From the NCBI GenBank assembly GCA_043813075.1, contig JBDRLL010000032.1:1-51027 (forward strand): a stretch of DNA of 51,027 nt. Reading direction: 5' to 3'. Position numbers and translations under genes: made by a program. A model generated the notes under the pieces. The model made no database searches. It had not been told where the DNA came from and saw only the letters and a program-made list of their open reading frames with translations. Shown one piece after another: positions 1-51,027 of this stretch. The DNA is from Candidatus Altiarchaeota archaeon. GTDB lineage: Archaea > Altiarchaeota > Altiarchaeia > IMC4 > SCGC-AAA252-I15. Positions within the stretch are counted from its first letter, which is position 1. The number at the start of each line of letters is the position of its first letter.

Positions 1-60
1 TTTTTATCCTTTGACTGCCGCCGTATATAAAACGGCTCGTTTCCATACGGTAATCCCCCG

Positions 61-546
61 CTACCATCCTATCTTGTACTTCTTTTTCTTATCGTCTTCA
101 TCATGATAGTAGACCTTCTTGTATCCCAGGGTCTCAGTGTAGTCCAAGTAGTATATCTTCTCAGGTATCACCTCGACAAACACGTGGTTGTCGGGTATGC
201 CCCCGAGTTCCATGACCACCGGGAACTTGTCCTCATAGGCCTTGACTATGTGTGGGATCTTCCTCTTGCTGTGTATCCTGATTTTCCCGAACAACTGTAT
301 GCCCTTTATTTCACGGAAGTCCTCGTAATCCTCGTCTATGGTCAGCGAGACCATCGGGTTCGCCTCCATTATGTGCACCTTCTCTGAATGATGCTCTGTC
401 TCAAAGAACAAGTGCAGTCCCTCATTCAGGTAGTATACCGTATACGCGCTCGGCTTCTGCCCGTCACTCAAGGCTAGCCTAGCCACCTTATGCGAGCCCA
501 TGTACTCCAGCATCTTATCTATCAAATCCTGGTCCACAAAAATCAC
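61..546 (-). CDS. Pyridoxamine 5'-phosphate oxidase-like FMN-binding split-barrel protein
   Basis: RLALSDGQKPSAYTVYY, HSEKVHIMEANPMVSLTI and GIQLFG match the PNPOx-like family; 4-nt overlap with fprA. Confidence 0.8.
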   Translation of the reverse strand: MIFVDQDLIDKMLEYMGSHKVARLALSDGQKPSAYTVYYLNEGLHLFFETEHHSEKVHIMEANPMVSLTIDEDYEDFREIKGIQLFGKIRIHSKRKIPHIVKAYEDKFPVVMELGGIPDNHVFVEVIPEKIYYLDYTETLGYKKVYYHDEDDKKKKYKIGW

Positions 547-1733
547 CCCCTCATCAAACCATACTCCTTATGCTTTTCTTCTATGGCGTCCGCCAGCCCG
601 TCCAACAACCCATAGTCAGCGTCTCTGGGATACCCCCTGATGTTAACCGGCTCAATCCATTCAGCACCAAGATTACCCATCAGGCCCTTCATCTGCTCAG
701 GCATCCTGCTACCCCAACCATAAGACCCGACTGCGCTCAAGAGCCTTGTCTTAGGCCTCAACGCGTTCACGAGATATGCCGCGTAGACTGCCGCAGGATG
801 CGGTCCAGTCAACACTGTTGGCGTCGCTATCACTATCGTTGCAGCGTCGACTACCGCCATCGCCAAGTCTCCCACATCCGTCTTAGCGAGGTTGTAGGGC
901 TTCACCTTCACGCCCCTCCCCATCAACGCTTCCGTAAGATGGCGCACAATCCTGTCAGTGCTCCCGTGCATGGAAATGTATGGGAGCACCACCTCATTCC
1001 TGACTTCATCTGAAGTCCACTTCCGGTAAGCGTCTATTATGAACTCCGGCTTATCGTACACCGGCCCGTGGCTCGCCGCGATAACATCGATGTCATAACC
1101 CCCCAGTCTCTCGAGATGGCCTTTTATGACTGTCCTGAACGGCATCATTATCTCCGCGTAATACCTCTTCGCGGAGTCGTACACCTTCTTCTCGTCAACC
1201 GCGTAGAGTTCGCTCGTCGCCAGATGGGATCCGAAAAAATCACAGGAGAAGAGTATCCTATCCTCCCTAAGGTACGTCAGCATGGTCTCCGGCCAGTGCA
1301 CCCACGGCGTGATCATGAACTCAAGGGTTCTGTCTCCGAGGGAGAGTGTCTCGCTGTCCCCAACAATCTTGAACTTTTCATCAGGTATCTGCAGCAGGTC
1401 TTTCAGGAATTCCTTGCACTTCCCGTTAGTCACAACCACTGCTTCAGGGTACTTGTCAAGTATCCCTGGTATTGTGCCTGAATGATCCTGCTCGGCATGG
1501 TTTGGTATAACATAGTCTATCCTGTCAATGCCCAGCCCATCAATGTTATCAATCAACTCGTTTTCCTTAGTCGGGTCGACAGTGTCTATGAGTGCGGTCT
1601 TACCGCTGCCCCTCACAATATACGCATTGTAGCTGGTGCCGTCAGGCAATGGTATCAGCTCGTCGAATATGCGCCTGTCCCAGTCTATGGCTCCAACGCT
1701 GTAGACTCCCTTCTTCAGTTCCCCAACCGCCAT
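543..1733 (-). CDS. fprA: Flavodiiron protein (A-type flavoprotein, O2/NO reductase)
   Basis: GTSYNAY, NHAEQDHSG, WVHWPET, SCDFFGSH; C-terminal flavodoxin motifs SMHGST and GSYGWG. Confidence 0.95.
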   Translation of the reverse strand: MAVGELKKGVYSVGAIDWDRRIFDELIPLPDGTSYNAYIVRGSGKTALIDTVDPTKENELIDNIDGLGIDRIDYVIPNHAEQDHSGTIPGILDKYPEAVVVTNGKCKEFLKDLLQIPDEKFKIVGDSETLSLGDRTLEFMITPWVHWPETMLTYLREDRILFSCDFFGSHLATSELYAVDEKKVYDSAKRYYAEIMMPFRTVIKGHLERLGGYDIDVIAASHGPVYDKPEFIIDAYRKWTSDEVRNEVVLPYISMHGSTDRIVRHLTEALMGRGVKVKPYNLAKTDVGDLAMAVVDAATIVIATPTVLTGPHPAAVYAAYLVNALRPKTRLLSAVGSYGWGSRMPEQMKGLMGNLGAEWIEPVNIRGYPRDADYGLLDGLADAIEEKHKEYGLMRG

Positions 1734-1740
1734 TCTATAC

Positions 1741-2241
1741 CTAGGATGTTATTGTTCTGAAGTCGTGGAATTCACCCGTCTCTGTGATGAACTCCACCTC
1801 CTTCTCGAGTATCATGAGGTGCTTCTCCTCCTCGCCAGCAATATTGTTGAATATCACTGAACAGCTCTCGTCGCCGCACTGCTCTCCAAGCCTCCTGTAT
1901 AACTCAATGCTGTTCTTCTCCGCTTGGATGCCGATGTTCAATGCTGCGAGAGAGTCAGCTTTATCATCCGCCCTCCCGCCAGGCACGTTAACGCGGAATA
2001 TATCATCCTCAATCTCATGTATGTCAGGGATCCAGACCATCAAGACCATGTCTAGACCGGATTTCTCCATCATCTCACGGATCCTGTTGGCGTGAATCAC
2101 CTCCTCGCTGGCAAGGAAGTCGAACATGGACTTTCCCTCACCCTCGCCCGTATTCTCAGAACACTTCTTGTAGAACGCGTAACCCCTCTCCTCTAGCTCA
2201 ATAGCCTTCTTGAAGGCCTCCCCTAGCTTTACTTCAGGCAT
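1741..2241 (-). CDS. Ferritin-like / rubrerythrin-family diiron protein without a rubredoxin domain
   Basis: Duplicated AIxxE..Y / EExxH helices (AIELEERG..FY, EEVIH, QAEKNS..LY, EEEKH). Confidence 0.85.
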   Translation of the reverse strand: MPEVKLGEAFKKAIELEERGYAFYKKCSENTGEGEGKSMFDFLASEEVIHANRIREMMEKSGLDMVLMVWIPDIHEIEDDIFRVNVPGGRADDKADSLAALNIGIQAEKNSIELYRRLGEQCGDESCSVIFNNIAGEEEKHLMILEKEVEFITETGEFHDFRTITS

Positions 2242-2286
2242 CTCTCATCTCCTCTAAAAAAATAAAAAATGGGCTTATCGGATCCT

Positions 2287-2445
2287 CTACTGGATTAGAC
2301 CCGACTTTATCCCCGACTTCAGGGCATCCCACTCGCTCTTCTTGAGCGTGCACAGATTCCCATCCTCCCCTATCTTCACTAAGTCGTCTTGAACGTCGAC
2401 GACAGGGCAGCAGGTCTTACCACCGCATATGCTATACACTGTCAT
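2287..2445 (-). CDS. Small 52-aa Cys-containing protein, absent from the ORF track
   Basis: Hand translation MTVYSICGGKTCCPVVDVQDDLVKIGEDGNLCTLKKSEWDALKSGIKSGLIQ*; SD AGAGGTGA just upstream; fills the operon gap. Confidence 0.75.
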   Translation of the reverse strand: MTVYSICGGKTCCPVVDVQDDLVKIGEDGNLCTLKKSEWDALKSGIKSGLIQ

Positions 2446-2464
2446 ATCTATATCACCTCTTAAT

Positions 2465-2656
2465 TTATTCCACTAACTTCTTAAATAGGTCTTTCCCGAC
2501 GCCGCATAGCGGGCATGTCCATGATTCAGGGACCTTCTCGAACGGTGTCCCAGGCTTCACGTTGTTGTCAGGATCCCCCTTCACAGGGTCGTAGACGTAA
2601 CCGCACACAGTGCACTTGTACTTGTCCTTCCCCCCGGTCTCGCCGTCATCAGCCAT
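2465..2656 (-). CDS. Rubredoxin (63 aa; start moved to the ATG at 2656)
   Basis: [12 protein letters not shown]...[18 protein letters not shown]. Confidence 0.95.
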
Positions 2657-2658
2657 AT

Positions 2659-3243
2659 TCAATACACCTCGCACTTTATCTGGAAATATGATGTGGGATG
2701 ACCGCATGAAGGGCATTTTTCCGGAGGACTGGCTCCGTCGTGTGTGTAGCCGCACTTCCTGCATACCCACGACTTCGGCTCGCTCTTCTTGAACACGCTA
2801 CCGCCCTCGACCTCGGCGAGGAGCTTCTTGTACCTCTCCTCATGGTGCATCTCTGCTTTTGCTATCGCCCTCAGCCTTGCTGCAATATCCTTAAAACCCT
2901 CCGTCTCAGCGACTTTCGCGAACTCCGGATACATTGTCGTGTGCTCGTAGTTCTCCCCTGCGGCAGCCTCCTTCAGGTTCTCAATGGTAGTGCCTAATAC
3001 TGTCGGTCCTGTGGCCTCCACTGTTATCTCACCGTAGTCTTCACTGCTCTTTCCCTTCAACTCGTTTATGAGCCTGAAGAGCCATTTAGCGTGCTCCCTC
3101 TCCTGCTCGGCGGTCTCCAGGAATATCGCTGAAACCTGTTCGTAACCCTCTTTCTGAGCTGTCCTCGCGTATATGGTGTACCTGTTGCGGGCCATGCTCT
3201 CCCCCATAAAAGCCTTCATCAAGTTTTTTATTGTGTCGTCCAT
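2659..3243 (-). CDS. rbr: Rubrerythrin
   Basis: [37 protein letters not shown]; C-terminal CRKCGY...CPSCGH. Confidence 0.95.
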
Positions 3244-3250
3244 CTTAACC

Positions 3251-3275
3251 AGAGTATATATTCAATGTAAACTCT
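3251..3275. promoter_or_regulatory. Imperfect 25-bp palindrome between the minus-strand TATA box and the rbr start; putative operator
   Basis: AGAGTATATATTCAATGTAAACTCT, 10 of 12 pairs complementary. Confidence 0.45.
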
Positions 3276-3334
3276 ATAAAAGGGTTATAGTACTCATCCA
3301 GTAACCTATATACCCCAACTCAAGATAATTAACA

Positions 3335-3577
3335 ATGACCGAGCCAATAGAGATAGCCAGCGTTGTGGTCGGAATCATGGTCATAGCCATAGAGCTAGTC
3401 ATATTGTCCCGCCTCCGCCAGCACAGGATGGAGATAGACGGGCATACTAGAAGGCTTGACGAGCACATCCAGGACCTGGACGAGCACTCCCGCCGCCTGG
3501 AAAAACAGGTTGAGAGGCTCCTAAAAGAGACTGAAGACATCTACACCCGGGTTTGCAGGCCTCTAAGCGTCAAATAA
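3335..3577 (+). CDS. Small single-TM coiled-coil protein
   Basis: Hydrophobic N-terminus followed by heptads IDGHTRR/LDEHIQD/LDEHSRR/LEKQVER. Confidence 0.6.
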   Translation: MTEPIEIASVVVGIMVIAIELVILSRLRQHRMEIDGHTRRLDEHIQDLDEHSRRLEKQVERLLKETEDIYTRVCRPLSVK

Positions 3578-3664
3578 CGGTTTTCCTGGTTTTTCTCCCA
3601 TTATGCTAAACAACATAATTATTCTCTTATGCATAAAAATAAGCGATAAATATTTATATGTGAA

Positions 3665-3678
3665 TTAACGATTGTTAT
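3665..3678. promoter_or_regulatory. TTAAC-N4-GTTAA-type operator upstream of metY
   Basis: TTAACGATTGTTAT directly downstream of the TATA-like TTTATA (3653-3658). Confidence 0.6.
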
Positions 3679-3703
3679 TACTCTACTTTTGGGGTGATGT
3701 ATA

Positions 3704-4996
3704 ATGACAGGCAAAAAACACGGAATCGAGACGAAAGCATTGCACGCAGGACAGGATCCAGACCCAACGACCCTATCCAGGGCAGTACCCCTATACCGGA
3801 CAAGCAGCTACGTCTTCAAGGACACGGAACACGCGGCAAACCTTTTCGGGCTTAAGGAGCTGGGCAACATCTACACCCGCTTGATGAACCCGACCACAGA
3901 CGTGCTAGAGAAAAGGCTCGCAGAACTAGAGGGCGGCGTTGGGGCGCTAGCAGTATCGTCAGGAACGACAGCCATATTCTACAGCATAGTGAACCTGGCT
4001 AGGATAGGCGACGAGATAGCATCGGCAAACGACCTCTACGGCGGAACATACACCCAGTTCAACAACATACTCCCAGACTTCGGGATAAAAACAAACTTCG
4101 TGGACCCCACCGACCCGGACAACTTCAAGAAAGCCGTAACAGACAAGACAAAAGCATTGTACTCCGAGACCATCGGAAACCCGGCATTGAATGTCCCAGA
4201 CTTCAAGGCAATCGCAGACATAGCCCACGACAACGGGATACCCTACATAGTCGACAGCACATTCACCACACCCTACCTGCTGAATCCCATAGAACACGGC
4301 GTAGACATCATAGACTACTCGCTCACCAAATGGATCGGCGGCCACGGCACCGCAATAGGCGGCGCGGTCGTGGACTTCGGGAAATTCGAATGGAGCAAGT
4401 CAAAAAAACACCCGCTCATGACAGAGCCTGATGAAAGCTACCATGGAATAAGATACGCCCACGACCTCGGAGACATGAGCCCACTCGCATACATACTGCG
4501 CATGAGACTCGTCCCGCTCCGCAACCTCGGGGGATGCATATCACCAGACAACTCCTGGATATTCCTTCAGGGACTTGAGACACTGCCCCTGAGGATGGAG
4601 CGTCACTGCGAGAACTCGCTTAAGACAGCGGAACACCTGAGCGCCCACGACAAGGTGGAGTCAGTCAGCTATCCTGGCCTCGACACCCACCCGACGAACG
4701 ACAACGCCAGGAAATACCTTAAGAAAGGGTACGGTTCCGTGGTAGTATTTGAGGTGAAGGGCGGCGCAAAGGCGGGACGCAAGTTCATAGAGTCGCTGGA
4801 ACTCTTCAGTCACCTCGCCAACGTTGGCGATGCAAAGAGCCTCGCCATACACCCGGCGAGCACAACACACAGCCAGCTGACAGAGAATCAACAGAAACAA
4901 GGAGGGATAACGCCAGGACTAATACGATTGTCTATCGGAATAGAGGACATCGGGGACATAACCTCAGACATAGACCAGGCGTTAAGCAGGATATAA
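3704..4996 (+). CDS. metY: O-acetylhomoserine aminocarboxypropyltransferase (sulfhydrylase)
   Basis: GNIYTRLMNPT, PLP-lysine motif SLTKWIGGHG, HLANVGDAKSLAIHPASTTHSQL. Confidence 0.95.
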   Translation: MTGKKHGIETKALHAGQDPDPTTLSRAVPLYRTSSYVFKDTEHAANLFGLKELGNIYTRLMNPTTDVLEKRLAELEGGVGALAVSSGTTAIFYSIVNLARIGDEIASANDLYGGTYTQFNNILPDFGIKTNFVDPTDPDNFKKAVTDKTKALYSETIGNPALNVPDFKAIADIAHDNGIPYIVDSTFTTPYLLNPIEHGVDIIDYSLTKWIGGHGTAIGGAVVDFGKFEWSKSKKHPLMTEPDESYHGIRYAHDLGDMSPLAYILRMRLVPLRNLGGCISPDNSWIFLQGLETLPLRMERHCENSLKTAEHLSAHDKVESVSYPGLDTHPTNDNARKYLKKGYGSVVVFEVKGGAKAGRKFIESLELFSHLANVGDAKSLAIHPASTTHSQLTENQQKQGGITPGLIRLSIGIEDIGDITSDIDQALSRI

Positions 4997-4997
4997 C

Positions 4998-6110
4998 ATG
5001 GCGAAGAATCAAGGATCACTCGGGGTTGTGAAGACCAAGCACTACGACTTCAACGAGCTAACACTGGACAGCGGTGAGAAGATCAGCCCTGTGAGGATAG
5101 CGTACGAAACCTACGGGAGGCTCAACAAGGAGAAAAACAACGCAATCCTCATATGCCACGCCCTGAGCGGAGACGCGCACGCGGCAGGAAAACACCGTAA
5201 AAACAGCCGGAAAAACGGGTGGTACGACATCGCGGTCGGCCCGGGCAAGACCTTCGACACGCGCAAATACTTCGTCATATGCTCCAACGTAATCGGCGGC
5301 TGCAGGGGCTCCACAGGACCCTCATCCAAAAACCCGAAGACAGGCAAGCCATACGGTCTTGACTTTCCCACAATAACGGTCGGAGACATGGTCCGCGCCC
5401 AGAAGAGGCTGGTCGAACACCTGGGCGTAAGCAGGCTAAAATGCATTGTCGGAGGGAGTCTGGGCGGCATGCAGGTCCTCGAATGGGTTGCCAGATACCC
5501 TGACGCAAGCGAAAAGGCGATTGCAATAGCAACAGCCGCACGGCAATACCCTCTCGGCATAGCACTGCACGACGTCGGCAGACAGGCCATAATAAACGAC
5601 CCCTCATGGAGGAAAGGAGACTACTACTCAAAGGGACAGCCGAAGGAGGGTCTTGCACTAGCCAGAAAAGTGGCTCACATATCCTACCTAAGCCACGAGA
5701 CCTTCGAACGAAAGTTCGGGAGAGCAAGGAAAAAACGGAGAAACGGTAAGTTCAGCACAGAGTTCGAAGTGCAGAGCTACCTGAACTACCAGGGCAGCAG
5801 TTTCGTGAGGAGATTCGACGCCAACAGCTACTTGTACATAACAAACGCGATAGACCAGTTCGACCTCACCGAAGGGGGGAGAAAAAAGCTGAAGGACCTC
5901 TTCAAGAACGCCAAATCCAAGTTCCTCTTGGTTTCATTCACATCCGACTGGCTATACCCCCCGGAACAGGTCGAAGAGGTTTTCAACGCACTGGCGGAAT
6001 CAGGGATACCGTCGGTATACAGGAATCTAGACCTGCCATATGGCCACGACGCCTTTCTAGTATACAACAACACGCTCGGCAACGCGCTCTCGGGCTTCAT
6101 CAACGACTAG
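4998..6110 (+). CDS. metX: Homoserine O-acetyltransferase
   Basis: CHALSGDAH, nucleophile elbow GGSLGGMQ, RFDANSY, GHDAFL. Confidence 0.95.
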   Translation: MAKNQGSLGVVKTKHYDFNELTLDSGEKISPVRIAYETYGRLNKEKNNAILICHALSGDAHAAGKHRKNSRKNGWYDIAVGPGKTFDTRKYFVICSNVIGGCRGSTGPSSKNPKTGKPYGLDFPTITVGDMVRAQKRLVEHLGVSRLKCIVGGSLGGMQVLEWVARYPDASEKAIAIATAARQYPLGIALHDVGRQAIINDPSWRKGDYYSKGQPKEGLALARKVAHISYLSHETFERKFGRARKKRRNGKFSTEFEVQSYLNYQGSSFVRRFDANSYLYITNAIDQFDLTEGGRKKLKDLFKNAKSKFLLVSFTSDWLYPPEQVEEVFNALAESGIPSVYRNLDLPYGHDAFLVYNNTLGNALSGFIND

Positions 6111-6403
6111 ACATGTTTAGCCGCATTCCTGCAGCACCTGCATATCAACCTGGAGACGACATCATCACTGCTGTCTGCGCTGATTTCGACAGCAGCTTTG
6201 GCAATCATCTCCCTGTACCCTGCGGGCATCCTCCCTCCACCTCCGCGCTTCTTGTGCAGATACTGGGATACAGCGGACGGGGTTATGTCCAGCACCCTGG
6301 CGACATCCTTCTGCCGCATCCCGTTCTTAACGAGCTCCCTCGCCAAATCCGCCCTTATACGGGGCAGAGTGTACCATATAGCTTCCTCACACGGTAATGC
6401 CAT
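6107..6403 (-). CDS. Archaeal HTH transcriptional regulator (COG2522-like) with N- and C-terminal cysteines
   Basis: LPCE..., HTH QKDVARVLDITPSAVSQYL, C-terminal ICRCCR; divergent from cysK. Confidence 0.85.
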   Translation of the reverse strand: MALPCEEAIWYTLPRIRADLARELVKNGMRQKDVARVLDITPSAVSQYLHKKRGGGGRMPAGYREMIAKAAVEISADSSDDVVSRLICRCCRNAAKHV

Positions 6404-6410
6404 GATACTA

Positions 6411-6424
6411 TTAACTATAGTTAA
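6411..6424. promoter_or_regulatory. Perfect 14-bp palindrome; operator in front of the HTH gene
   Basis: TTAACTATAGTTAA between TATA (6426-6433) and the ATG at 6403. Confidence 0.7.
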
Positions 6425-6447
6425 GTTTTTATACTAGTATGTCACAA

Positions 6448-6465
6448 TATTAACAATTGTTAATA
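6448..6465. promoter_or_regulatory. Perfect 18-bp palindrome; operator at the cys operon promoter
   Basis: TATTAACAATTGTTAATA, over the expected transcription start downstream of TTTTTATA (6426-6433). Confidence 0.7.
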
Positions 6466-6467
6466 AA

Positions 6468-6545
6468 ATGGTTGGATTGCTTTACCTCCTCAGAGGGGCA
6501 GGAACCCCACTGACATGTCCGTGTCCCTGCCAGTGTCGGGTCTAG
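6468..6545 (+). CDS. Putative Cys-rich leader peptide of the cys operon (25 aa)
   Basis: MVGLLYLLRGAGTPLTCPCPCQCRV*; four Cys codons in 7 positions, between the promoter and cysK. Confidence 0.65.
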   Translation: MVGLLYLLRGAGTPLTCPCPCQCRV

Positions 6546-6634
6546 ACACCCGCACACACCATTAACCCACACGGACAAACCAAATAAAAAAACCAATTCT
6601 TTTTTACCATCCAACAAAAACCAAAGGTGATAAA

Positions 6635-7561
6635 ATGACGTTAAACAACATACTAAGTACGATAGGCGGCACACCACACGTAAGGCTCCATAAAATGCCT
6701 GCTGAAGGAAGCGCTGAAGTCATCGCCAAGATAGAGTCATTCAACCCAGGCTCCTCAGTCAAAGACAGGATAGCCCTCTACATGATAGAGGCGGCCGAGA
6801 AAGAAGGTCTACTAAGAGAAGACAGCGTTATAGTGGAGCCCACGTCCGGGAACACCGGGATCGGGCTCGCAATGGTGGCTGCAGTCAAAGGATACAAGCT
6901 GAAGCTGACCATGCCGGACACGATGAGCCTTGAACGCAGGAAAATCCTGAAGGCATTCGGCGCGGAACTAGTTCTGACTGAAGGCTCGAAGGGGATGGGC
7001 GGCGCAGTTGAGAAGGCAGTGGAACTAGGCAAACAAGACACCCACGTCTTCATACCCCAACAGTTCAAGAACAAGGCGAACGTGAAAGCCCACGAGGAAA
7101 CCACAGCCAAAGAGATAATGGATGACGTGGGAGAATTCGACGCGTTCGTGGCGGGAGTCGGAACAGGAGGAACAATAACCGGAGTCGCGACCGCACTAAA
7201 AGAAAAACTCCCTTCAGCCAAATTCATCGCAGTGGAGCCTACAACATCACCCGTACTCTCCGGCGGAGAGAAAGGCCCCCACAAGATACAGGGCATCGGC
7301 GCCGGATTCATACCTGACATAATGCGCCTAGACCTGGTGGACGAAGTCATAAAAGTCAAGGATGAAGACGCGTTCAAGACTGCTGAACGCCTCGCCAGGG
7401 AAGAGGGAATACTCGCGGGAATATCCTCCGGAGCCAACACGTGGGCCGCACTAGAGGTAGCGAAAAAACTGGGTGAAGGAAAGAAGGTTGTGGTAATACT
7501 CCCCGACACTGGGGAGAGATACCTTTCGACAAAACTATTCGAGGAACGTGAAGATGCTTGA
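6635..7561 (+). CDS. cysK: Cysteine synthase A
   Basis: [46 protein letters not shown]; SD AGGTGA. Confidence 0.97.
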
Positions 7562-8138
7562 CGTATTCAAGGTAGCCTACGAGAAGGATCCTGCATTAAG
7601 GAAGGGCGTGGGATTCCTGGAGGTCCTCCTATACCCAGGAGTGCAGGCGATAATACTCTACCGGATAGCGCACGCCCTACATAAAACAGGGATGCCCATC
7701 CTACCCCGAGCCATCTCCTACTTTGGCAGGTTCCTGACTGGGGCTGAAATACACCCGGCCGCAAGGATAGGGAAAAGATTCTTCATAGACCACGCCACCG
7801 GCGTGGTCATCGGGGAGACAGCGGAAGTCGGAGACAACGTGATGATGTACCACAACGTCACCCTAGGCGGCCATGGATGGTGGCGCGACAAGAAAGGTGA
7901 GAAAAGACACCCCACAATAGAAGACAACGTGATACTCGGCGTCGGCGCCACAGTACTCGGCCCCGTAACAGTAAAGAAGAACTCGCGGGTGGGTGCGTTG
8001 TCCGTCATAGTCGACGACATACCTGAAGACTCGACGGTCGTATGCCCTAAAGGCAGGCTAAGGATAATGGAAGGATGCTACAAGCGCCTCATAGACCCCT
8101 GCGACCACTGCACTAAAGAACCGGAATGGGTGATATAA
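7548..8138 (+). CDS. cysE: Serine O-acetyltransferase
   Basis: [42 protein letters not shown]; start may be the ATG at 7554. Confidence 0.93.
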
Positions 8139-8156
8139 AAAAAACACAATAACAAT

Positions 8157-8193
8157 AGCGAGGACTAGGGCAACGGAGTTGACTAGTCCTGCT
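8157..8193 (+). other. Strong bulged hairpin immediately 5' of tRNA-Cys
   Basis: AGGACTAG (8161-8168) pairs with CTAGTCCT (8183-8190); inner CAAC-GGA-GTTG; outer AGC/GCT. Confidence 0.6.
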
Positions 8194-8203
8194 CTCCCCG
8201 AAA

Positions 8204-8274
8204 GCGAGGATGCCAGAGCGGCTATGGAGTGGCCTGCAAAGCCATCAACGGGGGTTCAAATCCCTCTCCTCGCT
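8204..8274 (+). tRNA. tRNA-Cys (GCA), intronless, CCA not encoded
   Basis: Acceptor GCGAGGA/TCCTCGC, discriminator U; D stem CCA/TGG; anticodon arm GTGGC-CTGCAAA-GCCAT; T arm GGGGG-TTCAAAT-CCCTC. Confidence 0.95.
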
Positions 8275-8280
8275 CAACCT

Positions 8281-8374
8281 TTTCTTTCTTTCAAAAAGAA
8301 AGACCCACAGAAAGCAGAGCTTTCTGGGGCCCATCCCCAAAGGGGATTGGGAAACGTTGACGAAAAGAAAGAAA
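8281..8374 (+). other. Multi-hairpin structured spacer between tRNA-Cys and cysS
   Basis: TTTCTTTCTTT (8281-8291) complements AAAGAAAGAAA (8364-8374), enclosing CAGAAAGC-aga-GCTTTCTG and TCCCC-aaa-GGGGA. Confidence 0.55.
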
Positions 8375-8385
8375 CAAAATCTAAG

Positions 8386-9783
8386 ATGAGCCTACGAGTA
8401 TACAACACAATGTCCAGGAGGCTGGAGGAATTCAAGCCCCTCAGCGAAGGCAAGGTCAGTGTATACGTCTGCGGGATGACGGTGTACGACAACATGCACA
8501 TCGGGCACGCGAGGACGTACGTCGCATTCGACGTGATACTACGCTACCTCAAACACAGTGGCTACAAGGTGCGGTACATCCAAAACATCACGGACATAGA
8601 CGACAAGATAATAAACCGGGCCAGAGAACGCGACACCAACCCGATGGAACTATCCAGAGAATACGCTGAAAAAGCACTGAAAGACCAGGAAGCTCTCGGC
8701 CTCATGAAAGCCGACGAATACCCGAAGGTGTCGGAGACCATCCCAGACATAATCAACGCAGCCCAGACCCTGATAAGCAAAGGTCACGCATACGTCGTCA
8801 ACGGCAGCGTATACTTCAGCGTATCGTCCGCCGACGGCTACGGGAAGCTGTCCAACCAGGATATCGAACAGTTGAACAGGCATCGGATAGACCCTGACCC
8901 TGAAAAGAAGGACCCCCTCGACTTCGCACTATGGAAGAGGGTGCCTGACGGGGAACATGGGTTTGAAAGTCCATGGGGCTACGGTAGGCCAGGCTGGCAC
9001 ATAGAATGCTCTGTCATGTCGAAAAAGCATCTCGGCGACAGCTTCGACATACACGGCGGAGCGCTAGACCTCATATTCCCACACCACGAGAACGAGGTGG
9101 CGCAGAGCGAGGCGTTGACAGGTAAAAAACCGTTCGTGAAATACTGGATGCACACCGGCTTCCTCAACTCGTCTGGAGAGAAGATGAGCAAGTCGCTCGG
9201 CAACATACTCTCTGTAAGAGAATTCCTAGACAAACACAGCAAAGACGCGTTCCGGCTGTTCATACTCCAGTCACACTACAGGAGTCCCGTAGACTACGGG
9301 GAAGAAAAAATACATGCAGCTGAAAGCGCTCTTTCGCGGCTAAGGAACTTCAGGAAAAACATGTTGGCAACTTCCGATTCCGCCAGTGAAAACGGCAGTG
9401 AAAAAATTTTTGAGATATTCGAGAGATTTAGGGCAGAGTTCAACGAGGCGATGGACGACGACTTCGACACGCCAAAGGCGATATCCCGGATATTCACTGC
9501 AGTCAAGGACTCAAACACGCTCTTGCCGGGGGGAACGGACTCAAGGGAATCCCTCAGAAAGTCGATTGAAATACTCGACGAACTAGCTGGAGTCATAGGA
9601 CTGAACCTAGTTGAAGACGGTGTTACGCTGACTGACGTCGAAGAGGAGCTGATAGAGCGCCGTAAGCGCCTCCGTGACGAGAAGAACTGGGCGGAATCAG
9701 ACCGCATACGCGGTGAACTCGCGAAACGCGGTCTAAGGATCATAGACAAGAGCGATGGATTAACAATCGTTGAAAGGATTTAA
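8386..9783 (+). CDS. cysS: Cysteine--tRNA ligase (start corrected to the ATG at 8386)
   Basis: MSLRVYNTM, CGMTVYDNMHIGH, DFALWK, GRPGWHIECS, DIHGGALDLIFPHHENE, KMSKS. Confidence 0.97.
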   Translation: MSLRVYNTMSRRLEEFKPLSEGKVSVYVCGMTVYDNMHIGHARTYVAFDVILRYLKHSGYKVRYIQNITDIDDKIINRARERDTNPMELSREYAEKALKDQEALGLMKADEYPKVSETIPDIINAAQTLISKGHAYVVNGSVYFSVSSADGYGKLSNQDIEQLNRHRIDPDPEKKDPLDFALWKRVPDGEHGFESPWGYGRPGWHIECSVMSKKHLGDSFDIHGGALDLIFPHHENEVAQSEALTGKKPFVKYWMHTGFLNSSGEKMSKSLGNILSVREFLDKHSKDAFRLFILQSHYRSPVDYGEEKIHAAESALSRLRNFRKNMLATSDSASENGSEKIFEIFERFRAEFNEAMDDDFDTPKAISRIFTAVKDSNTLLPGGTDSRESLRKSIEILDELAGVIGLNLVEDGVTLTDVEEELIERRKRLRDEKNWAESDRIRGELAKRGLRIIDKSDGLTIVERI

Positions 9784-9813
9784 GCACTAACGTGTTATAT
9801 CAATGGCGGCACT

Positions 9814-10296
9814 ATGATGGACAGGAAGATCAGCAACAGGATGGTCGGCGGACTGCTCATAGCCCTTGCGTTAGCGGTGTCATACCTGCTGGTATCGTTC
9901 CTGAACATGCTGAACGAGCTGAGCCAGAGCTCTTGCACGTGCGGCGACACCTGCAACATGGTCCACTATGATACTCCCGCAACATTCTACCTCGGGTTCA
10001 TAGCAGTATTCATCCTACTATTCATCGGCATATACATATTCGCGAAGAAGGAGCCTGCCACAACATCGGACCGGAAGGAAAAGTGGTCTGAAAAACTCAG
10101 CACCCTCGACGCCGACGAGAAGGTGGTATTCACGCTGCTTATGGAGTCGGATGGCACGCTATTCCAAAGCGAGATAGTCGAGAAGACTGGGCTATCCAAG
10201 GTGAAGGTCACGCGGATACTCGACAAACTAGAGTCTCGTATGATGGTGGAACGCAGGAGACGCGGCCTCACAAACATAGTGGTCATCAAGGATTGA
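9814..10296 (+). CDS. Membrane-anchored winged-HTH protein (COG2512-like)
   Basis: Two TM segments around a CTCGDTC loop; C-terminal QSEIVEKTGLSKVKVTRILDKLE...RRRRGLTN. Confidence 0.8.
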   Translation: MMDRKISNRMVGGLLIALALAVSYLLVSFLNMLNELSQSSCTCGDTCNMVHYDTPATFYLGFIAVFILLFIGIYIFAKKEPATTSDRKEKWSEKLSTLDADEKVVFTLLMESDGTLFQSEIVEKTGLSKVKVTRILDKLESRMMVERRRRGLTNIVVIKD

Positions 10297-10325
10297 CTGG
10301 CATGTATTCTTCCGCACGCATCTTC

Positions 10326-10745
10326 TCATGCGTGCTCTCTTATCCTGGATTCCCGCTCCTTAACGCAGAGCTCGCAGTCTTTCTTGCTGCAGTCGTAGGT
10401 CTTCCTATCCCCCCAGTGGAGCCCGTACTCCCTCATCTCCTCCACGATCTTGCAGGCGTCCTTGCCCTTCCCTGTTAGCGTGTAGTAGACCCTCTCCGGC
10501 TTGGCGCTCGAATCCACCCTCCTGTTGGCGAGACCATCCTCCACCATCTCCTTAAGCCTCTCTGAAAGGACCTTAGCGCTCACGTCGCCCAGCATCTTAC
10601 GCAATTCCATGAAGCCGAGCCTGTGCCTGCTGCTGTAGTATATCTCCTTTATGATTAGTATAGTCCACCTCTTACCCAACAGTTTAATCGTCTGCCTTAC
10701 TGGACAGTATTCCCCCGGCAAATCCTTAATCCGCTTACCACCCAT
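10326..10745 (-). CDS. HxlR-family transcriptional regulator
   Basis: YCPVRQTIKLLGKRWTILII, VSAKVLSERLKEM, PERVYYTLTGKG; extra C-terminal CSKKDCELC. Confidence 0.9.
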   Translation of the reverse strand: MGGKRIKDLPGEYCPVRQTIKLLGKRWTILIIKEIYYSSRHRLGFMELRKMLGDVSAKVLSERLKEMVEDGLANRRVDSSAKPERVYYTLTGKGKDACKIVEEMREYGLHWGDRKTYDCSKKDCELCVKERESRIREHA

Positions 10746-10839
10746 CCTAGCAAAGTATCCTCCCAGTTACCATACTCTTTAAATAATATACTATCCATTA
10801 GATACTGGTATTAAAAAGTAACTTTAAGGAGGTGCTGTG

Positions 10840-10860
10840 ATGGGGCCAGGTTGTTGCTAA
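10840..10860 (+). CDS. Candidate micro-ORF MGPGCC
   Basis: SD AAGGAGGTG (10826-10834), 5-nt spacer, then ATG GGG CCA GGT TGT TGC TAA. Confidence 0.35.
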   Translation: MGPGCC

Positions 10861-10917
10861 AAAGGACCAGAAAAATAACATTTTCTTCTTTTTATCATAC
10901 CCTCCTATTCATCAAAA

Positions 10918-11499
10918 ATGGGTCTTGGAAAACTGAATGGCGTTGAAAACCGCGGCGGATTGGGTGAGAACACGGTGTTCCTAGCCACAGCATTCCTAGT
11001 CCTCTTTGCGGCGGGAATAGTCTATGCAGCAACATACCTAGGCGACGCGCAAAGCCAAGTAAACCCGCTGCAAACCACGCCTACAACATCTACTAGTATG
11101 ATGCCCTCCATTACCGAATCGACCACAACAACCATAAAACCCACACCAACGACGCAGACAACCACGCCCCCCGCTGTAGAAGACATCGAATCAAGCACCC
11201 CCTCATCAACGTCTACCCCCACTTCCACGGGGACGACAATACCCTACTACATGGAGAAATACTCTGGTAAGGGCTACCGGCAGGCATATGTTGACATAAC
11301 CTTCTTCTGCCCCAGTTGCGTTCCAGCTGTCGCCAGGAACCTGCAGAACGAGGCCGGCGTAATCTCAAAGAGCATGAGCTACGCGCAGAAGACGAGCTGG
11401 ATCATATACGACCCGCGCCTCGTCGAACTGGACCGCATAATACAGCTTGCGGGTGCGAATGGAGAGGCGACACTACTCAATGACACAGAGATAAAATAG
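10918..11499 (+). CDS. Membrane-anchored HMA-domain protein (MerP-like) with a Thr/Ser/Pro linker
   Basis: N-terminal TM, Thr-rich stalk, C-terminal ITFFCPSCVPAVARNL...IIYDP. Confidence 0.7.
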   Translation: MGLGKLNGVENRGGLGENTVFLATAFLVLFAAGIVYAATYLGDAQSQVNPLQTTPTTSTSMMPSITESTTTTIKPTPTTQTTTPPAVEDIESSTPSSTSTPTSTGTTIPYYMEKYSGKGYRQAYVDITFFCPSCVPAVARNLQNEAGVISKSMSYAQKTSWIIYDPRLVELDRIIQLAGANGEATLLNDTEIK

Positions 11500-11506
11500 C
11501 GTAAAA

Positions 11507-11853
11507 ATGGATTTCAAGGGCATACTACTGGGGTTCAAGGCAAGCTTAATAGCGTCAAGCTGCTGCACACTACCGCTGATACTTGCGGTGGCGTTCAGCA
11601 TGATGGGTGTCGGCAGCATCACCGCAGCATTGGCCATACCCAAATACAAGTACTTCTTCATCACGGCGGCTCAGCATTCCTACTGGCCTCACTCTACTTC
11701 AACATCAAGAAACGGTGTGGCGGGTCATGCAGGATAAGCGACGTGAAGAAGATGAAGACGCTCGTCATAATCAGCATACTAACCTACGTGGTGTTCACCA
11801 TGATAGTGCTATACGTGATACTTCCCGTTGTCGCTGAGTGGGCGCTCGCGTGA
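11507..11853 (+). pseudogene. MerT-like heavy-metal transporter split by a 1-nt frameshift near 11667
   Basis: Frame 1 ASSCCTLPLIL...YKYFFITA continues in another frame as SAFLLASLYFNIKKRCGGSC...EWALA* (TGA 11851-11853). Confidence 0.7.
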
Positions 11854-11885
11854 GTTTTTAGCATATCCTGCGATACATATCTAGG

Positions 11886-12578
11886 TTGAAAAAGATAAGG
11901 ATAATCTACCTGACGGTGTTAGCCTTCTTCTGCCTGACGCTGCTGCCATCGGCAGTCAGGCATGCCTTATTCCTAATGGGCGGGAAGGGCCTGCCAAGCA
12001 TACTCACCGGCAGGTGGGACATAGCCCTCGTGAACATAGCCTTCTTCCTGCTCTTCCTCAGCCTGCTAAGGTTCAAGAAGCGTGTTAACTGGAGGTCCAG
12101 GAACATATACGCCGCCTTCATAATAGCGTTGTTCGCGGAGATGTACGGCTTCCCATTGACTGCATACTTTGTAGCCAACTACCTTGGCGCCATAGAGGTG
12201 GACTACAGGCCGGCATACGCTATTGGCGTTAGCTTCATGGGCGTTGACTTCATGCTGCCCACGATGATGATTGTCGGAGGGGCCATAACGGTATTCGGCC
12301 TGCTGTTGATAGTCCTGGGGTGGTATAAGGTTTACTCTTCCCTGGGTGGTCTGGTGACCGACGGTATATACAAGTACTCCAGGAATCCACAGTATGTGGG
12401 CATGATACTAGTCACATTCGGCTGGATAATACACTGGCCCACCATACTCACAGTCCTGATGTGGCCTGTGCTGGCTTGGACCTACTATAACCTCGCCAGG
12501 GAGGAGGAGGCTAACATGCAGGCCCAGTTCCCTGGTGAATACGCTAAGTACAAGTCAGAAACACCCATGTTCATATAA
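11886..12578 (+). CDS. Isoprenylcysteine carboxyl methyltransferase / PEMT-family membrane protein
   Basis: ALFAEMYGFPLT, LVTDGIYKYSRNPQYVG, REEE...FPGEY..Y...PMFI. Confidence 0.85.
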   Translation: MKKIRIIYLTVLAFFCLTLLPSAVRHALFLMGGKGLPSILTGRWDIALVNIAFFLLFLSLLRFKKRVNWRSRNIYAAFIIALFAEMYGFPLTAYFVANYLGAIEVDYRPAYAIGVSFMGVDFMLPTMMIVGGAITVFGLLLIVLGWYKVYSSLGGLVTDGIYKYSRNPQYVGMILVTFGWIIHWPTILTVLMWPVLAWTYYNLAREEEANMQAQFPGEYAKYKSETPMFI

Positions 12579-12624
12579 AATATAATATTATGTTATACTA
12601 TATAAAATGTGTCCATATAATATA

Positions 12625-12778
12625 ATATGTCTATATCATCATATGATTATATATTCATTTAAAATACAATGTATGTCATATGACAATAATTTCATAATAA
12701 TGCCTCTTTTATTAATACTGTATGTCACCGTTTTGGTTACTATACTGCTTAAATAGTTATATGAAAATAATTACATAT
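12625..12778. promoter_or_regulatory. Four imperfect ATATGA-N8-TCATAT operators (ArsR/SmtB type)
   Basis: Copies at 12625-12644, 12641-12660, 12678-12697 and 12759-12778; the last overlaps the ArsR ATG. Confidence 0.6.
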
Positions 12779-13121
12779 GAATGAATTGTCATACAAACTT
12801 TTCTTTAAGGCGTTCTCGAACACAACGAGATTCACCATAATCCACCTGCTGCGAAACAAACCAATGAACGTCTCTGAAATCTGCGAGAAAACAGGGTTCG
12901 AGCAGAGCAGAATATCCCACAACCTAAGGTACCTGCACGCGTGGGGATTCGTCAACTGCGAGAAGGACGGGAGAAACAGGATATACCGCCTGGACGGGAA
13001 ATACCTACTGCCCATAATCGACCACATGGAAAAGTACATGGAAGAATACGAGGAGAAGCTCAAGACATGCGGCATACTCCACGCAAAGAAGATATGCAAG
13101 CACCTGGAGGATGAGTGGTGA
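12777..13121 (+). CDS. ArsR/SmtB-family transcriptional regulator
   Basis: FFKAFSNTTRFTIIHLL, EQSRISHNLRYL, KDGRNRIYRL. Confidence 0.9.
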   Translation: MNELSYKLFFKAFSNTTRFTIIHLLRNKPMNVSEICEKTGFEQSRISHNLRYLHAWGFVNCEKDGRNRIYRLDGKYLLPIIDHMEKYMEEYEEKLKTCGILHAKKICKHLEDEW

Positions 13122-13963
13122 AACGAAAGATAATCAGGATAGACGAGGACAAGTGCACAGGATGCGGGCTATGCATACCCAACTGCCCAGAAGGCGCACT
13201 CCAGATGATAGACGGCAAAGCCAGGCTAATAAGCGACCTATTCTGCGACGGCCTCGGCGCCTGCATAGGACACTGCCCTGAAGGAGCCATCAAGATAGAG
13301 GAGCGCGAGGCAGAACCATATGACGAGAAAAAAGTCATGGAAAACATAGTCAGAGCAGGACCCAACACAATAAAAGCACACATGGCACACCTGAAGGACC
13401 ATGGCGAGACCGGCTTCTACAATCAGGCTGTGGAATACCTGAAGGATAATGGAATCAGAGTCCCAGACCTCGAGGGTAAGATACCGTGCGCTTCATCGCC
13501 CGGCGGATGTCCTGGCTCAAGGATGATGGACTTCTCTAGCATTCCGGATGGTGCAGATGAATCCGGCTCCCGGCAATCACAGCTGCGCCAATGGCCGGTT
13601 CAACTGCACCTCGTGCACCCTCTGGCGCCATACTTCCAGGGAAAGGATGTGGTGCTGGCCGCCGACTGCGTCGCATACTCTCTGGCAGACTTCCACAAGG
13701 ACTACTTGAAGGGTAAGGGCCTTGCCATAGCCTGCCCCAAGCTTGACAGCGAGCTGGAAGTGTATGTGGACAAGATAAAGTCCATGATAGACGACGCACG
13801 GATAAACACGCTCACAGTCATGACCATGGAGGTCCCATGCTGCAGTGGGCTATTACGCATAGCACAGAAAGCGGTCGAAGATGCGGGCAGGAAGATCCCG
13901 TTAAAGCACGTTATGGTGGGCATACAGGGCAAGATACTGGCTGAGGAATGGGTCTCAGACTAG
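13115..13963 (+). CDS. 4Fe-4S dicluster protein with a Cys-rich C-terminal domain (type often linked to hcp)
   Basis: CTGCGLCIPNCP, CDGLGACIGHCP, GGCPGS, QWPVQL, ACPKLD, MEVPCCSG. Confidence 0.85.
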   Translation: MVKRKIIRIDEDKCTGCGLCIPNCPEGALQMIDGKARLISDLFCDGLGACIGHCPEGAIKIEEREAEPYDEKKVMENIVRAGPNTIKAHMAHLKDHGETGFYNQAVEYLKDNGIRVPDLEGKIPCASSPGGCPGSRMMDFSSIPDGADESGSRQSQLRQWPVQLHLVHPLAPYFQGKDVVLAADCVAYSLADFHKDYLKGKGLAIACPKLDSELEVYVDKIKSMIDDARINTLTVMTMEVPCCSGLLRIAQKAVEDAGRKIPLKHVMVGIQGKILAEEWVSD

Positions 13964-13966
13964 GGT

Positions 13967-14293
13967 GTGATGATGGACGATATAACCGGCAAAGTATATG
14001 GGATTGAAGGCCTCGTCGAATACCAGTCCGGTTCGGTGGTCAGCAGGGAGATAGTCCGGAACGAGAATGGGACCGTTACGGTCTTCGCTTTTGACGTGGG
14101 TCAGGGCCTCAGCGAGCATACCGCCCCCTACAACGCTCTCGTCTATGTCCTGGATGGTGAGGCAGAGGTCATCATATCTGGTTTATCTAATAACGTCGCC
14201 AGGGGCGAGATGATAATAATGCCGAAGGACAGGCCTCATGCCCTTAATGCGGTCAAAAGGTTCAAGATGCTTCTGGTCATGATCCGCTTTTGA
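13967..14293 (+). CDS. Cupin domain protein
   Basis: FAFDVGQGLSEHTAP...LDGE...PHAL. Confidence 0.88.
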   Translation: MMMDDITGKVYGIEGLVEYQSGSVVSREIVRNENGTVTVFAFDVGQGLSEHTAPYNALVYVLDGEAEVIISGLSNNVARGEMIIMPKDRPHALNAVKRFKMLLVMIRF

Positions 14294-14327
14294 ATACGCT
14301 GGTTTCAACACGGTAACCACAACGCAT

Positions 14328-14350
14328 TTAAGTATATAATACATACTTAA
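14328..14350. promoter_or_regulatory. Inverted repeat upstream of the copper operon; putative operator
   Basis: TTAAGTAT-N7-ATACTTAA, overlapping a TATA-like sequence. Confidence 0.5.
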
Positions 14351-14443
14351 TCACTATTGTATATTATTTTTCGGGCGGCTGAAACTAGTTTCCACCATAT
14401 GTCCTTATACTGTTTCAGCGAATACCATGCAACAGGTGAACAA

Positions 14444-14656
14444 ATGGATGAGACAAAAATCAGGGTAAACGGAATGCACTGCAAGAGCTGCGAGATGCTG
14501 GTAAAAGAAGACCTGAAGGAAATACACGGCATAATAGAGGCAACAGCCAGCCACAGCGACGGCACAGTAAGAATACGCCATAACGGCCCCCTGGACTTGG
14601 GGAAAGTCAAGTCTGCCATAACAGAGCTAGGATACAAGGTGGTTGAGGATGAGTAA
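14444..14656 (+). CDS. copZ: CopZ-like copper chaperone (HMA domain; start at the ATG at 14444)
   Basis: GMHCKSC motif, AITELGYKV; SD AGGTGA. Confidence 0.85.
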   Translation: MDETKIRVNGMHCKSCEMLVKEDLKEIHGIIEATASHSDGTVRIRHNGPLDLGKVKSAITELGYKVVEDE

Positions 14657-16100
14657 GAAGACAGTCGACTTCAACATCGACTTCATGGAGTGCGCAAGCT
14701 GCAGCACAATAATAGAGAGGGAAGCAAGGAAGATCAAGGGAGTCACAGAGATAAAAGCAGACTACGTGAAAGGCAAAGGCACTGTAACATACGACACACG
14801 GAAGACCAGCATAGACAAAATATTCGAGAAGATAGGGTCAAAGGGATACGAGTGCAAGACAAAGCCTGAACAAAAGGAAGGCAAGATAAAGTCGATAACA
14901 CTACTACTAGGCGCTATAGTAATACTAATGGGCGCCTACGTGCTATACGAGAACTTCGCGGGATACTCCATGCCAATCCTAGACCAGAACACGTCACTAC
15001 TGCTATTGTTCACAATAGGACTGCTTACCGGATTCCACTGCATCGCAATGTGCGGCGGATTCGTGATAGGATACACCACAAAAGACAGCGGAGTGAACCT
15101 AAGGTCGCACCTGACATACGGACTCTCAAAGACAGCATCATACGCGATAATCGGCGCAATATTCGGATTCATCGGATCGCTGATAACATTCACGCCACTA
15201 ATGCGCGGGATGGCCGCAGTGCTGGCGGGAGCATTCCTGATACTATTCGGCCTCAACATGCTGAACATATTCACATGGTTCCGCAGGTTCCGGCTGAAGA
15301 CGCCAGGATTCATAAGCAAGAAAATCACTGGCGCCAGAGGCAGAAGCCCAATGGCAATAGGACTGCTCAACGGATTAATGATTGCCTGCGGCCCCCTGCA
15401 GGCAATCTATATCTTCGCGGCAGCGTCAGGAAGCGCCTACTATGGGGCCCTATACCTGGCTGCATTCGGGTTGGGCACTCTCCCAGTCCTACTGGGATTC
15501 GGAGTCCTAGCCTCAGTGCTCAGCTCTAGCCTGACCCACAGGATCGTAAGGTATTCGGGCGTCGTAGTCATACTCCTCGGACTGGTAATGCTGAACAGGG
15601 GCCTCGCTTTGACAGGGACCGGATACGACGTTAACACGGTCCTCGTATCCGCTGAAGCATACGAGGACACTGCAACAGCCTCAATAGAGCCTGTAACACT
15701 CGATGCTACAGGATACCAAGAGATCCGAATGGAAGTGACCCGCTACGGCTGGAACCCAGACAAGTTCCTGCTTAAGAAGGGCGTTCCAGTAAGGTGGATT
15801 ATAGACGGCAAGGAGATAAACGGCTGCAACAACGCGATTCAGGTGCCGAAGCTCGGATTAAAGTTCGACATAAAGCCCGGCCTGCAGACGATAGAGTTCA
15901 CCCCAACAGAAGAGGGCACCATACCCTGGAGCTGCTGGATGGGCATGATACCCGGGGTATTCGTCGTTAAGGACGACATCGGCGTTGACACTCCAATAGA
16001 CGCCCAAAAGGAGTTGGAGGCAGTTCCATTAACTTCAGGTGGTGGCTCATGCGGCGGAGGCTGCGGTGGCGGAGGCTGCGGCTGCGGCTGCGGAGGATGA
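14649..16100 (+). CDS. HMA + DsbD_2/TauE-like membrane domain + cupredoxin fusion protein
   Basis: MECASC; GFHCIAMCGG and GLMIACGPL; FGLGTLP; WSCWMGM; Gly/Cys tail. Confidence 0.88.
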   Translation: MSKKTVDFNIDFMECASCSTIIEREARKIKGVTEIKADYVKGKGTVTYDTRKTSIDKIFEKIGSKGYECKTKPEQKEGKIKSITLLLGAIVILMGAYVLYENFAGYSMPILDQNTSLLLLFTIGLLTGFHCIAMCGGFVIGYTTKDSGVNLRSHLTYGLSKTASYAIIGAIFGFIGSLITFTPLMRGMAAVLAGAFLILFGLNMLNIFTWFRRFRLKTPGFISKKITGARGRSPMAIGLLNGLMIACGPLQAIYIFAAASGSAYYGALYLAAFGLGTLPVLLGFGVLASVLSSSLTHRIVRYSGVVVILLGLVMLNRGLALTGTGYDVNTVLVSAEAYEDTATASIEPVTLDATGYQEIRMEVTRYGWNPDKFLLKKGVPVRWIIDGKEINGCNNAIQVPKLGLKFDIKPGLQTIEFTPTEEGTIPWSCWMGMIPGVFVVKDDIGVDTPIDAQKELEAVPLTSGGGSCGGGCGGGGCGCGCGG

Positions 16101-16106
16101 ATAAAA

Positions 16107-16709
16107 ATGATTGAAGGAAAATACGCTATATGGATGGTGGCAGTCGCTTTGACCGCGGTTGCGCTATACTCGTATGCAGGGTCAAGCATCACATCGAACG
16201 CGATTGCGCAAGACATGCCTGTAAAGCCTGGCGTTGTACGGATAACAGAGTACAGCGACTTCAAGTGCCCGTACTGCGGGAGAGCCGCAGAAAACGTGGG
16301 TGTCCTGAAGGAGAAGTACGGCGACAAGATAGAAGTACTATACAAGCACTTCCCACTGTCATTCCATCAGGGAGCTGACACTGCAGCCGAAGCATCGGAA
16401 TGCGCGAGAGACCAGGGACGATTCTGGGAGTACCACGACCGCCTGTTCGAAGACTCCGGCAGGGGTGTTGACATCGGGCGCGCCACCACGCTAAAGACCA
16501 TTGCAGGCGAACTGGATCTTGACACCGACGCATTCAACGAATGCCTCGACTCCGGAGCGAAGAAAAGCCTGGTAAAACAACAGATTAACGAGGCCTCCAG
16601 GCTTGGCGTAACGGGCACGCCCACATTCTTCATAGAAGGGGAGAAGATTGTCGGCGCCCAGCCTGTCGAAACGTTTAGCAGGATAATAGACTCGAAAATC
16701 GGTGGGTGA
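16107..16709 (+). CDS. DsbA-family thiol-disulfide oxidoreductase
   Basis: EYSDFKCPYC, KHFPL, GVTGTPTFFI; N-terminal anchor. Confidence 0.9.
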   Translation: MIEGKYAIWMVAVALTAVALYSYAGSSITSNAIAQDMPVKPGVVRITEYSDFKCPYCGRAAENVGVLKEKYGDKIEVLYKHFPLSFHQGADTAAEASECARDQGRFWEYHDRLFEDSGRGVDIGRATTLKTIAGELDLDTDAFNECLDSGAKKSLVKQQINEASRLGVTGTPTFFIEGEKIVGAQPVETFSRIIDSKIGG

Positions 16710-17092
16710 TGATGGATAAAAAATGGGTTGCCGTGTCTGGAATAGCGTTGGTAACGTTAATCGCCGCGGTCTCAAGCATTGTGTTCGCCACCCAACAGTC
16801 CTTCGAGGAAAGGCGTGCGGGCGTGATAGGGGAGATGAACACCCTCATAGCAGAGCAGAAGACGGACGGTGAATACCGTTGCTGCATAGACCCGCCGTGC
16901 GACATGTGCTTTCTAGGCCATTGGATATGGGGGGACGGGAAGTGTAGGTGCGACGACATGATAGCGAAGGGCGAGTTCGACAAGGTATGCCCCCAGTGCA
17001 AGAAAAAGGCGGAGGAAGGGCAGTGCAAGTCAAGCGAGGGAGCGGCAATATGCGAACTCCCATCGAACTTCAATGGTACGGAGGTGGATTAA
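16706..17092 (+). CDS. Membrane-anchored Cys-rich protein of unknown function
   Basis: N-terminal TM; CCIDPPCDMC...CRCDD...CPQC...C...C. Confidence 0.7.
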   Translation: MMMDKKWVAVSGIALVTLIAAVSSIVFATQQSFEERRAGVIGEMNTLIAEQKTDGEYRCCIDPPCDMCFLGHWIWGDGKCRCDDMIAKGEFDKVCPQCKKKAEEGQCKSSEGAAICELPSNFNGTEVD

Positions 17093-17093
17093 T

Positions 17094-17615
17094 ATGGCAA
17101 AAAAGAATGCAAAGAATCAGGTGACTGTGAGACAAAATCATATATTACTGGCGGTGGCATTAGTCGGGATAGCATTAGCCTACCTGGCGACATCATCCCC
17201 CGCAGGAGATGCCGGAGGCTACACAACACAGACTACTGTGAGACAGCCAGCTAATGCGGGTGAGAATCTTGACGATAGCGTAGTTAGGATACCCTTGTCT
17301 GAAGTGTCAACCCAGGTGAGGAAATACACGTATAGCCTCGGTCCCACAACCATAAGATACATCGTCGTTGAGGGTAGTGACGGCAAGCCGCGTGTAGCGT
17401 TCGACGCGTGTGAAGTGTGCGGTGGCAGTCTGGGATACAGGCAGGAAGGAACTGACGTTGCTTGCATAAAATGCGGGAGGAGATTCAGGATAGACGACTT
17501 GGGGGAGAAGAACATGGGCGGCGGATGCTGGCCAGCCCACCTGCCGCATTATATGGAAGACGGCAATATTGTAATAAGGAAATCCGACATAGAGTTTGGC
17601 GGGAGGTTTTTCTAG
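17094..17615 (+). CDS. DUF2318-family membrane-anchored putative Fe-S/metal-binding protein
   Basis: AFDACEVC...GYRQEG..VACIKCG...GGCWP. Confidence 0.85.
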
Positions 17616-17616
17616 G

Positions 17617-19794
17617 ATGAAGAAGACTACCTTGAAAGTCACGGGCATGCACTGCGCGAGCTGCTCAACCCTCATACAGAAGAAGCTGAACAAGACTGAT
17701 GGCGTGTTAAACGCTAACGTGAACCTTTCAGCAGAGAAGGCTCAGGTCGAATACGACGAGTCAAAAGTCGACACAACCAGTATCCTGGGGGTGGTGAAGA
17801 GCCTCGGCTATGACGCTAGGGTGTCCACTGAAGCCGACAAGAGTGTCGACGAACTGGAGAAGAAGAGGGAGATTGAGAAGTCCAGGAAAATGCTCTTGTT
17901 CAGCATAGCGCTCGCCATACCCGCATTCCTGCTGGGCATGGTTTTCATGCACTTCCCCCACAGGGTATACCTACTGTTCCTACTGGCGACTCCCATACAG
18001 TTCATAGCAGGATGGAGGTTCTACAAGGGTGCGTGGGCTGCTTTGAAGAACAAGACCAGCAACATGGACACGCTGATATCCGTTGGCACAAGTGCGGCAT
18101 ACTTCTACAGCCTAGCGGTCATGCTCATTGGAAATGCTGGAGAGCAGTACTTCGAGACGTCTGCCATGCTGATAACCCTTGTATTGGTCGGAAAGTACCT
18201 GGAGGACCGGGCTAAAGGCAGGACAGGGGAGGCAATACGGAAGCTTATGGACTTGAGCTCCAAGAACGCTACAGTCCTACGCGACGGAGTCGAGCAGGTG
18301 ATTCCAGCGGAAAAAGTCGTCGTCGGAGACATAATAATCGTCAAGCCGGGGGAGAAGATTCCGGTAGACGGCGTCATAGTGTCAGGCAGGTCGAGCGTCG
18401 ACGAATCCATGATAACAGGTGAAAGCATTCCAGTAGAGAAGAACGAGGGAGACAGCGTGATTGGCGCGACGATAAACAAGTCAGGCAGCTTCAAATTCAA
18501 GGCAACCAAGGTGGGGTCTGACACAACCCTCGCGCACATAATAAAACTCGTCGAAGACGCGCAGGGCTCCCGCGCACCGATACAGCGTTTCGCTGACGTC
18601 GTGTCAAGCTATTTCGTGCCAGCCATAATCCTCATCGCGATAACCGCATTCTCCCTATGGTATTTCATCCTAGGGCAGTCCTTCACGTTCGCGCTCGTCA
18701 TCGCCGTCTCGGTCCTAGTCATAGCATGCCCCTGTGCGCTGGGGCTCGCAACCCCGACCGCCATAATGGTGGGCATAGGCAAGGGTGCTGGGGAGGGCAT
18801 ACTCATCAAGGGCGGTGAGGCGTTGGAGACCGCCCACAAAGTCGATGCAGTAGTCTTTGACAAGACCGGCACACTCACCAAGGGAGAGCCAGAGGTCACT
18901 GACGTTATCGCGCTGGGGGAATTGAGTGACTCACAAGTCCTCTCCTACGCGGCGAGCCTAGAGAAGACCTCAGAACACCCGCTCGCCGAGGCGATACTGA
19001 AACACGCTAGCGCGAACAACATCGAGTTCTCTGACGCAACCGAATTCGACTCTCCAGGACACGGCGTCACCGGACTGGTTGACGGCAGGAGGATACTGAT
19101 GGGGAGCAGGAGATTCATGAGCGAACACAACATTGATATCACCGGATACGAGTCCCAGATACACTCCCTCGAGGATGAGGGGAAGACTGTTGTCGCACTG
19201 TCCGTCGACTCTACTCTAGCCGGATTGATTGCGCTGGCGGACACGCTAAAGGATTCCTCCAAGCATGCCGTCGACAGGCTAAGGAAGATGGGTGTTGAAG
19301 TCTACATGATAACCGGCGACAACACGCGCACCGCAAAGGCTGTGGCAGAAAAGCTTGGCATAGAGAACGTATTCGCTGAAGTTGTTCCAGAAGACAAGGT
19401 CACCTACGTGAAAAAACTCCAGGAAGACGGCAAGATCGTTGCGATGACCGGCGACGGGATAAACGACGCGCCCGCGCTAGCCCAGGCGGACGTCGGGATA
19501 GTCATGGCGTCCGGAACGGACGTCGCAATGGAGAGCGGCCAGATAGTATTGATGAAGGATGATCCCCTGGATGTTGTCAAGGCCGCCAGACTGAGCAGGT
19601 TCACCATGAGCAAGATACGGCAGAACATGTTCTGGGCCTTGTTCTACAATGCCCTCGGCATACCCATTGCGGCTGGGGTGGTGTACCCGTTCACCGGCTG
19701 GCTTCTGAGCCCCATAATGGCTGGCGCAGCCATGGCATTCAGCTCTGTGAGCGTGGTCACGAACTCGCTTCTCCTGAAGTCCAAGAAGCTTTGA
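17617..19794 (+). CDS. copA: Cu(I)-exporting P1B-1 ATPase
   Basis: [40 protein letters not shown] and MAFSS. Confidence 0.95.
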
Positions 19795-19831
19795 TTTATT
19801 ACCCCAATGAAATAATTTACCTGGAGTAGGG

Positions 19832-20002
19832 ATGGACTTGTACTACGACCGTGAATCCGGGAATTACGTGATAAAGGACGGGAGCAACGTCATCATCCTG
19901 TCTGAAAAGGATTTTGACGACATGAAGCGGGACGGCAGAAGCCCGCTGCTGAAGAAGCTATGGGATTCCGCCAAGAAGCAGAAGAATCAGCCCAACCCGT
20001 GA
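19832..20002 (+). CDS. Small hypothetical protein (56 aa), absent from the ORF track
   Basis: MDLYYDRESGNYVIKDGSNVIILSEKDFDDMKRDGRSPLLKKLWDSAKKQKNQPNP*; GGAG upstream; fills the gap after copA. Confidence 0.55.
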   Translation: MDLYYDRESGNYVIKDGSNVIILSEKDFDDMKRDGRSPLLKKLWDSAKKQKNQPNP

Positions 20003-20613
20003 ACCAGCCTTATGAACTCCTTCCTGGACTCTTCATCCAGCTCGATCACCCTGCCGTGGCCTGGGATTATGACGTCCGCCTCCTCCAGTATCCTCAACGC
20101 GCTTTCCTTGAACTTCCCTATGCTACTGTTGGTCTTCGGGACTCCCCCCTCCCTCAAGTCCTTCTCATAGAACGCGTCGCCGGCCATAACGTACCTCCTA
20201 TCCGATTCCGCTATCACTGAAATATGCTCTGGGACGTGGCCTGGAGTCCTTATTATCCTGACTCCATCCATCCCATCAACCTCATCCTCCCATGAGCCAT
20301 GGTTCGTGTTCACGCCAGGCATCCACGTGGACTCGCCTATGATAATCCTGGCTTTACTGAACAAGTGGTTGTTGGAGGTGTGGTCCGGATGCCAGTGCGT
20401 GTTGATGACATAGTCTACGTCGTAAGGCTCTAGACCCTGCGCCGACAATCCCTCAAGAATAATATTCGCATCGCCCCTGCAGGCGGTGTCGACGATGATG
20501 TTAACGTTAGTCCTTATCAGAGTGACGCTGGATGAGACAGGTTCACGGTGGACAATCTTACCCCGCAACTCACGGTTCTTAACGCCCTCCTTAATGACTA
20601 CTACCCTTATCAT
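19987..20613 (-). CDS. Metallo-beta-lactamase-fold hydrolase (start at the ATG at 20613)
   Basis: THWHPDH, TPGH, AGDA, IPGHG; ATGA overlap with the apgM stop. Confidence 0.88.
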   Translation of the reverse strand: MIRVVVIKEGVKNRELRGKIVHREPVSSSVTLIRTNVNIIVDTACRGDANIILEGLSAQGLEPYDVDYVINTHWHPDHTSNNHLFSKARIIIGESTWMPGVNTNHGSWEDEVDGMDGVRIIRTPGHVPEHISVIAESDRRYVMAGDAFYEKDLREGGVPKTNSSIGKFKESALRILEEADVIIPGHGRVIELDEESRKEFIRLVHGLG

Positions 20614-21830
20614 GCCCCATAGATGTGGCTTCTCGCCGTCTGGCTCATCAGCTCCGCCATCAGGGTTATGCCCTGGATGCGGTGTATTATGCCCTTCCCG
20701 CACGGCCTCTCGCCGAACTCTGTCACATCGTCAACCCGCACGTCAGGACCCCATATCAGCAGTGGCACAGGATCCCCGGAATGGTTTTTGATGGAGCATG
20801 GCGTGCTGTGGTCTGCGGTTATTGCGACGACAGTGTCAGTCAGGCCTAGTAGTGGCGCCAAAGCCTCGTCAATCTTCTCGATGAACCCCTTCTTACCTAC
20901 CGCGTCGCCGTCGTGGCCAAACACGTCCGTCGCCTTCACGTGCATGAACACGTAGTCATAGTCGCCTTCAAGAAGCTCCATAGCCTTGCTGACCTTCGCC
21001 TTCACGTCGGTATCCTTCTTGCCGGTAGCCCCCTTAGGATGGTACAAGTCCATGCCGACTACCTTAGCTACTCCCTTGTATAATCCAGCGCCCGCGACGC
21101 ACGCTGCCTTTACGTCAAACCGCTCCTTCATCGAGGGCACCTGGCCGAGGGCTCCCGGACCACGCTCCAGCAGGAAGTTGGCTTCAGGCAGTCCCGCATC
21201 CTTCCTCTCCTGGTTGATGGGATGGTCCTTCAGCAGCTCGTGCGACTTCGCGAGGAACCTGTTCATCGCGTCCGCAGTCTTCTTCGCCTGCGGTGAATCA
21301 TCCAAAGGCTCCACCTTCAGCACCTTCGCGCCAGCCTCATGGCTGTCGCAGTCAGAGATGCAGTAGCTCAAGTCCTTCCCACGCATAACGAGTCCGGCAC
21401 GGTATCCCGTACCAGCCTTAACCATGAATTTTATGCCGTCAACCTCCATGCCGTCCACAGCCTTGCATAACTCTGTGACGTCGTCGATCCTGCCGGCACG
21501 CCGGTCAGCCACCACCATGTCATTGTCGACGGTACCGAAGTTCACCCTGAACGCGATGTCACCGGGCTTCAACTCCATGCCAATCCCAGCAGCCTCGAAA
21601 GGACCGCGTCCGGAATAGTATTTCTCAGGCTCGTATCCGAACAAAGCCAGGTGCGATGTGTCGCTGCCAGGCCTCACGCCAGCACTTATCGTGTCCATCA
21701 GTCCATTCATGCCCTGGGCAGCCAGCTTGTCCATGTTAGGGGTCTTAGCGGCCTCCAGTGGTGTCTTCCCGCCTAGTTCCTTGCAGGGGCGGTCCCCCAT
21801 CCCGTCGCACACTATGAGCAGCATCTTCAT
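20610..21830 (-). CDS. apgM: 2,3-bisphosphoglycerate-independent phosphoglycerate mutase, archaeal type
   Basis: DGMGDRP, TPLEAAKTPNMD, PGSDTSHL, GRGPFEAAG, TDVFGHDG, TADHSTP. Confidence 0.95.
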   Translation of the reverse strand: MKMLLIVCDGMGDRPCKELGGKTPLEAAKTPNMDKLAAQGMNGLMDTISAGVRPGSDTSHLALFGYEPEKYYSGRGPFEAAGIGMELKPGDIAFRVNFGTVDNDMVVADRRAGRIDDVTELCKAVDGMEVDGIKFMVKAGTGYRAGLVMRGKDLSYCISDCDSHEAGAKVLKVEPLDDSPQAKKTADAMNRFLAKSHELLKDHPINQERKDAGLPEANFLLERGPGALGQVPSMKERFDVKAACVAGAGLYKGVAKVVGMDLYHPKGATGKKDTDVKAKVSKAMELLEGDYDYVFMHVKATDVFGHDGDAVGKKGFIEKIDEALAPLLGLTDTVVAITADHSTPCSIKNHSGDPVPLLIWGPDVRVDDVTEFGERPCGKGIIHRIQGITLMAELMSQTARSHIYGA

Positions 21831-21911
21831 AACACATCACCCTATTGGAGTGTACATTCTATGTGAATACCCGGTAAAAAGCTTTTACCCTCCTGATTCC
21901 CTATTTTCTCT

Positions 21912-23612
21912 ATGGGACGGACCATCCGGAGGGCCAGTGCTGCTGAACGCATGATTGACTCGGAAATATCTGACCCCCAGCTGATAGACCGCCGCCGCTT
22001 CATACGCGAGCGTGATGAACGGCGCGTACAACAGTCCGAGCGCGAAGGCATGAAGGCCGAGTTGAAGGGCGCCCCACAGGAAGTTCAGCTTCGGCTGGAC
22101 AGCATCGGAGTCGTCGGCTTTGAACGCGCATTCAACCTAGTCCGATCCTCTCGGGTGGGCAGGCACGCCCAGCTTGAAAGCCTGACTAGGATATACGAGG
22201 AGGGGGGTTCTGACGTGAGAGACCGGATTGAAGCGGAGTTGAACACGGTTGGCGCTGACATCGGGAAGTGGAAGCGTGGCGAACCAATGCGCAAGAACCC
22301 GGAACTCCTCCTTCAGAAGGAGAGGATACTCAAAGGCCTTCGTGATGCCGGCGCCCGGCCGCTCGTAGTCCCAGAGTTCATCGGCGCATGCGCCATGCGC
22401 TATGGGACAGAGCCATACGAGTACGAGCGCAGGGCTGACGGCCCGGTAGTCACCGACTCACGAGGCAACCCTGTCATAATATATGAGACCGATTCCAGCG
22501 GCCAGGTGATTAAGGAGGCTTACGGGAGGGACAAGCCCCGGAGGACGGACTTGCTCAACGCATTCAACGCTGCTGTGACACTACCCCAGGAAGTCATAAG
22601 CGGTTCAGTCAAATCATGGGCTGACGTCATAACCCAGAACTGCCTCACCGACGTTCACCGGCTTCTGCTTGAAAGGCCTCAGGGAGGTCCGTGGACCACC
22701 GCCGAGATAGCCGAGGAACTCGACTACTTCCATAGGTTCGATAAGGACCCTGGGTCAGGGAAAGACAGGCAGTACGTGCTCGGCCTGGTGGGCAGGGCGT
22801 GCGGGGTGCTCGAGTGGATGGGGCTCGTCGACAGGTATCCCCAGGACTCCATGATGGGTGCGGAAGTCTCCAACAGATACATACACGCGGCACACTATTA
22901 TACTTACGGAGGACTTCCCAACGACAACGTGGACTTCTGGATCCTCCGTAAGCTGCACGAAGACGGCCCCCAATCCACGTCGTCGCTATTCCACACCACC
23001 CGGAAGGCTGGCAGAGTATACGGCCGGCAGTGGGCTCCATTCAACGAGGGCGCGGTGAATCTTGGTCTTGTGAGGATGGCGACTGACGGCCTCATCAGAG
23101 TCGAGGGTGTGGGAAGCCAGACCGCCCGCCTCACTCCGGCGGGAATCAGGGCGATGAAGGCTCAGGAGGATGCTGAACAGCAGGCTGCTGAAGCGGGCGT
23201 ATCACCCTACCTTGATAGAGGCCTGTGCAGGCTCATACTCGGCACTCACCGTGAAGGATTGAACGCACGCCAGCTGAGGAGATACAACCAGATGATCAAG
23301 GCAGTCACCATCGGCCGCATGCTCGATGACGGCATAGAGAAGCCAGCAGTACTCCGGGAGATGAACCCTGAGTTAAGGGCTCCAGGCCTGTCGAGGACCA
23401 GGAGGTATGAGAGCGAGTGGGCCTACATATGCCAGGTCGAGAACGGCACTTACCCGTGGAGCAGCATAGACCCGCGCGAGACAGAGCGCGTGTACCTGCC
23501 TGCATTAAACCGCGCTGAAGCTGACGGGCTTATACCCGAGGGACACACCCAATGGTTCATACAACACGCGATACAAGGTAACACAATCCAAGATGCCGCA
23601 GCCAAACATTGA
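21912..23612 (+). CDS. Hypothetical protein (566 aa), possible winged-helix domains
   Basis: Long open frame; wHTH-like segments PWTTAEIAEEL...LEWMGLV and ILRKLHEDGP...DGLI...RLTPAG. Confidence 0.6.
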   Translation: MGRTIRRASAAERMIDSEISDPQLIDRRRFIRERDERRVQQSEREGMKAELKGAPQEVQLRLDSIGVVGFERAFNLVRSSRVGRHAQLESLTRIYEEGGSDVRDRIEAELNTVGADIGKWKRGEPMRKNPELLLQKERILKGLRDAGARPLVVPEFIGACAMRYGTEPYEYERRADGPVVTDSRGNPVIIYETDSSGQVIKEAYGRDKPRRTDLLNAFNAAVTLPQEVISGSVKSWADVITQNCLTDVHRLLLERPQGGPWTTAEIAEELDYFHRFDKDPGSGKDRQYVLGLVGRACGVLEWMGLVDRYPQDSMMGAEVSNRYIHAAHYYTYGGLPNDNVDFWILRKLHEDGPQSTSSLFHTTRKAGRVYGRQWAPFNEGAVNLGLVRMATDGLIRVEGVGSQTARLTPAGIRAMKAQEDAEQQAAEAGVSPYLDRGLCRLILGTHREGLNARQLRRYNQMIKAVTIGRMLDDGIEKPAVLREMNPELRAPGLSRTRRYESEWAYICQVENGTYPWSSIDPRETERVYLPALNRAEADGLIPEGHTQWFIQHAIQGNTIQDAAAKH

Positions 23613-25788
23613 TATACGGAGGGTTAACCCCCAGGCAGACTCCACAGTACTACAGCAGATAGACTGTCTCGGAATATTCGGCCAGCCCAGCGAACGGATA
23701 CAGGAGAACCGGATGCATGCGCATGAGGCATCGCCGAACGCGAGGCGCCTGATATTCCACCAACCAGAATCGATTCTCCCTGACGAGGATATAATGGAGT
23801 TGGGCAGGCATGGTCTCGGCGGGTTCACCATGCGAGACAACCATTTTCACGCTGCGGGATACGTCATGCCATTGGCTTGCAGGGACTTCCGGTTCCTGCG
23901 TTGCAGGGGGAAAAAATGGGAGATGGCGTCAGGCGGCAATGGACTCTTCCAGCCTTTTATTGAAGACGAGGATAGCATAGTCCTCCCACTGATGGGAGGC
24001 ATACACGTCAACGGGGAGGACATCACGCAGGACCCTGAGAAGATGCGGAAACTGGGTTTCGAGATCATCCGGGAGCCTGACGGCAGTGAAGCCACCCACC
24101 CCGGATTCAGTGTCGGAGGCAGAAGCCTTCTCCTTCCCGCAAAGATTAAGATACCAGCATTCAAGACCCATGACGGCGGGTGGGCTTGCGTCGGCCTAGA
24201 CCGTCTGAAGGGTATAGTCAAAATCAACAGCGGTCCGGGGGCAGCCCAGCAGTTCGAGCAGGCTATTGAACAGCATATGAGGGCTGCGTGGCAGCAGGAT
24301 AATGAGGGATTGGACTGGGATACCTACAGGAGGCGGAGGATTGAGACTTCAATGTTCAAAAGTGTCGTATCGGCATTAAGCAGTGAACCTAATGCTCCCG
24401 CAAAAATGTTTGAGGGTATTGCAGTACAGTTCAAGGGTGTGGGCGTCATGAAGTATGTGTACCACGCCAACCGCCAGAATGATGATGGGACGGTGGACCT
24501 GCAGTTGGGTGACGTGATACTCGAGACCGGGGACGCGAGGGAACAGCGTGTGACGTCCGACAAGGGCGTCGCCTTCTGCCAGCGACCGGAGTATGCGGGC
24601 AAGTCGGGCATACTCCTTGACGTACACCACGAGTTCTTCGACAAGAGTCCGACGGGCGGAATCTATTCGGAGGAGAAGGGTATTGAACGCGACCACAACC
24701 TGTGGGCTGAGGGCGCAGAGATGTCTGGCATACTAATGGGGTACGTGCCATTCCTGAGCAAAGTGGATGTTGATGCCGCATGCGGCGGGCCCACCAGGAT
24801 GGTGTGCGAGCAGACCATAATGGCTGTGAGGGTGATCCTCGACCACACGCTACGGCTGAAGTCATTGTGCAGGGGAGGCAGTCCAGGCCAGCCAACCCAC
24901 GAGTTCAAGGAGTTCATCAAGCAGGAGAACGTGATTGCGTCAGGCGACCCGAACGCCGACTACAGTGAGGAAGGCAAGGGACTTTATCTAGCCCGGCTCA
25001 ACAGGACTGTGGGAAAGAACCTTGGGATATGCCTCGGCCAGGGGCTGACTGTGATGATGGAGCAGGATACTGAAGACAACATGAGCGTCTACGGCGGCAT
25101 CATCGACTCCCAGAGCTTCATAGACGTGAAGAACCGATATCAGTGCCGGCCGCTGGTGGTCAAGTGGCTTGGCAACATGACTGGCATTGCTGCCAGCGCT
25201 GGAATGTCTGAGGACGAGTATTACTCTGGAAGGCATTTCGAGGAGCTGGCTGAAGGCATGCTTGGGGCGGCAACGGCACGCGCTGTTGTCGAGCGTGTCA
25301 GGAGCCCGCGCGGCAGGCTGGCCCGCATCAGCACTGAAGCCCGGGCTTCCATAGAGCTTACGAAAGCGTTTGTGAGAAAGCAGATGCGTGAGGACGGCAA
25401 GCAGGTTCCTGAAAGCTATCTGATTGGGCGTCTCGAAAGGGACCGGCAGCTGCAGAGGATTGCGGGCATCGGCGGACTCCGCGCCAGAGACATGAAGCGG
25501 GAGCTGGACGCTCACGGGAGAATCAGGATACAATATGAAGGCCTGCCCGGCATAATGGGGCAGAAGGAATTCACTAGGGAACAGTTGCACAGGCTGCTTG
25601 AAGACGCCCTCATAGAGGAGGAGATCCTGCTGGACGAGCCGAGGATGAAGTACAACCTAGACCAGTCGCTGCGGCCAGACAGGGAGATAATCCCAGAAGA
25701 GGATATCTCCCGCGGTGGGGGCGGAGCCTCCAGTGGGCGTAGGGACAAGCCTAAGAAGAAAAAGAAGCCTAAGCGACGGAGGAGGTAG
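23593..25788 (+). CDS. Hypothetical protein (731 aa), possible SelO-like kinase-fold domain
   Basis: VQFKGVG and EDNMSVYGGIID motifs; basic C-terminal tail. Confidence 0.6.
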   Translation: MPQPNIDIRRVNPQADSTVLQQIDCLGIFGQPSERIQENRMHAHEASPNARRLIFHQPESILPDEDIMELGRHGLGGFTMRDNHFHAAGYVMPLACRDFRFLRCRGKKWEMASGGNGLFQPFIEDEDSIVLPLMGGIHVNGEDITQDPEKMRKLGFEIIREPDGSEATHPGFSVGGRSLLLPAKIKIPAFKTHDGGWACVGLDRLKGIVKINSGPGAAQQFEQAIEQHMRAAWQQDNEGLDWDTYRRRRIETSMFKSVVSALSSEPNAPAKMFEGIAVQFKGVGVMKYVYHANRQNDDGTVDLQLGDVILETGDAREQRVTSDKGVAFCQRPEYAGKSGILLDVHHEFFDKSPTGGIYSEEKGIERDHNLWAEGAEMSGILMGYVPFLSKVDVDAACGGPTRMVCEQTIMAVRVILDHTLRLKSLCRGGSPGQPTHEFKEFIKQENVIASGDPNADYSEEGKGLYLARLNRTVGKNLGICLGQGLTVMMEQDTEDNMSVYGGIIDSQSFIDVKNRYQCRPLVVKWLGNMTGIAASAGMSEDEYYSGRHFEELAEGMLGAATARAVVERVRSPRGRLARISTEARASIELTKAFVRKQMREDGKQVPESYLIGRLERDRQLQRIAGIGGLRARDMKRELDAHGRIRIQYEGLPGIMGQKEFTREQLHRLLEDALIEEEILLDEPRMKYNLDQSLRPDREIIPEEDISRGGGGASSGRRDKPKKKKKPKRRRR

Positions 25789-25790
25789 CG

Positions 25791-27440
25791 TTATTCTAAT
25801 ACCGCTCCTTTGTCTGCGCTCGACACCATCCTACTGTATCTGAGGAGCCACCCCTTCGCCTTGGTCTTACGGATTTTGCAGGTTTTTTCCCTGGACTCCA
25901 TCTCCTTCTCTGACACCAGCAGGTCGAGCCTCCTGCCGGGGATGTCTATCCGTATCCTGTCGCCTTCCCGTATGTATGCTATCGGACCGCATGCCGCGGC
26001 CTCCGGACTTATGTGGCCTATGCACGGCCCCCGTGTTCCGCCGCTGAATCTGCCGTCTGTTATGAGTCCGACGGTCTCGCTCAATCCCATGCCCGCTATC
26101 GCTGCTGTGGGGCTCAGCATCTCCCGCATGCCAGGTCCTCCGGCAGGGCCCTCATACCTCACGACCACAATATCCCCTGGCTTGATTTTCCTGGCGAGTA
26201 TGGCCTTCATCGCGTCCTCCTCCAGGTCGAATACCCTGGCCTTACCAGTCATCTTCATGGCCTTCGGGGAGACTGCGCTCTGCTTTACTACCGCTCCGTC
26301 GGGCGCGAGATTGCCTTTGAGTATCGCCATCCCCCCCTGCTTGTGGTATGCATTGGACGGCGGCCTTATGACGTCTTCATCATGGATGACCGCCTCTGAG
26401 GCTATCTTCTTTATGTTTTTCCCAGAGCATGTCTGGTTAGGCCTTATCTTGCCTGAAAGCCTCTTCAACACCCCCGGTATTCCGCCCGCACGGTCCAAGT
26501 CTTCCATGAACGACTCTCCGCCGGGCCGCATGTTGCATATGTGCGGCGTCTTCCTGCTGACCTTGTCGAATAATTCGATGTTGAATGGGATTCCCGCCTC
26601 GTAGGCTATCGCGGGAAGGTGGAGTACGGTGTTGGTGCTCCCACCCAAAGCGTTATCAACAACTATCGCATTGTATACTGAATTTTTTGTGATGATTTTT
26701 CGCGTCGTCAGATCTTTCTTCACCAGTTCTACAATCCGTTCACCGGATTTGAATGCGATCCTCTTCTTCCGGGCTGAGTTCGCCAGCGCGGTCCCGCAGC
26801 CTGGCAGAGACATGCCCATCGCCTCAGTCAGGCACGCCATAGTGTTCGCAGTGTACATTCCCTGGCAGCTTCCTGCGCCGGGGCACGCCTCGCACACGTA
26901 GGCCTCCAGCTCGTCGGCCTTAAGCTTCCCTGCCTGGTACTGGCCGACAGCCTCGAACGTGTCGCGCACGAGGCTGAGCCTCTTGTTGTTCAAGTAGCCT
27001 CCCAGCATGGGTCCCGCAGTGACCACTATCGCGGGAATGTCAAGGCGTCCGGCTGCCATCAGCATTCCGGGAGTTATCTTATCGCAGTTGGTTAGGAGCA
27101 CAAGCCCGTCGAGCGCGTGTGCGCCAGCCATAGACTCGACTTCATCAGCAATAAGTTCTCGTGAAGGGAGGCTGTAGCGCATCCCGTAGTGACCCATGGC
27201 TATGCCGTCGCATATCGCGGGCACCCCGAATATGAACGGTTTTCCGCCGGCAGAGTACACGCCGTTCTCGATGAATCGTTCCAGCTGCCGCATGTCAACG
27301 TGGCCTGGCACGATGTCAGTGTATGCTGACGCAATCCCGATGAACGGCTTGTTGAAGTCCTCCTTGCTGGCGCCGGTGGCGTAAAGCAGAGACCTGTTTG
27401 GCGCGCGTTCAACACCCTTCTTTATCTTGTTGCTCCTCAT
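25791..27440 (-). CDS. ilvD: Dihydroxy-acid dehydratase
   Basis: [53 protein letters not shown]. Confidence 0.97.
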
Positions 27441-27484
27441 GGTCAAGAAACTATTATATGCTATTGAATAAAAAGAAATCCTGT

Positions 27485-27907
27485 CTAAGCCCTTTTCTCC
27501 ATCATGGCGTCGAACTTCCTGCCGACCCTTATCACTCTTTCACCGAACATCTTCGGCCCGTCCATTGCCATGTCAGCAAGGCATGAGAGTGTTGCGGCGT
27601 ATGTCTCCTCCCCACCCCTCATTCCAGCATCCAGTATCTTAGCGACATTATGCATTGTAAGGCAGTTCCTGCTGTGTGGCTTGTCCGCTTCCCTCGCATT
27701 TATCATCACAACTTCCGTCCATCTCCTCGACGGCTCTGAAAAACCCTTTATGCCTTCAAGTATACTCCTGAATCCTATGTCCTTTAGGGCTGCGAAGGTT
27801 AGTGTCTCAGCTAGATCCTGTTCATGCCTCTCCCTGTCCATCTCTGTCGTGAATTTTATCACCGGGAGCCCATTAAAGCCCCCGGCCTGCCCGTGTATCG
27901 TGTTCAT
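27485..27907 (-). CDS. Hypothetical protein (140 aa)
   Basis: ATG-initiated ORF downstream of an AT-rich promoter-like region; no motif recognised. Confidence 0.55.
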
Positions 27908-27990
27908 TGTATACTCTATTTGATGGTAGAATACATTATATACGCAAATATCTTATATTATATAATTAAAGTCTTTAAAATATAAATAGA

Positions 27991-28013
27991 GGACGCATTT
28001 TGGTTGCGCGTCC
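27991..28013 (-). terminator. Hairpin downstream of the 62-aa gene
   Basis: GGACGC ... GCGTCC inverted repeat followed by T-rich sequence on the minus strand. Confidence 0.35.
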
Positions 28014-28024
28014 ACCAACCCCTT

Positions 28025-28213
28025 CTACTCCTCCTTCTTAATGTTCTTCGGTCTCTGGAGGATTATCTTCCCGTTAACTGGCACAGCGTCCATTAGGACT
28101 GTTATGGTCTCGTTGCCTTCGAAGGCTACGCCTATGTTGGTCCAACGGTCTTTGCCTGTTTCCGGGTCGCTCATCACCGTGCTGGCACGGTAGTCCGGCA
28201 TCTGTCCTTTCAT
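28025..28213 (-). CDS. Small beta-rich protein (62 aa), DUF736-like; possibly nucleic-acid binding
   Basis: RWTNIGVAF...ITVLMDAVPVNGKIILQRP; SD AGGTGG. Confidence 0.65.
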   Translation of the reverse strand: MKGQMPDYRASTVMSDPETGKDRWTNIGVAFEGNETITVLMDAVPVNGKIILQRPKNIKKEE

Positions 28214-28283
28214 TTAACCACCTTTTTATTGAATCTGGGCGTTCAGTTAAATAACAATGCCCCTAGAGCACGGGAAAAGTTAA

Positions 28284-28628
28284 CTAGGAATGTTTTTCTC
28301 CGGTGGACCCTATTATGATGCCCGCCAGGATATAATAGGCGGCCATGCCATAGCGTATGCTAGACGGCACGAGCTGGCTGCCCACGTCAACAACATAGCC
28401 AGTGCCTATCACCACGCCGAAGCTCGCTACCACACTGAATGCCACCAAGTCTACGAAATCCCTGTGCCTGTACCCTATCGCCCTCAGGAAAATGAACCCA
28501 GGCACAAAACTGTTCAACGCAAGGCCCACAACCGCCCTCACCACTAACGGGGTTTGCGGCAGCAACAGCGTCAAAACGGCCATCAAGACGCATGCCATGA
28601 TATAATGCAACTTCCTCATGTCATCCAC
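28284..28628 (-). CDS. Four-TM membrane protein resembling the DUF1616 N-terminal region
   Basis: VRAVVGLALNSFVPGF...AFSVVASF hydrophobic pattern. Confidence 0.65.
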   Translation of the reverse strand: MDDMRKLHYIMACVLMAVLTLLLPQTPLVVRAVVGLALNSFVPGFIFLRAIGYRHRDFVDLVAFSVVASFGVVIGTGYVVDVGSQLVPSSIRYGMAAYYILAGIIIGSTGEKHS

Positions 28629-28678
28629 CCTACTCTGATACCATATTGCCCCAGACAGTATTTATAACGGTTTTCAAC

Positions 28679-30727
28679 TCAGTACCTCTCCCATAATGTG
28701 ATGAATAACAGCAGACTTAATACTATGAGTGTGACAAGTTCAACAAGCGGGTTACGGTTGAAAAAACCATCCACCATGTTCTTGTAATCCTCCAACGTAC
28801 TCGTTAACTTGAATACACGGTGGCCTCCATCATAGACTATCAGGTACTTACCCCTCTTAAGGTACTCGCTGCCCCCTGAACCTGTCTTCACCTCGCAACT
28901 ATCCTCGCACATCGCCTCAACAACGATGGTGTTGTTCGAATACTTGACCCCGAGGAACTTCACGTCAAACTTTATCCTATCCTGGTTGTTTATTGAATTG
29001 AAGATCTGCGCAGGACTATCGCCCTTATCCTGTCTGATGGGCGGGAAAGCCCGCTCAAATGATTTGATGCCCTCATAGTCTAGCGGTATGGGATAAGTCT
29101 CCCCCCCGATTTCCGGCGGGTTTCTCATGAAATACAACCCGTCTGAGATGAGCATTACGTTACTGCCCCTCAACTCCAGCACCTCAACACTATCCCCTTT
29201 TATCCACCTCTCCCAAGTGTCTATGAACCCGTCATTGTCCCTGTCACTGTAGCTAACGTAATCCATACCACTCCTATCACCGTACATGAAGTAGGAACCC
29301 TTGATTTTCCCTGAAGCATCGGTCACACTACCATCAACGCCAAGCAGCCAAGAGCCGCTAAAGACATTCCTCAAGTGAACCCTCCCATCTATCTCAGAGA
29401 CGTAAAACTCAGGCGCACTGCGTGTCGCCTCAATCCTACCGCCGACAGTCAAAGGCAGCATACGGTTGACGCCCGTCCCAATCTCTTTAAACAAGTACTG
29501 CCCATTCAAATAGAAGAAATCATTAGCACCCTCACCATCATAGACCGATAAAACGGTCGTGCCCCCCTCCTTAGTGTACTCCTTCCCATGTAGATAGTCC
29601 CAAGGCCTCACAGGAACACTAATGTTATCCCGCATAGGTATCGGTTTTTCCACAGGTATCCTCTCCTTGAACCTGGATAAGTAGAGTATGTCATAATCAG
29701 ACGATCCGTCACCATCCTGGTCCCACGCGTACTCTATCCTATTCGAGAAACTGTAGTTCCCTATGTCAGGGGATTCAAGTGAGAAAAACCGGATGCCCAC
29801 GCCAGCGTTGCCTCCCTGCCCGCCAGCCGAGTCATCACCTGCCACAAAACCCCTCCAAGAGTATAGGTTCCTAAAAGGGTATGCCCTGTCTCCAGGCTTC
29901 ACGTCAATGATCATGTGCCTGTCAACCACCTTCTCCAGGAAAGAGTCGATGCCCATCACCCTTGATTTATCCACGTTATACTCCAGGGGAAAACCGTAGA
30001 CCGGCCATAAACGACCAGCCTTTTCCTTAATGCACCCGTACATGAATATGTTGCTGAACCTGGTGGGCTTCGTGTAGTCTGAATACTGGGCGTACGTGCA
30101 TGCAGGGTCTTCTAACGGGCTCTTCACGTCCCTAGCCAGGTATATGAGTCCATCAAGGTTGTCGTGCACTACCCTCGACTTCACTGAAAAGTCTATGTAC
30201 TCCCTCCCCCCGTCTGATTGAAGCCCATAGTCCCCGAACAACTCCATCTCAATGTCCCCATATAAGCCTTCCTCGCTCCATCTGCCGTTAACGGTCTTAA
30301 TCCTAATCCTTGGCATACCCTCTTCAACAACAACACCGTCCGTTTCCACAGTGAACATGAGCTTACCGTCCCCGTCAATGTCGTCGTAGATGCTTGCCAT
30401 AGTAGCATTAACGTAACTACCGTTTTCTCTCTTAACATCAGTCTGGAAATCCACTATTATGCTCCCCTCATCCTTGCTGATGATCCACGTGTCGGAGTCC
30501 ATGTCGCAACACGACTCGATGGATCCCTCCACCCCCATGTCCCCATCGTTGTCGTATACTGTGAACTCATGCCCTTCGTGGCTGAATGTTAAGATGTCCA
30601 TAACCCCGTCTCCATCACGGTCGTCATACCTGAAGTCAGAAATGGCTGAGGCAGCTGTTGAGACAAGGTTAAGCGTAATAAAAAGGCATGAGAGCGCACT
30701 CAACAATCCCCTCGCAGTTGACCGCAT
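28679..30727 (-). CDS. Secreted, C-terminally anchored acidic protein with DxDxDG Ca-binding-like loops
   Basis: Signal peptide; DRDGDG, DNDGD, DIDGDG, DQDGDG, DRDNDG; C-terminal TM. Confidence 0.7.
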   Translation of the reverse strand: MRSTARGLLSALSCLFITLNLVSTAASAISDFRYDDRDGDGVMDILTFSHEGHEFTVYDNDGDMGVEGSIESCCDMDSDTWIISKDEGSIIVDFQTDVKRENGSYVNATMASIYDDIDGDGKLMFTVETDGVVVEEGMPRIRIKTVNGRWSEEGLYGDIEMELFGDYGLQSDGGREYIDFSVKSRVVHDNLDGLIYLARDVKSPLEDPACTYAQYSDYTKPTRFSNIFMYGCIKEKAGRLWPVYGFPLEYNVDKSRVMGIDSFLEKVVDRHMIIDVKPGDRAYPFRNLYSWRGFVAGDDSAGGQGGNAGVGIRFFSLESPDIGNYSFSNRIEYAWDQDGDGSSDYDILYLSRFKERIPVEKPIPMRDNISVPVRPWDYLHGKEYTKEGGTTVLSVYDGEGANDFFYLNGQYLFKEIGTGVNRMLPLTVGGRIEATRSAPEFYVSEIDGRVHLRNVFSGSWLLGVDGSVTDASGKIKGSYFMYGDRSGMDYVSYSDRDNDGFIDTWERWIKGDSVEVLELRGSNVMLISDGLYFMRNPPEIGGETYPIPLDYEGIKSFERAFPPIRQDKGDSPAQIFNSINNQDRIKFDVKFLGVKYSNNTIVVEAMCEDSCEVKTGSGGSEYLKRGKYLIVYDGGHRVFKLTSTLEDYKNMVDGFFNRNPLVELVTLIVLSLLLFITLWERY

Positions 30728-30756
30728 AAGAGACTATATTATTACATAAAGTTAAA

Positions 30757-32325
30757 TTACCCTAGCCAGTAGGTACTTGACTCTCCGTTATCGTAAACCC
30801 TGTCAGACTTCGATAGCCTGTATATGTCCTCATCCTTCCGTATCCTATCAACTCCCCCGAAAAAGCCACCAAGCTTGTCCCTGTCCGAGTCAACGTAAAC
30901 CCCGGGATTCGAGCCTTTATGTGTCGTATCCCCGAATTTGGCTTCTTCCTCGCATTCGAAGCCTATTCTGCCGAAAATGATGGACGTAATTACCCCACCG
31001 TGAAACACTGGTCTACTATGGGGTGTCTCGCATAACCATCGTGCGTTAATGAAATCCGCCTCATTGGCGTGCACCCAGTGCATGTTCACCGAAGGCTCGT
31101 GGCTCGACTTTAACAGGTTTAAGAAGACAGAAATTACAATGAAGCTTGTCAGCAATGCGACAGCGGTCACCCTCCTGCTTACCCTAAAGTCCCTTATCCT
31201 CTCTACGATTAGCTTAGCTGCAAGGGGTGCCGTGAATATGTGCACGTAAGGGAAAATCCTCAACTCAACGTTTGACGAGTACATCCCAACTCTGTCAAAG
31301 AATATGGTGAACAGGAACTGCAGGAAAAAACCAAGGTATATGAAGACAAGGAGTGCTATGTCCTCTTTTCCTGGCACATGCCTCCGTTTAAGCATGCCCT
31401 TGATTATGCCGACTACAGACATGAAGCCGATGGGCAGTATGATAAAGTCGTAACTCCTGAGCATCAAAAACAAGTTCGGGTTTATGTAGGCTTTTTCAAC
31501 GTACCTGTACTGGGGGAATTTCTTAGTGAAACTATCCTCCTGCTCTAGCCCGCCGAAAATCAGCTCCACCTGGTTAAAGGTGCTCTTTACGCCCATAAGA
31601 TATGTTTTCGCAGGAGTGTATACGAAGAACATCATGTAGAATGCGATGACAAGGCATATGCCCATCACGAACACCAGCCTGACATACGATGTGTTAACAA
31701 TCCGGTACCTGCTGAAGATGATTCCAATAACCATTGAAATCCCGATGGCGATTATGGTTGAGATCGAGAAGAAAACGTTCATGCACATCATGTTAATCGC
31801 AAACCAGTAGGTCAATGCAATATGTCTTCTCACTTCCTTGACGTCCACCATCGAAAAGCTCCGTTTCATGCACGTAACCATCATGAATATGAGCATCATC
31901 GTAACCCTCTCGTGCGTGCCCCATGACGTCATGAAGATTATCTCAGACTGTATCGAGAGAAACATTGTTGATAAGAGCGCTGTGCCTTCATCCTTCAGGA
32001 ACTCTCTGGACATGATGAAGTAGACTATGGCTATGAGCGTGCCTTGATACGGTATGAAATAGTCGAACAAGAATGTAACATTCAGGTCAAGCAGGCATGA
32101 TAGCATTGTGTTATACAGCTGGAAACCAAAGCCGTTTTGGTATAAGTCTCCTTTCCCTATTATCCGCTGGGTGATTATCATGTTCTGCGAAGTCTCGAGG
32201 AACGCCGCCTGATCGCCGAACATTGCCCTACCGCCGTAGCGGGCTGGGATGTAGTGGTGAGTTAAGAAATTAAGCATGATGACCAACAGAAATGCGGTCT
32301 TCCACGTAAAAACAGGGCGCCTCAT
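30757..32325 (-). CDS. Polytopic membrane protein (GT-C / DUF2206-like)
   Basis: Many TM segments; early loop FGDQ; C-terminal DRVYDNG. Confidence 0.6.
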   Translation of the reverse strand: MRRPVFTWKTAFLLVIMLNFLTHHYIPARYGGRAMFGDQAAFLETSQNMIITQRIIGKGDLYQNGFGFQLYNTMLSCLLDLNVTFLFDYFIPYQGTLIAIVYFIMSREFLKDEGTALLSTMFLSIQSEIIFMTSWGTHERVTMMLIFMMVTCMKRSFSMVDVKEVRRHIALTYWFAINMMCMNVFFSISTIIAIGISMVIGIIFSRYRIVNTSYVRLVFVMGICLVIAFYMMFFVYTPAKTYLMGVKSTFNQVELIFGGLEQEDSFTKKFPQYRYVEKAYINPNLFLMLRSYDFIILPIGFMSVVGIIKGMLKRRHVPGKEDIALLVFIYLGFFLQFLFTIFFDRVGMYSSNVELRIFPYVHIFTAPLAAKLIVERIRDFRVSRRVTAVALLTSFIVISVFLNLLKSSHEPSVNMHWVHANEADFINARWLCETPHSRPVFHGGVITSIIFGRIGFECEEEAKFGDTTHKGSNPGVYVDSDRDKLGGFFGGVDRIRKDEDIYRLSKSDRVYDNGESSTYWLG

Positions 32326-32435
32326 CCTACTTCCTCACTGATAATACTCATCTAATCCATAAGTATATTAATGTCAACGCCAAGAGGCGGGCTCTCCCCC
32401 AATATGCCGCTGTTATACGGGTTATTAAATCGCTA

Positions 32436-32891
32436 TTGACAAATAAATCAATTGTGGAAGTGGTGGAATACGTCGGATTCATGGCGTTGCTTTCAATATT
32501 ATGCATCGTCATAATGATATACGTGCTAGGGGAAGTGGGTAGCCTGCCATCATACACTGAAGTGTACTTCCAGGACGCGTTCGAAAAGATGTCTAAAAAG
32601 AGGATTGGCGACGAAATAGTGTTCACCATACGGAACATGGAGGGGGCCCCAGTCAACTACTCCTACAATGTAACAGCATACAACCTGAGCCAGGGGGAGG
32701 ATTCTGCCATAGAAGTGGCGTCAGGCATGGTAAATGTTGGGGATACGCAATCATCGAACATAACCTTTAATATACCTAAAAAACACTTTCTGTACATATT
32801 AAACAGTGAGAAGCCAGTGCTCCACATCATAATATCAAAGGAGGGTCACGTCGGAACCTACCGGGAGTTGAGGCGAATGATAATCGATTAG
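32436..32891 (+). CDS. DUF1616-like membrane-anchored protein
   Basis: TM followed by YTEVYF...IRNMEG..VNY...YRELR; start uncertain. Confidence 0.6.
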   Translation: MTNKSIVEVVEYVGFMALLSILCIVIMIYVLGEVGSLPSYTEVYFQDAFEKMSKKRIGDEIVFTIRNMEGAPVNYSYNVTAYNLSQGEDSAIEVASGMVNVGDTQSSNITFNIPKKHFLYILNSEKPVLHIIISKEGHVGTYRELRRMIID

Positions 32892-32902
32892 GTGCTCAGA
32901 CA

Positions 32903-33649
32903 ATGAAACAATACACGAAACACCTCATGCTATCCTATCTAATGGCCATAACCACTGCAGAATGGCTTTTAACCTACGTTGACGTGGTCTACGGCCTGCT
33001 GTTGCATTCAGCCGTTTTCATAACCACTGTCCTCATATACTGGCGCAACTGGTCTAAATTCACCCTGAACGGGAGCATGGTCCTACTATCCTTCTCATAC
33101 GTATCCCTCAGCCGCCTGGTCAGCGTCTCCATACTGGGCGAAATCCAGGATGTAATCCCGGTAATCGTTTTCACCAACGCCCCACTATTGATCTGCCTCT
33201 TCGGGTGCATACGTAGCGTCGGAATATCACTAATGGACTTCTTCCCCTCCTGGCGTTACCTGCCCCGCGAGCTCATAATCGCCCTGACCGGCATCATATT
33301 CGGCCTGACTGAAAGGCATATAATAGACGTGACAGTAATCCCCTGGACCGGCCTCCCCTCCTTCATCTTCTCGGCCATCACGATAACGCTTCTCACAGGC
33401 CTATATGAGGAGCTATTGTTCCGCGGCATAGTATTCAAGTATCTTGCCGATGTTGGCAGCAAATGGTTTGCAGTATTCTACTCCAGCCTGCTGTTCGCGG
33501 TAATGCACATAGCGTGGGAGTCATTCATCGACATAGTCTTTGTATTCACGGTCGGGGCCATATACGCCCTCATCTACTATAGGACTAAGAGCCTGGCAGG
33601 CATAATATTGTCGCACGGCATAACCAACATAATCCTCTTCATGCCCTAA
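32903..33649 (+). CDS. CPBP (Abi/CAAX) intramembrane glutamic protease
   Basis: EELLFRG, FAVMH, SHGITN. Confidence 0.92.
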   Translation: MKQYTKHLMLSYLMAITTAEWLLTYVDVVYGLLLHSAVFITTVLIYWRNWSKFTLNGSMVLLSFSYVSLSRLVSVSILGEIQDVIPVIVFTNAPLLICLFGCIRSVGISLMDFFPSWRYLPRELIIALTGIIFGLTERHIIDVTVIPWTGLPSFIFSAITITLLTGLYEELLFRGIVFKYLADVGSKWFAVFYSSLLFAVMHIAWESFIDIVFVFTVGAIYALIYYRTKSLAGIILSHGITNIILFMP

Positions 33650-33719
33650 AACCCGTGGGAAAGGCTTCTAAACCCGCGGATACTATATAAATAGCATACT
33701 TGAGTATAGTATTACTGTT

Positions 33720-33956
33720 ATGGTAACCACCACGCTAACACTTACTTTGATGCTGGCCACCACCATCCTAACGCCCACAGCCGTACTCTCAGGAGTCTTG
33801 ACGTTCGGAGTCCTGATATTCCAGATGGTTTTGCTGGAGATGGCGACCAAGGAGTCGGTTGACGCAAACCAGAAGAAGAAGCTCCTCCTGTTCATACTCA
33901 CCCCACTACTGTTCTCATTCATACTAGTGGTCACATACGGTATAACAAGGATTTAG
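33720..33956 (+). CDS. Small two-TM membrane protein
   Basis: Hydrophobic ORF, LTPLLFSFILVV; leads the downstream operon. Confidence 0.6.
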   Translation: MVTTTLTLTLMLATTILTPTAVLSGVLTFGVLIFQMVLLEMATKESVDANQKKKLLLFILTPLLFSFILVVTYGITRI

Positions 33957-33969
33957 GGCTGACGACAAC

Positions 33970-36570
33970 ATGAGGTGTACGGTAACCGCCATCCTTATTG
34001 CGGTGGCTTTCACGGGACTGGCTTTCCCAGCGTGCGCCACCGACATCGACCTTGAGTCCGATCAATCCTACTACTACCCCGGGGACTGCATGATACTAAC
34101 CGGCGAAATAGACGTCACCGGAGACTGCACTCTCGGAAACAACCCTTCCTTAAGCATAACCGGCCCGGGAATCCTCGAGGAGCCCGGCTGGGTGTGGGAG
34201 CTGGACGAGGATACCCAGGAGTGCATTGAAGTCGAAGGCTGCAGCGAATGCAAGGTCTGCAGCGGCGGAAGGGAATGCTCTGAAGAATGCGGTGAATGCC
34301 TCTCTGGAATATGCTCTGAAGAATGCATGTCCTGCATGGACGAGTGCCCCGCAGATTGCGGATACTGCCTTACCGACACGTGCGGGGAGCCATGCCAGGA
34401 CTGCGACACCTCCGACTGTAATGATGAATGCGAGCTAGTGCCGCAGGTAGGGCCGATAAGCAGCGACTGCCTGGACTGCATTGACGACGCCTGCGACATC
34501 GACTGCGCCCCCTGCCTGGCAGCATGCTATGAGGAAGACTTTGACGCCTGCCTGTGGGACGTGTGTTCAGGAGAATGCGGGGAATGCTATCCCACATCAG
34601 GATGCCAGGAGGACTGCGAGCCTGAGGGCCAGTGCGACTGCCCGGAGCCGGATGCTGGGGAGATAGCGGTCAACTCCGCGTGCGAGGGCGCAGGCAAGAC
34701 CGAATGCTGCTACGGGAAATGCTACGACATAGACCAAAAGCACTGTTGTGGCTTGGACGACGACTGCGAAGTACTGTTCTGCGACAAGGACTCGACAGAC
34801 GACGAGATATTCTGCTGCAACAACAACAAGGAGATCGGCAGGCCCGACACCTGCTCAGACACCGCCTGTTGCGAGGCGACCACCGAGATGGGCATACTCA
34901 CCTCATACGACATGTGGCTCTACGGCAACGGCCACGAACCCTCCGGGGAAGTCACCTTATGCGATGAACTCGGATGTCAGGTCATCATAACCTCCTCAGA
35001 CCCCGCCGACCTCGTGGCGGTTGAAGGCGACTTCACCATCACGATAGACGGCGTCGACTACAGCCTCGGCGCCACATGCAATAGCATTGGAGCCGACGCC
35101 GTAATGTGCATTTCCGATGAAGTCAAGAAGCTGTGGGACGGGGACACCGCCTTCCCGGACGACAAGAGCTTTACATGCAGGTTTGAGGGCAGGTCCAATG
35201 AATGCAAGTTCAACGACTCCATAGACGGGGAGATACAGGACTGCTCAGACCCCTGTGAAGACGCGTGCACCAGCGAGTCAGGGGATGAGGAGGCCTCCAC
35301 TAGAGGAGTGTTGAATCTGGAAGGAGCTAGCGTAAGCGGTGAAACCGGATTCGTGAGCGACTGCGCTTCAAACGACGACCCAGAGGACCAGTGGAAGTAC
35401 GAGGACGGTGAATGCAAGATCGGTCATTCAGCATGCATATATCAGGACGATAACGGCGACTGCAAGAAGTGCATGAGGTTTGAGAACTGCATCCAGGCGT
35501 GCAAGCCCTACGACCCCATAATGAAGCTAGCCTGCGAGAACGTGCTATCCCACCCTAACGTCCGATACGGTCTAAGCCAGGAACCCCAGCAGAGCGACAT
35601 GGCAGCAGGCCTGATAATGAATGCAATACAGGGCGCGATGTCGCCCAACCCAGCAGACCCATCGCAAAGCCAGGAATTAAACAGTTTCTGCGCCTCCGAC
35701 GTGCTCAACGGCGCTGAAAACGCCGTCTGCAGGCACCTTGTGTGCGCTTTCCTCAGCCTGGCGAGGACGGTCGGCCTTGAGGGAGTCCAAGAGTTCGCTT
35801 ACGTGAACATGGAGACGCACGGATCCCACGACGTCATAGTCTATGAGATGGATGACGGCACACTATACGTATTCGACCCCCTCAACGGCATTGAAGGCCC
35901 TGTGAGCGACTTCCCGTGGGGGATGGGTTTAGGAGGTCCCGGGCCCTCAGACAAGCAGTGTTGCGCAGGCAACAGGTGCACGCCATCAGGAATCCTGAAC
36001 GACTGCTGCGATGAAAGCAAGTACTGCCACATACCTGATGAAAACCCAGACTTCATGATGGGTGGGACATACTGTCTCGGATTCATGGAAAAATGCATGC
36101 AATACGGGGGCCTCGCATACGCGTGCAAGCCTGAAGAGACGCCGCCCGCAGTCTATGACTGCTTCGGGCAGGACGGTGAGGAAGGCACTCAAGACGACTG
36201 CCCGTGCCCAACGTCAATACCCCATCCCGCGGGGCCACCCCATCCGCCATTAACCATACCCGGCGGAGGCACCTGCGTGGACACTGGCACGGAAGACGAC
36301 CCCGGCCCAGGCAAATGCGGGTGCACTGGCCCAGTCTGCATATTGGACGGTGCATTCAGCGTCCCACCATTCCAATGCACTTCAGACGGCGTAGTTGAAA
36401 TAGGGTGTGCCGGCCCGGACGGCAACATAGGGACAGACGATGACTGCTGTCTTGAAGGCACCGCATGCGCGAGTGAAGACGACCAGCAAACAGGCTCCAT
36501 AGCAGGCAAAACCTGCGAGTACGCTGGTGACCTTGAGGAACCACCGGAAGATGAGGGGGGTGATGAATGA
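33970..36570 (+). CDS. Secreted Cys/Asp/Glu-rich protein with a transglutaminase-like core
   Basis: Signal peptide; CxxxCxxC repeats; Cys-His-Asp triad pattern AVCRHL...HDVIVY...YVFDP. Confidence 0.7.
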   Translation: MRCTVTAILIAVAFTGLAFPACATDIDLESDQSYYYPGDCMILTGEIDVTGDCTLGNNPSLSITGPGILEEPGWVWELDEDTQECIEVEGCSECKVCSGGRECSEECGECLSGICSEECMSCMDECPADCGYCLTDTCGEPCQDCDTSDCNDECELVPQVGPISSDCLDCIDDACDIDCAPCLAACYEEDFDACLWDVCSGECGECYPTSGCQEDCEPEGQCDCPEPDAGEIAVNSACEGAGKTECCYGKCYDIDQKHCCGLDDDCEVLFCDKDSTDDEIFCCNNNKEIGRPDTCSDTACCEATTEMGILTSYDMWLYGNGHEPSGEVTLCDELGCQVIITSSDPADLVAVEGDFTITIDGVDYSLGATCNSIGADAVMCISDEVKKLWDGDTAFPDDKSFTCRFEGRSNECKFNDSIDGEIQDCSDPCEDACTSESGDEEASTRGVLNLEGASVSGETGFVSDCASNDDPEDQWKYEDGECKIGHSACIYQDDNGDCKKCMRFENCIQACKPYDPIMKLACENVLSHPNVRYGLSQEPQQSDMAAGLIMNAIQGAMSPNPADPSQSQELNSFCASDVLNGAENAVCRHLVCAFLSLARTVGLEGVQEFAYVNMETHGSHDVIVYEMDDGTLYVFDPLNGIEGPVSDFPWGMGLGGPGPSDKQCCAGNRCTPSGILNDCCDESKYCHIPDENPDFMMGGTYCLGFMEKCMQYGGLAYACKPEETPPAVYDCFGQDGEEGTQDDCPCPTSIPHPAGPPHPPLTIPGGGTCVDTGTEDDPGPGKCGCTGPVCILDGAFSVPPFQCTSDGVVEIGCAGPDGNIGTDDDCCLEGTACASEDDQQTGSIAGKTCEYAGDLEEPPEDEGGDE

Positions 36571-37424
36571 TGAGAAATAAGATAATGTCTGTCATGGTCC
36601 TGGTGATGTTCGCCGGGTTGGCTGGCGCTAGCATAACCTTAGAGAAGACTGCTTCAACCAAGGAGGTTTCAGAGGGGGATGTCGTGCAGATAATGATCCG
36701 GGTGGTGAACGGGGAGGACACGGCCCTGAAAAGCAGCGTCATCGACCCGGTGCCCTACTTTTCAACAGTCTCTGGCGCTACGATGATGGGCGGGTGGACT
36801 CCGGGAGTATCCATACCTGTCAGCATCCAGCCGCATTCAGAGGAGACTGTCAGATACACGCTCACGATACTAAGCTTCCCAGAGTCATGGAACAACAAGC
36901 AGCGGTCCATCGGGAAGGCTGTCATACGTGACAGCAAAAACAAGCTGATCGCAGAGTCAGGGAGTGTTTCCCTGACATACGTGTCTGAAAAGAACATAAT
37001 ATGCAACTACAACATGGAGTGCGAGCCAGGCCTCGGAGAGAACCACGGTAACTGCCAGCAGGACTGTTTTTCCGGCATGGATGACGGGTACTGCGACCAG
37101 AAGAAGGACTACATCTGCGACCCTGACTGCGGCAGGAGCCAGGACCCTGACTGCGGCGGCACAGGCAAGATACAGCCAGTCTTCAACGCGTCAAACCCCT
37201 TCCGTGGAATAACCACGACAACCCAGAAGAAGACCACAACCACATTGAAGCCGCAGGTCGTCACCATAAAGCCTGAAAAAAAGTCGTATGACGAGGATGA
37301 GCCGCTCGACATCACCAACCCACGCTCAGTGCTAAACGCGATAATGCGCAACATAATACTCGTGGTGGTCTCAGCATTCCTCATTGTGGCATTCCTATAC
37401 GTAACACTCAGACTATCAAAATGA
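36567..37424 (+). CDS. Surface protein: DUF11-like Ig domain, Cys-rich module, Thr linker, C-terminal TM
   Basis: ITLEKTAS..EVSEGDVV; CEPGLGENHGNCQQDC, DGYCD..KDYICDPDC...DPDC. Confidence 0.75.
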   Translation: MMRNKIMSVMVLVMFAGLAGASITLEKTASTKEVSEGDVVQIMIRVVNGEDTALKSSVIDPVPYFSTVSGATMMGGWTPGVSIPVSIQPHSEETVRYTLTILSFPESWNNKQRSIGKAVIRDSKNKLIAESGSVSLTYVSEKNIICNYNMECEPGLGENHGNCQQDCFSGMDDGYCDQKKDYICDPDCGRSQDPDCGGTGKIQPVFNASNPFRGITTTTQKKTTTTLKPQVVTIKPEKKSYDEDEPLDITNPRSVLNAIMRNIILVVVSAFLIVAFLYVTLRLSK

Positions 37425-39070
37425 ACGCGAGTCAAGGCACTACTCATAGGGTTGGGGCAGGAAAACTCCACGCATCCACAGTAATAATAATACTACTCTG
37501 CCTATCGATGCATGCGGCTTCCGCCATCGAAGGCGACGGATGCTCCTACTCCCTCGATTGCAGCCTGCCAAAGGAAAAAGGAGGATACAACAACATTGAC
37601 TGCGGAGGCCAGACCATAGACGTCAGTGTTACGGAATCTAATGAAGCATGCGAGTCAATATACCCCGCGAAAAAGAACAAATTCACATACACCATCAAAT
37701 ACTGCATACCGCCCTGCGCGACACCCGGCGAATACGTGGCAGAATTCTCCTACAACCCTAGGGCGACACTCAAGTTCGAGGTGCTGCCGCTTGACCCGAC
37801 GACTGAACTGACCCTACCCCCCACAACAATCCGGAGTAAAATACAAATACCCCCCTTCATGCTCCCCACAGAAACCTGCGATAAGGTGTGCGTGAACAAA
37901 GGTTTCGAGTCAGGCCTATGCGACAGCAACCCGCTCAAATGCTCCCAGAGGAAGCAGACGTACGAGCCAGACGCCCTATGCCCGAAGACTCAGGACAAAA
38001 ACTACTGCTGCTGCAAGGTCAAGCAGACCAGCTGCAACGAATACTGCGTCCAGGCCGGACACTTGAACGGAGTCTGCGGAGAGAGCAAGGGATTCTGCAG
38101 TGAAAACGACCTCATATACCTGGGCGACAAGTGCGGTGAAACCCCGGAGAAGCCATCCTGCTGCTGCACTCCCCGGCAGGAGACAACCCAGACCACGCTA
38201 CAGGCGAAGCTATCCACCCTGCCTGTGAAAATAGAGTCTACCACGACAATCAAAACCTTAACCACGACAACCCGGACGACAGTCAAGAAGCCGGACACCA
38301 CAGTCAAGAAGACCCCTGAAAAGAAACAGCTGACGATAAACGCCCCCAGCTACGCGGTCAAAGGCTCTGACGTGGAGGTTAAGGTGGCCTACGATGGCAG
38401 CCCCATAAAAGCTAAAGTCACGATGACCCGGCCGGACGGGACCAAGGAAGCGATGGACACCGACCAGTCCGGAGTAGCAGTATTCGCTGTCATGACGACA
38501 GGTAGGGTGCATTTCACGGCCGAGAAAAACGACTACATACCAGATTCCACTGCCATTAACGTGGTGGACTTGTCTGAGATACTATTCCACCCCTACTCTC
38601 TTTTGGGGCTGCTGTTATCATCGGTAGCGAGCGTGATTGCCGTATGGCTCTACTACCGGCGCACCAAGATAGTGGTAAGCCAGAAGGTGCTGGCGACAAG
38701 CGACGTCGACCAACTGGTCGACATTAACCAGAGGCTAGTGTACGACCTACTGGAAGGCAACAAGCTTACGATATGCGTCACAAGGAATGCCTATGACCGG
38801 ATGGGCCTCAAGTACATGGACTCGGAGATACAGGCGTACCTTAAGCGTGTGAAGCCATTAACCTTAAAATACAAGGACAATGAGCGGGTGGAGTCATTGG
38901 TGGAACAGTATGAGCTAGACAAGGAGAATGCCGAGGCGATAGTGTTGGCTGAGAAGATCAGGGCTAAGGAGCTGGTGGTGCTTGAGAAGGATGTTGAGCG
39001 GGTGACCGAGATAATAAGCCCGAAGATACTGGTTCGGACGCCTGAGGGGGATCAGAGCGCCACCCTATAA
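37421..39070 (+). CDS. Single-pass protein: Cys-repeat/Thr-rich ectodomain and a PIN-like cytoplasmic tail
   Basis: Two C-x3-C...G.C...C...CCC repeats, TM, then LDKENAEAIVLAEKIRAKELVV. Confidence 0.7.
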   Translation: MNASQGTTHRVGAGKLHASTVIIILLCLSMHAASAIEGDGCSYSLDCSLPKEKGGYNNIDCGGQTIDVSVTESNEACESIYPAKKNKFTYTIKYCIPPCATPGEYVAEFSYNPRATLKFEVLPLDPTTELTLPPTTIRSKIQIPPFMLPTETCDKVCVNKGFESGLCDSNPLKCSQRKQTYEPDALCPKTQDKNYCCCKVKQTSCNEYCVQAGHLNGVCGESKGFCSENDLIYLGDKCGETPEKPSCCCTPRQETTQTTLQAKLSTLPVKIESTTTIKTLTTTTRTTVKKPDTTVKKTPEKKQLTINAPSYAVKGSDVEVKVAYDGSPIKAKVTMTRPDGTKEAMDTDQSGVAVFAVMTTGRVHFTAEKNDYIPDSTAINVVDLSEILFHPYSLLGLLLSSVASVIAVWLYYRRTKIVVSQKVLATSDVDQLVDINQRLVYDLLEGNKLTICVTRNAYDRMGLKYMDSEIQAYLKRVKPLTLKYKDNERVESLVEQYELDKENAEAIVLAEKIRAKELVVLEKDVERVTEIISPKILVRTPEGDQSATL

Positions 39071-40947
39071 ATGTAGACGCCGTCCTTTGAGTATACTTCC
39101 TTAAGGAAATAGCATCTGCTCATCTGATTGTCCAAGACATACTCGACGCTCAAACCAGTATTCTTCTGTTTCAAGCCGACGTCATTCAACTCTCTTATCG
39201 AATCAAGCTTGCCTTCACAGCGTCCCAAGAAATAGTTGTCCATCTCCTTCATCACTACATTATAATACGTCCCCCTCGGAGAAACCTCAACAACCTTGTT
39301 CCTGCTGACAGGGTAGACTGTGTTGGAAATCCTCAGTCTCGCTAGAATTATCCTACCCCCTCCGGAATATGATTCAAACCACTTGAGGGCCTCGTACTCC
39401 TCCATCTCCAGGAACTTCCGGTACCCTTCCCTCGGCTCGTAATAATCGTACACAAAGCTGCCTGCAATCAGCACCACGACAGCGCACGTGAAGTATCGCA
39501 TGGCCGGGTGCTTGCCAAGCTTCTTCTCGATGAAACGGAGTGAATACCATAACCCCATGCCAGACACCGGTATCATGAATATGAACGAATAGTATATCAC
39601 CCTCTCATACGCCATCAAGACGGTGTAGCCCTTCACCTGGTACAATCCGATTATCGCAAGGGACGGGATGACTCCGGAAGTCAGTATCGCATGCCTCCTC
39701 CCGAAGAAGACCACCATAAAACCGACGACAAAGAAGAGTAGGGACACCAGACGGTAGTGTTCTACCGCGAATTCCGGGGTATAAAGGAAATCCAAGTCAA
39801 GCATCTCCCCGAAAAAAATAAATTTAGTCACGAAATAACGCACCCTGTCCTCCAGGCCGCCACTGCCTATTAATGTGAAGAAATAGCTGAAGCTGACCAG
39901 CGGAAAAAGTATGTAAACAAGGGTGCCCTCAAGAAAGCCCTTATACGATTTTAGGACTTCCCTGACCCTGCTGCCGGGAGAACCCTTGGACTTGATGACT
40001 TCCATCAACGCCTTAAGTACGATGACTGCGGAATAAACAGATATAACCACATAAATCATCGCCCCTGCCTGGGGGTGGGTTAGCGAGGCTCCGAGAAGGT
40101 TGACGACGCCCACATAATGCATCCTGGAAAGCTCCCTACCCCCCTTCTCAAAACAGTACAACACAAAGTATATGAACGCGAAGCCCATCGAGTGCGGTAC
40201 CAGCAGCCACGGACCCAACAATACCATGCTCGTCCTCAAGCCTGCGAAAAACAATATGGAATAAAACGCGGGCCTGAAATCCTTCGCGACAGTTAATACC
40301 AGGGAATAAAGGTTAAGGCACGTTAAAAGCGTTACTAAAGCCGGCAGGTATGCGGTGGACAATACCGGCTCAAAACCAGACAAAATGAAGAACATGGCCT
40401 GTATGAAATGGAAGCCTGCCTCAAGCCCCACCGCAAGGTGCTCACGTTTATCCGCGAAGTTAGGGTCTACGAAAGTCAGGCCCCTCCTCTCCATGACCTG
40501 GACGCTCGAGGATAGGTGGGTCCACTCGTCTCCCTGATACGGTAGCGGGTATTCCGAGTGCACGCCCAGGGTGAGGAATACGATGAAGGCAAGGGAAAAG
40601 ACGAGAACCAGCGACTCTACAAGGCCATGCTCCCTCAGGCTTGGCTTCACCATCCCCCACCCCACATCCTCCCTCCTAATCAAGGCAGCCACAATCCTGA
40701 TTAACACCAGGAGTATGGACATTGACACGGACGCAAGCAGTATGCTGTTGAACGTCAACGGCTTCTTAAGCACAAGATTGAGGAAGAACATGGACAGCAT
40801 GTTGAGCGTCAAACCTGAAGTAGCCCCCACAGAAAGGAACTCTGGCCACGTGAAACCCCTCCTCATTATGTTCAATGCGAGGGCTAATCCGGGGAGTATC
40901 AGCACCGTTAAAGCCAGAATCAGGTTAGGAATGAAGTCCAAGACCAT
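39052..40947 (-). CDS. Polytopic membrane protein, probable GT-C-like glycosyltransferase
   Basis: Many TM segments; loop YPLPYQGDEWTH; C-terminal EVYSKDGVYIYRV. Confidence 0.65.
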   Translation of the reverse strand: MVLDFIPNLILALTVLILPGLALALNIMRRGFTWPEFLSVGATSGLTLNMLSMFFLNLVLKKPLTFNSILLASVSMSILLVLIRIVAALIRREDVGWGMVKPSLREHGLVESLVLVFSLAFIVFLTLGVHSEYPLPYQGDEWTHLSSSVQVMERRGLTFVDPNFADKREHLAVGLEAGFHFIQAMFFILSGFEPVLSTAYLPALVTLLTCLNLYSLVLTVAKDFRPAFYSILFFAGLRTSMVLLGPWLLVPHSMGFAFIYFVLYCFEKGGRELSRMHYVGVVNLLGASLTHPQAGAMIYVVISVYSAVIVLKALMEVIKSKGSPGSRVREVLKSYKGFLEGTLVYILFPLVSFSYFFTLIGSGGLEDRVRYFVTKFIFFGEMLDLDFLYTPEFAVEHYRLVSLLFFVVGFMVVFFGRRHAILTSGVIPSLAIIGLYQVKGYTVLMAYERVIYYSFIFMIPVSGMGLWYSLRFIEKKLGKHPAMRYFTCAVVVLIAGSFVYDYYEPREGYRKFLEMEEYEALKWFESYSGGGRIILARLRISNTVYPVSRNKVVEVSPRGTYYNVVMKEMDNYFLGRCEGKLDSIRELNDVGLKQKNTGLSVEYVLDNQMSRCYFLKEVYSKDGVYIYRVAL

Positions 40948-40982
40948 ATATAATATTATGTCTGCCGCATATTATTTAACTG

Positions 40983-41873
40983 ATGGGGATTAAGACCATT
41001 GCAGTAGTGCCTGCATTCAATGAGGAGTTCACTATCGGCAGCATCGTCACCTTATGCTACAAGTTCGTGGACTCCGTCATAGTCGTCGACGACGGGTCAA
41101 CCGACTATACGCCATGGATTGCTGAAAAAAACGGGGCCATCCTCGTCCGCAACACTGAGAACAAGGGCAAAGGCATCGCGTTAAAGGAGGGTTTCAAGAA
41201 GGCTTTGTCTGAGGGTGGTGACATCATAGTCACACTGGACTCCGACGGCGAACACCACCCTGAAGACATACCCCTGCTCATGAAGCCGATAATAGATGGT
41301 GAATGCGATATTACTATTGGCGTCAGGTATAGTGGCGGGAGGGGTAAGACTCCCTTGTACCGCCGGGTCGGGCAGAAGATACTTGACGCGCAGACCAACC
41401 TGATTGCGGAATCAAACTTCACCGACACTCAAAGCGGATTCAGGTGCTTCAGCAAAAAAGCATTGCTTAAGATAACACCCGACTACACCGGATTCGAGGC
41501 AGAGTCTTTCATGCTGATACACGCCGTGAAAAACGAGTTGACGGTGATAGAAGTCCCCATACTCCAGGAATACAGGAAGGACACGCCGACAATGGGCCCG
41601 ATATCCCACGGCGCTAGAGTGCTGGTGTCACTCATACAGTTCGTGGGTAGAGAGCACATACTACTGTCTTTCGGGACAGGCAGCCTCATGTCGTTCGTAA
41701 TGTCCATATTCTTCGCGTTCAGGACCTTCAACATATTCCTCCATTCAGCCACTTGGGCTTACGGGACAATATTCCTATCACTGGTCTTATTCCTGGTTGG
41801 CGTTTACATGTCAATGACAGGACTAGTACTCTTCCTAATGCACGAGAAAAAGAGCCAGGGGAAAAATCACTAA
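40983..41873 (+). CDS. GT2 glycosyltransferase (DPM1/AglD-like polyprenyl-phosphate glycosyltransferase)
   Basis: VPAFNEE, VDDGSTD, NKGKG, DSDGEH, DTQSGFR; two C-terminal TMs. Confidence 0.9.
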   Translation: MGIKTIAVVPAFNEEFTIGSIVTLCYKFVDSVIVVDDGSTDYTPWIAEKNGAILVRNTENKGKGIALKEGFKKALSEGGDIIVTLDSDGEHHPEDIPLLMKPIIDGECDITIGVRYSGGRGKTPLYRRVGQKILDAQTNLIAESNFTDTQSGFRCFSKKALLKITPDYTGFEAESFMLIHAVKNELTVIEVPILQEYRKDTPTMGPISHGARVLVSLIQFVGREHILLSFGTGSLMSFVMSIFFAFRTFNIFLHSATWAYGTIFLSLVLFLVGVYMSMTGLVLFLMHEKKSQGKNH

Positions 41874-43054
41874 AAAGCCTTCCCACCAAGGATTCTCTCA
41901 TAGACTCCAGCATACTGATCCGCTATCCTACTCCAGCAAAAAAACTCCTCCACCCTACTCCTCGCCTTCGAACCCAGTTCAGAAGCGTAATCCCCGTCAG
42001 ACAGTATCCTAATCAACGCATCCCTTATCCCCTCCACATCCCTCGGAGAGACTATGATGCCAGCGTCACCCACAACGTACGGCACACCCCCCATACTCGT
42101 CCCAACAACCGGCTTCCCGCACGCCATGGCCTCCGCGAATACTATGCCAAAGGATTCTAGACGGTATGTGGGCATCACGAAAACACTGCAGGCGGCATAG
42201 TACTGCGGCATATCCTCGTTCAACACCCTGCCGGCGAATACAATATCCCCAGCAAAACCAGTCTTCCCAGCGTAATCCTCGTAATCCCCCCTCACTTCGC
42301 CGTCACCAACAACAAGCAGCTTAACATCGTCAAAACCATCCATCCCCTTAAGCCCCTTGAACGCGTCAATCAGGTCTATAAGACCCTTGCTCTCTATGTC
42401 CGGATTAAGGTTGGCTGCGAACAACACTACCCTGCCGTCCAATCCAAAACGCTCCTTCACTCCACTACCGTCCGCATCAGCGTTGAAGACGTCAGCGTCC
42501 ACTCCATTCGGCACGGTCTCGCAGACATCTTCATATCCCCTAGTGTACTCTGAATTGGATAGAAATCCGGGGGAAGGAGTGGTTATGCTGGAAGCGTGAG
42601 CCAACCCACTCTTGAGGAATAACCTGTTGAACAACCATACGGCAGGCTTGTAAAACAAACCCCTACACTCGCTGGTAACGTCAACGCCCACAAGGTTCTG
42701 CAACGTAAAAACCATGGGCTTACCGTAAAATCTTGACGCCAATACTGCCAGCATGACTCCGATAGCGCTCGGAAACTGGACGTGCACGATGTCAGCATCC
42801 CTCACCGACCGGAAGAACCTCCCCAGCATCATAGTCACAGGTATCGGCAACTCATAGAAATAGACGGGACTGTTGAACGAAACCATCCGGAATCCCTCCC
42901 GCACCTGAGTGTCAGAATCCCGCAGCCTAGAAAAGCAGAATAGCGTGACATCATGGCCTGCCTCTGCCAGACGCCTGCAGACTTCCATGCTCGTCATCTC
43001 CACACCCCCGACAATCTCGAGCGGATTCATGTTCCCCACATGGACAATCCTCAT
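41870..43054 (-). CDS. GT4 glycosyltransferase
   Basis: GGVE, VPNGVD, ESFGIVFAEAMACGKPVV. Confidence 0.92.
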   Translation of the reverse strand: MRIVHVGNMNPLEIVGGVEMTSMEVCRRLAEAGHDVTLFCFSRLRDSDTQVREGFRMVSFNSPVYFYELPIPVTMMLGRFFRSVRDADIVHVQFPSAIGVMLAVLASRFYGKPMVFTLQNLVGVDVTSECRGLFYKPAVWLFNRLFLKSGLAHASSITTPSPGFLSNSEYTRGYEDVCETVPNGVDADVFNADADGSGVKERFGLDGRVVLFAANLNPDIESKGLIDLIDAFKGLKGMDGFDDVKLLVVGDGEVRGDYEDYAGKTGFAGDIVFAGRVLNEDMPQYYAACSVFVMPTYRLESFGIVFAEAMACGKPVVGTSMGGVPYVVGDAGIIVSPRDVEGIRDALIRILSDGDYASELGSKARSRVEEFFCWSRIADQYAGVYERILGGKAF

Positions 43055-43057
43055 GAC

Positions 43058-44053
43058 TCAAAACCTCCCTGCCGAATAAAGCACCGCAATAGTGCTCGGC
43101 AGCCTTAAGACGCCCTTAAGCAACCCCAGACACCAGGCTATGACACGCACCGTGAAAATCCCGACATAATACGGGAAATCTGAGATGCTGCCCGACAATC
43201 TCGCTGAATCATACAAGACTATAAGGGACTCTGCGCCCAGGAAGACAACACCAATCTTAAACAAAAACGGGTGCAGAAAGCCTGCTGACGCGAGAACCAG
43301 CCCGCTGACCATCAGAAACGGCTGGATTATCATACCACCCTTTGATATGTGGTCACCACCACTCCTGTTGAAATGCTTCAGATAAAGATAAGGCATGTAC
43401 TCAGCAGTCTTACACTGCTGCCTGAAAAAACCATTCCAGTCAGACCGGTGATGGTGATAGACGACCGCTGAAGGAACATACTTTATTCCCCCATACTTAC
43501 CTGAAAAACGGTAGCCGAAGTCAGTGTCATAGGCGACAGCAAGCCTCTCGTCAAACATGAACTCCCTCAACGCCTCGCTCTGAACGCACAAGTTCATGGT
43601 CGGCGCCCTGACTATAACCTCCCCAAAACACTTGAAACGATCCTCAAGCTCCCTGCCCACAAGCTTCTGAAACCTGCCGGAACCATCAGGCGTCGCGCAA
43701 AAGCCTGCGGAAGCCTTGTACTCCCCCATATTCAACACAAGCTCGCTAACCCACTTCCTATCCACGATTACGTCAGCGTCAGTGAAACAGGTTATGGGAG
43801 TCTCAACAAGGCTTATAGCGTAATTCGTGGTTACAGCAGCGTGACCCTCATGCTGGAACAAGTCGACGCGTCCCCCATACTCCTGCAGTATCTCCCACGT
43901 GCCGTCCACAGAGAAGCCGTCCACGATTATTATCCTACACCTGTCGTCAGGATAATCCAGCTTAAGCAGCGACTCAACACACTTCCTCACGGTATCCCTC
44001 ATGTTCCTGACGGGCACTATTATGGTCACTTCAGGCAGCTTGTCCATCATCAC
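43058..44053 (-). CDS. GT2 glycosyltransferase with C-terminal TMs
   Basis: IIVPVRN, VDGFSVDGT, FTDADV, AVVYHHHR...FFRQQ. Confidence 0.9.
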   Translation of the reverse strand: MMMDKLPEVTIIVPVRNMRDTVRKCVESLLKLDYPDDRCRIIIVDGFSVDGTWEILQEYGGRVDLFQHEGHAAVTTNYAISLVETPITCFTDADVIVDRKWVSELVLNMGEYKASAGFCATPDGSGRFQKLVGRELEDRFKCFGEVIVRAPTMNLCVQSEALREFMFDERLAVAYDTDFGYRFSGKYGGIKYVPSAVVYHHHRSDWNGFFRQQCKTAEYMPYLYLKHFNRSGGDHISKGGMIIQPFLMVSGLVLASAGFLHPFLFKIGVVFLGAESLIVLYDSARLSGSISDFPYYVGIFTVRVIAWCLGLLKGVLRLPSTIAVLYSAGRF

Positions 44054-45469
44054 CTACCGTATCAACCTCAACGCTATCCTAAAATCCTCCAGCACGCGAC
44101 TCAAGCTCCCCGCCCCACTAAGCCTCTTCCATATGAACGACGGGTTAAGATAGAACCTCCTGTAAGCCCTCCGGACAGCCTCCTCAAGGCTCGTCTTGCT
44201 GAAACCGGGATGCCCTATCGTAGACTCCCTGTAAGTGTCCGCAGGCTTGAAGTCCCCCGTCCCAGTCTTGAACCACCCTGAATCCAAGGCCACCCGGTAC
44301 AGTTCAGTCATAGGATGGGGTATGGCGATGCTGAAGGACACGTACTCTATATCCATCTCCCTCAGCTTCCTTACGGTCAAATCAATGTCCTCCTCAGAAT
44401 CCATGGGCGACACGCCCACGAGTATGTTGATTTTAGGCTCGATGCCGTGCTTCTTCAGCAAGCCAATAGCCCTCTCAACATCCTCCACCAGCAAGTCCTT
44501 CTTCACGAAGTCCAAGACCTCCTGCCGGAAGGATTCCACCCCCAAGTCAACATACTTGCAGTCAGACTCCGCCATCGCCTTAACCATCCCATCATCTCTT
44601 ATCGTATCCGCCCTCGCCAGGCAACCCCACTCCAAACCCAAGTCTTTAACACCCTCACAAATCTGGATGGTCCTCTCCCTCCCGTTAATGAAGTTGTCGT
44701 CAAGCACTGCAACAGACATGTAGCCCTCCCCCCTAAGCTGCCTGAACTCTTTTATAATGTTCTCCGGGGAACGCAACCCCACCTTCGGCTTACAATGGAA
44801 AAACCTCCTGCTCTCAATCTCCCTCGCGAAAGTATAGGACGACGGAATACAGTATATGCACCTGCCATAACAGTTCCTGCTCGCCATCAACGTGGCTGAA
44901 GGCCTGCCCAACAACTTCGGGTTATAATACAACTCCTTCCTAAGCAGGTGCCTGGCAGGGAACGGGAGCGCATCCAACTCTTCATTGGTCAGCAGCGGCC
45001 TAGGGGGATTATCCACCTTACCGCCGACACCCCTCCACGACAAGCCTAAAACCCTGTCAAACCCGCCATCAGCCTCCAGGCACCTGACGAGCTCCAGTAT
45101 AGTGTGCTCCGACTCGCCCCTGGCGACAAAACACCTGTCGTTCAACAAAAAATCTCCGGGACGGTAAGTCGGCTCAGGACCCATGAACACGACACTAGCA
45201 TACTCGCTGATGGTCTTAGCCCACCTCTTATCGTTCTCCTCAGACAGGAACACACTCTCTACGACATACAGTCCACCGTCAGAAGGAAAAGACTCCAGCT
45301 TCTCAGCCGGACAGTCTATGAAAGACACGTCATAACCCTCCCTCTCTAGGAGCGCGGCGGGATACAGCATGAATATGTTCTGCTGCGGGTAAATACCGTA
45401 ATTACACCCGAAAATCTTCTCTGGCGGAGGCCCGTCCCTGACGGGAGGATTGAGGAAAATAACCTTCAT
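44054..45469 (-). CDS. B12-binding radical SAM protein (class B methyltransferase-like)
   Basis: LPFPARHL, SRNCYGRCIYC, LRSPENIIKE, DDNF, GVES. Confidence 0.88.
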   Translation of the reverse strand: MKVIFLNPPVRDGPPPEKIFGCNYGIYPQQNIFMLYPAALLEREGYDVSFIDCPAEKLESFPSDGGLYVVESVFLSEENDKRWAKTISEYASVVFMGPEPTYRPGDFLLNDRCFVARGESEHTILELVRCLEADGGFDRVLGLSWRGVGGKVDNPPRPLLTNEELDALPFPARHLLRKELYYNPKLLGRPSATLMASRNCYGRCIYCIPSSYTFAREIESRRFFHCKPKVGLRSPENIIKEFRQLRGEGYMSVAVLDDNFINGRERTIQICEGVKDLGLEWGCLARADTIRDDGMVKAMAESDCKYVDLGVESFRQEVLDFVKKDLLVEDVERAIGLLKKHGIEPKINILVGVSPMDSEEDIDLTVRKLREMDIEYVSFSIAIPHPMTELYRVALDSGWFKTGTGDFKPADTYRESTIGHPGFSKTSLEEAVRRAYRRFYLNPSFIWKRLSGAGSLSRVLEDFRIALRLIR

Positions 45470-45523
45470 AGGTACTCGATATTATGTTAATAAGACTATA
45501 AATTATCAAACACGAACGCTAGA

Positions 45524-46516
45524 ATGACAGCCAGAATCTCGATAATCATCCCCGCATGGAGGGAGGAAAAAGTGCTGGCCCAAACCCTCCAGTCACTAGA
45601 CCACATGGATTACGCCCCTGGAGAGTACGAGGTGATAGTGGTCGCCGGCGGAGACGAGACCATACAAGTCGCAGAAGAAGAATCAATGGGGAAACCATGG
45701 ATGAGGGTCATCCCACAGAAACAGGATTCCGGGAAGAACCAGGCCATAATAGACGGCCTAAAAGAGTCAACTGGCGAGTTGATAGTCCTACTTGACGCGG
45801 ACACAATGGTCGAACCCAGCTGGCTGACAGAACTAGTCAAACCAATACTCGACGGCAGATTCGACATCGTGAACGGCGTATACAATCCGATAACCGAGAA
45901 CTGGGTTTCACGCTTCTACTTGATACAACGCGTATTCCTGGTTGAAAACAGGATGTGGAGGTTCCTGCACGGCGCCGCCTCCATAGCATTCCGAAAGAGC
46001 ATGGTGGATGGGAGAGAGACCCAATTCCTCAACCCCACAGTATACCGGGGCGTCGACCACCTACTATACATCAAGGCGGTTGAAGGCGGATTCAAGCCCG
46101 GTGTATCCGAGAATGCGGTGGTGAAAACAAGGTTCCCGACCACAATCAAAGACTTCCTGACGACAGAGTCACGGGCGGCGGACACGTCAATCCACCTGAT
46201 GCGGGAGACAGACACCCACGACGCTAGATTCATACTAAGCCCGTTAATAACCCTCTCGCTCGCGTCAACACTAACACTGCCCAGTCTCATGAAGATACCC
46301 CCACTAGCATTCCTCACAATATTCCTCATGAAAAACGCATACTCCTTCATAAAACACTTCAACAACCAGGGACTAAGAAGACTGCTAAACCCCCTATGCT
46401 ACATACAGTACATGCTCCTCAACATAATCGCCCACACGATATTCACCATCTCAATAATGAAAAGCATCCTCAGCCTAACCAGAATCAACAAACACTTCAA
46501 GGGCCCTAGGCCGTGA
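45524..46516 (+). CDS. GT2 glycosyltransferase with C-terminal TMs
   Basis: ISIIIPAWREE, GKNQAI, LLDADT. Confidence 0.85.
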   Translation: MTARISIIIPAWREEKVLAQTLQSLDHMDYAPGEYEVIVVAGGDETIQVAEEESMGKPWMRVIPQKQDSGKNQAIIDGLKESTGELIVLLDADTMVEPSWLTELVKPILDGRFDIVNGVYNPITENWVSRFYLIQRVFLVENRMWRFLHGAASIAFRKSMVDGRETQFLNPTVYRGVDHLLYIKAVEGGFKPGVSENAVVKTRFPTTIKDFLTTESRAADTSIHLMRETDTHDARFILSPLITLSLASTLTLPSLMKIPPLAFLTIFLMKNAYSFIKHFNNQGLRRLLNPLCYIQYMLLNIIAHTIFTISIMKSILSLTRINKHFKGPRP

Positions 46517-47612
46517 TAACCCCCTCGTACTCGCGGCCCAGGTTCTCAATGTCGAACGACCTTATCTTCTCGCTGCCTCCGGCACCGGACTCCAACGCCT
46601 TTTCGACTGCGTCCGCCAGGCTTTTCGCGTCGAAGTCGGTGTACGAGACGTTGTGGAGACCCCAAGACACCACCTGCTTCAGCCTGGTCGAGACCACCCT
46701 CTTGCCTGCCGCAGTAGCCTCTATAACCTTCATCGGGCACGATGCATCCCAGAACACGGAAGGCCTCTTAAGGCACAAGCCCACATCTAAAGCCTTATAA
46801 TACTCTGGCATCTGCTCGTAAGGCACCTGCCCCACGAAAACCACGTTATCCAGGCCCCTCGCACTCTTCTCGGCCGCAGCCTTCCCGACCGCACTACCCC
46901 TGCCGACGACAAGGAAGACCACGTCCGGGTTGGAGACCATTTCCGCAGCCTCAATAAGCAGCGACAGCTCCTCACTCGAATCATGGTTCCCGAAGAGCCC
47001 GATAATCTTTTTGCCTGCCCCAACACGCCCCCTAACCTCCTCTCCAGAAGCGCGTGAAAACAAATCCACGTCCACGGCGTTCGGTATCACACGCGCGCCA
47101 GGGAACCCAAGTCTATCACTCAAGACCTCGCCTACCACCACAACCTTATCAGTCCTCCCCACATACCCCCTCTGGATACCCCCTATCTCCCTCGCGTACT
47201 CCTCACGCCCCATCATCTCCCGCCAGAACGCGGGATGGTCGTCGCATACGTCGAGAACCAGATTCTCGCACTCCGGCGGCGGACACATGAAAGACCCTAC
47301 GACACAGTCGATACCCTCCTCCCGGACAATCCTGTTCACGTGCTTCAGGAAAACCTTGTTATTCAGCTCCCGGAGCCTACGGGAATACAAGGCCGGCGAG
47401 AAACGCGGGATATCATGCACAGTAATCCCGTCGTCCACCCACCTACGGTAGAAGAAACCCCGGACGTAATCCAGGCCAAGATAATCCCTAAACCCAAAGT
47501 AAGTGTTAACGTTAGTCACATGAACACTATGCCTCTCCGCAAGCCAACGGCAGAAGGCCTTGCAACGCTGCGGAAAACCCCAGGAAACATGCGGAACCCA
47601 CAAAACATTCAT
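46506..47612 (-). CDS. GT4-like (GT-B fold) glycosyltransferase
   Basis: IPNAVD, GQVPYEQMPEYY, CPMKVIEATAAGKRVVST; start taken at the ATG at 47612. Confidence 0.85.
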   Translation of the reverse strand: MNVLWVPHVSWGFPQRCKAFCRWLAERHSVHVTNVNTYFGFRDYLGLDYVRGFFYRRWVDDGITVHDIPRFSPALYSRRLRELNNKVFLKHVNRIVREEGIDCVVGSFMCPPPECENLVLDVCDDHPAFWREMMGREEYAREIGGIQRGYVGRTDKVVVVGEVLSDRLGFPGARVIPNAVDVDLFSRASGEEVRGRVGAGKKIIGLFGNHDSSEELSLLIEAAEMVSNPDVVFLVVGRGSAVGKAAAEKSARGLDNVVFVGQVPYEQMPEYYKALDVGLCLKRPSVFWDASCPMKVIEATAAGKRVVSTRLKQVVSWGLHNVSYTDFDAKSLADAVEKALESGAGGSEKIRSFDIENLGREYEGVITA

Positions 47613-47722
47613 GACAATAACAGATAAGAGCAAAAAGATAAAAACCTAGTTTATCCCACCTATATTAGTGCTGTTACTGCGTGCGTGTAGTCTTTTTGGT
47701 GGGTGCTAGTGGCAAAATCGTG

Positions 47723-47944
47723 TCATAACAACTTAAGGAATTCTCTAATCGATAAGCCCGTAGAATCTATTATCGCAGATAATGTGCCAGTATCCAAGGA
47801 TTTATGGAGGGGTACAACAACTTGAGAAAATGGATCCTCTCTCCTCAGAATAACATGTGAAGATCGTTGTCTTCTAACATAAAATCCTGTTTTAGATAAT
47901 GCCTTAACCACCTTATTGCCGGATATCCCTCTTGGAAGCTTCAA
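47723..47944 (-). CDS. hicA: HicA-family toxin
   Basis: GFYVRRQRSSHVIL...VVVPLHKSLDTGTLSAII. Confidence 0.9.
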   Translation of the reverse strand: MKLPRGISGNKVVKALSKTGFYVRRQRSSHVILRREDPFSQVVVPLHKSLDTGTLSAIIDSTGLSIREFLKLL

Positions 47945-48162
47945 TGTATGGAAACCTCCACATCCACGAATTTCTTATCTATCTCCTGGGGCACGGGAAT
48001 CCCATCCTCAATAAGGCACTCAATATAATCCCTCATAGCAGAAGTAAGATTCTTTATTGCCTCACTCCTAGTCTTCCCCTGAGAAACGCATCCCCTCATT
48101 ATCGGGCAGTGAGCCACGAAACCCGACTCACGACCTTTCTCAAGAACGATAGTATACCTCAT
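47941..48162 (-). CDS. hicB: HicB-family antitoxin (short form)
   Basis: FVAHCPIMRGCVSQGKTRSEAIKNL...EDGIPVP; 4-nt overlap with hicA. Confidence 0.9.
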   Translation of the reverse strand: MRYTIVLEKGRESGFVAHCPIMRGCVSQGKTRSEAIKNLTSAMRDYIECLIEDGIPVPQEIDKKFVDVEVSIH

Positions 48163-48228
48163 ATTATAAACTATTTACAACAACTATTTATATCATAAAA
48201 ACCCTCCTTTACCTTATAGTGATAACAA

Positions 48229-49224
48229 CTACCTTCCAAGTATCCCATACTTCTGCTCAAGCCCCTCTCGCACCCGGTTAATTATGCTCTTACCTGCCTC
48301 TCCAGACAGTCTGTCTGCGTATTCGAATCCCCTGTTAAACATCTTCAACGCGTTCCTTGCAGTGTCAAGACTCTTGACGTGCAGTCCGCCGGTGATGTCC
48401 TCGTGCTCGTCGCGCACGAACAGCATGAACTCGTCCGGCTCACGGCCAATCCTCTTGAATATCCCAGTGTCCAGCCCATGCGGGTCCTCCATGTATCTCA
48501 CGTCCAGTTTTTTGTTAGACTCCACCTGGTTCTCCAACTGGTTTATCACTGTATTGCATTCCCTGTACGCTAGCTTAGGGTCTCCGTAGACTCTGAAGGC
48601 GTGGTTGAACAAATAGTCCACATTCAGGTCTGTCAAGTACTTGACCTCCAAATCCTCCTTCTTAACACATCTGTTCCATAGTGCCTCGGTATACGGCTCT
48701 CTCGCCAGTCCATGATTCAGCTTCTGCGTGTAGGATATCATCGGGAAATTCGCGACAGAGTAGAACACTTCGGAGTCTTGAAGTAGTTCAGCCATCTTCC
48801 CATATAACTCGTCGTGGTCCAGGTATTCAACTATCGGCCTGTCCATCTGCCACGTCAACTTCCTGAAGTACTCGTCAGTGTCCTGGCAGGCCTTATCAAA
48901 CTCGGTCTGCTGTTTCTCCAGGTACCTCCTCTTCTTGCCGAGAGTATCCCTCAAACCATCTATGTCTACACTATAGTCTGCTTGACCGACCTTCTCCACA
49001 ATGCCTCTCTTTTGCAGTAGCTTAAGTATTGTGAACAGATTGGGTTTTAGTATCGGCTTCCCGTGTATCCTCTTGTACTCCTTCCCTATATCGTTGGGTG
49101 TGCTCTTGCCTGGAGTCTGCCGTATCTTATAGATTATCTTGACGATATCCAGCTGTTGCTGGGTCAAATCAAGCCATTTATGCAGTTCCCTGGCTTCAGG
49201 CATCATTCCTAGATTACACCCCAA
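48229..49224 (-). CDS. TrmB-like transcriptional regulator (N-terminal wHTH, coiled coil, sensor domain)
   Basis: LDLTQQQLDIV...NLFTILKLLQKRGIVEK...Y; start may be the ATG at 49206. Confidence 0.6.
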   Translation of the reverse strand: MGCNLGMMPEARELHKWLDLTQQQLDIVKIIYKIRQTPGKSTPNDIGKEYKRIHGKPILKPNLFTILKLLQKRGIVEKVGQADYSVDIDGLRDTLGKKRRYLEKQQTEFDKACQDTDEYFRKLTWQMDRPIVEYLDHDELYGKMAELLQDSEVFYSVANFPMISYTQKLNHGLAREPYTEALWNRCVKKEDLEVKYLTDLNVDYLFNHAFRVYGDPKLAYRECNTVINQLENQVESNKKLDVRYMEDPHGLDTGIFKRIGREPDEFMLFVRDEHEDITGGLHVKSLDTARNALKMFNRGFEYADRLSGEAGKSIINRVREGLEQKYGILGR

Positions 49225-49314
49225 AAAATAAAAAACACTAGTATAAACTATAATATAATCTTTTATTATACAAGTTTTTAAATCAATTTGCCACAGAATA
49301 GCATCAGGGTGGAC

Positions 49315-49401
49315 ATGGCAATACTAGCAATCGGCCTGATAATCATGGCCTTAGACTACTATCTCCTCAATATCCTGGGGAATAGGGGGGCGTGGGCGTG
49401 A
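49315..49401 (+). CDS. Candidate 28-aa single-TM peptide
   Basis: MAILAIGLIIMALDYYLLNILGNRGAWA*; SD-like AGGGTGG; stop overlaps the next GTG start (GTGA). Confidence 0.4.
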   Translation: MAILAIGLIIMALDYYLLNILGNRGAWA

Positions 49402-51023
49402 AACTCCTGATCCTACTGACACTGCTCGGCCTCTCCAGCGTAGTGTCAGGGAAACTACTGTTCAGCGAAATCCTCTACGATGCTCCAACTCCCGAATCAA
49501 GCAACGAATGGATTGAAATACACAACACCGCCCCCGAACCCATAGAGTTGGGAGGCCTGGTGATAGAGGATAATTCAGGGAGCTACGCCATCCCTGCGGA
49601 GACCACCATCTCCGCTGGAGGTTATCTAGTGTTCGCCCGCAACGCAGAATCATTCAACGCAACATACGGATTCAACCCAGACGTGGACGGCTTCACCCTG
49701 GGTTTGAACAACGGCGGCGATAAACTGGAGCTGAAAGAATACGACAATGTAATCGATTACGTGGAGTGGGAGTCCTACCAGCAGAACTGGAGCCTACACT
49801 CCGAGGAAGGCGAGACACTACAGAGAAACCCATCGGACTCAGACACCAACTCTCCCCTAGACTGGCTCGCCGCCGAACCCACACCCAGCGCAGGGCCGGC
49901 GGAGCCCACGACATCCTCTACTCAGACAACTTTAACAACTGAGACAACATCAACAACCACTACAACAATTAATCCCTCAACCACAGGATCCACGACATCA
50001 ACACTCGAATCAACGACTTCAACACTCGAATCAACAACCTCGACAATCGAATCAACAACCTCGACAACCGAGTATACAACATCAACTCTTTCCACCAATC
50101 CCAAACTAATAATATCCGAGGTCTGCTACGACACTCCAGGCAATGACAATCTGGAGGAATGGGTTGAGTTATACAATACCGGCAGCACAGTCAACATTAT
50201 TGGTCTCACGATGGAGGATGGTAAAGACTCCTACACTCTCCCCGATTATGTCCTAGCCTCCGGGGAAGCGGTCGTCATCGCCCGGGACGCTGACGGCTTC
50301 AACACACAATACGGGACCAATCCAGACATATCCGGCCTCACGCTGAACATGAACAACAACGGCGACAAACTAACACTCAAGAACGGGGAGGAAGTACTGG
50401 ACGAACTAGCCTGGGAGGATTATCTGCCTGGCTGGAGCCTTTCCGCAAGGACCGGGGAATGCCTACAGCAGGACTCCGGTGGATGGATAATCTCAGACAC
50501 CCCCACTCCCGGTGAAAACACGGCCTACGAGGCCTCCACCACCACATCCAGCCTCCGGAAGACGACATCCTACATAGTCTCTTCAACCCCCTCCACGACG
50601 GTGAGGCCCACCACCTCAACGACATTAAAATCCGCCACATCAACGACACAGAAATCCACCACCACAATCATAGACTCGCACGTGGTGGTGGAACACAGGT
50701 TCACCAACCCCAAAGAGGACGCATGCCAGAACGGCGCGCGAAACCAAGGTGAAGGCGGCGTGGACTGTGAGGAATACTCCAGTCCACGCCCAACAACCAC
50801 CACAACATCATCCTCAACATCATCGAGCCTCCTAAAAACCGAAGAGACGGCGGAAGCCGCTAATCCTCTAACGCCGCCCACCGGCTACGCGATAGCAGCA
50901 GCCGGCACGGGCGGCGGCCTAATAGGCACACTAATCGGCACACTACTCACACTCAGCGCAGTAACAATATACCAAAAGAAAAACAACCACAACAAAAAAA
51001 GAGGGGGATTGAAAAACCTTTAA
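49398..51023 (+). CDS. Surface protein with two lamin-tail domains, Ser/Thr-rich linkers and a C-terminal TM
   Basis: FSEILYD..NEWIEIHN / ISEVCYD..EEWVELYN; LNNGGD / MNNNGD; PTPG; TGYAI-TM-basic tail. Confidence 0.85.
   Translation: MKLLILLTLLGLSSVVSGKLLFSEILYDAPTPESSNEWIEIHNTAPEPIELGGLVIEDNSGSYAIPAETTISAGGYLVFARNAESFNATYGFNPDVDGFTLGLNNGGDKLELKEYDNVIDYVEWESYQQNWSLHSEEGETLQRNPSDSDTNSPLDWLAAEPTPSAGPAEPTTSSTQTTLTTETTSTTTTTINPSTTGSTTSTLESTTSTLESTTSTIESTTSTTEYTTSTLSTNPKLIISEVCYDTPGNDNLEEWVELYNTGSTVNIIGLTMEDGKDSYTLPDYVLASGEAVVIARDADGFNTQYGTNPDISGLTLNMNNNGDKLTLKNGEEVLDELAWEDYLPGWSLSARTGECLQQDSGGWIISDTPTPGENTAYEASTTTSSLRKTTSYIVSSTPSTTVRPTTSTTLKSATSTTQKSTTTIIDSHVVVEHRFTNPKEDACQNGARNQGEGGVDCEEYSSPRPTTTTTSSSTSSSLLKTEETAEAANPLTPPTGYAIAAAGTGGGLIGTLIGTLLTLSAVTIYQKKNNHNKKRGGLKNL
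49998..50081 (+). repeat. Four degenerate 21-bp tandem repeats (STLESTT)
   Basis: TCAACACTCGAATCAACGACT-like units within the Thr-rich linker. Confidence 0.8.
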
Positions 51024-51027
51024 CCTA

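Follow-up and report, generated by a model that had tools for sequence, protein, structure and literature searches.

The 14-bp palindrome TTAAC-RATY-GTTAA is very probably the operator of a 98-amino-acid helix-turn-helix (HTH) protein that controls a regulon for cysteine and methionine synthesis in an archaeon of the Altiarchaeota. We make this assignment because the site statistics, the footprint in relatives, the co-occurrence of site and gene, the promoter geometry, and the content of the regulon agree. The gene for the putative regulator (positions 6107 to 6403, minus strand) lies in a 51,027-nucleotide stretch of DNA, which was analyzed as a whole and is referred to here as the window.

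Three palindromes had been proposed in a preceding sequence-only reading of the window, and all three were found when the sequence was read again: TTAACGATTGTTAT (3665 to 3678), TTAACTATAGTTAA (6411 to 6424), and TATTAACAATTGTTAATA (6448 to 6465). With at most one mismatch allowed, TTAAC-N4-GTTAA has six matches in the window against 0.77 expected, and none of 100 shuffles reached six. Exact matches number three in the entire genome of 1,798,969 bases (6411, 6450, and C11:52437). A weight matrix was trained on 37 sites from the loci of relatives only, none of them from this genome, after removal of two sites each from L027 and L015 as likely chance matches. The genome-wide scan suggested by the sequence-only reading gave four strong matches with this matrix, located before cysK (6448; 29.4 bits), on contig C11 (C11:52435; 25.5 bits), before the HTH gene (6409; 25.0 bits), and before metY (3663; 24.6 bits); the next-best matches score 16.3 bits (9758) and then 14.7 bits. 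Shuffled intergenic DNA (100,080 bases, 41.9% GC) has a mean of 0.095 sites of at least 20 bits and a maximum of 2 in 200 shuffles, against 3 observed, a count from which the C11 site is missing because it lies in a contig-end stretch outside the segments. The putative operator consensus is the 14-bp TTAAC-RATY-GTTAA. Two further one-mismatch matches in the window, at 32969 and 40313, fall short of 10 bits (they are not among the 21 matrix matches) and were rejected as operators and taken as chance.

Each operator is preceded by a TATA-like box, as had been claimed. At the metY-metX promoter, the box TTTATAT (3653 to 3659, plus strand), placed by promoter alignment with relatives, is followed by the operator TTAACGATTGTTAT (24.6 bits), which lies between it and the predicted transcription start. 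Downstream, metY (3704 to 4996, plus strand) encodes an O-acetylhomoserine sulfhydrylase (TIGR01326, 626.7 bits) and metX (4998 to 6110, plus strand) a homoserine O-acetyltransferase (NF001209, 485.5 bits), both over the cutoff. In six of seven aligned metY promoters, TATTTATAT ends 3 nucleotides before the 18-mer operator window, and in the seventh (L056) two overlapping operator sites take its place. The metY promoter also carries a different, tandem palindrome, TTATKC-N6-GMATAA (3601 to 3618 and 3619 to 3636), upstream of the TATA box. With at most one mismatch, its only intergenic occurrences in the whole genome are these two copies and one at C20:9424, and in relatives copies are found beside metY, ThrC-like, ThiS, and CBS genes. 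It is probably the site of a regulator other than the 98-amino-acid HTH protein.

Between the two central sites lies an A/T-rich TATA element found by promoter alignment (6426 to 6433; TTTTTATA on the plus strand and TATAAAAA on the minus strand), which would serve both divergent promoters, because its distances to the two operators match the two geometries seen in relatives. Operator A, TTAACTATAGTTAA (6411 to 6424; 25.0 bits), is a putative autoregulatory site between this element and the ATG of the regulator gene, the mRNA of which is probably leaderless. Operator B, TTAACAATTGTTAA (6450 to 6463; 29.4 bits), covers the position at which the cysK transcript is predicted to start. The spacing from the TATA box to the operator window is 3 nucleotides at metY-type promoters and, in the alignments, about 14 to 16 nucleotides at cysK-type promoters. 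At the targets (cysK, metY, the regulator gene, nifS-like genes, and other sulfur genes), the operator either separates the TATA box from the start or coincides with the predicted start, so that the geometry originally described as that of a repressor, with an operator just past the TATA box, does fit repression. The output of a sigma-70 promoter scan was disregarded, the host being an archaeon.

The genes following operator B, all on the plus strand, are cysK (6635 to 7561; cysteine synthase A; TIGR01139, 441.8 bits, over the cutoff), cysE (7548 to 8138; serine O-acetyltransferase; NF041874, 191.2 bits, over the cutoff, and TIGR01172, 198 bits, just under it), a tRNA-Cys gene with anticodon GCA (8204 to 8275), and cysS (8386 to 9783; cysteinyl-tRNA synthetase). 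The last was named from its translation with an inferred start (the listed open reading frame begins at 8179), and its orthologue in G024 was typed by Pfam. A weak operator-like site, TTAACAATCGTTGA (9760 to 9773; 16.3 bits), lies 38 nucleotides before a gene (9814 to 10296, plus strand) that, by translation and Pfam, encodes a membrane-anchored DUF7343/MarR-like winged HTH (wHTH) protein with a CTCGDTC motif. The sites before its orthologues are stronger (21.4 bits in G011 and 19.5 bits in G035), and this gene is probably a member of the regulon.

Comparison with 41 related Altiarchaeota-like genomes links the palindrome to the HTH gene. The exact form TTAAC-NATN-GTTAA is present in 22 of the 23 genomes with the gene (G040 has no exact site) versus 2 of the 18 without it, counts that overstate independence because the related genomes are kin; a reversed-pattern control had matches in 1 of 41 genomes. 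The autoregulation that had been proposed for the gene is borne out by footprinting, since a site with at most one mismatch lies within 300 nucleotides upstream of it in 23 of the 27 loci; the usual positions are near −22 and near −61. At a 20-bit threshold, the operator is upstream of the gene in 19 of 23 genomes. The proposed sharing of the operator by Cys/Met genes likewise extends to relatives: it was seen before cysK in 15 of 16 genomes, and an unbiased upstream scan placed it before metY in 12 of the 15 HTH-positive genomes and not in the one HTH-negative genome, the metY site being missing or decayed in the other three (G007, G011, and G008). In the same scan, nifS-like genes are preceded by the operator in 7 of the 17 HTH-positive genomes (7 of 8 when only the closest orthologues are counted) and in none of the 9 HTH-negative ones. 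It is missing or decayed before the remaining 10 of 17, including the copy in this genome (C30:6760 to 7902), for which the best nearby score is −0.9 bits. In G004 (92% complete), the HTH gene was not found, and cysK, metY, and nifS are present with the operator at none of them; the cysK promoter of this genome has retained its TATA box, as well as the leader short open reading frame (sORF) described below.

Regulon genes were typed with Pfam and NCBIfam. The regulons of relatives add genes for NifS-type cysteine desulfurase, ThiS/ThiF, Thi4 (with a site in one relative only, G035), SufB, CBS, CysS, and PdxS, as well as CDGSH and SQR-like oxidoreductase genes. The fourth strong site of this genome, on C11, precedes a gene for a membrane-anchored HTH protein, and the palindrome is found before genes of this type in G000, G006, G012, and G013. 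It precedes DUF7343-type genes in G011 and G035, and the DUF7343 gene often adjoins an operator-controlled nifS-like gene.

The HTH open reading frame encodes 98 amino acids, with PCE at residues 4 to 6 and CRCC at residues 88 to 91, in agreement with what had been read from the translation. Among 27 sequences, C88, C90, and C91 never vary, and at least 90% retain C5. Pfam HTH_3 (PF01381) matches residues 22 to 52 with a marginal pass (24.2 bits against a cutoff of 23); this XRE/Cro-type model covers the HTH core only and excludes the PCE arm and the two C-terminal helices bearing the CxCC. The family profile matches the HTH-ThiN fusions P0206 and P0207 with E values of 1.7e-13 and 1.8e-12, a sequence alignment with 33% identity brings PCE and CxxC into register, hhalign gives a probability of 97.3% over 93 columns, and Atlas models have TM scores of 0.75 to 0.79 over residues 1 to 98. 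By these comparisons, the regulator represents the ThiR-type (HTH-ThiN) DNA-binding domain in stand-alone form, the whole protein being homologous to the N-terminal domain of the fusions. ThiR is reportedly an archaeal thiamine regulator in which a ThiN domain follows an N-terminal HTH domain. Unlike ThiR, the regulator lacks the ThiN effector domain, has a fourth cysteine, and has a predicted regulon of Cys/Met/Fe-S genes (cysK, metY, and nifS-like) rather than thiamine genes.

The two fusions were recovered among 8000 scored candidates with a family alignment as the query; a search for longer, fused forms with the single regulator protein as the query found none. The ThiN domain (PF10120) was not found in this genome (89% complete), and the regulator carries no further domain. 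Of 61 genomes from the phylum, 27 have ThiN proteins, mostly as frames of ~440 or ~205 to 240 amino acids, and no clear HTH-ThiN protein for comparison was found among them. The domain occurs twice in tandem in the natural proteins P0054 and P0059, and one family member, P0174, which carries PQE where others have PCE, is fused to a class-V aminotransferase; this fusion suggests a link of the family to cysteine desulfurase.

The description of the family as little characterised holds: no solved or named close relative was found in Pfam/NCBIfam, PDB profile, Foldseek, or VIA-align searches. The best Foldseek match against the PDB had an E value of 0.51, the best hit in a wide VIA-align structure search had a Z score of 5.4, inside the noise range, and the PDB sequence profile search returned only generic HTH proteins and designed repeats. 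The Rrf2 family (IscR, CymR, and NsrR) is absent among the nine Pfam matches at an E value of ≤0.01, NsrR appearing only as a noise-level Foldseek row (E value, 2.2), and SurR or ArsR-type models gave no match over the cutoff in Pfam or NCBIfam scans. The stand-alone HTH family comprises 756 clusters at an E value of ≤1e-10, with generic database names such as "transcriptional regulator," "Fis family," and "helix-turn-helix domain-containing," and no named function was found for the stand-alone form. Orthologues with ~50% identity are found in Chlorobiaceae, where the gene context differs and the palindrome is mostly absent, which points to a lineage-specific Cys/Met role.

We infer DNA binding, dimer formation, the direction of repression, and the sensed signal from sequence. 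The regulator would most likely bind as a dimer, with one HTH per half-site, as hinted by the palindromic sites and by the natural proteins with two tandem domain copies. At metY-metX and at its own leaderless gene, the protein would sit past the TATA box and ahead of the start, and at operator B it would cover the point where the cysK-cysE(-tRNA-Cys-cysS) transcript is predicted to begin, so that RNA polymerase would be kept off the metY, cysK, and regulator promoters. Through such occlusion, it would repress its own gene along with those for the synthesis of cysteine and homocysteine/methionine. As the regulator has no separate ligand-binding domain, the signal is tentatively placed, at somewhat less than even confidence, in a metal or Fe-S center on Cys5, Cys88, Cys90, and Cys91. 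When the supply of cysteine and Fe-S clusters is ample, the center would be filled and the holo form would sit on DNA and repress; loss of the center under sulfur shortage or oxidation would lead to derepression, following the logic of IscR.

A different signal for the same HTH-operator repression is a serious if doubtful alternative. The cysteines might instead work as a switch based on thiol, persulfide, or disulfide chemistry or hold a structural zinc, with a small molecule or a partner protein as the effector. Since the PCE...CxxC triad also occurs in ThiR-type fusions that have their own ThiN effector domain, the center may be structural rather than a sensor, and the regulons of relatives include sulfide-linked genes (SQR-like oxidoreductase, Thi4, and ThiS/ThiF). 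An external effector, whether small molecule or partner, would also suit a 98-amino-acid protein without a pocket-forming domain; CymR of Bacillus subtilis is controlled by CysK with O-acetylserine, and persulfide sensors are known. However, C90, the only one of the four cysteines specific to the 98-amino-acid subfamily, is invariant there and completes a four-ligand set, and the regulon holds Fe-S assembly genes (nifS-like, SufB, and CDGSH), as an Fe-S feedback sensor predicts.

The direction of control and the identity of the binding protein also have to be weighed. That the HTH protein acts as an activator or dual regulator at some promoters, not as a pure repressor, is unlikely: operator B does lie upstream of the TATA box of the regulator gene, a position usable by archaeal activators, but every aligned target class has a site downstream of the TATA box, abutting or on the predicted start, and archaeal repressors usually sit downstream of the box, abutting it or over the start point. 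Still less probable is binding of the palindrome by another factor, either the DUF7343 wHTH protein (9814 to 10296) or the C11-type membrane HTH protein, with the 98-amino-acid protein a mere member of the regulon. The palindrome is upstream of both membrane HTH genes in several genomes, and the DUF7343 gene is often a neighbor of an operator-controlled nifS-like gene. However, full-length DUF7343 orthologues (E value, <1e-30) occur in 13 genomes, namely 12 of the 24 palindrome-bearing genomes and G005, which has no palindrome, whereas the 98-amino-acid HTH protein occurs in 22 of the 24, and in most genomes a pair of sites flanks its own promoter. Finally, although the sites are found in A/T-rich intergenic DNA beside TATA boxes, their origin as chance promoter sequence or as a promoter element of general use without a factor of its own can practically be dismissed, as shuffles give 0.095 sites of at least 20 bits versus the 3 to 4 observed and the sites are confined to sulfur-related promoters and come and go with one gene. 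Repression by the 98-amino-acid HTH protein is the reading that we retain.

The proposed logic of this regulator resembles that of IscR and CymR, two bacterial repressors of the Rrf2 family that act on Fe-S assembly and cysteine metabolism. These are small autoregulated repressors whose DNA binding reports the supply of Fe-S clusters or cysteine and whose targets include cysteine desulfurase and cysK. The fold, family, operator, and domain of life differ. A second comparison is with SurR, the sulfur-response regulator of the Thermococcales, a larger winged-helix protein with a CxxC redox switch and the site GTT-N3-AAC. Like SurR, the 98-amino-acid protein would be an archaeal, cysteine-using regulator tied to sulfur status. 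The operator differs from the SurR site in having TTAAC/GTTAA half-sites and a 4-base spacer, and no sequence relationship between the two proteins was found in Pfam, NCBIfam, or PDB profile searches. SurR is mentioned as a transcription factor in PMC10746257.

The cysK transcript may carry a second layer of control. Its leader contains an sORF of 25 codons, MVGLLYLLRGAGTPLTCPCPCQCRV (6468 to 6545, plus strand), with 4 Cys codons among the final 9, and an sORF of this kind was found in 14 of 14 cysK leaders. Across these leaders, Cys accounts for 49 of 316 sORF codons (15.5%) versus 1.6% in the proteome, and for 46 of 126 over the final nine codons; the other two frames have 7 of 302 and 5 of 302. 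The leader shows one feature of ribosome-mediated leader-peptide attenuators, a short 5′-leader open reading frame of a biosynthetic operon that is enriched in codons for the amino acid that the operon produces. A predicted hairpin (6533 to 6557, plus strand) pairs the last Cys-Arg-Val codons with bases past the stop and holds the stop codon (6543 to 6545) in its loop. It is conserved in 14 of 14 leaders, with a mean z score of −3.1 in stop-anchored folding, and the value of −133.7 compares with −68.9 (SD, 8.0) when only the 3′ flank is shuffled. The stems covary, their sequences differing between leaders. RNAalifold predicted no pairs on a MAFFT alignment of the leaders, which we attribute to differences in loop length, and stop-anchored folding was used instead. 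A T-run, TTCTTTTTT (6597 to 6605, plus strand), between the sORF and the cysK ribosome-binding site is a candidate attenuation point, and runs of at least five T are present in 11 of 14 leaders.

No alternative pairing conserved across the leaders was found. A long-range helix in the window fold between the Cys-Pro-Cys codons and a CGGAC motif was dropped, as inspection by eye found no complementary tract in the sORFs of relatives, and pairing of the 3′ arm of the hairpin with the cysK ribosome-binding site was dropped as inconsistent among leaders, also by eye. Rfam at gathering thresholds found only tRNA in the whole window and no known riboswitch in the cysK leader.

In mycobacteria, polycysteine leaderless short open reading frames with RNA structure lie upstream of cysteine metabolism genes, according to Canestrari et al. 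(bioRxiv 10.1101/834739). The cysK leader resembles this case in its very short, Cys-rich open reading frame at the 5′ end, its cysteine genes, and its RNA structure. It differs in that the mycobacterial duplex masks the ribosome-binding site, whereas the archaeal leader has a predicted stop-codon hairpin, and pairing with the cysK ribosome-binding site was not found to be conserved. By this analogy, the sORF and hairpin look like a second sensor akin to the mycobacterial polycysteine attenuator. Ribosome occupancy of the short-leadered sORF, read via the stop-codon hairpin, would tune cysK-cysE-tRNA-Cys-cysS to the charging of Cys-tRNA. Cysteine synthesis might then be under two stacked sensors, a four-Cys HTH repressor with an Fe-S or persulfide-reactive center and a Cys leader peptide, an arrangement that we offer as conceivable, with more doubt than confidence.

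Literature searches turned up no archaeal transcription factor described as controlling the synthesis of cysteine or methionine, no occurrence of the operator motif string, and no archaeal counterpart of a Cys-rich leader attenuator. To our knowledge, the Altiarchaeota have no pure-culture representative, which leaves sequence and recombinant protein as the only routes to studying their regulation. The locus supplies a stand-alone HTH family with a testable operator, a list of targets, and a candidate sensing center, and the presence of the family in green sulfur bacteria (~50% identity) offers cultured organisms for testing the protein. We know of no leader-peptide attenuator in Archaea; if the sORF and hairpin are functional, they would be the first such case and would extend amino-acid-sensing leader peptides to this domain.

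The regulator gene (6107 to 6403, minus strand) encodes a 98-aa HTH protein with four cysteines. It lies between metY (3704 to 4996) and metX (4998 to 6110) on one side and, on the other, cysK (6635 to 7561), cysE (7548 to 8138), a tRNA-Cys (GCA) gene (8204 to 8275) located between cysE and cysS, and cysS (ending at 9783), all of which are on the plus strand. A gene for a membrane-anchored DUF7343/MarR-like HTH protein is found at 9814 to 10296. The sulfur genes also adjoin a putative oxygen-defense cluster on the minus strand (61 to 3243), where translations read by eye resemble a flavodiiron-type protein (543 to 1733), a rubrerythrin-like protein (1741 to 2241), a rubredoxin (2465 to 2770), and a rubrerythrin (2659 to 3243).

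The sequence-only reading had placed three TTAAC-N4-GTTAA palindromes at the metY, regulator, and cysK promoters, and reading back the window sequence located all three exactly where claimed (3665 to 3678, 6411 to 6424, and 6448 to 6465). With up to one mismatch, the pattern occurs six times in the window where 0.77 would be expected, a count reached by none of 100 shuffles. Only three exact copies exist in the whole assembly that was scanned (1.80 Mb in 41 contigs; 51.5% GC): two are paired in the interval from the HTH gene to cysK (operator A, 6411 to 6424; operator B, 6450 to 6463), and the third is at 52437 on contig C11. The genome-wide scan proposed in the same reading was carried out with an 18-column weight matrix trained on 37 sites from the loci of relatives only, with four probable chance sites (loci L027 and L015) excluded from training, and it singled out four sites of at least 24.6 bits in the source genome: 6448 (29.4 bits), C11:52435 (25.5 bits), 6409 (25.0 bits), and 3663 (24.6 bits). 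The next-best scores were 16.3 bits (9758, ahead of the gene for the membrane HTH protein) and then 14.7 bits, and shuffled crude intergenic DNA (100,080 bases, 41.9% GC) contained a mean of 0.095 sites of at least 20 bits. Because the spacer is also conserved among the relatives' sites, the consensus is a full palindrome, TTAAC-RATY-GTTAA. The regulon of the source genome would comprise metY-metX, the regulator itself, the cysK operon, and a membrane HTH gene on C11, and perhaps also the gene at 9814.

To define the targets more broadly, genes downstream of palindromes located away from the HTH gene were assigned in the relatives and the source genome. Operators precede genes for cysK, metY, and a NifS/IscS-type cysteine desulfurase; tRNA-Cys-cysS and cystathionine beta-synthase; ThiS, ThiF, and Thi4; a threonine-synthase-like PLP enzyme; SufB, a CDGSH iron-sulfur protein, and PdxS; and two kinds of membrane-anchored HTH protein. 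For a few others (PurN, a solute-binding protein, and ApbE), no connection is obvious. In genome G024, tRNA-Cys-cysS directly follows an operator that has a separate TATA box (L054, 4788 to 5011), placing the tRNA and its synthetase in the same regulon as cysteine synthesis. The first kind of membrane HTH protein is the DUF7343 type (window 9760 to 10296), which has a CxCxxxC motif after the membrane helix and whose gene in relatives often adjoins an operator-controlled nifS-like gene; the second is the C11 type (L001, 4929 to 5570), with a His-rich N terminus. Both have an operator upstream.

Since these loci had been selected by their sites, the count was redone starting from the genes. An operator of at least 20 bits lies within 200 nt of metY in 12 of the 15 HTH-positive genomes; the site has decayed to 11.2 bits in G008 and is missing in G007 and G011, and metY has no operator in the sole HTH-negative genome that carries it. 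For the nifS-like gene, 7 of 17 HTH-positive genomes have the operator (7 of the 8 closest orthologues) versus 0 of 9 HTH-negative genomes; the source genome's own nifS-like gene, on contig C30, has none. A site was found within 260 nt of cysK in 15 of the 16 genomes seen, a set partly picked by site, the exception being G004. Four of the five HTH-negative genomes searched gave no cysK match whatsoever.

The HTH gene was found in 22 of the 40 relatives searched, in many of them divergent from cysK-cysE or metY or adjoining metX. A site with no more than one mismatch lies upstream of it in 23 of 27 loci, usually at about −22 and −61 from the start codon. Across 41 genomes, source included, exact TTAAC-NATN-GTTAA occurs in 22 of the 23 HTH-positive genomes versus 2 of the 18 HTH-negative ones. 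Those two have single sites (18.8 and 17.6 bits) inside coding DNA according to a crude ORF call, and the reversed pattern, used as a control, matches in 1 of the 41 genomes. The genomes are kin, so these are not independent trials, but the pattern is nonetheless consistent. A much less likely binder of the palindrome is the DUF7343 membrane HTH protein, whose full-length orthologues occur in only 13 genomes, namely, 12 of the 24 palindrome genomes plus G005, which has no palindrome. Pairing of the 98-aa regulator with the operator is also illustrated by G004 (92% complete), which works as a natural control: cysK, metY, and the nifS-like gene are present, the HTH gene was not found, and none of the three genes has an operator (best scores, −8.2, −1.8, and −10.9 bits, respectively). 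At cysK in G004, the promoter TATA box and the leader short ORF (sORF) are retained, with unrelated sequence in the operator's place. The autoregulated Cys/Met regulon put forward in the sequence-only reading is well supported by comparative evidence across relatives; within it, binding of the regulator to the operator, repression, and the sensed signal are proposals.

Sequence searches placed the 98-aa protein marginally within Pfam HTH_3 (24.2 bits; cutoff, 23) and gave no NCBIfam match. The family numbers 2,072 representatives at an E value of ≤0.001 and 756 at ≤1e-10. Among 27 close members, C88, C90, and C91 never vary and conservation of C5 is at least 90%; a set of 43 diverse members keeps P4, C5, E6, C88, and C91 nearly invariant, but not C90. 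The AlphaFold model has five helices (pLDDT, 80.5; pTM, 0.71), for which Foldseek, VIA-align, and a sequence profile found no significant match in the PDB. Comparison of models in the ESM Atlas points to similarity over residues 1 to 98 with the N-terminal domain of HTH-ThiN proteins (TM, 0.75 to 0.79), and homology is found by sequence as well (profile E values, 1.7e-13 and 1.8e-12; hhalign, 97.3%), with the PCE and CxxC motifs aligned. We take these HTH-ThiN fusions to be ThiR, the archaeal thiamine regulator. The PCE-CxxC triad is common to both, whereas the fourth cysteine is found only on the side of the 98-aa protein, which by these alignments is a ThiR-type DNA-binding domain standing alone, with one cysteine gained.

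The triad could be structural across the whole fold, and the cysteines alone therefore do not prove a sensor. The sensor reading would be favored by size, as the 98-aa protein offers no other place for signal input. The regulon (cysteine desulfurase, SufB, CDGSH protein, and cysK) also matches the set expected under an IscR-like sensor providing Fe-S or cysteine feedback. Some family members have other architectures: P0174 is fused to a class V aminotransferase of the cysteine desulfurase family, with PQE replacing PCE, and P0054 and P0059 carry the domain in tandem as single-chain pseudodimers, which would fit a dimer on the palindrome.

When aligned by site, the promoters fall into two geometries. 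For metY-type promoters and the regulator's own, about 3 nt separate the end of the TATA box from the 18-mer window, and the site would occupy the space from the box to the predicted start point. For cysK-type promoters (cysK, CBS, tRNA-Cys-cysS, and nifS), the TTTTTATAC box ends about 14 to 16 nt before the window, so that the site falls on the predicted start point. Both positions are ones where archaeal repressors block polymerase recruitment. A single A/T element (6426 to 6433) lies between the HTH gene and cysK, 12.5 bp from operator A and 26.5 bp from operator B, center to center, in agreement with the two geometries, one per direction. The regulator ATG is 27 nt from this element, and its mRNA is therefore probably leaderless; all start points are predictions from the sequence, at about 6403/6404 on the minus strand and about 6456 and 3680 on the plus strand. 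A second palindrome, TTATKC-N6-GMATAA, stands twice in tandem 5' of the TATA box of metY (3601 to 3636) and again on contig C20 (9424 to 9441; L151, 625 to 642), flanked by an XRE-HTH plus CBS-pair gene (C20:8850 to 9422, minus strand) and a COG1900-like plus CBS gene (C20:9484 to 10980). In relatives it recurs beside metY, ThrC-like, ThiS, and CBS genes, and the HTH-CBS protein may bind it, in which case it would act from a position 5' of the TATA box.

The cysK leader contains a further candidate control element. A 25-codon sORF (6468 to 6545) begins 5 nt past operator B and ends CPCPCQCRV-stop, with four Cys in its last nine codons. A comparable ORF (18 to 25 codons) is present in all 14 distinct cysK leaders examined, its ATG a few bases from the operator in 12 of them; the cysK-side site has decayed in the other two. 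Such an ORF also precedes CBS in G024 and a second copy in G008, and regulator-less G004 has one before cysK; a cysK-like gene in G029 (48% identity) has no leader. Cys accounts for 49 of the 316 sORF codons and 46 of the 126 in the last nine positions, against 1.6% of the crude proteome and 7/302 and 5/302 in the other two frames, and only 5 of 1,120 intergenic sORFs in the source genome (4 distinct) have a Cys-rich end. A 40-codon intergenic ORF on contig C6 (10366 to 10488; L204), with SCCKSGGGCGCCD at its end and an ArsP_1-type permease gene directly beside it, probably encodes a small peptide for thiols or metals rather than a leader.

The sORF stop codon lies in a hairpin loop in 14/14 leaders (mean z, −3.1), with the last Cys-Arg-X codons as the 5' arm and the bases after the stop as the 3' arm; the stop codons of the sORFs ahead of CBS in G024 and of cysK in G004 are placed likewise. 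The folding energies sum to −133.7, and shuffling only the 3' flank raised this sum to −68.9 (sd, 8.0), the lowest of 300 shuffles reaching −97.1. Since the stem sequences differ between genomes (CGGGT/ACCCG, TTGTCT/AGACAA, AGAGC/GCTCT, and TAGCC/GGCTA), it is the pairing itself that is conserved. A run of at least five T's follows the hairpin in 11 of 14 leaders, GGTGA lies upstream of the cysK ATG in 13 of 14, and a YGGAY motif occurs 13 to 28 nt past the sORF stop in 8 of 14. In the window, this motif (CGGAC, about 6559 to 6572) pairs with the Cys-Pro-Cys codons, a pairing not kept in relatives; a conserved alternative pairing was looked for in the cysK leaders and was not found. The leader sORF resembles a cysteine sensor that works through the ribosome. 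Its nearest known counterpart is the mycobacterial polycysteine leaderless sORF, in which stalled ribosomes open a structure masking the downstream ribosome-binding site (10.1101/834739). No precedent for an archaeal leader-peptide attenuator was found in the literature searched.

Beyond Altiarchaeota, the close subfamily of the regulator occurs throughout Chlorobiaceae, cultured strains included, at about 50% identity (L082 to L150), and this sharing with green sulfur bacteria is suggestive of interdomain transfer. Both cultured Chlorobiaceae strains typed have the gene near bshC and divergent from a haem-binding-domain gene, and in one of them cytochrome c assembly genes are also nearby. The archaeal operator is not conserved at the Chlorobiaceae loci; a related TAAC-N3/4-GTTA element is found upstream in 10 of 63 loci versus 0.56 expected. 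The Cys/Met role is evident from genome comparison in the archaeal lineage only. There, the regulator would be a feedback repressor of a known kind, but an archaeal one that comes from an uncharacterized branch of stand-alone ThiR-type domains and acts at a new operator; its regulon would also be linked to a leader-peptide device, possibly new to Archaea.

Follow-up and report, generated by a model that had tools for sequence, protein, structure and literature searches.

Leader-peptide attenuation is a textbook bacterial mechanism, and the trp, his, leu, and thr leaders of enteric bacteria are its classical ribosome-mediated examples. These leaders contain an ORF rich in codons for the end product, a run of U before the first structural gene, and a hairpin whose 5′ arm is formed by the final part of the ORF, as in the 1:2 pause hairpin. 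The cysK leader of Altiarchaeota described here shares this arrangement; however, it has no conserved antiterminator/terminator pair, and its hairpin, designated H1, ends approximately 35–45 nt before the T-tract. TnaC is a leader of approximately 24 codons. The ribosome translating it is held close to the final codons, a G-poor spacer follows, and Rho-dependent termination in the tna operon depends on the ribosome having left. The Altiarchaeota leader resembles TnaC in its length, its spacer, and the predicted position of the held ribosome, whereas TnaC responds to free tryptophan by way of its nascent peptide and not to tRNA charging, and the termination factor in Altiarchaeota would be aCPSF1/FttA.

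Cys leader peptides were predicted upstream of cys/cbs operons of actinobacteria (PMC1262725), and a Cys leader of Mycobacterium smegmatis, Ms5788A, was tested experimentally (10.1101/834739). The former study proposed in 2005 a factor-dependent, tna-like termination for the actinobacterial leaders, and the latter outlines a general scheme of ribosome-mediated attenuation. As described in these two sources, the actinobacterial leaders resemble the Altiarchaeota leader in three respects: a cysteine-biosynthesis operon has a short ORF at the 5′ end of its transcript or close to it (a predicted transcript in our case), this ORF carries a run of Cys codons shortly before its stop codon, and a classical terminator hairpin is lacking. 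The Altiarchaeota leader differs in being archaeal, with Rho absent and a promoter of the TATA/BRE type, in having a conserved hairpin over the stop codon together with a U-tract, and in having no pairing between the Cys tract and the Shine-Dalgarno (SD) sequence; there was no sequence relationship between the two.

In its tract of five to nine T residues, for which a hairpin is not required, the Altiarchaeota leader is similar to the archaeal U-tract/aCPSF1 terminators (PMC8716108, PMC11616081). Such terminators are known at gene ends or inside operons (PMC10450193), whereas none of those found in these sources follows a leader ORF and depends on translation. Promoter recruitment has been called the only known target of archaeal transcription regulation (PMC8448881), and our literature search found no archaeal leader-peptide attenuator. 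Judged by its sequence, the cysK leader has the appearance of a leader-peptide attenuator, which would be the first known from Archaea.

The cysK locus and its leader frame

The window, by which we mean the whole 51,027-nt stretch of DNA that was analyzed, came from an Altiarchaeota MAG and was found by ORF calls, Pfam and TIGRFAM-type profile searches, and a tRNA search to carry a sulfur amino-acid gene cluster. Its features around cysK were as follows.

3704–4996, metY
4998–6110, metX
6107–6403, minus strand, divergent HTH regulator of 98 aa (Pfam HTH_3, 24.2 bits)
6411–6424, operator 1, TTAACTATAGTTAA, between the A/T box and the regulator start
6426–6435, TATA-like A/T box TTTTTATACT (TTTTTATAC = 6426–6434), 34 nt before the leader ATG
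6450–6463, operator 2, TTAACAATTGTTAA, overlapping the expected start of the leader-cysK transcript and ending 4 nt before the leader ATG
6468–6545, plus strand, leader ORF of 25 codons encoding MVGLLYLLRGAGTPLTCPCPCQCRV*, with the stop codon TAG at 6543–6545
6516–6518, 6522–6524, 6528–6530, and 6534–6536, plus strand, leader Cys codons
6533–6557, plus strand, hairpin H1, with the 5′ arm GUGUCGGGU (last Cys, Arg, and Val codons) and the 3′ arm ACCCG(C)ACAC
6558–6596, plus strand, G-poor, C/A-rich spacer containing a GGAC box at 6573–6576
6597–6605, plus strand, T-tract TTCTTTTTT, a candidate archaeal terminator (attenuator)
6626–6631, plus strand, SD sequence of cysK, GGTGAT
6635–7561, plus strand, cysK, O-acetylserine sulfhydrylase, with its ATG at 6635 (TIGR01139, 441.8 bits; cut-off, 350.95)
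7548–8138, plus strand, cysE-like serine O-acetyltransferase gene, overlapping the end of cysK by 14 nt
8204–8275, plus strand, tRNA-Cys (GCA), the sole tRNA-Cys gene found in the assembly
8386–9783, plus strand, cysS, cysteinyl-tRNA synthetase (Pfam tRNA-synt_1e, 414.3 bits), its predicted start being the first ATG past the tRNA gene

The intergenic region between the regulator and cysK was 231 nt long. The product of the cysE-like gene scored 198 bits with TIGR01172, below the cut-off of 210.65, and 191.2 bits with NF041874, above the cut-off of 150. Nine further loci had cysK-cysE followed by tRNA-Cys on the same strand, and GGTGA preceded cysK in most of the loci inspected.

The loci compared came from 41 related species-representative genomes, 61 Altiarchaeota genomes, and protein searches giving 80 genome and 80 metagenome loci. 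Eighteen of the Altiarchaeota representative-genome loci were usable, with upstream sequence, and 16 of these carried a short frame between the promoter/operator and cysK; the frame was also carried by all seven metagenome loci whose cysK was 76–81% identical. Including that of the window there were 23 distinct leaders in total, counts that are descriptive and neither independent nor a statistical test because the loci are phylogenetically related. The operator scan added two leaders at contig ends, L201 and L209, beyond the 23. We left out L015 (a contig without upstream sequence), L018–L020 (weak matches that were not cysK), L023–L030 (duplicates of loci in the genome set), and three metagenome controls with upstream sequences shorter than 150 nt. 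The conservation of a Cys-rich upstream ORF in related archaea, on which the first-pass annotation had made its proposal of a cysteine-sensing leader depend, was borne out by a C-terminally Cys-rich ORF at the same place in orthologous cysK loci. Upstream of cysK outside Altiarchaeota, an ATG frame of 8–45 codons with at least three Cys was present in 2 of 72 genome and 7 of 70 metagenome sequences. The two usable loci without the frame were L014 and L016 (49%-identical paralogue), in both of which a TATA box and operator-like sequences closely precede the start of cysK. Because the promoters of these two loci adjoin cysK, the frame, hairpin, and T-tract of the other loci are best described as an insert between promoter and gene.

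The 25-codon frame with four Cys codons at alternate positions, as first annotated, was confirmed at 6468–6545. The frames of the 23 loci had 18–25 codons, and their first halves were unalignable between genera. Cys occupied 79 of the 230 final-ten codons and 4 of the 281 earlier ones, that is, 83 of 511 leader codons overall, compared with approximately 1.7% in the open frames of at least 250 aa in this genome. Although 18 of the 23 leaders had at least three Cys, the number ranged from one to seven with variable spacing, and L012 and L107 had a single Cys codon. Codon −3, which lies inside the 5′ arm of H1, was Cys in 20 of the 23 leaders, codon −8 in 15, and codon −5 in 12. The leader Cys codons were TGT in 58 cases and TGC in 25, opposite to the long open frames of the genome (2107 and 6109, respectively). 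When the intergenic regions of this genome were scanned for short ORFs with runs of Cys, Trp, His, or Met, 48 hits were obtained (nested starts counted), 16 of which had a downstream ORF. Only three distinct cases were of the Cys type, the cysK leader being one, and the scan gave no obvious Trp or His leader, the genes downstream of the hits being unannotated.

Hairpin, spacer, and T-tract downstream of the Cys codons

The final three to four codons of the frame formed the 5′ arm of H1, the stop codon lay in its loop, and the 3′ arm followed directly. The folding energy in the window was −12.5 kcal/mol for the 42 nt around the stop codon. Per-locus energy folds, a procedure that leans towards finding pairs, gave H1 in every one of the 23 loci, its energy averaging −10.3 kcal/mol. 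The pair tables from these folds contained compensatory changes, namely A-U, C-G, or U-A at position −6 and, at both −3 and −4, G-C or C-G, and G-U pairs were frequent on the sense strand. The first-pass annotation had included GTGTC/GACAC and CGGGT/ACCCG among its possible stems and had suggested a check for covariation; these segments make up H1, and they varied with compensation across the loci. In an arm-swap control, the native hairpins averaged −10.33 kcal/mol and 480 chimeras −6.87 kcal/mol, corresponding to a mean swap cost of 3.5 kcal/mol, and the native hairpin was better than the mean of its own chimeras in 20 of the 23 loci. A covariance model of H1 recovered 17 of the leaders and two weak chance matches. 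The alignment fitted to this model gave a weak covariation count (paired cells, 59.9%, versus 57.2% when shuffled and 61.1% when slid by +1), which we attribute to a one-base register split of the 3′ arms in the alignment, although as it stands the count does not support H1. The many G-U pairs suggested that H1 acts as RNA rather than as a DNA site. H1 had also been considered as a DNA operator, and this candidate was rejected, since the arms vary while preserving their complementarity and the sense strand has many G-U pairs. The region 6460–6640 as a whole folded at −45.4 kcal/mol (z = −3.05), and none of 200 shuffled sequences folded as well. That the leader exceeds chance is nevertheless established by its conservation across loci and not by this one sequence.

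The G-poor tract and the U-tract before the cysK SD sequence, both pointed out in the first-pass annotation, were present in the window and conserved across loci. The pooled spacers of the 23 loci contained 6.9% G, compared with 25% in the frame, and their G residues were concentrated in a GGAY box, which was located at +24 to +32 from the stop codon in 17 of the 23 loci and at a median of 16.5 nt from the end of H1. A run of at least five T was found in the spacers of 18 of the 23 loci, compared with 3.6 loci on average and never more than 9 in 1000 shuffles. The distance from the stop codon to the start of this run, of five to nine T, was 38–57 nt in 17 loci and 23 nt in L017, and the tract ended mostly 27–36 nt upstream of the cysK ATG. 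Among the five loci without such a run, three had short spacers. A scan for bacterial-type terminators consisting of a hairpin plus T residues gave no sites. In this genome, at least five T followed 16% of the long ORFs, compared with 3% within coding sequence, and an orthologue of FttA/aCPSF1 was encoded (TIGR03675, 906.9 bits; cut-off, 580.2). The two marks of an archaeal U-tract terminator, a U-rich tract and the gene for the factor, were both present in the sequence.

Promoter, paired operators, and a divergent regulator

Of the 22 tabulated loci, 21 had a match to TTTAWA 36–45 nt 5′ of the leader ATG. This distance suggests a 5′ UTR of several nucleotides; the usual archaeal spacing from TATA box to start would place the leader ATG approximately 6–12 nt from the 5′ end of the transcript. 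The ORF is close to its promoter, as was claimed when it was described as near-leaderless, but a short 5′ leader is to be expected from the TATA spacing, and the ORF would not be leaderless in the strict sense. The A/T box was also approximately 31 nt upstream of the ATG of the divergent regulator (6403). Because this spacing is suitable for the regulator as well, the box may serve both strands, and it is probably used in both directions.

Two operators and a divergent HTH regulator, which do not appear in the first-pass annotation, were observed around this promoter. The operators were near-identical TTAAC-N4-GTTAA palindromes flanking the A/T box. Operator 1 is likely to autoregulate the HTH gene because it is placed between the A/T box and the regulator start. 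In 17 of 22 loci, 1–8 nt separated the end of the palindrome from the leader ATG. The pattern TTAACAATNGTTAA was found in 24 of the 61 Altiarchaeota genomes, whereas the reversed control pattern was found in none; the palindrome was absent from the non-Altiarchaeota cysK upstream sequences searched (72 genome and 70 metagenome). It was located upstream of metY, a class-V aminotransferase of the cysteine desulfurase type, ThiS-family proteins, Thi4, and a PALP enzyme, and also upstream of PdxS, ApbE, a solute-binding protein, and the gene of the regulator itself. One genome had the palindrome before tRNA-Cys with cysS, and the window contained near-matches before metY (3665–3678) and before the gene after cysS (9760–9773). 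From this distribution, the palindrome appears to mark a sulfur regulon. Within the regulon the Cys frame was limited to cysK, including a second, 48%-identical cysK paralogue in genome G024. Several long regulon genes begin 1–12 nt past the palindrome, like the leader ATG, and a start codon in that position is therefore evidently usable.

The regulator had 53 homologues, with no characterized member among them, and the cysteines C5, C88, C90, and C91 were invariant across the family. In addition to the locus of the window, it was divergent from cysK in the loci of 10 relatives. Searching PDB sequences with the regulator yielded nothing informative (best E-value, 0.00079 over 29 residues). The HTH protein is presumably a repressor that acts on the TTAAC-N4-GTTAA operators and would provide a second layer of control at transcription initiation.

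Proposed attenuator and competing readings

We propose that 6468–6605 is a ribosome-occupancy attenuator that senses Cys-tRNA and has termination at the T-tract as its output, and we assign this reading a probability of roughly 55%. The leader anatomy is conserved; the transcription start, the translation of the frame, the stalling, the regulated step, and the Cys response of the leader are what we infer from it. Transcription from the operator-controlled promoter would start a few bases 5′ of the leader ATG, and a ribosome would translate the 25-codon frame, in which the Cys codons are inside or just 5′ of the 5′ arm of H1. With ample Cys-tRNA, the ribosome would reach the stop codon in the H1 loop and depart, H1 would fold, and RNA polymerase would traverse the unstructured G-poor spacer without an escorting ribosome; termination, intrinsic or through aCPSF1/FttA, would then occur at the T-tract approximately 50 nt farther on, and cysK expression would be low. 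With scarce Cys-tRNA, the ribosome would pause on the Cys codons (−5 or −3) and cover the 5′ arm of H1, so that H1 would be kept open, the ribosome would be retained behind the polymerase, termination would be lowered, and cysK would be transcribed. The leader would in this way make the expression of cysK-cysE, and possibly that of tRNA-Cys and cysS, dependent on how much charged tRNA-Cys is available. The factor aCPSF1/FttA binds U-rich RNA 30–36 nt behind the RNA 3′ end (PMC11616081); from this recognition distance, the polymerase would have reached the vicinity of the cysK start by the time the T-tract is engaged by FttA.

The first-pass annotation had placed the switch in competing stems and, in particular, in the Cys-Pro-Cys codons. 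The segment TGTCCGTGT at 6516–6524 was exactly complementary to ACACGGACA at 6569–6577, and GGCAGG/CCTGCC, CACTG/CAGTG, GTGTC/GACAC, and CGGGT/ACCCG were all present in the window sequence. However, apart from H1 none of the listed stems was conserved, and the 9-nt complement was significant in the window only (L001, z = −3.7), so that a switch of this kind is not supported. Among the 17 loci with a GGAY box, a pairing of the box region corresponding to this complement was otherwise significant in L007 and L108 only (z = −2.2), with a different partner. The Cys tract showed no excess complementarity to the region before the SD sequence (mean z = 0.19; 1 of 23 loci below −1.64), and the mean z was near 0 for the Cys tract against the spacer and for the N-terminal part against the pre-SD region. 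RNAalifold on a MAFFT alignment of the 23 leaders gave no consensus structure. Mutually exclusive antiterminator and terminator hairpins were not found, H1 being the sole conserved structure, nor was a conserved alternative pairing found in the 23 leaders that would explain how a stalled ribosome blocks termination. Because there is neither conserved alternative pairing nor pairing of the Cys tract with the SD sequence, neither the trp-type logic nor the mycobacterial logic of SD masking was borne out. In its sequence features, the Altiarchaeota leader falls outside the structural definitions of both classes and carries what appear to be archaeal promoter and termination signals.

A more specific form of the attenuator, which we hold only tentatively, is an archaeal ribosome-mediated type without alternative RNA structures, in which the stalled ribosome itself is the antiterminator and H1 and the GGAY box act as a synchronizing pause. 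The ribosome holding H1 open would keep aCPSF1/FttA away from the RNA or from the polymerase with its bound Spt5, and its release at the stop codon would permit termination at the U-tract. Two possible routes to antitermination, both in keeping with the constant distance between H1 and the GGAY box and with published structures, are a pause at H1 and the GGAY box that is released by the approaching ribosome, and a mutual exclusion of ribosome and FttA on Spt5, the latter put forward as a hypothesis only in PMC11616081. The weak point of a ribosome-occupancy attenuator is the precedent of bacterial polarity: a ribosome that stalls at a great distance behind the polymerase might just as well favor factor-dependent termination as prevent it.

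The same Cys-sensing leader might act on the translation or stability of the cysK message and not on termination, as the leaderless ORF of mycobacteria, with Cys codons at its 3′ end, controls downstream translation (10.1101/834739). The ORF, H1, and a strong SD sequence are retained in three leaders that lack a T-rich tract (L008, L009, and L011), in line with such an output. We consider it unlikely, as the pairing between Cys tract and SD sequence that defines it was not found in the comparison described above and the strongly non-random T-tract would be left unexplained.

The promoter-like and terminator-like signals at the two ends of the frame would also fit an independent gene for a Cys-rich peptide, which might serve as a thiol or metal ligand or associate with the regulator; cysK would then be transcribed from a second promoter with the T-rich tract as its TATA box. 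Some T-rich tracts, such as those of L007 and L013, resemble the local TATA consensus and could for this reason be a second promoter, at approximately 27–36 nt before the cysK ATG. Many of the tracts, however, are pure runs of eight or nine T, and a start approximately 25 nt past the tract would land on or after the SD sequence. The variable number (one to seven) and spacing of Cys and the unalignable remainder of the peptide make the frame unlike a folded or binding peptide. In addition, L014 and L016 have no frame and keep the TATA box and operator-like sequences directly 5′ of cysK, which speaks for cysK being served by the promoter that precedes the frame. A separate peptide gene is, in our estimate, quite improbable.

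Very improbable is a conserved RNA element of H1, GGAY box, and T-tract that is bound by a protein or ligand, with the frame incidental: the positions of H1 and the GGAY box are fixed and the box had no conserved pairing partner in the 17 loci carrying it, but an incidental frame would not have retained together, despite unalignable sequence and length changes, its ATG 1–8 nt past the operator, its length of 18–25 codons, its in-frame Cys codons, and its stop codon in the H1 loop, and an Rfam search of the region gave no relevant family (best E-values, 4.7 and 5.8, to unrelated eukaryotic families).

If the ribosome-occupancy attenuator at the T-tract is the correct reading, a Cys leader placed before a U-tract would be a compact natural substrate for asking whether archaeal transcription-translation coupling controls termination, and it could address the exclusion of FttA/aCPSF1 by the ribosome. 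The leader would also bear on the translation of short-leader mRNAs in a deep-branching uncultured lineage. Sulfur amino-acid synthesis in these archaea would be under two-layer control, consisting of a presumed Cys-rich HTH repressor and a predicted sensor of tRNA charging, and an operon that contains the tRNA-Cys gene of the cell together with cysS would close a feedback loop on the very molecule that is sensed.

Palindrome-associated genes and the HTH regulator

In a pattern scan, the operator palindrome TTAACAATNGTTAA was found in 24 of 61 Altiarchaeota genomes; its reversed form, used as a control, matched in none of the 61. The sites across these genomes correspond to loci L183–L226; those in the window, with the other features discussed here, are listed below.

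Features in the window and on contig C11 of the same genome
3665–3678, 6411–6424, 6450–6463 and 9760–9773: palindrome sites, the first and last being near-matches
6107–6403 (−): 98-aa HTH regulator with four invariant cysteines, C5, C88, C90 and C91
8161–8168 and 8183–8190: arms of an inverted repeat
8204–8275 (same strand as cysK-cysE): tRNA-Cys(GCA), directly 3′ of cysK-cysE and 5′ of cysS
9814–10296 (+): membrane-anchored winged-helix-like protein, copy 1, after cysS
C11 52458–53072 (locus L191): membrane-anchored winged-helix-like protein, copy 2

The genes downstream of the palindrome included metY, a cysteine-desulfurase-type aminotransferase, ThiS-family genes, Thi4, PdxS, ApbE, a PALP enzyme, a solute-binding protein, and the HTH regulator's own gene, and in the related genome G024 the palindrome was located upstream of tRNA-Cys with cysS. 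The palindrome marks a sulfur-related regulon in Altiarchaeota. The four invariant cysteines of the HTH regulator suggested a sensor of the metal, Fe-S or thiol type. The homologues of the regulator are uncharacterised and include Chlorobiaceae proteins, some termed "Fis family" in their sources. The two copies of the membrane-anchored protein, each preceded by the operator, had a winged-helix-like C-terminal part, and the C11 copy had no Pfam match.

Codon usage in the leaders

In the 23 leader ORFs (window 6468–6545 and relatives), the Cys codons were TGT in 58 cases versus TGC in 25, whereas the long open frames of the window's own genome showed the opposite bias, with TGC exceeding TGT approximately 3:1. 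This TGT bias is partly fixed by the stem of H1, the hairpin whose 5′ arm consists of the last leader codons. Pro frequently stood immediately 5′ of a Cys codon, as in Cys-Pro-Cys-Pro-Cys of the window leader and Pro-Cys-Arg-Val of single-Cys leaders, and both the TGT preference and Pro-before-Cys could slow decoding.

tRNA-Cys downstream of cysK-cysE

A tRNA-Cys placed after cysK-cysE on the same strand also occurred at cysK loci L005, L006, L008, L011, L012, L105, L106, and L109. The window gene was the sole tRNA-Cys detected by ARAGORN in the 89%-complete assembly, in which only 14 tRNAs were detected in total. Just 5′ of it lay the perfect 8-bp inverted repeat AGGACTAG/CTAGTCCT, which shares the word GGACTA with the leader GGAY box (a G cluster in the leader–cysK spacer) of several relatives; the repeat could form a processing structure or have arisen by chance.

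Possible further Cys leaders

At L221:1027–1100 (contig C51 of the related genome G006), the operator was followed after 4 nt by a 13-codon frame with Cys-Cys, whose stop lay 16 nt 5′ of an ApbE-family gene. This single instance may represent a second, minimal Cys leader. In L153, a non-Altiarchaeota metagenome contig with a 61% identical cysK, a 25-codon ATG frame ending in Cys-Phe-Cys was located 163 nt 5′ of cysK, and Cys leaders may occur in lineages beyond Altiarchaeota.
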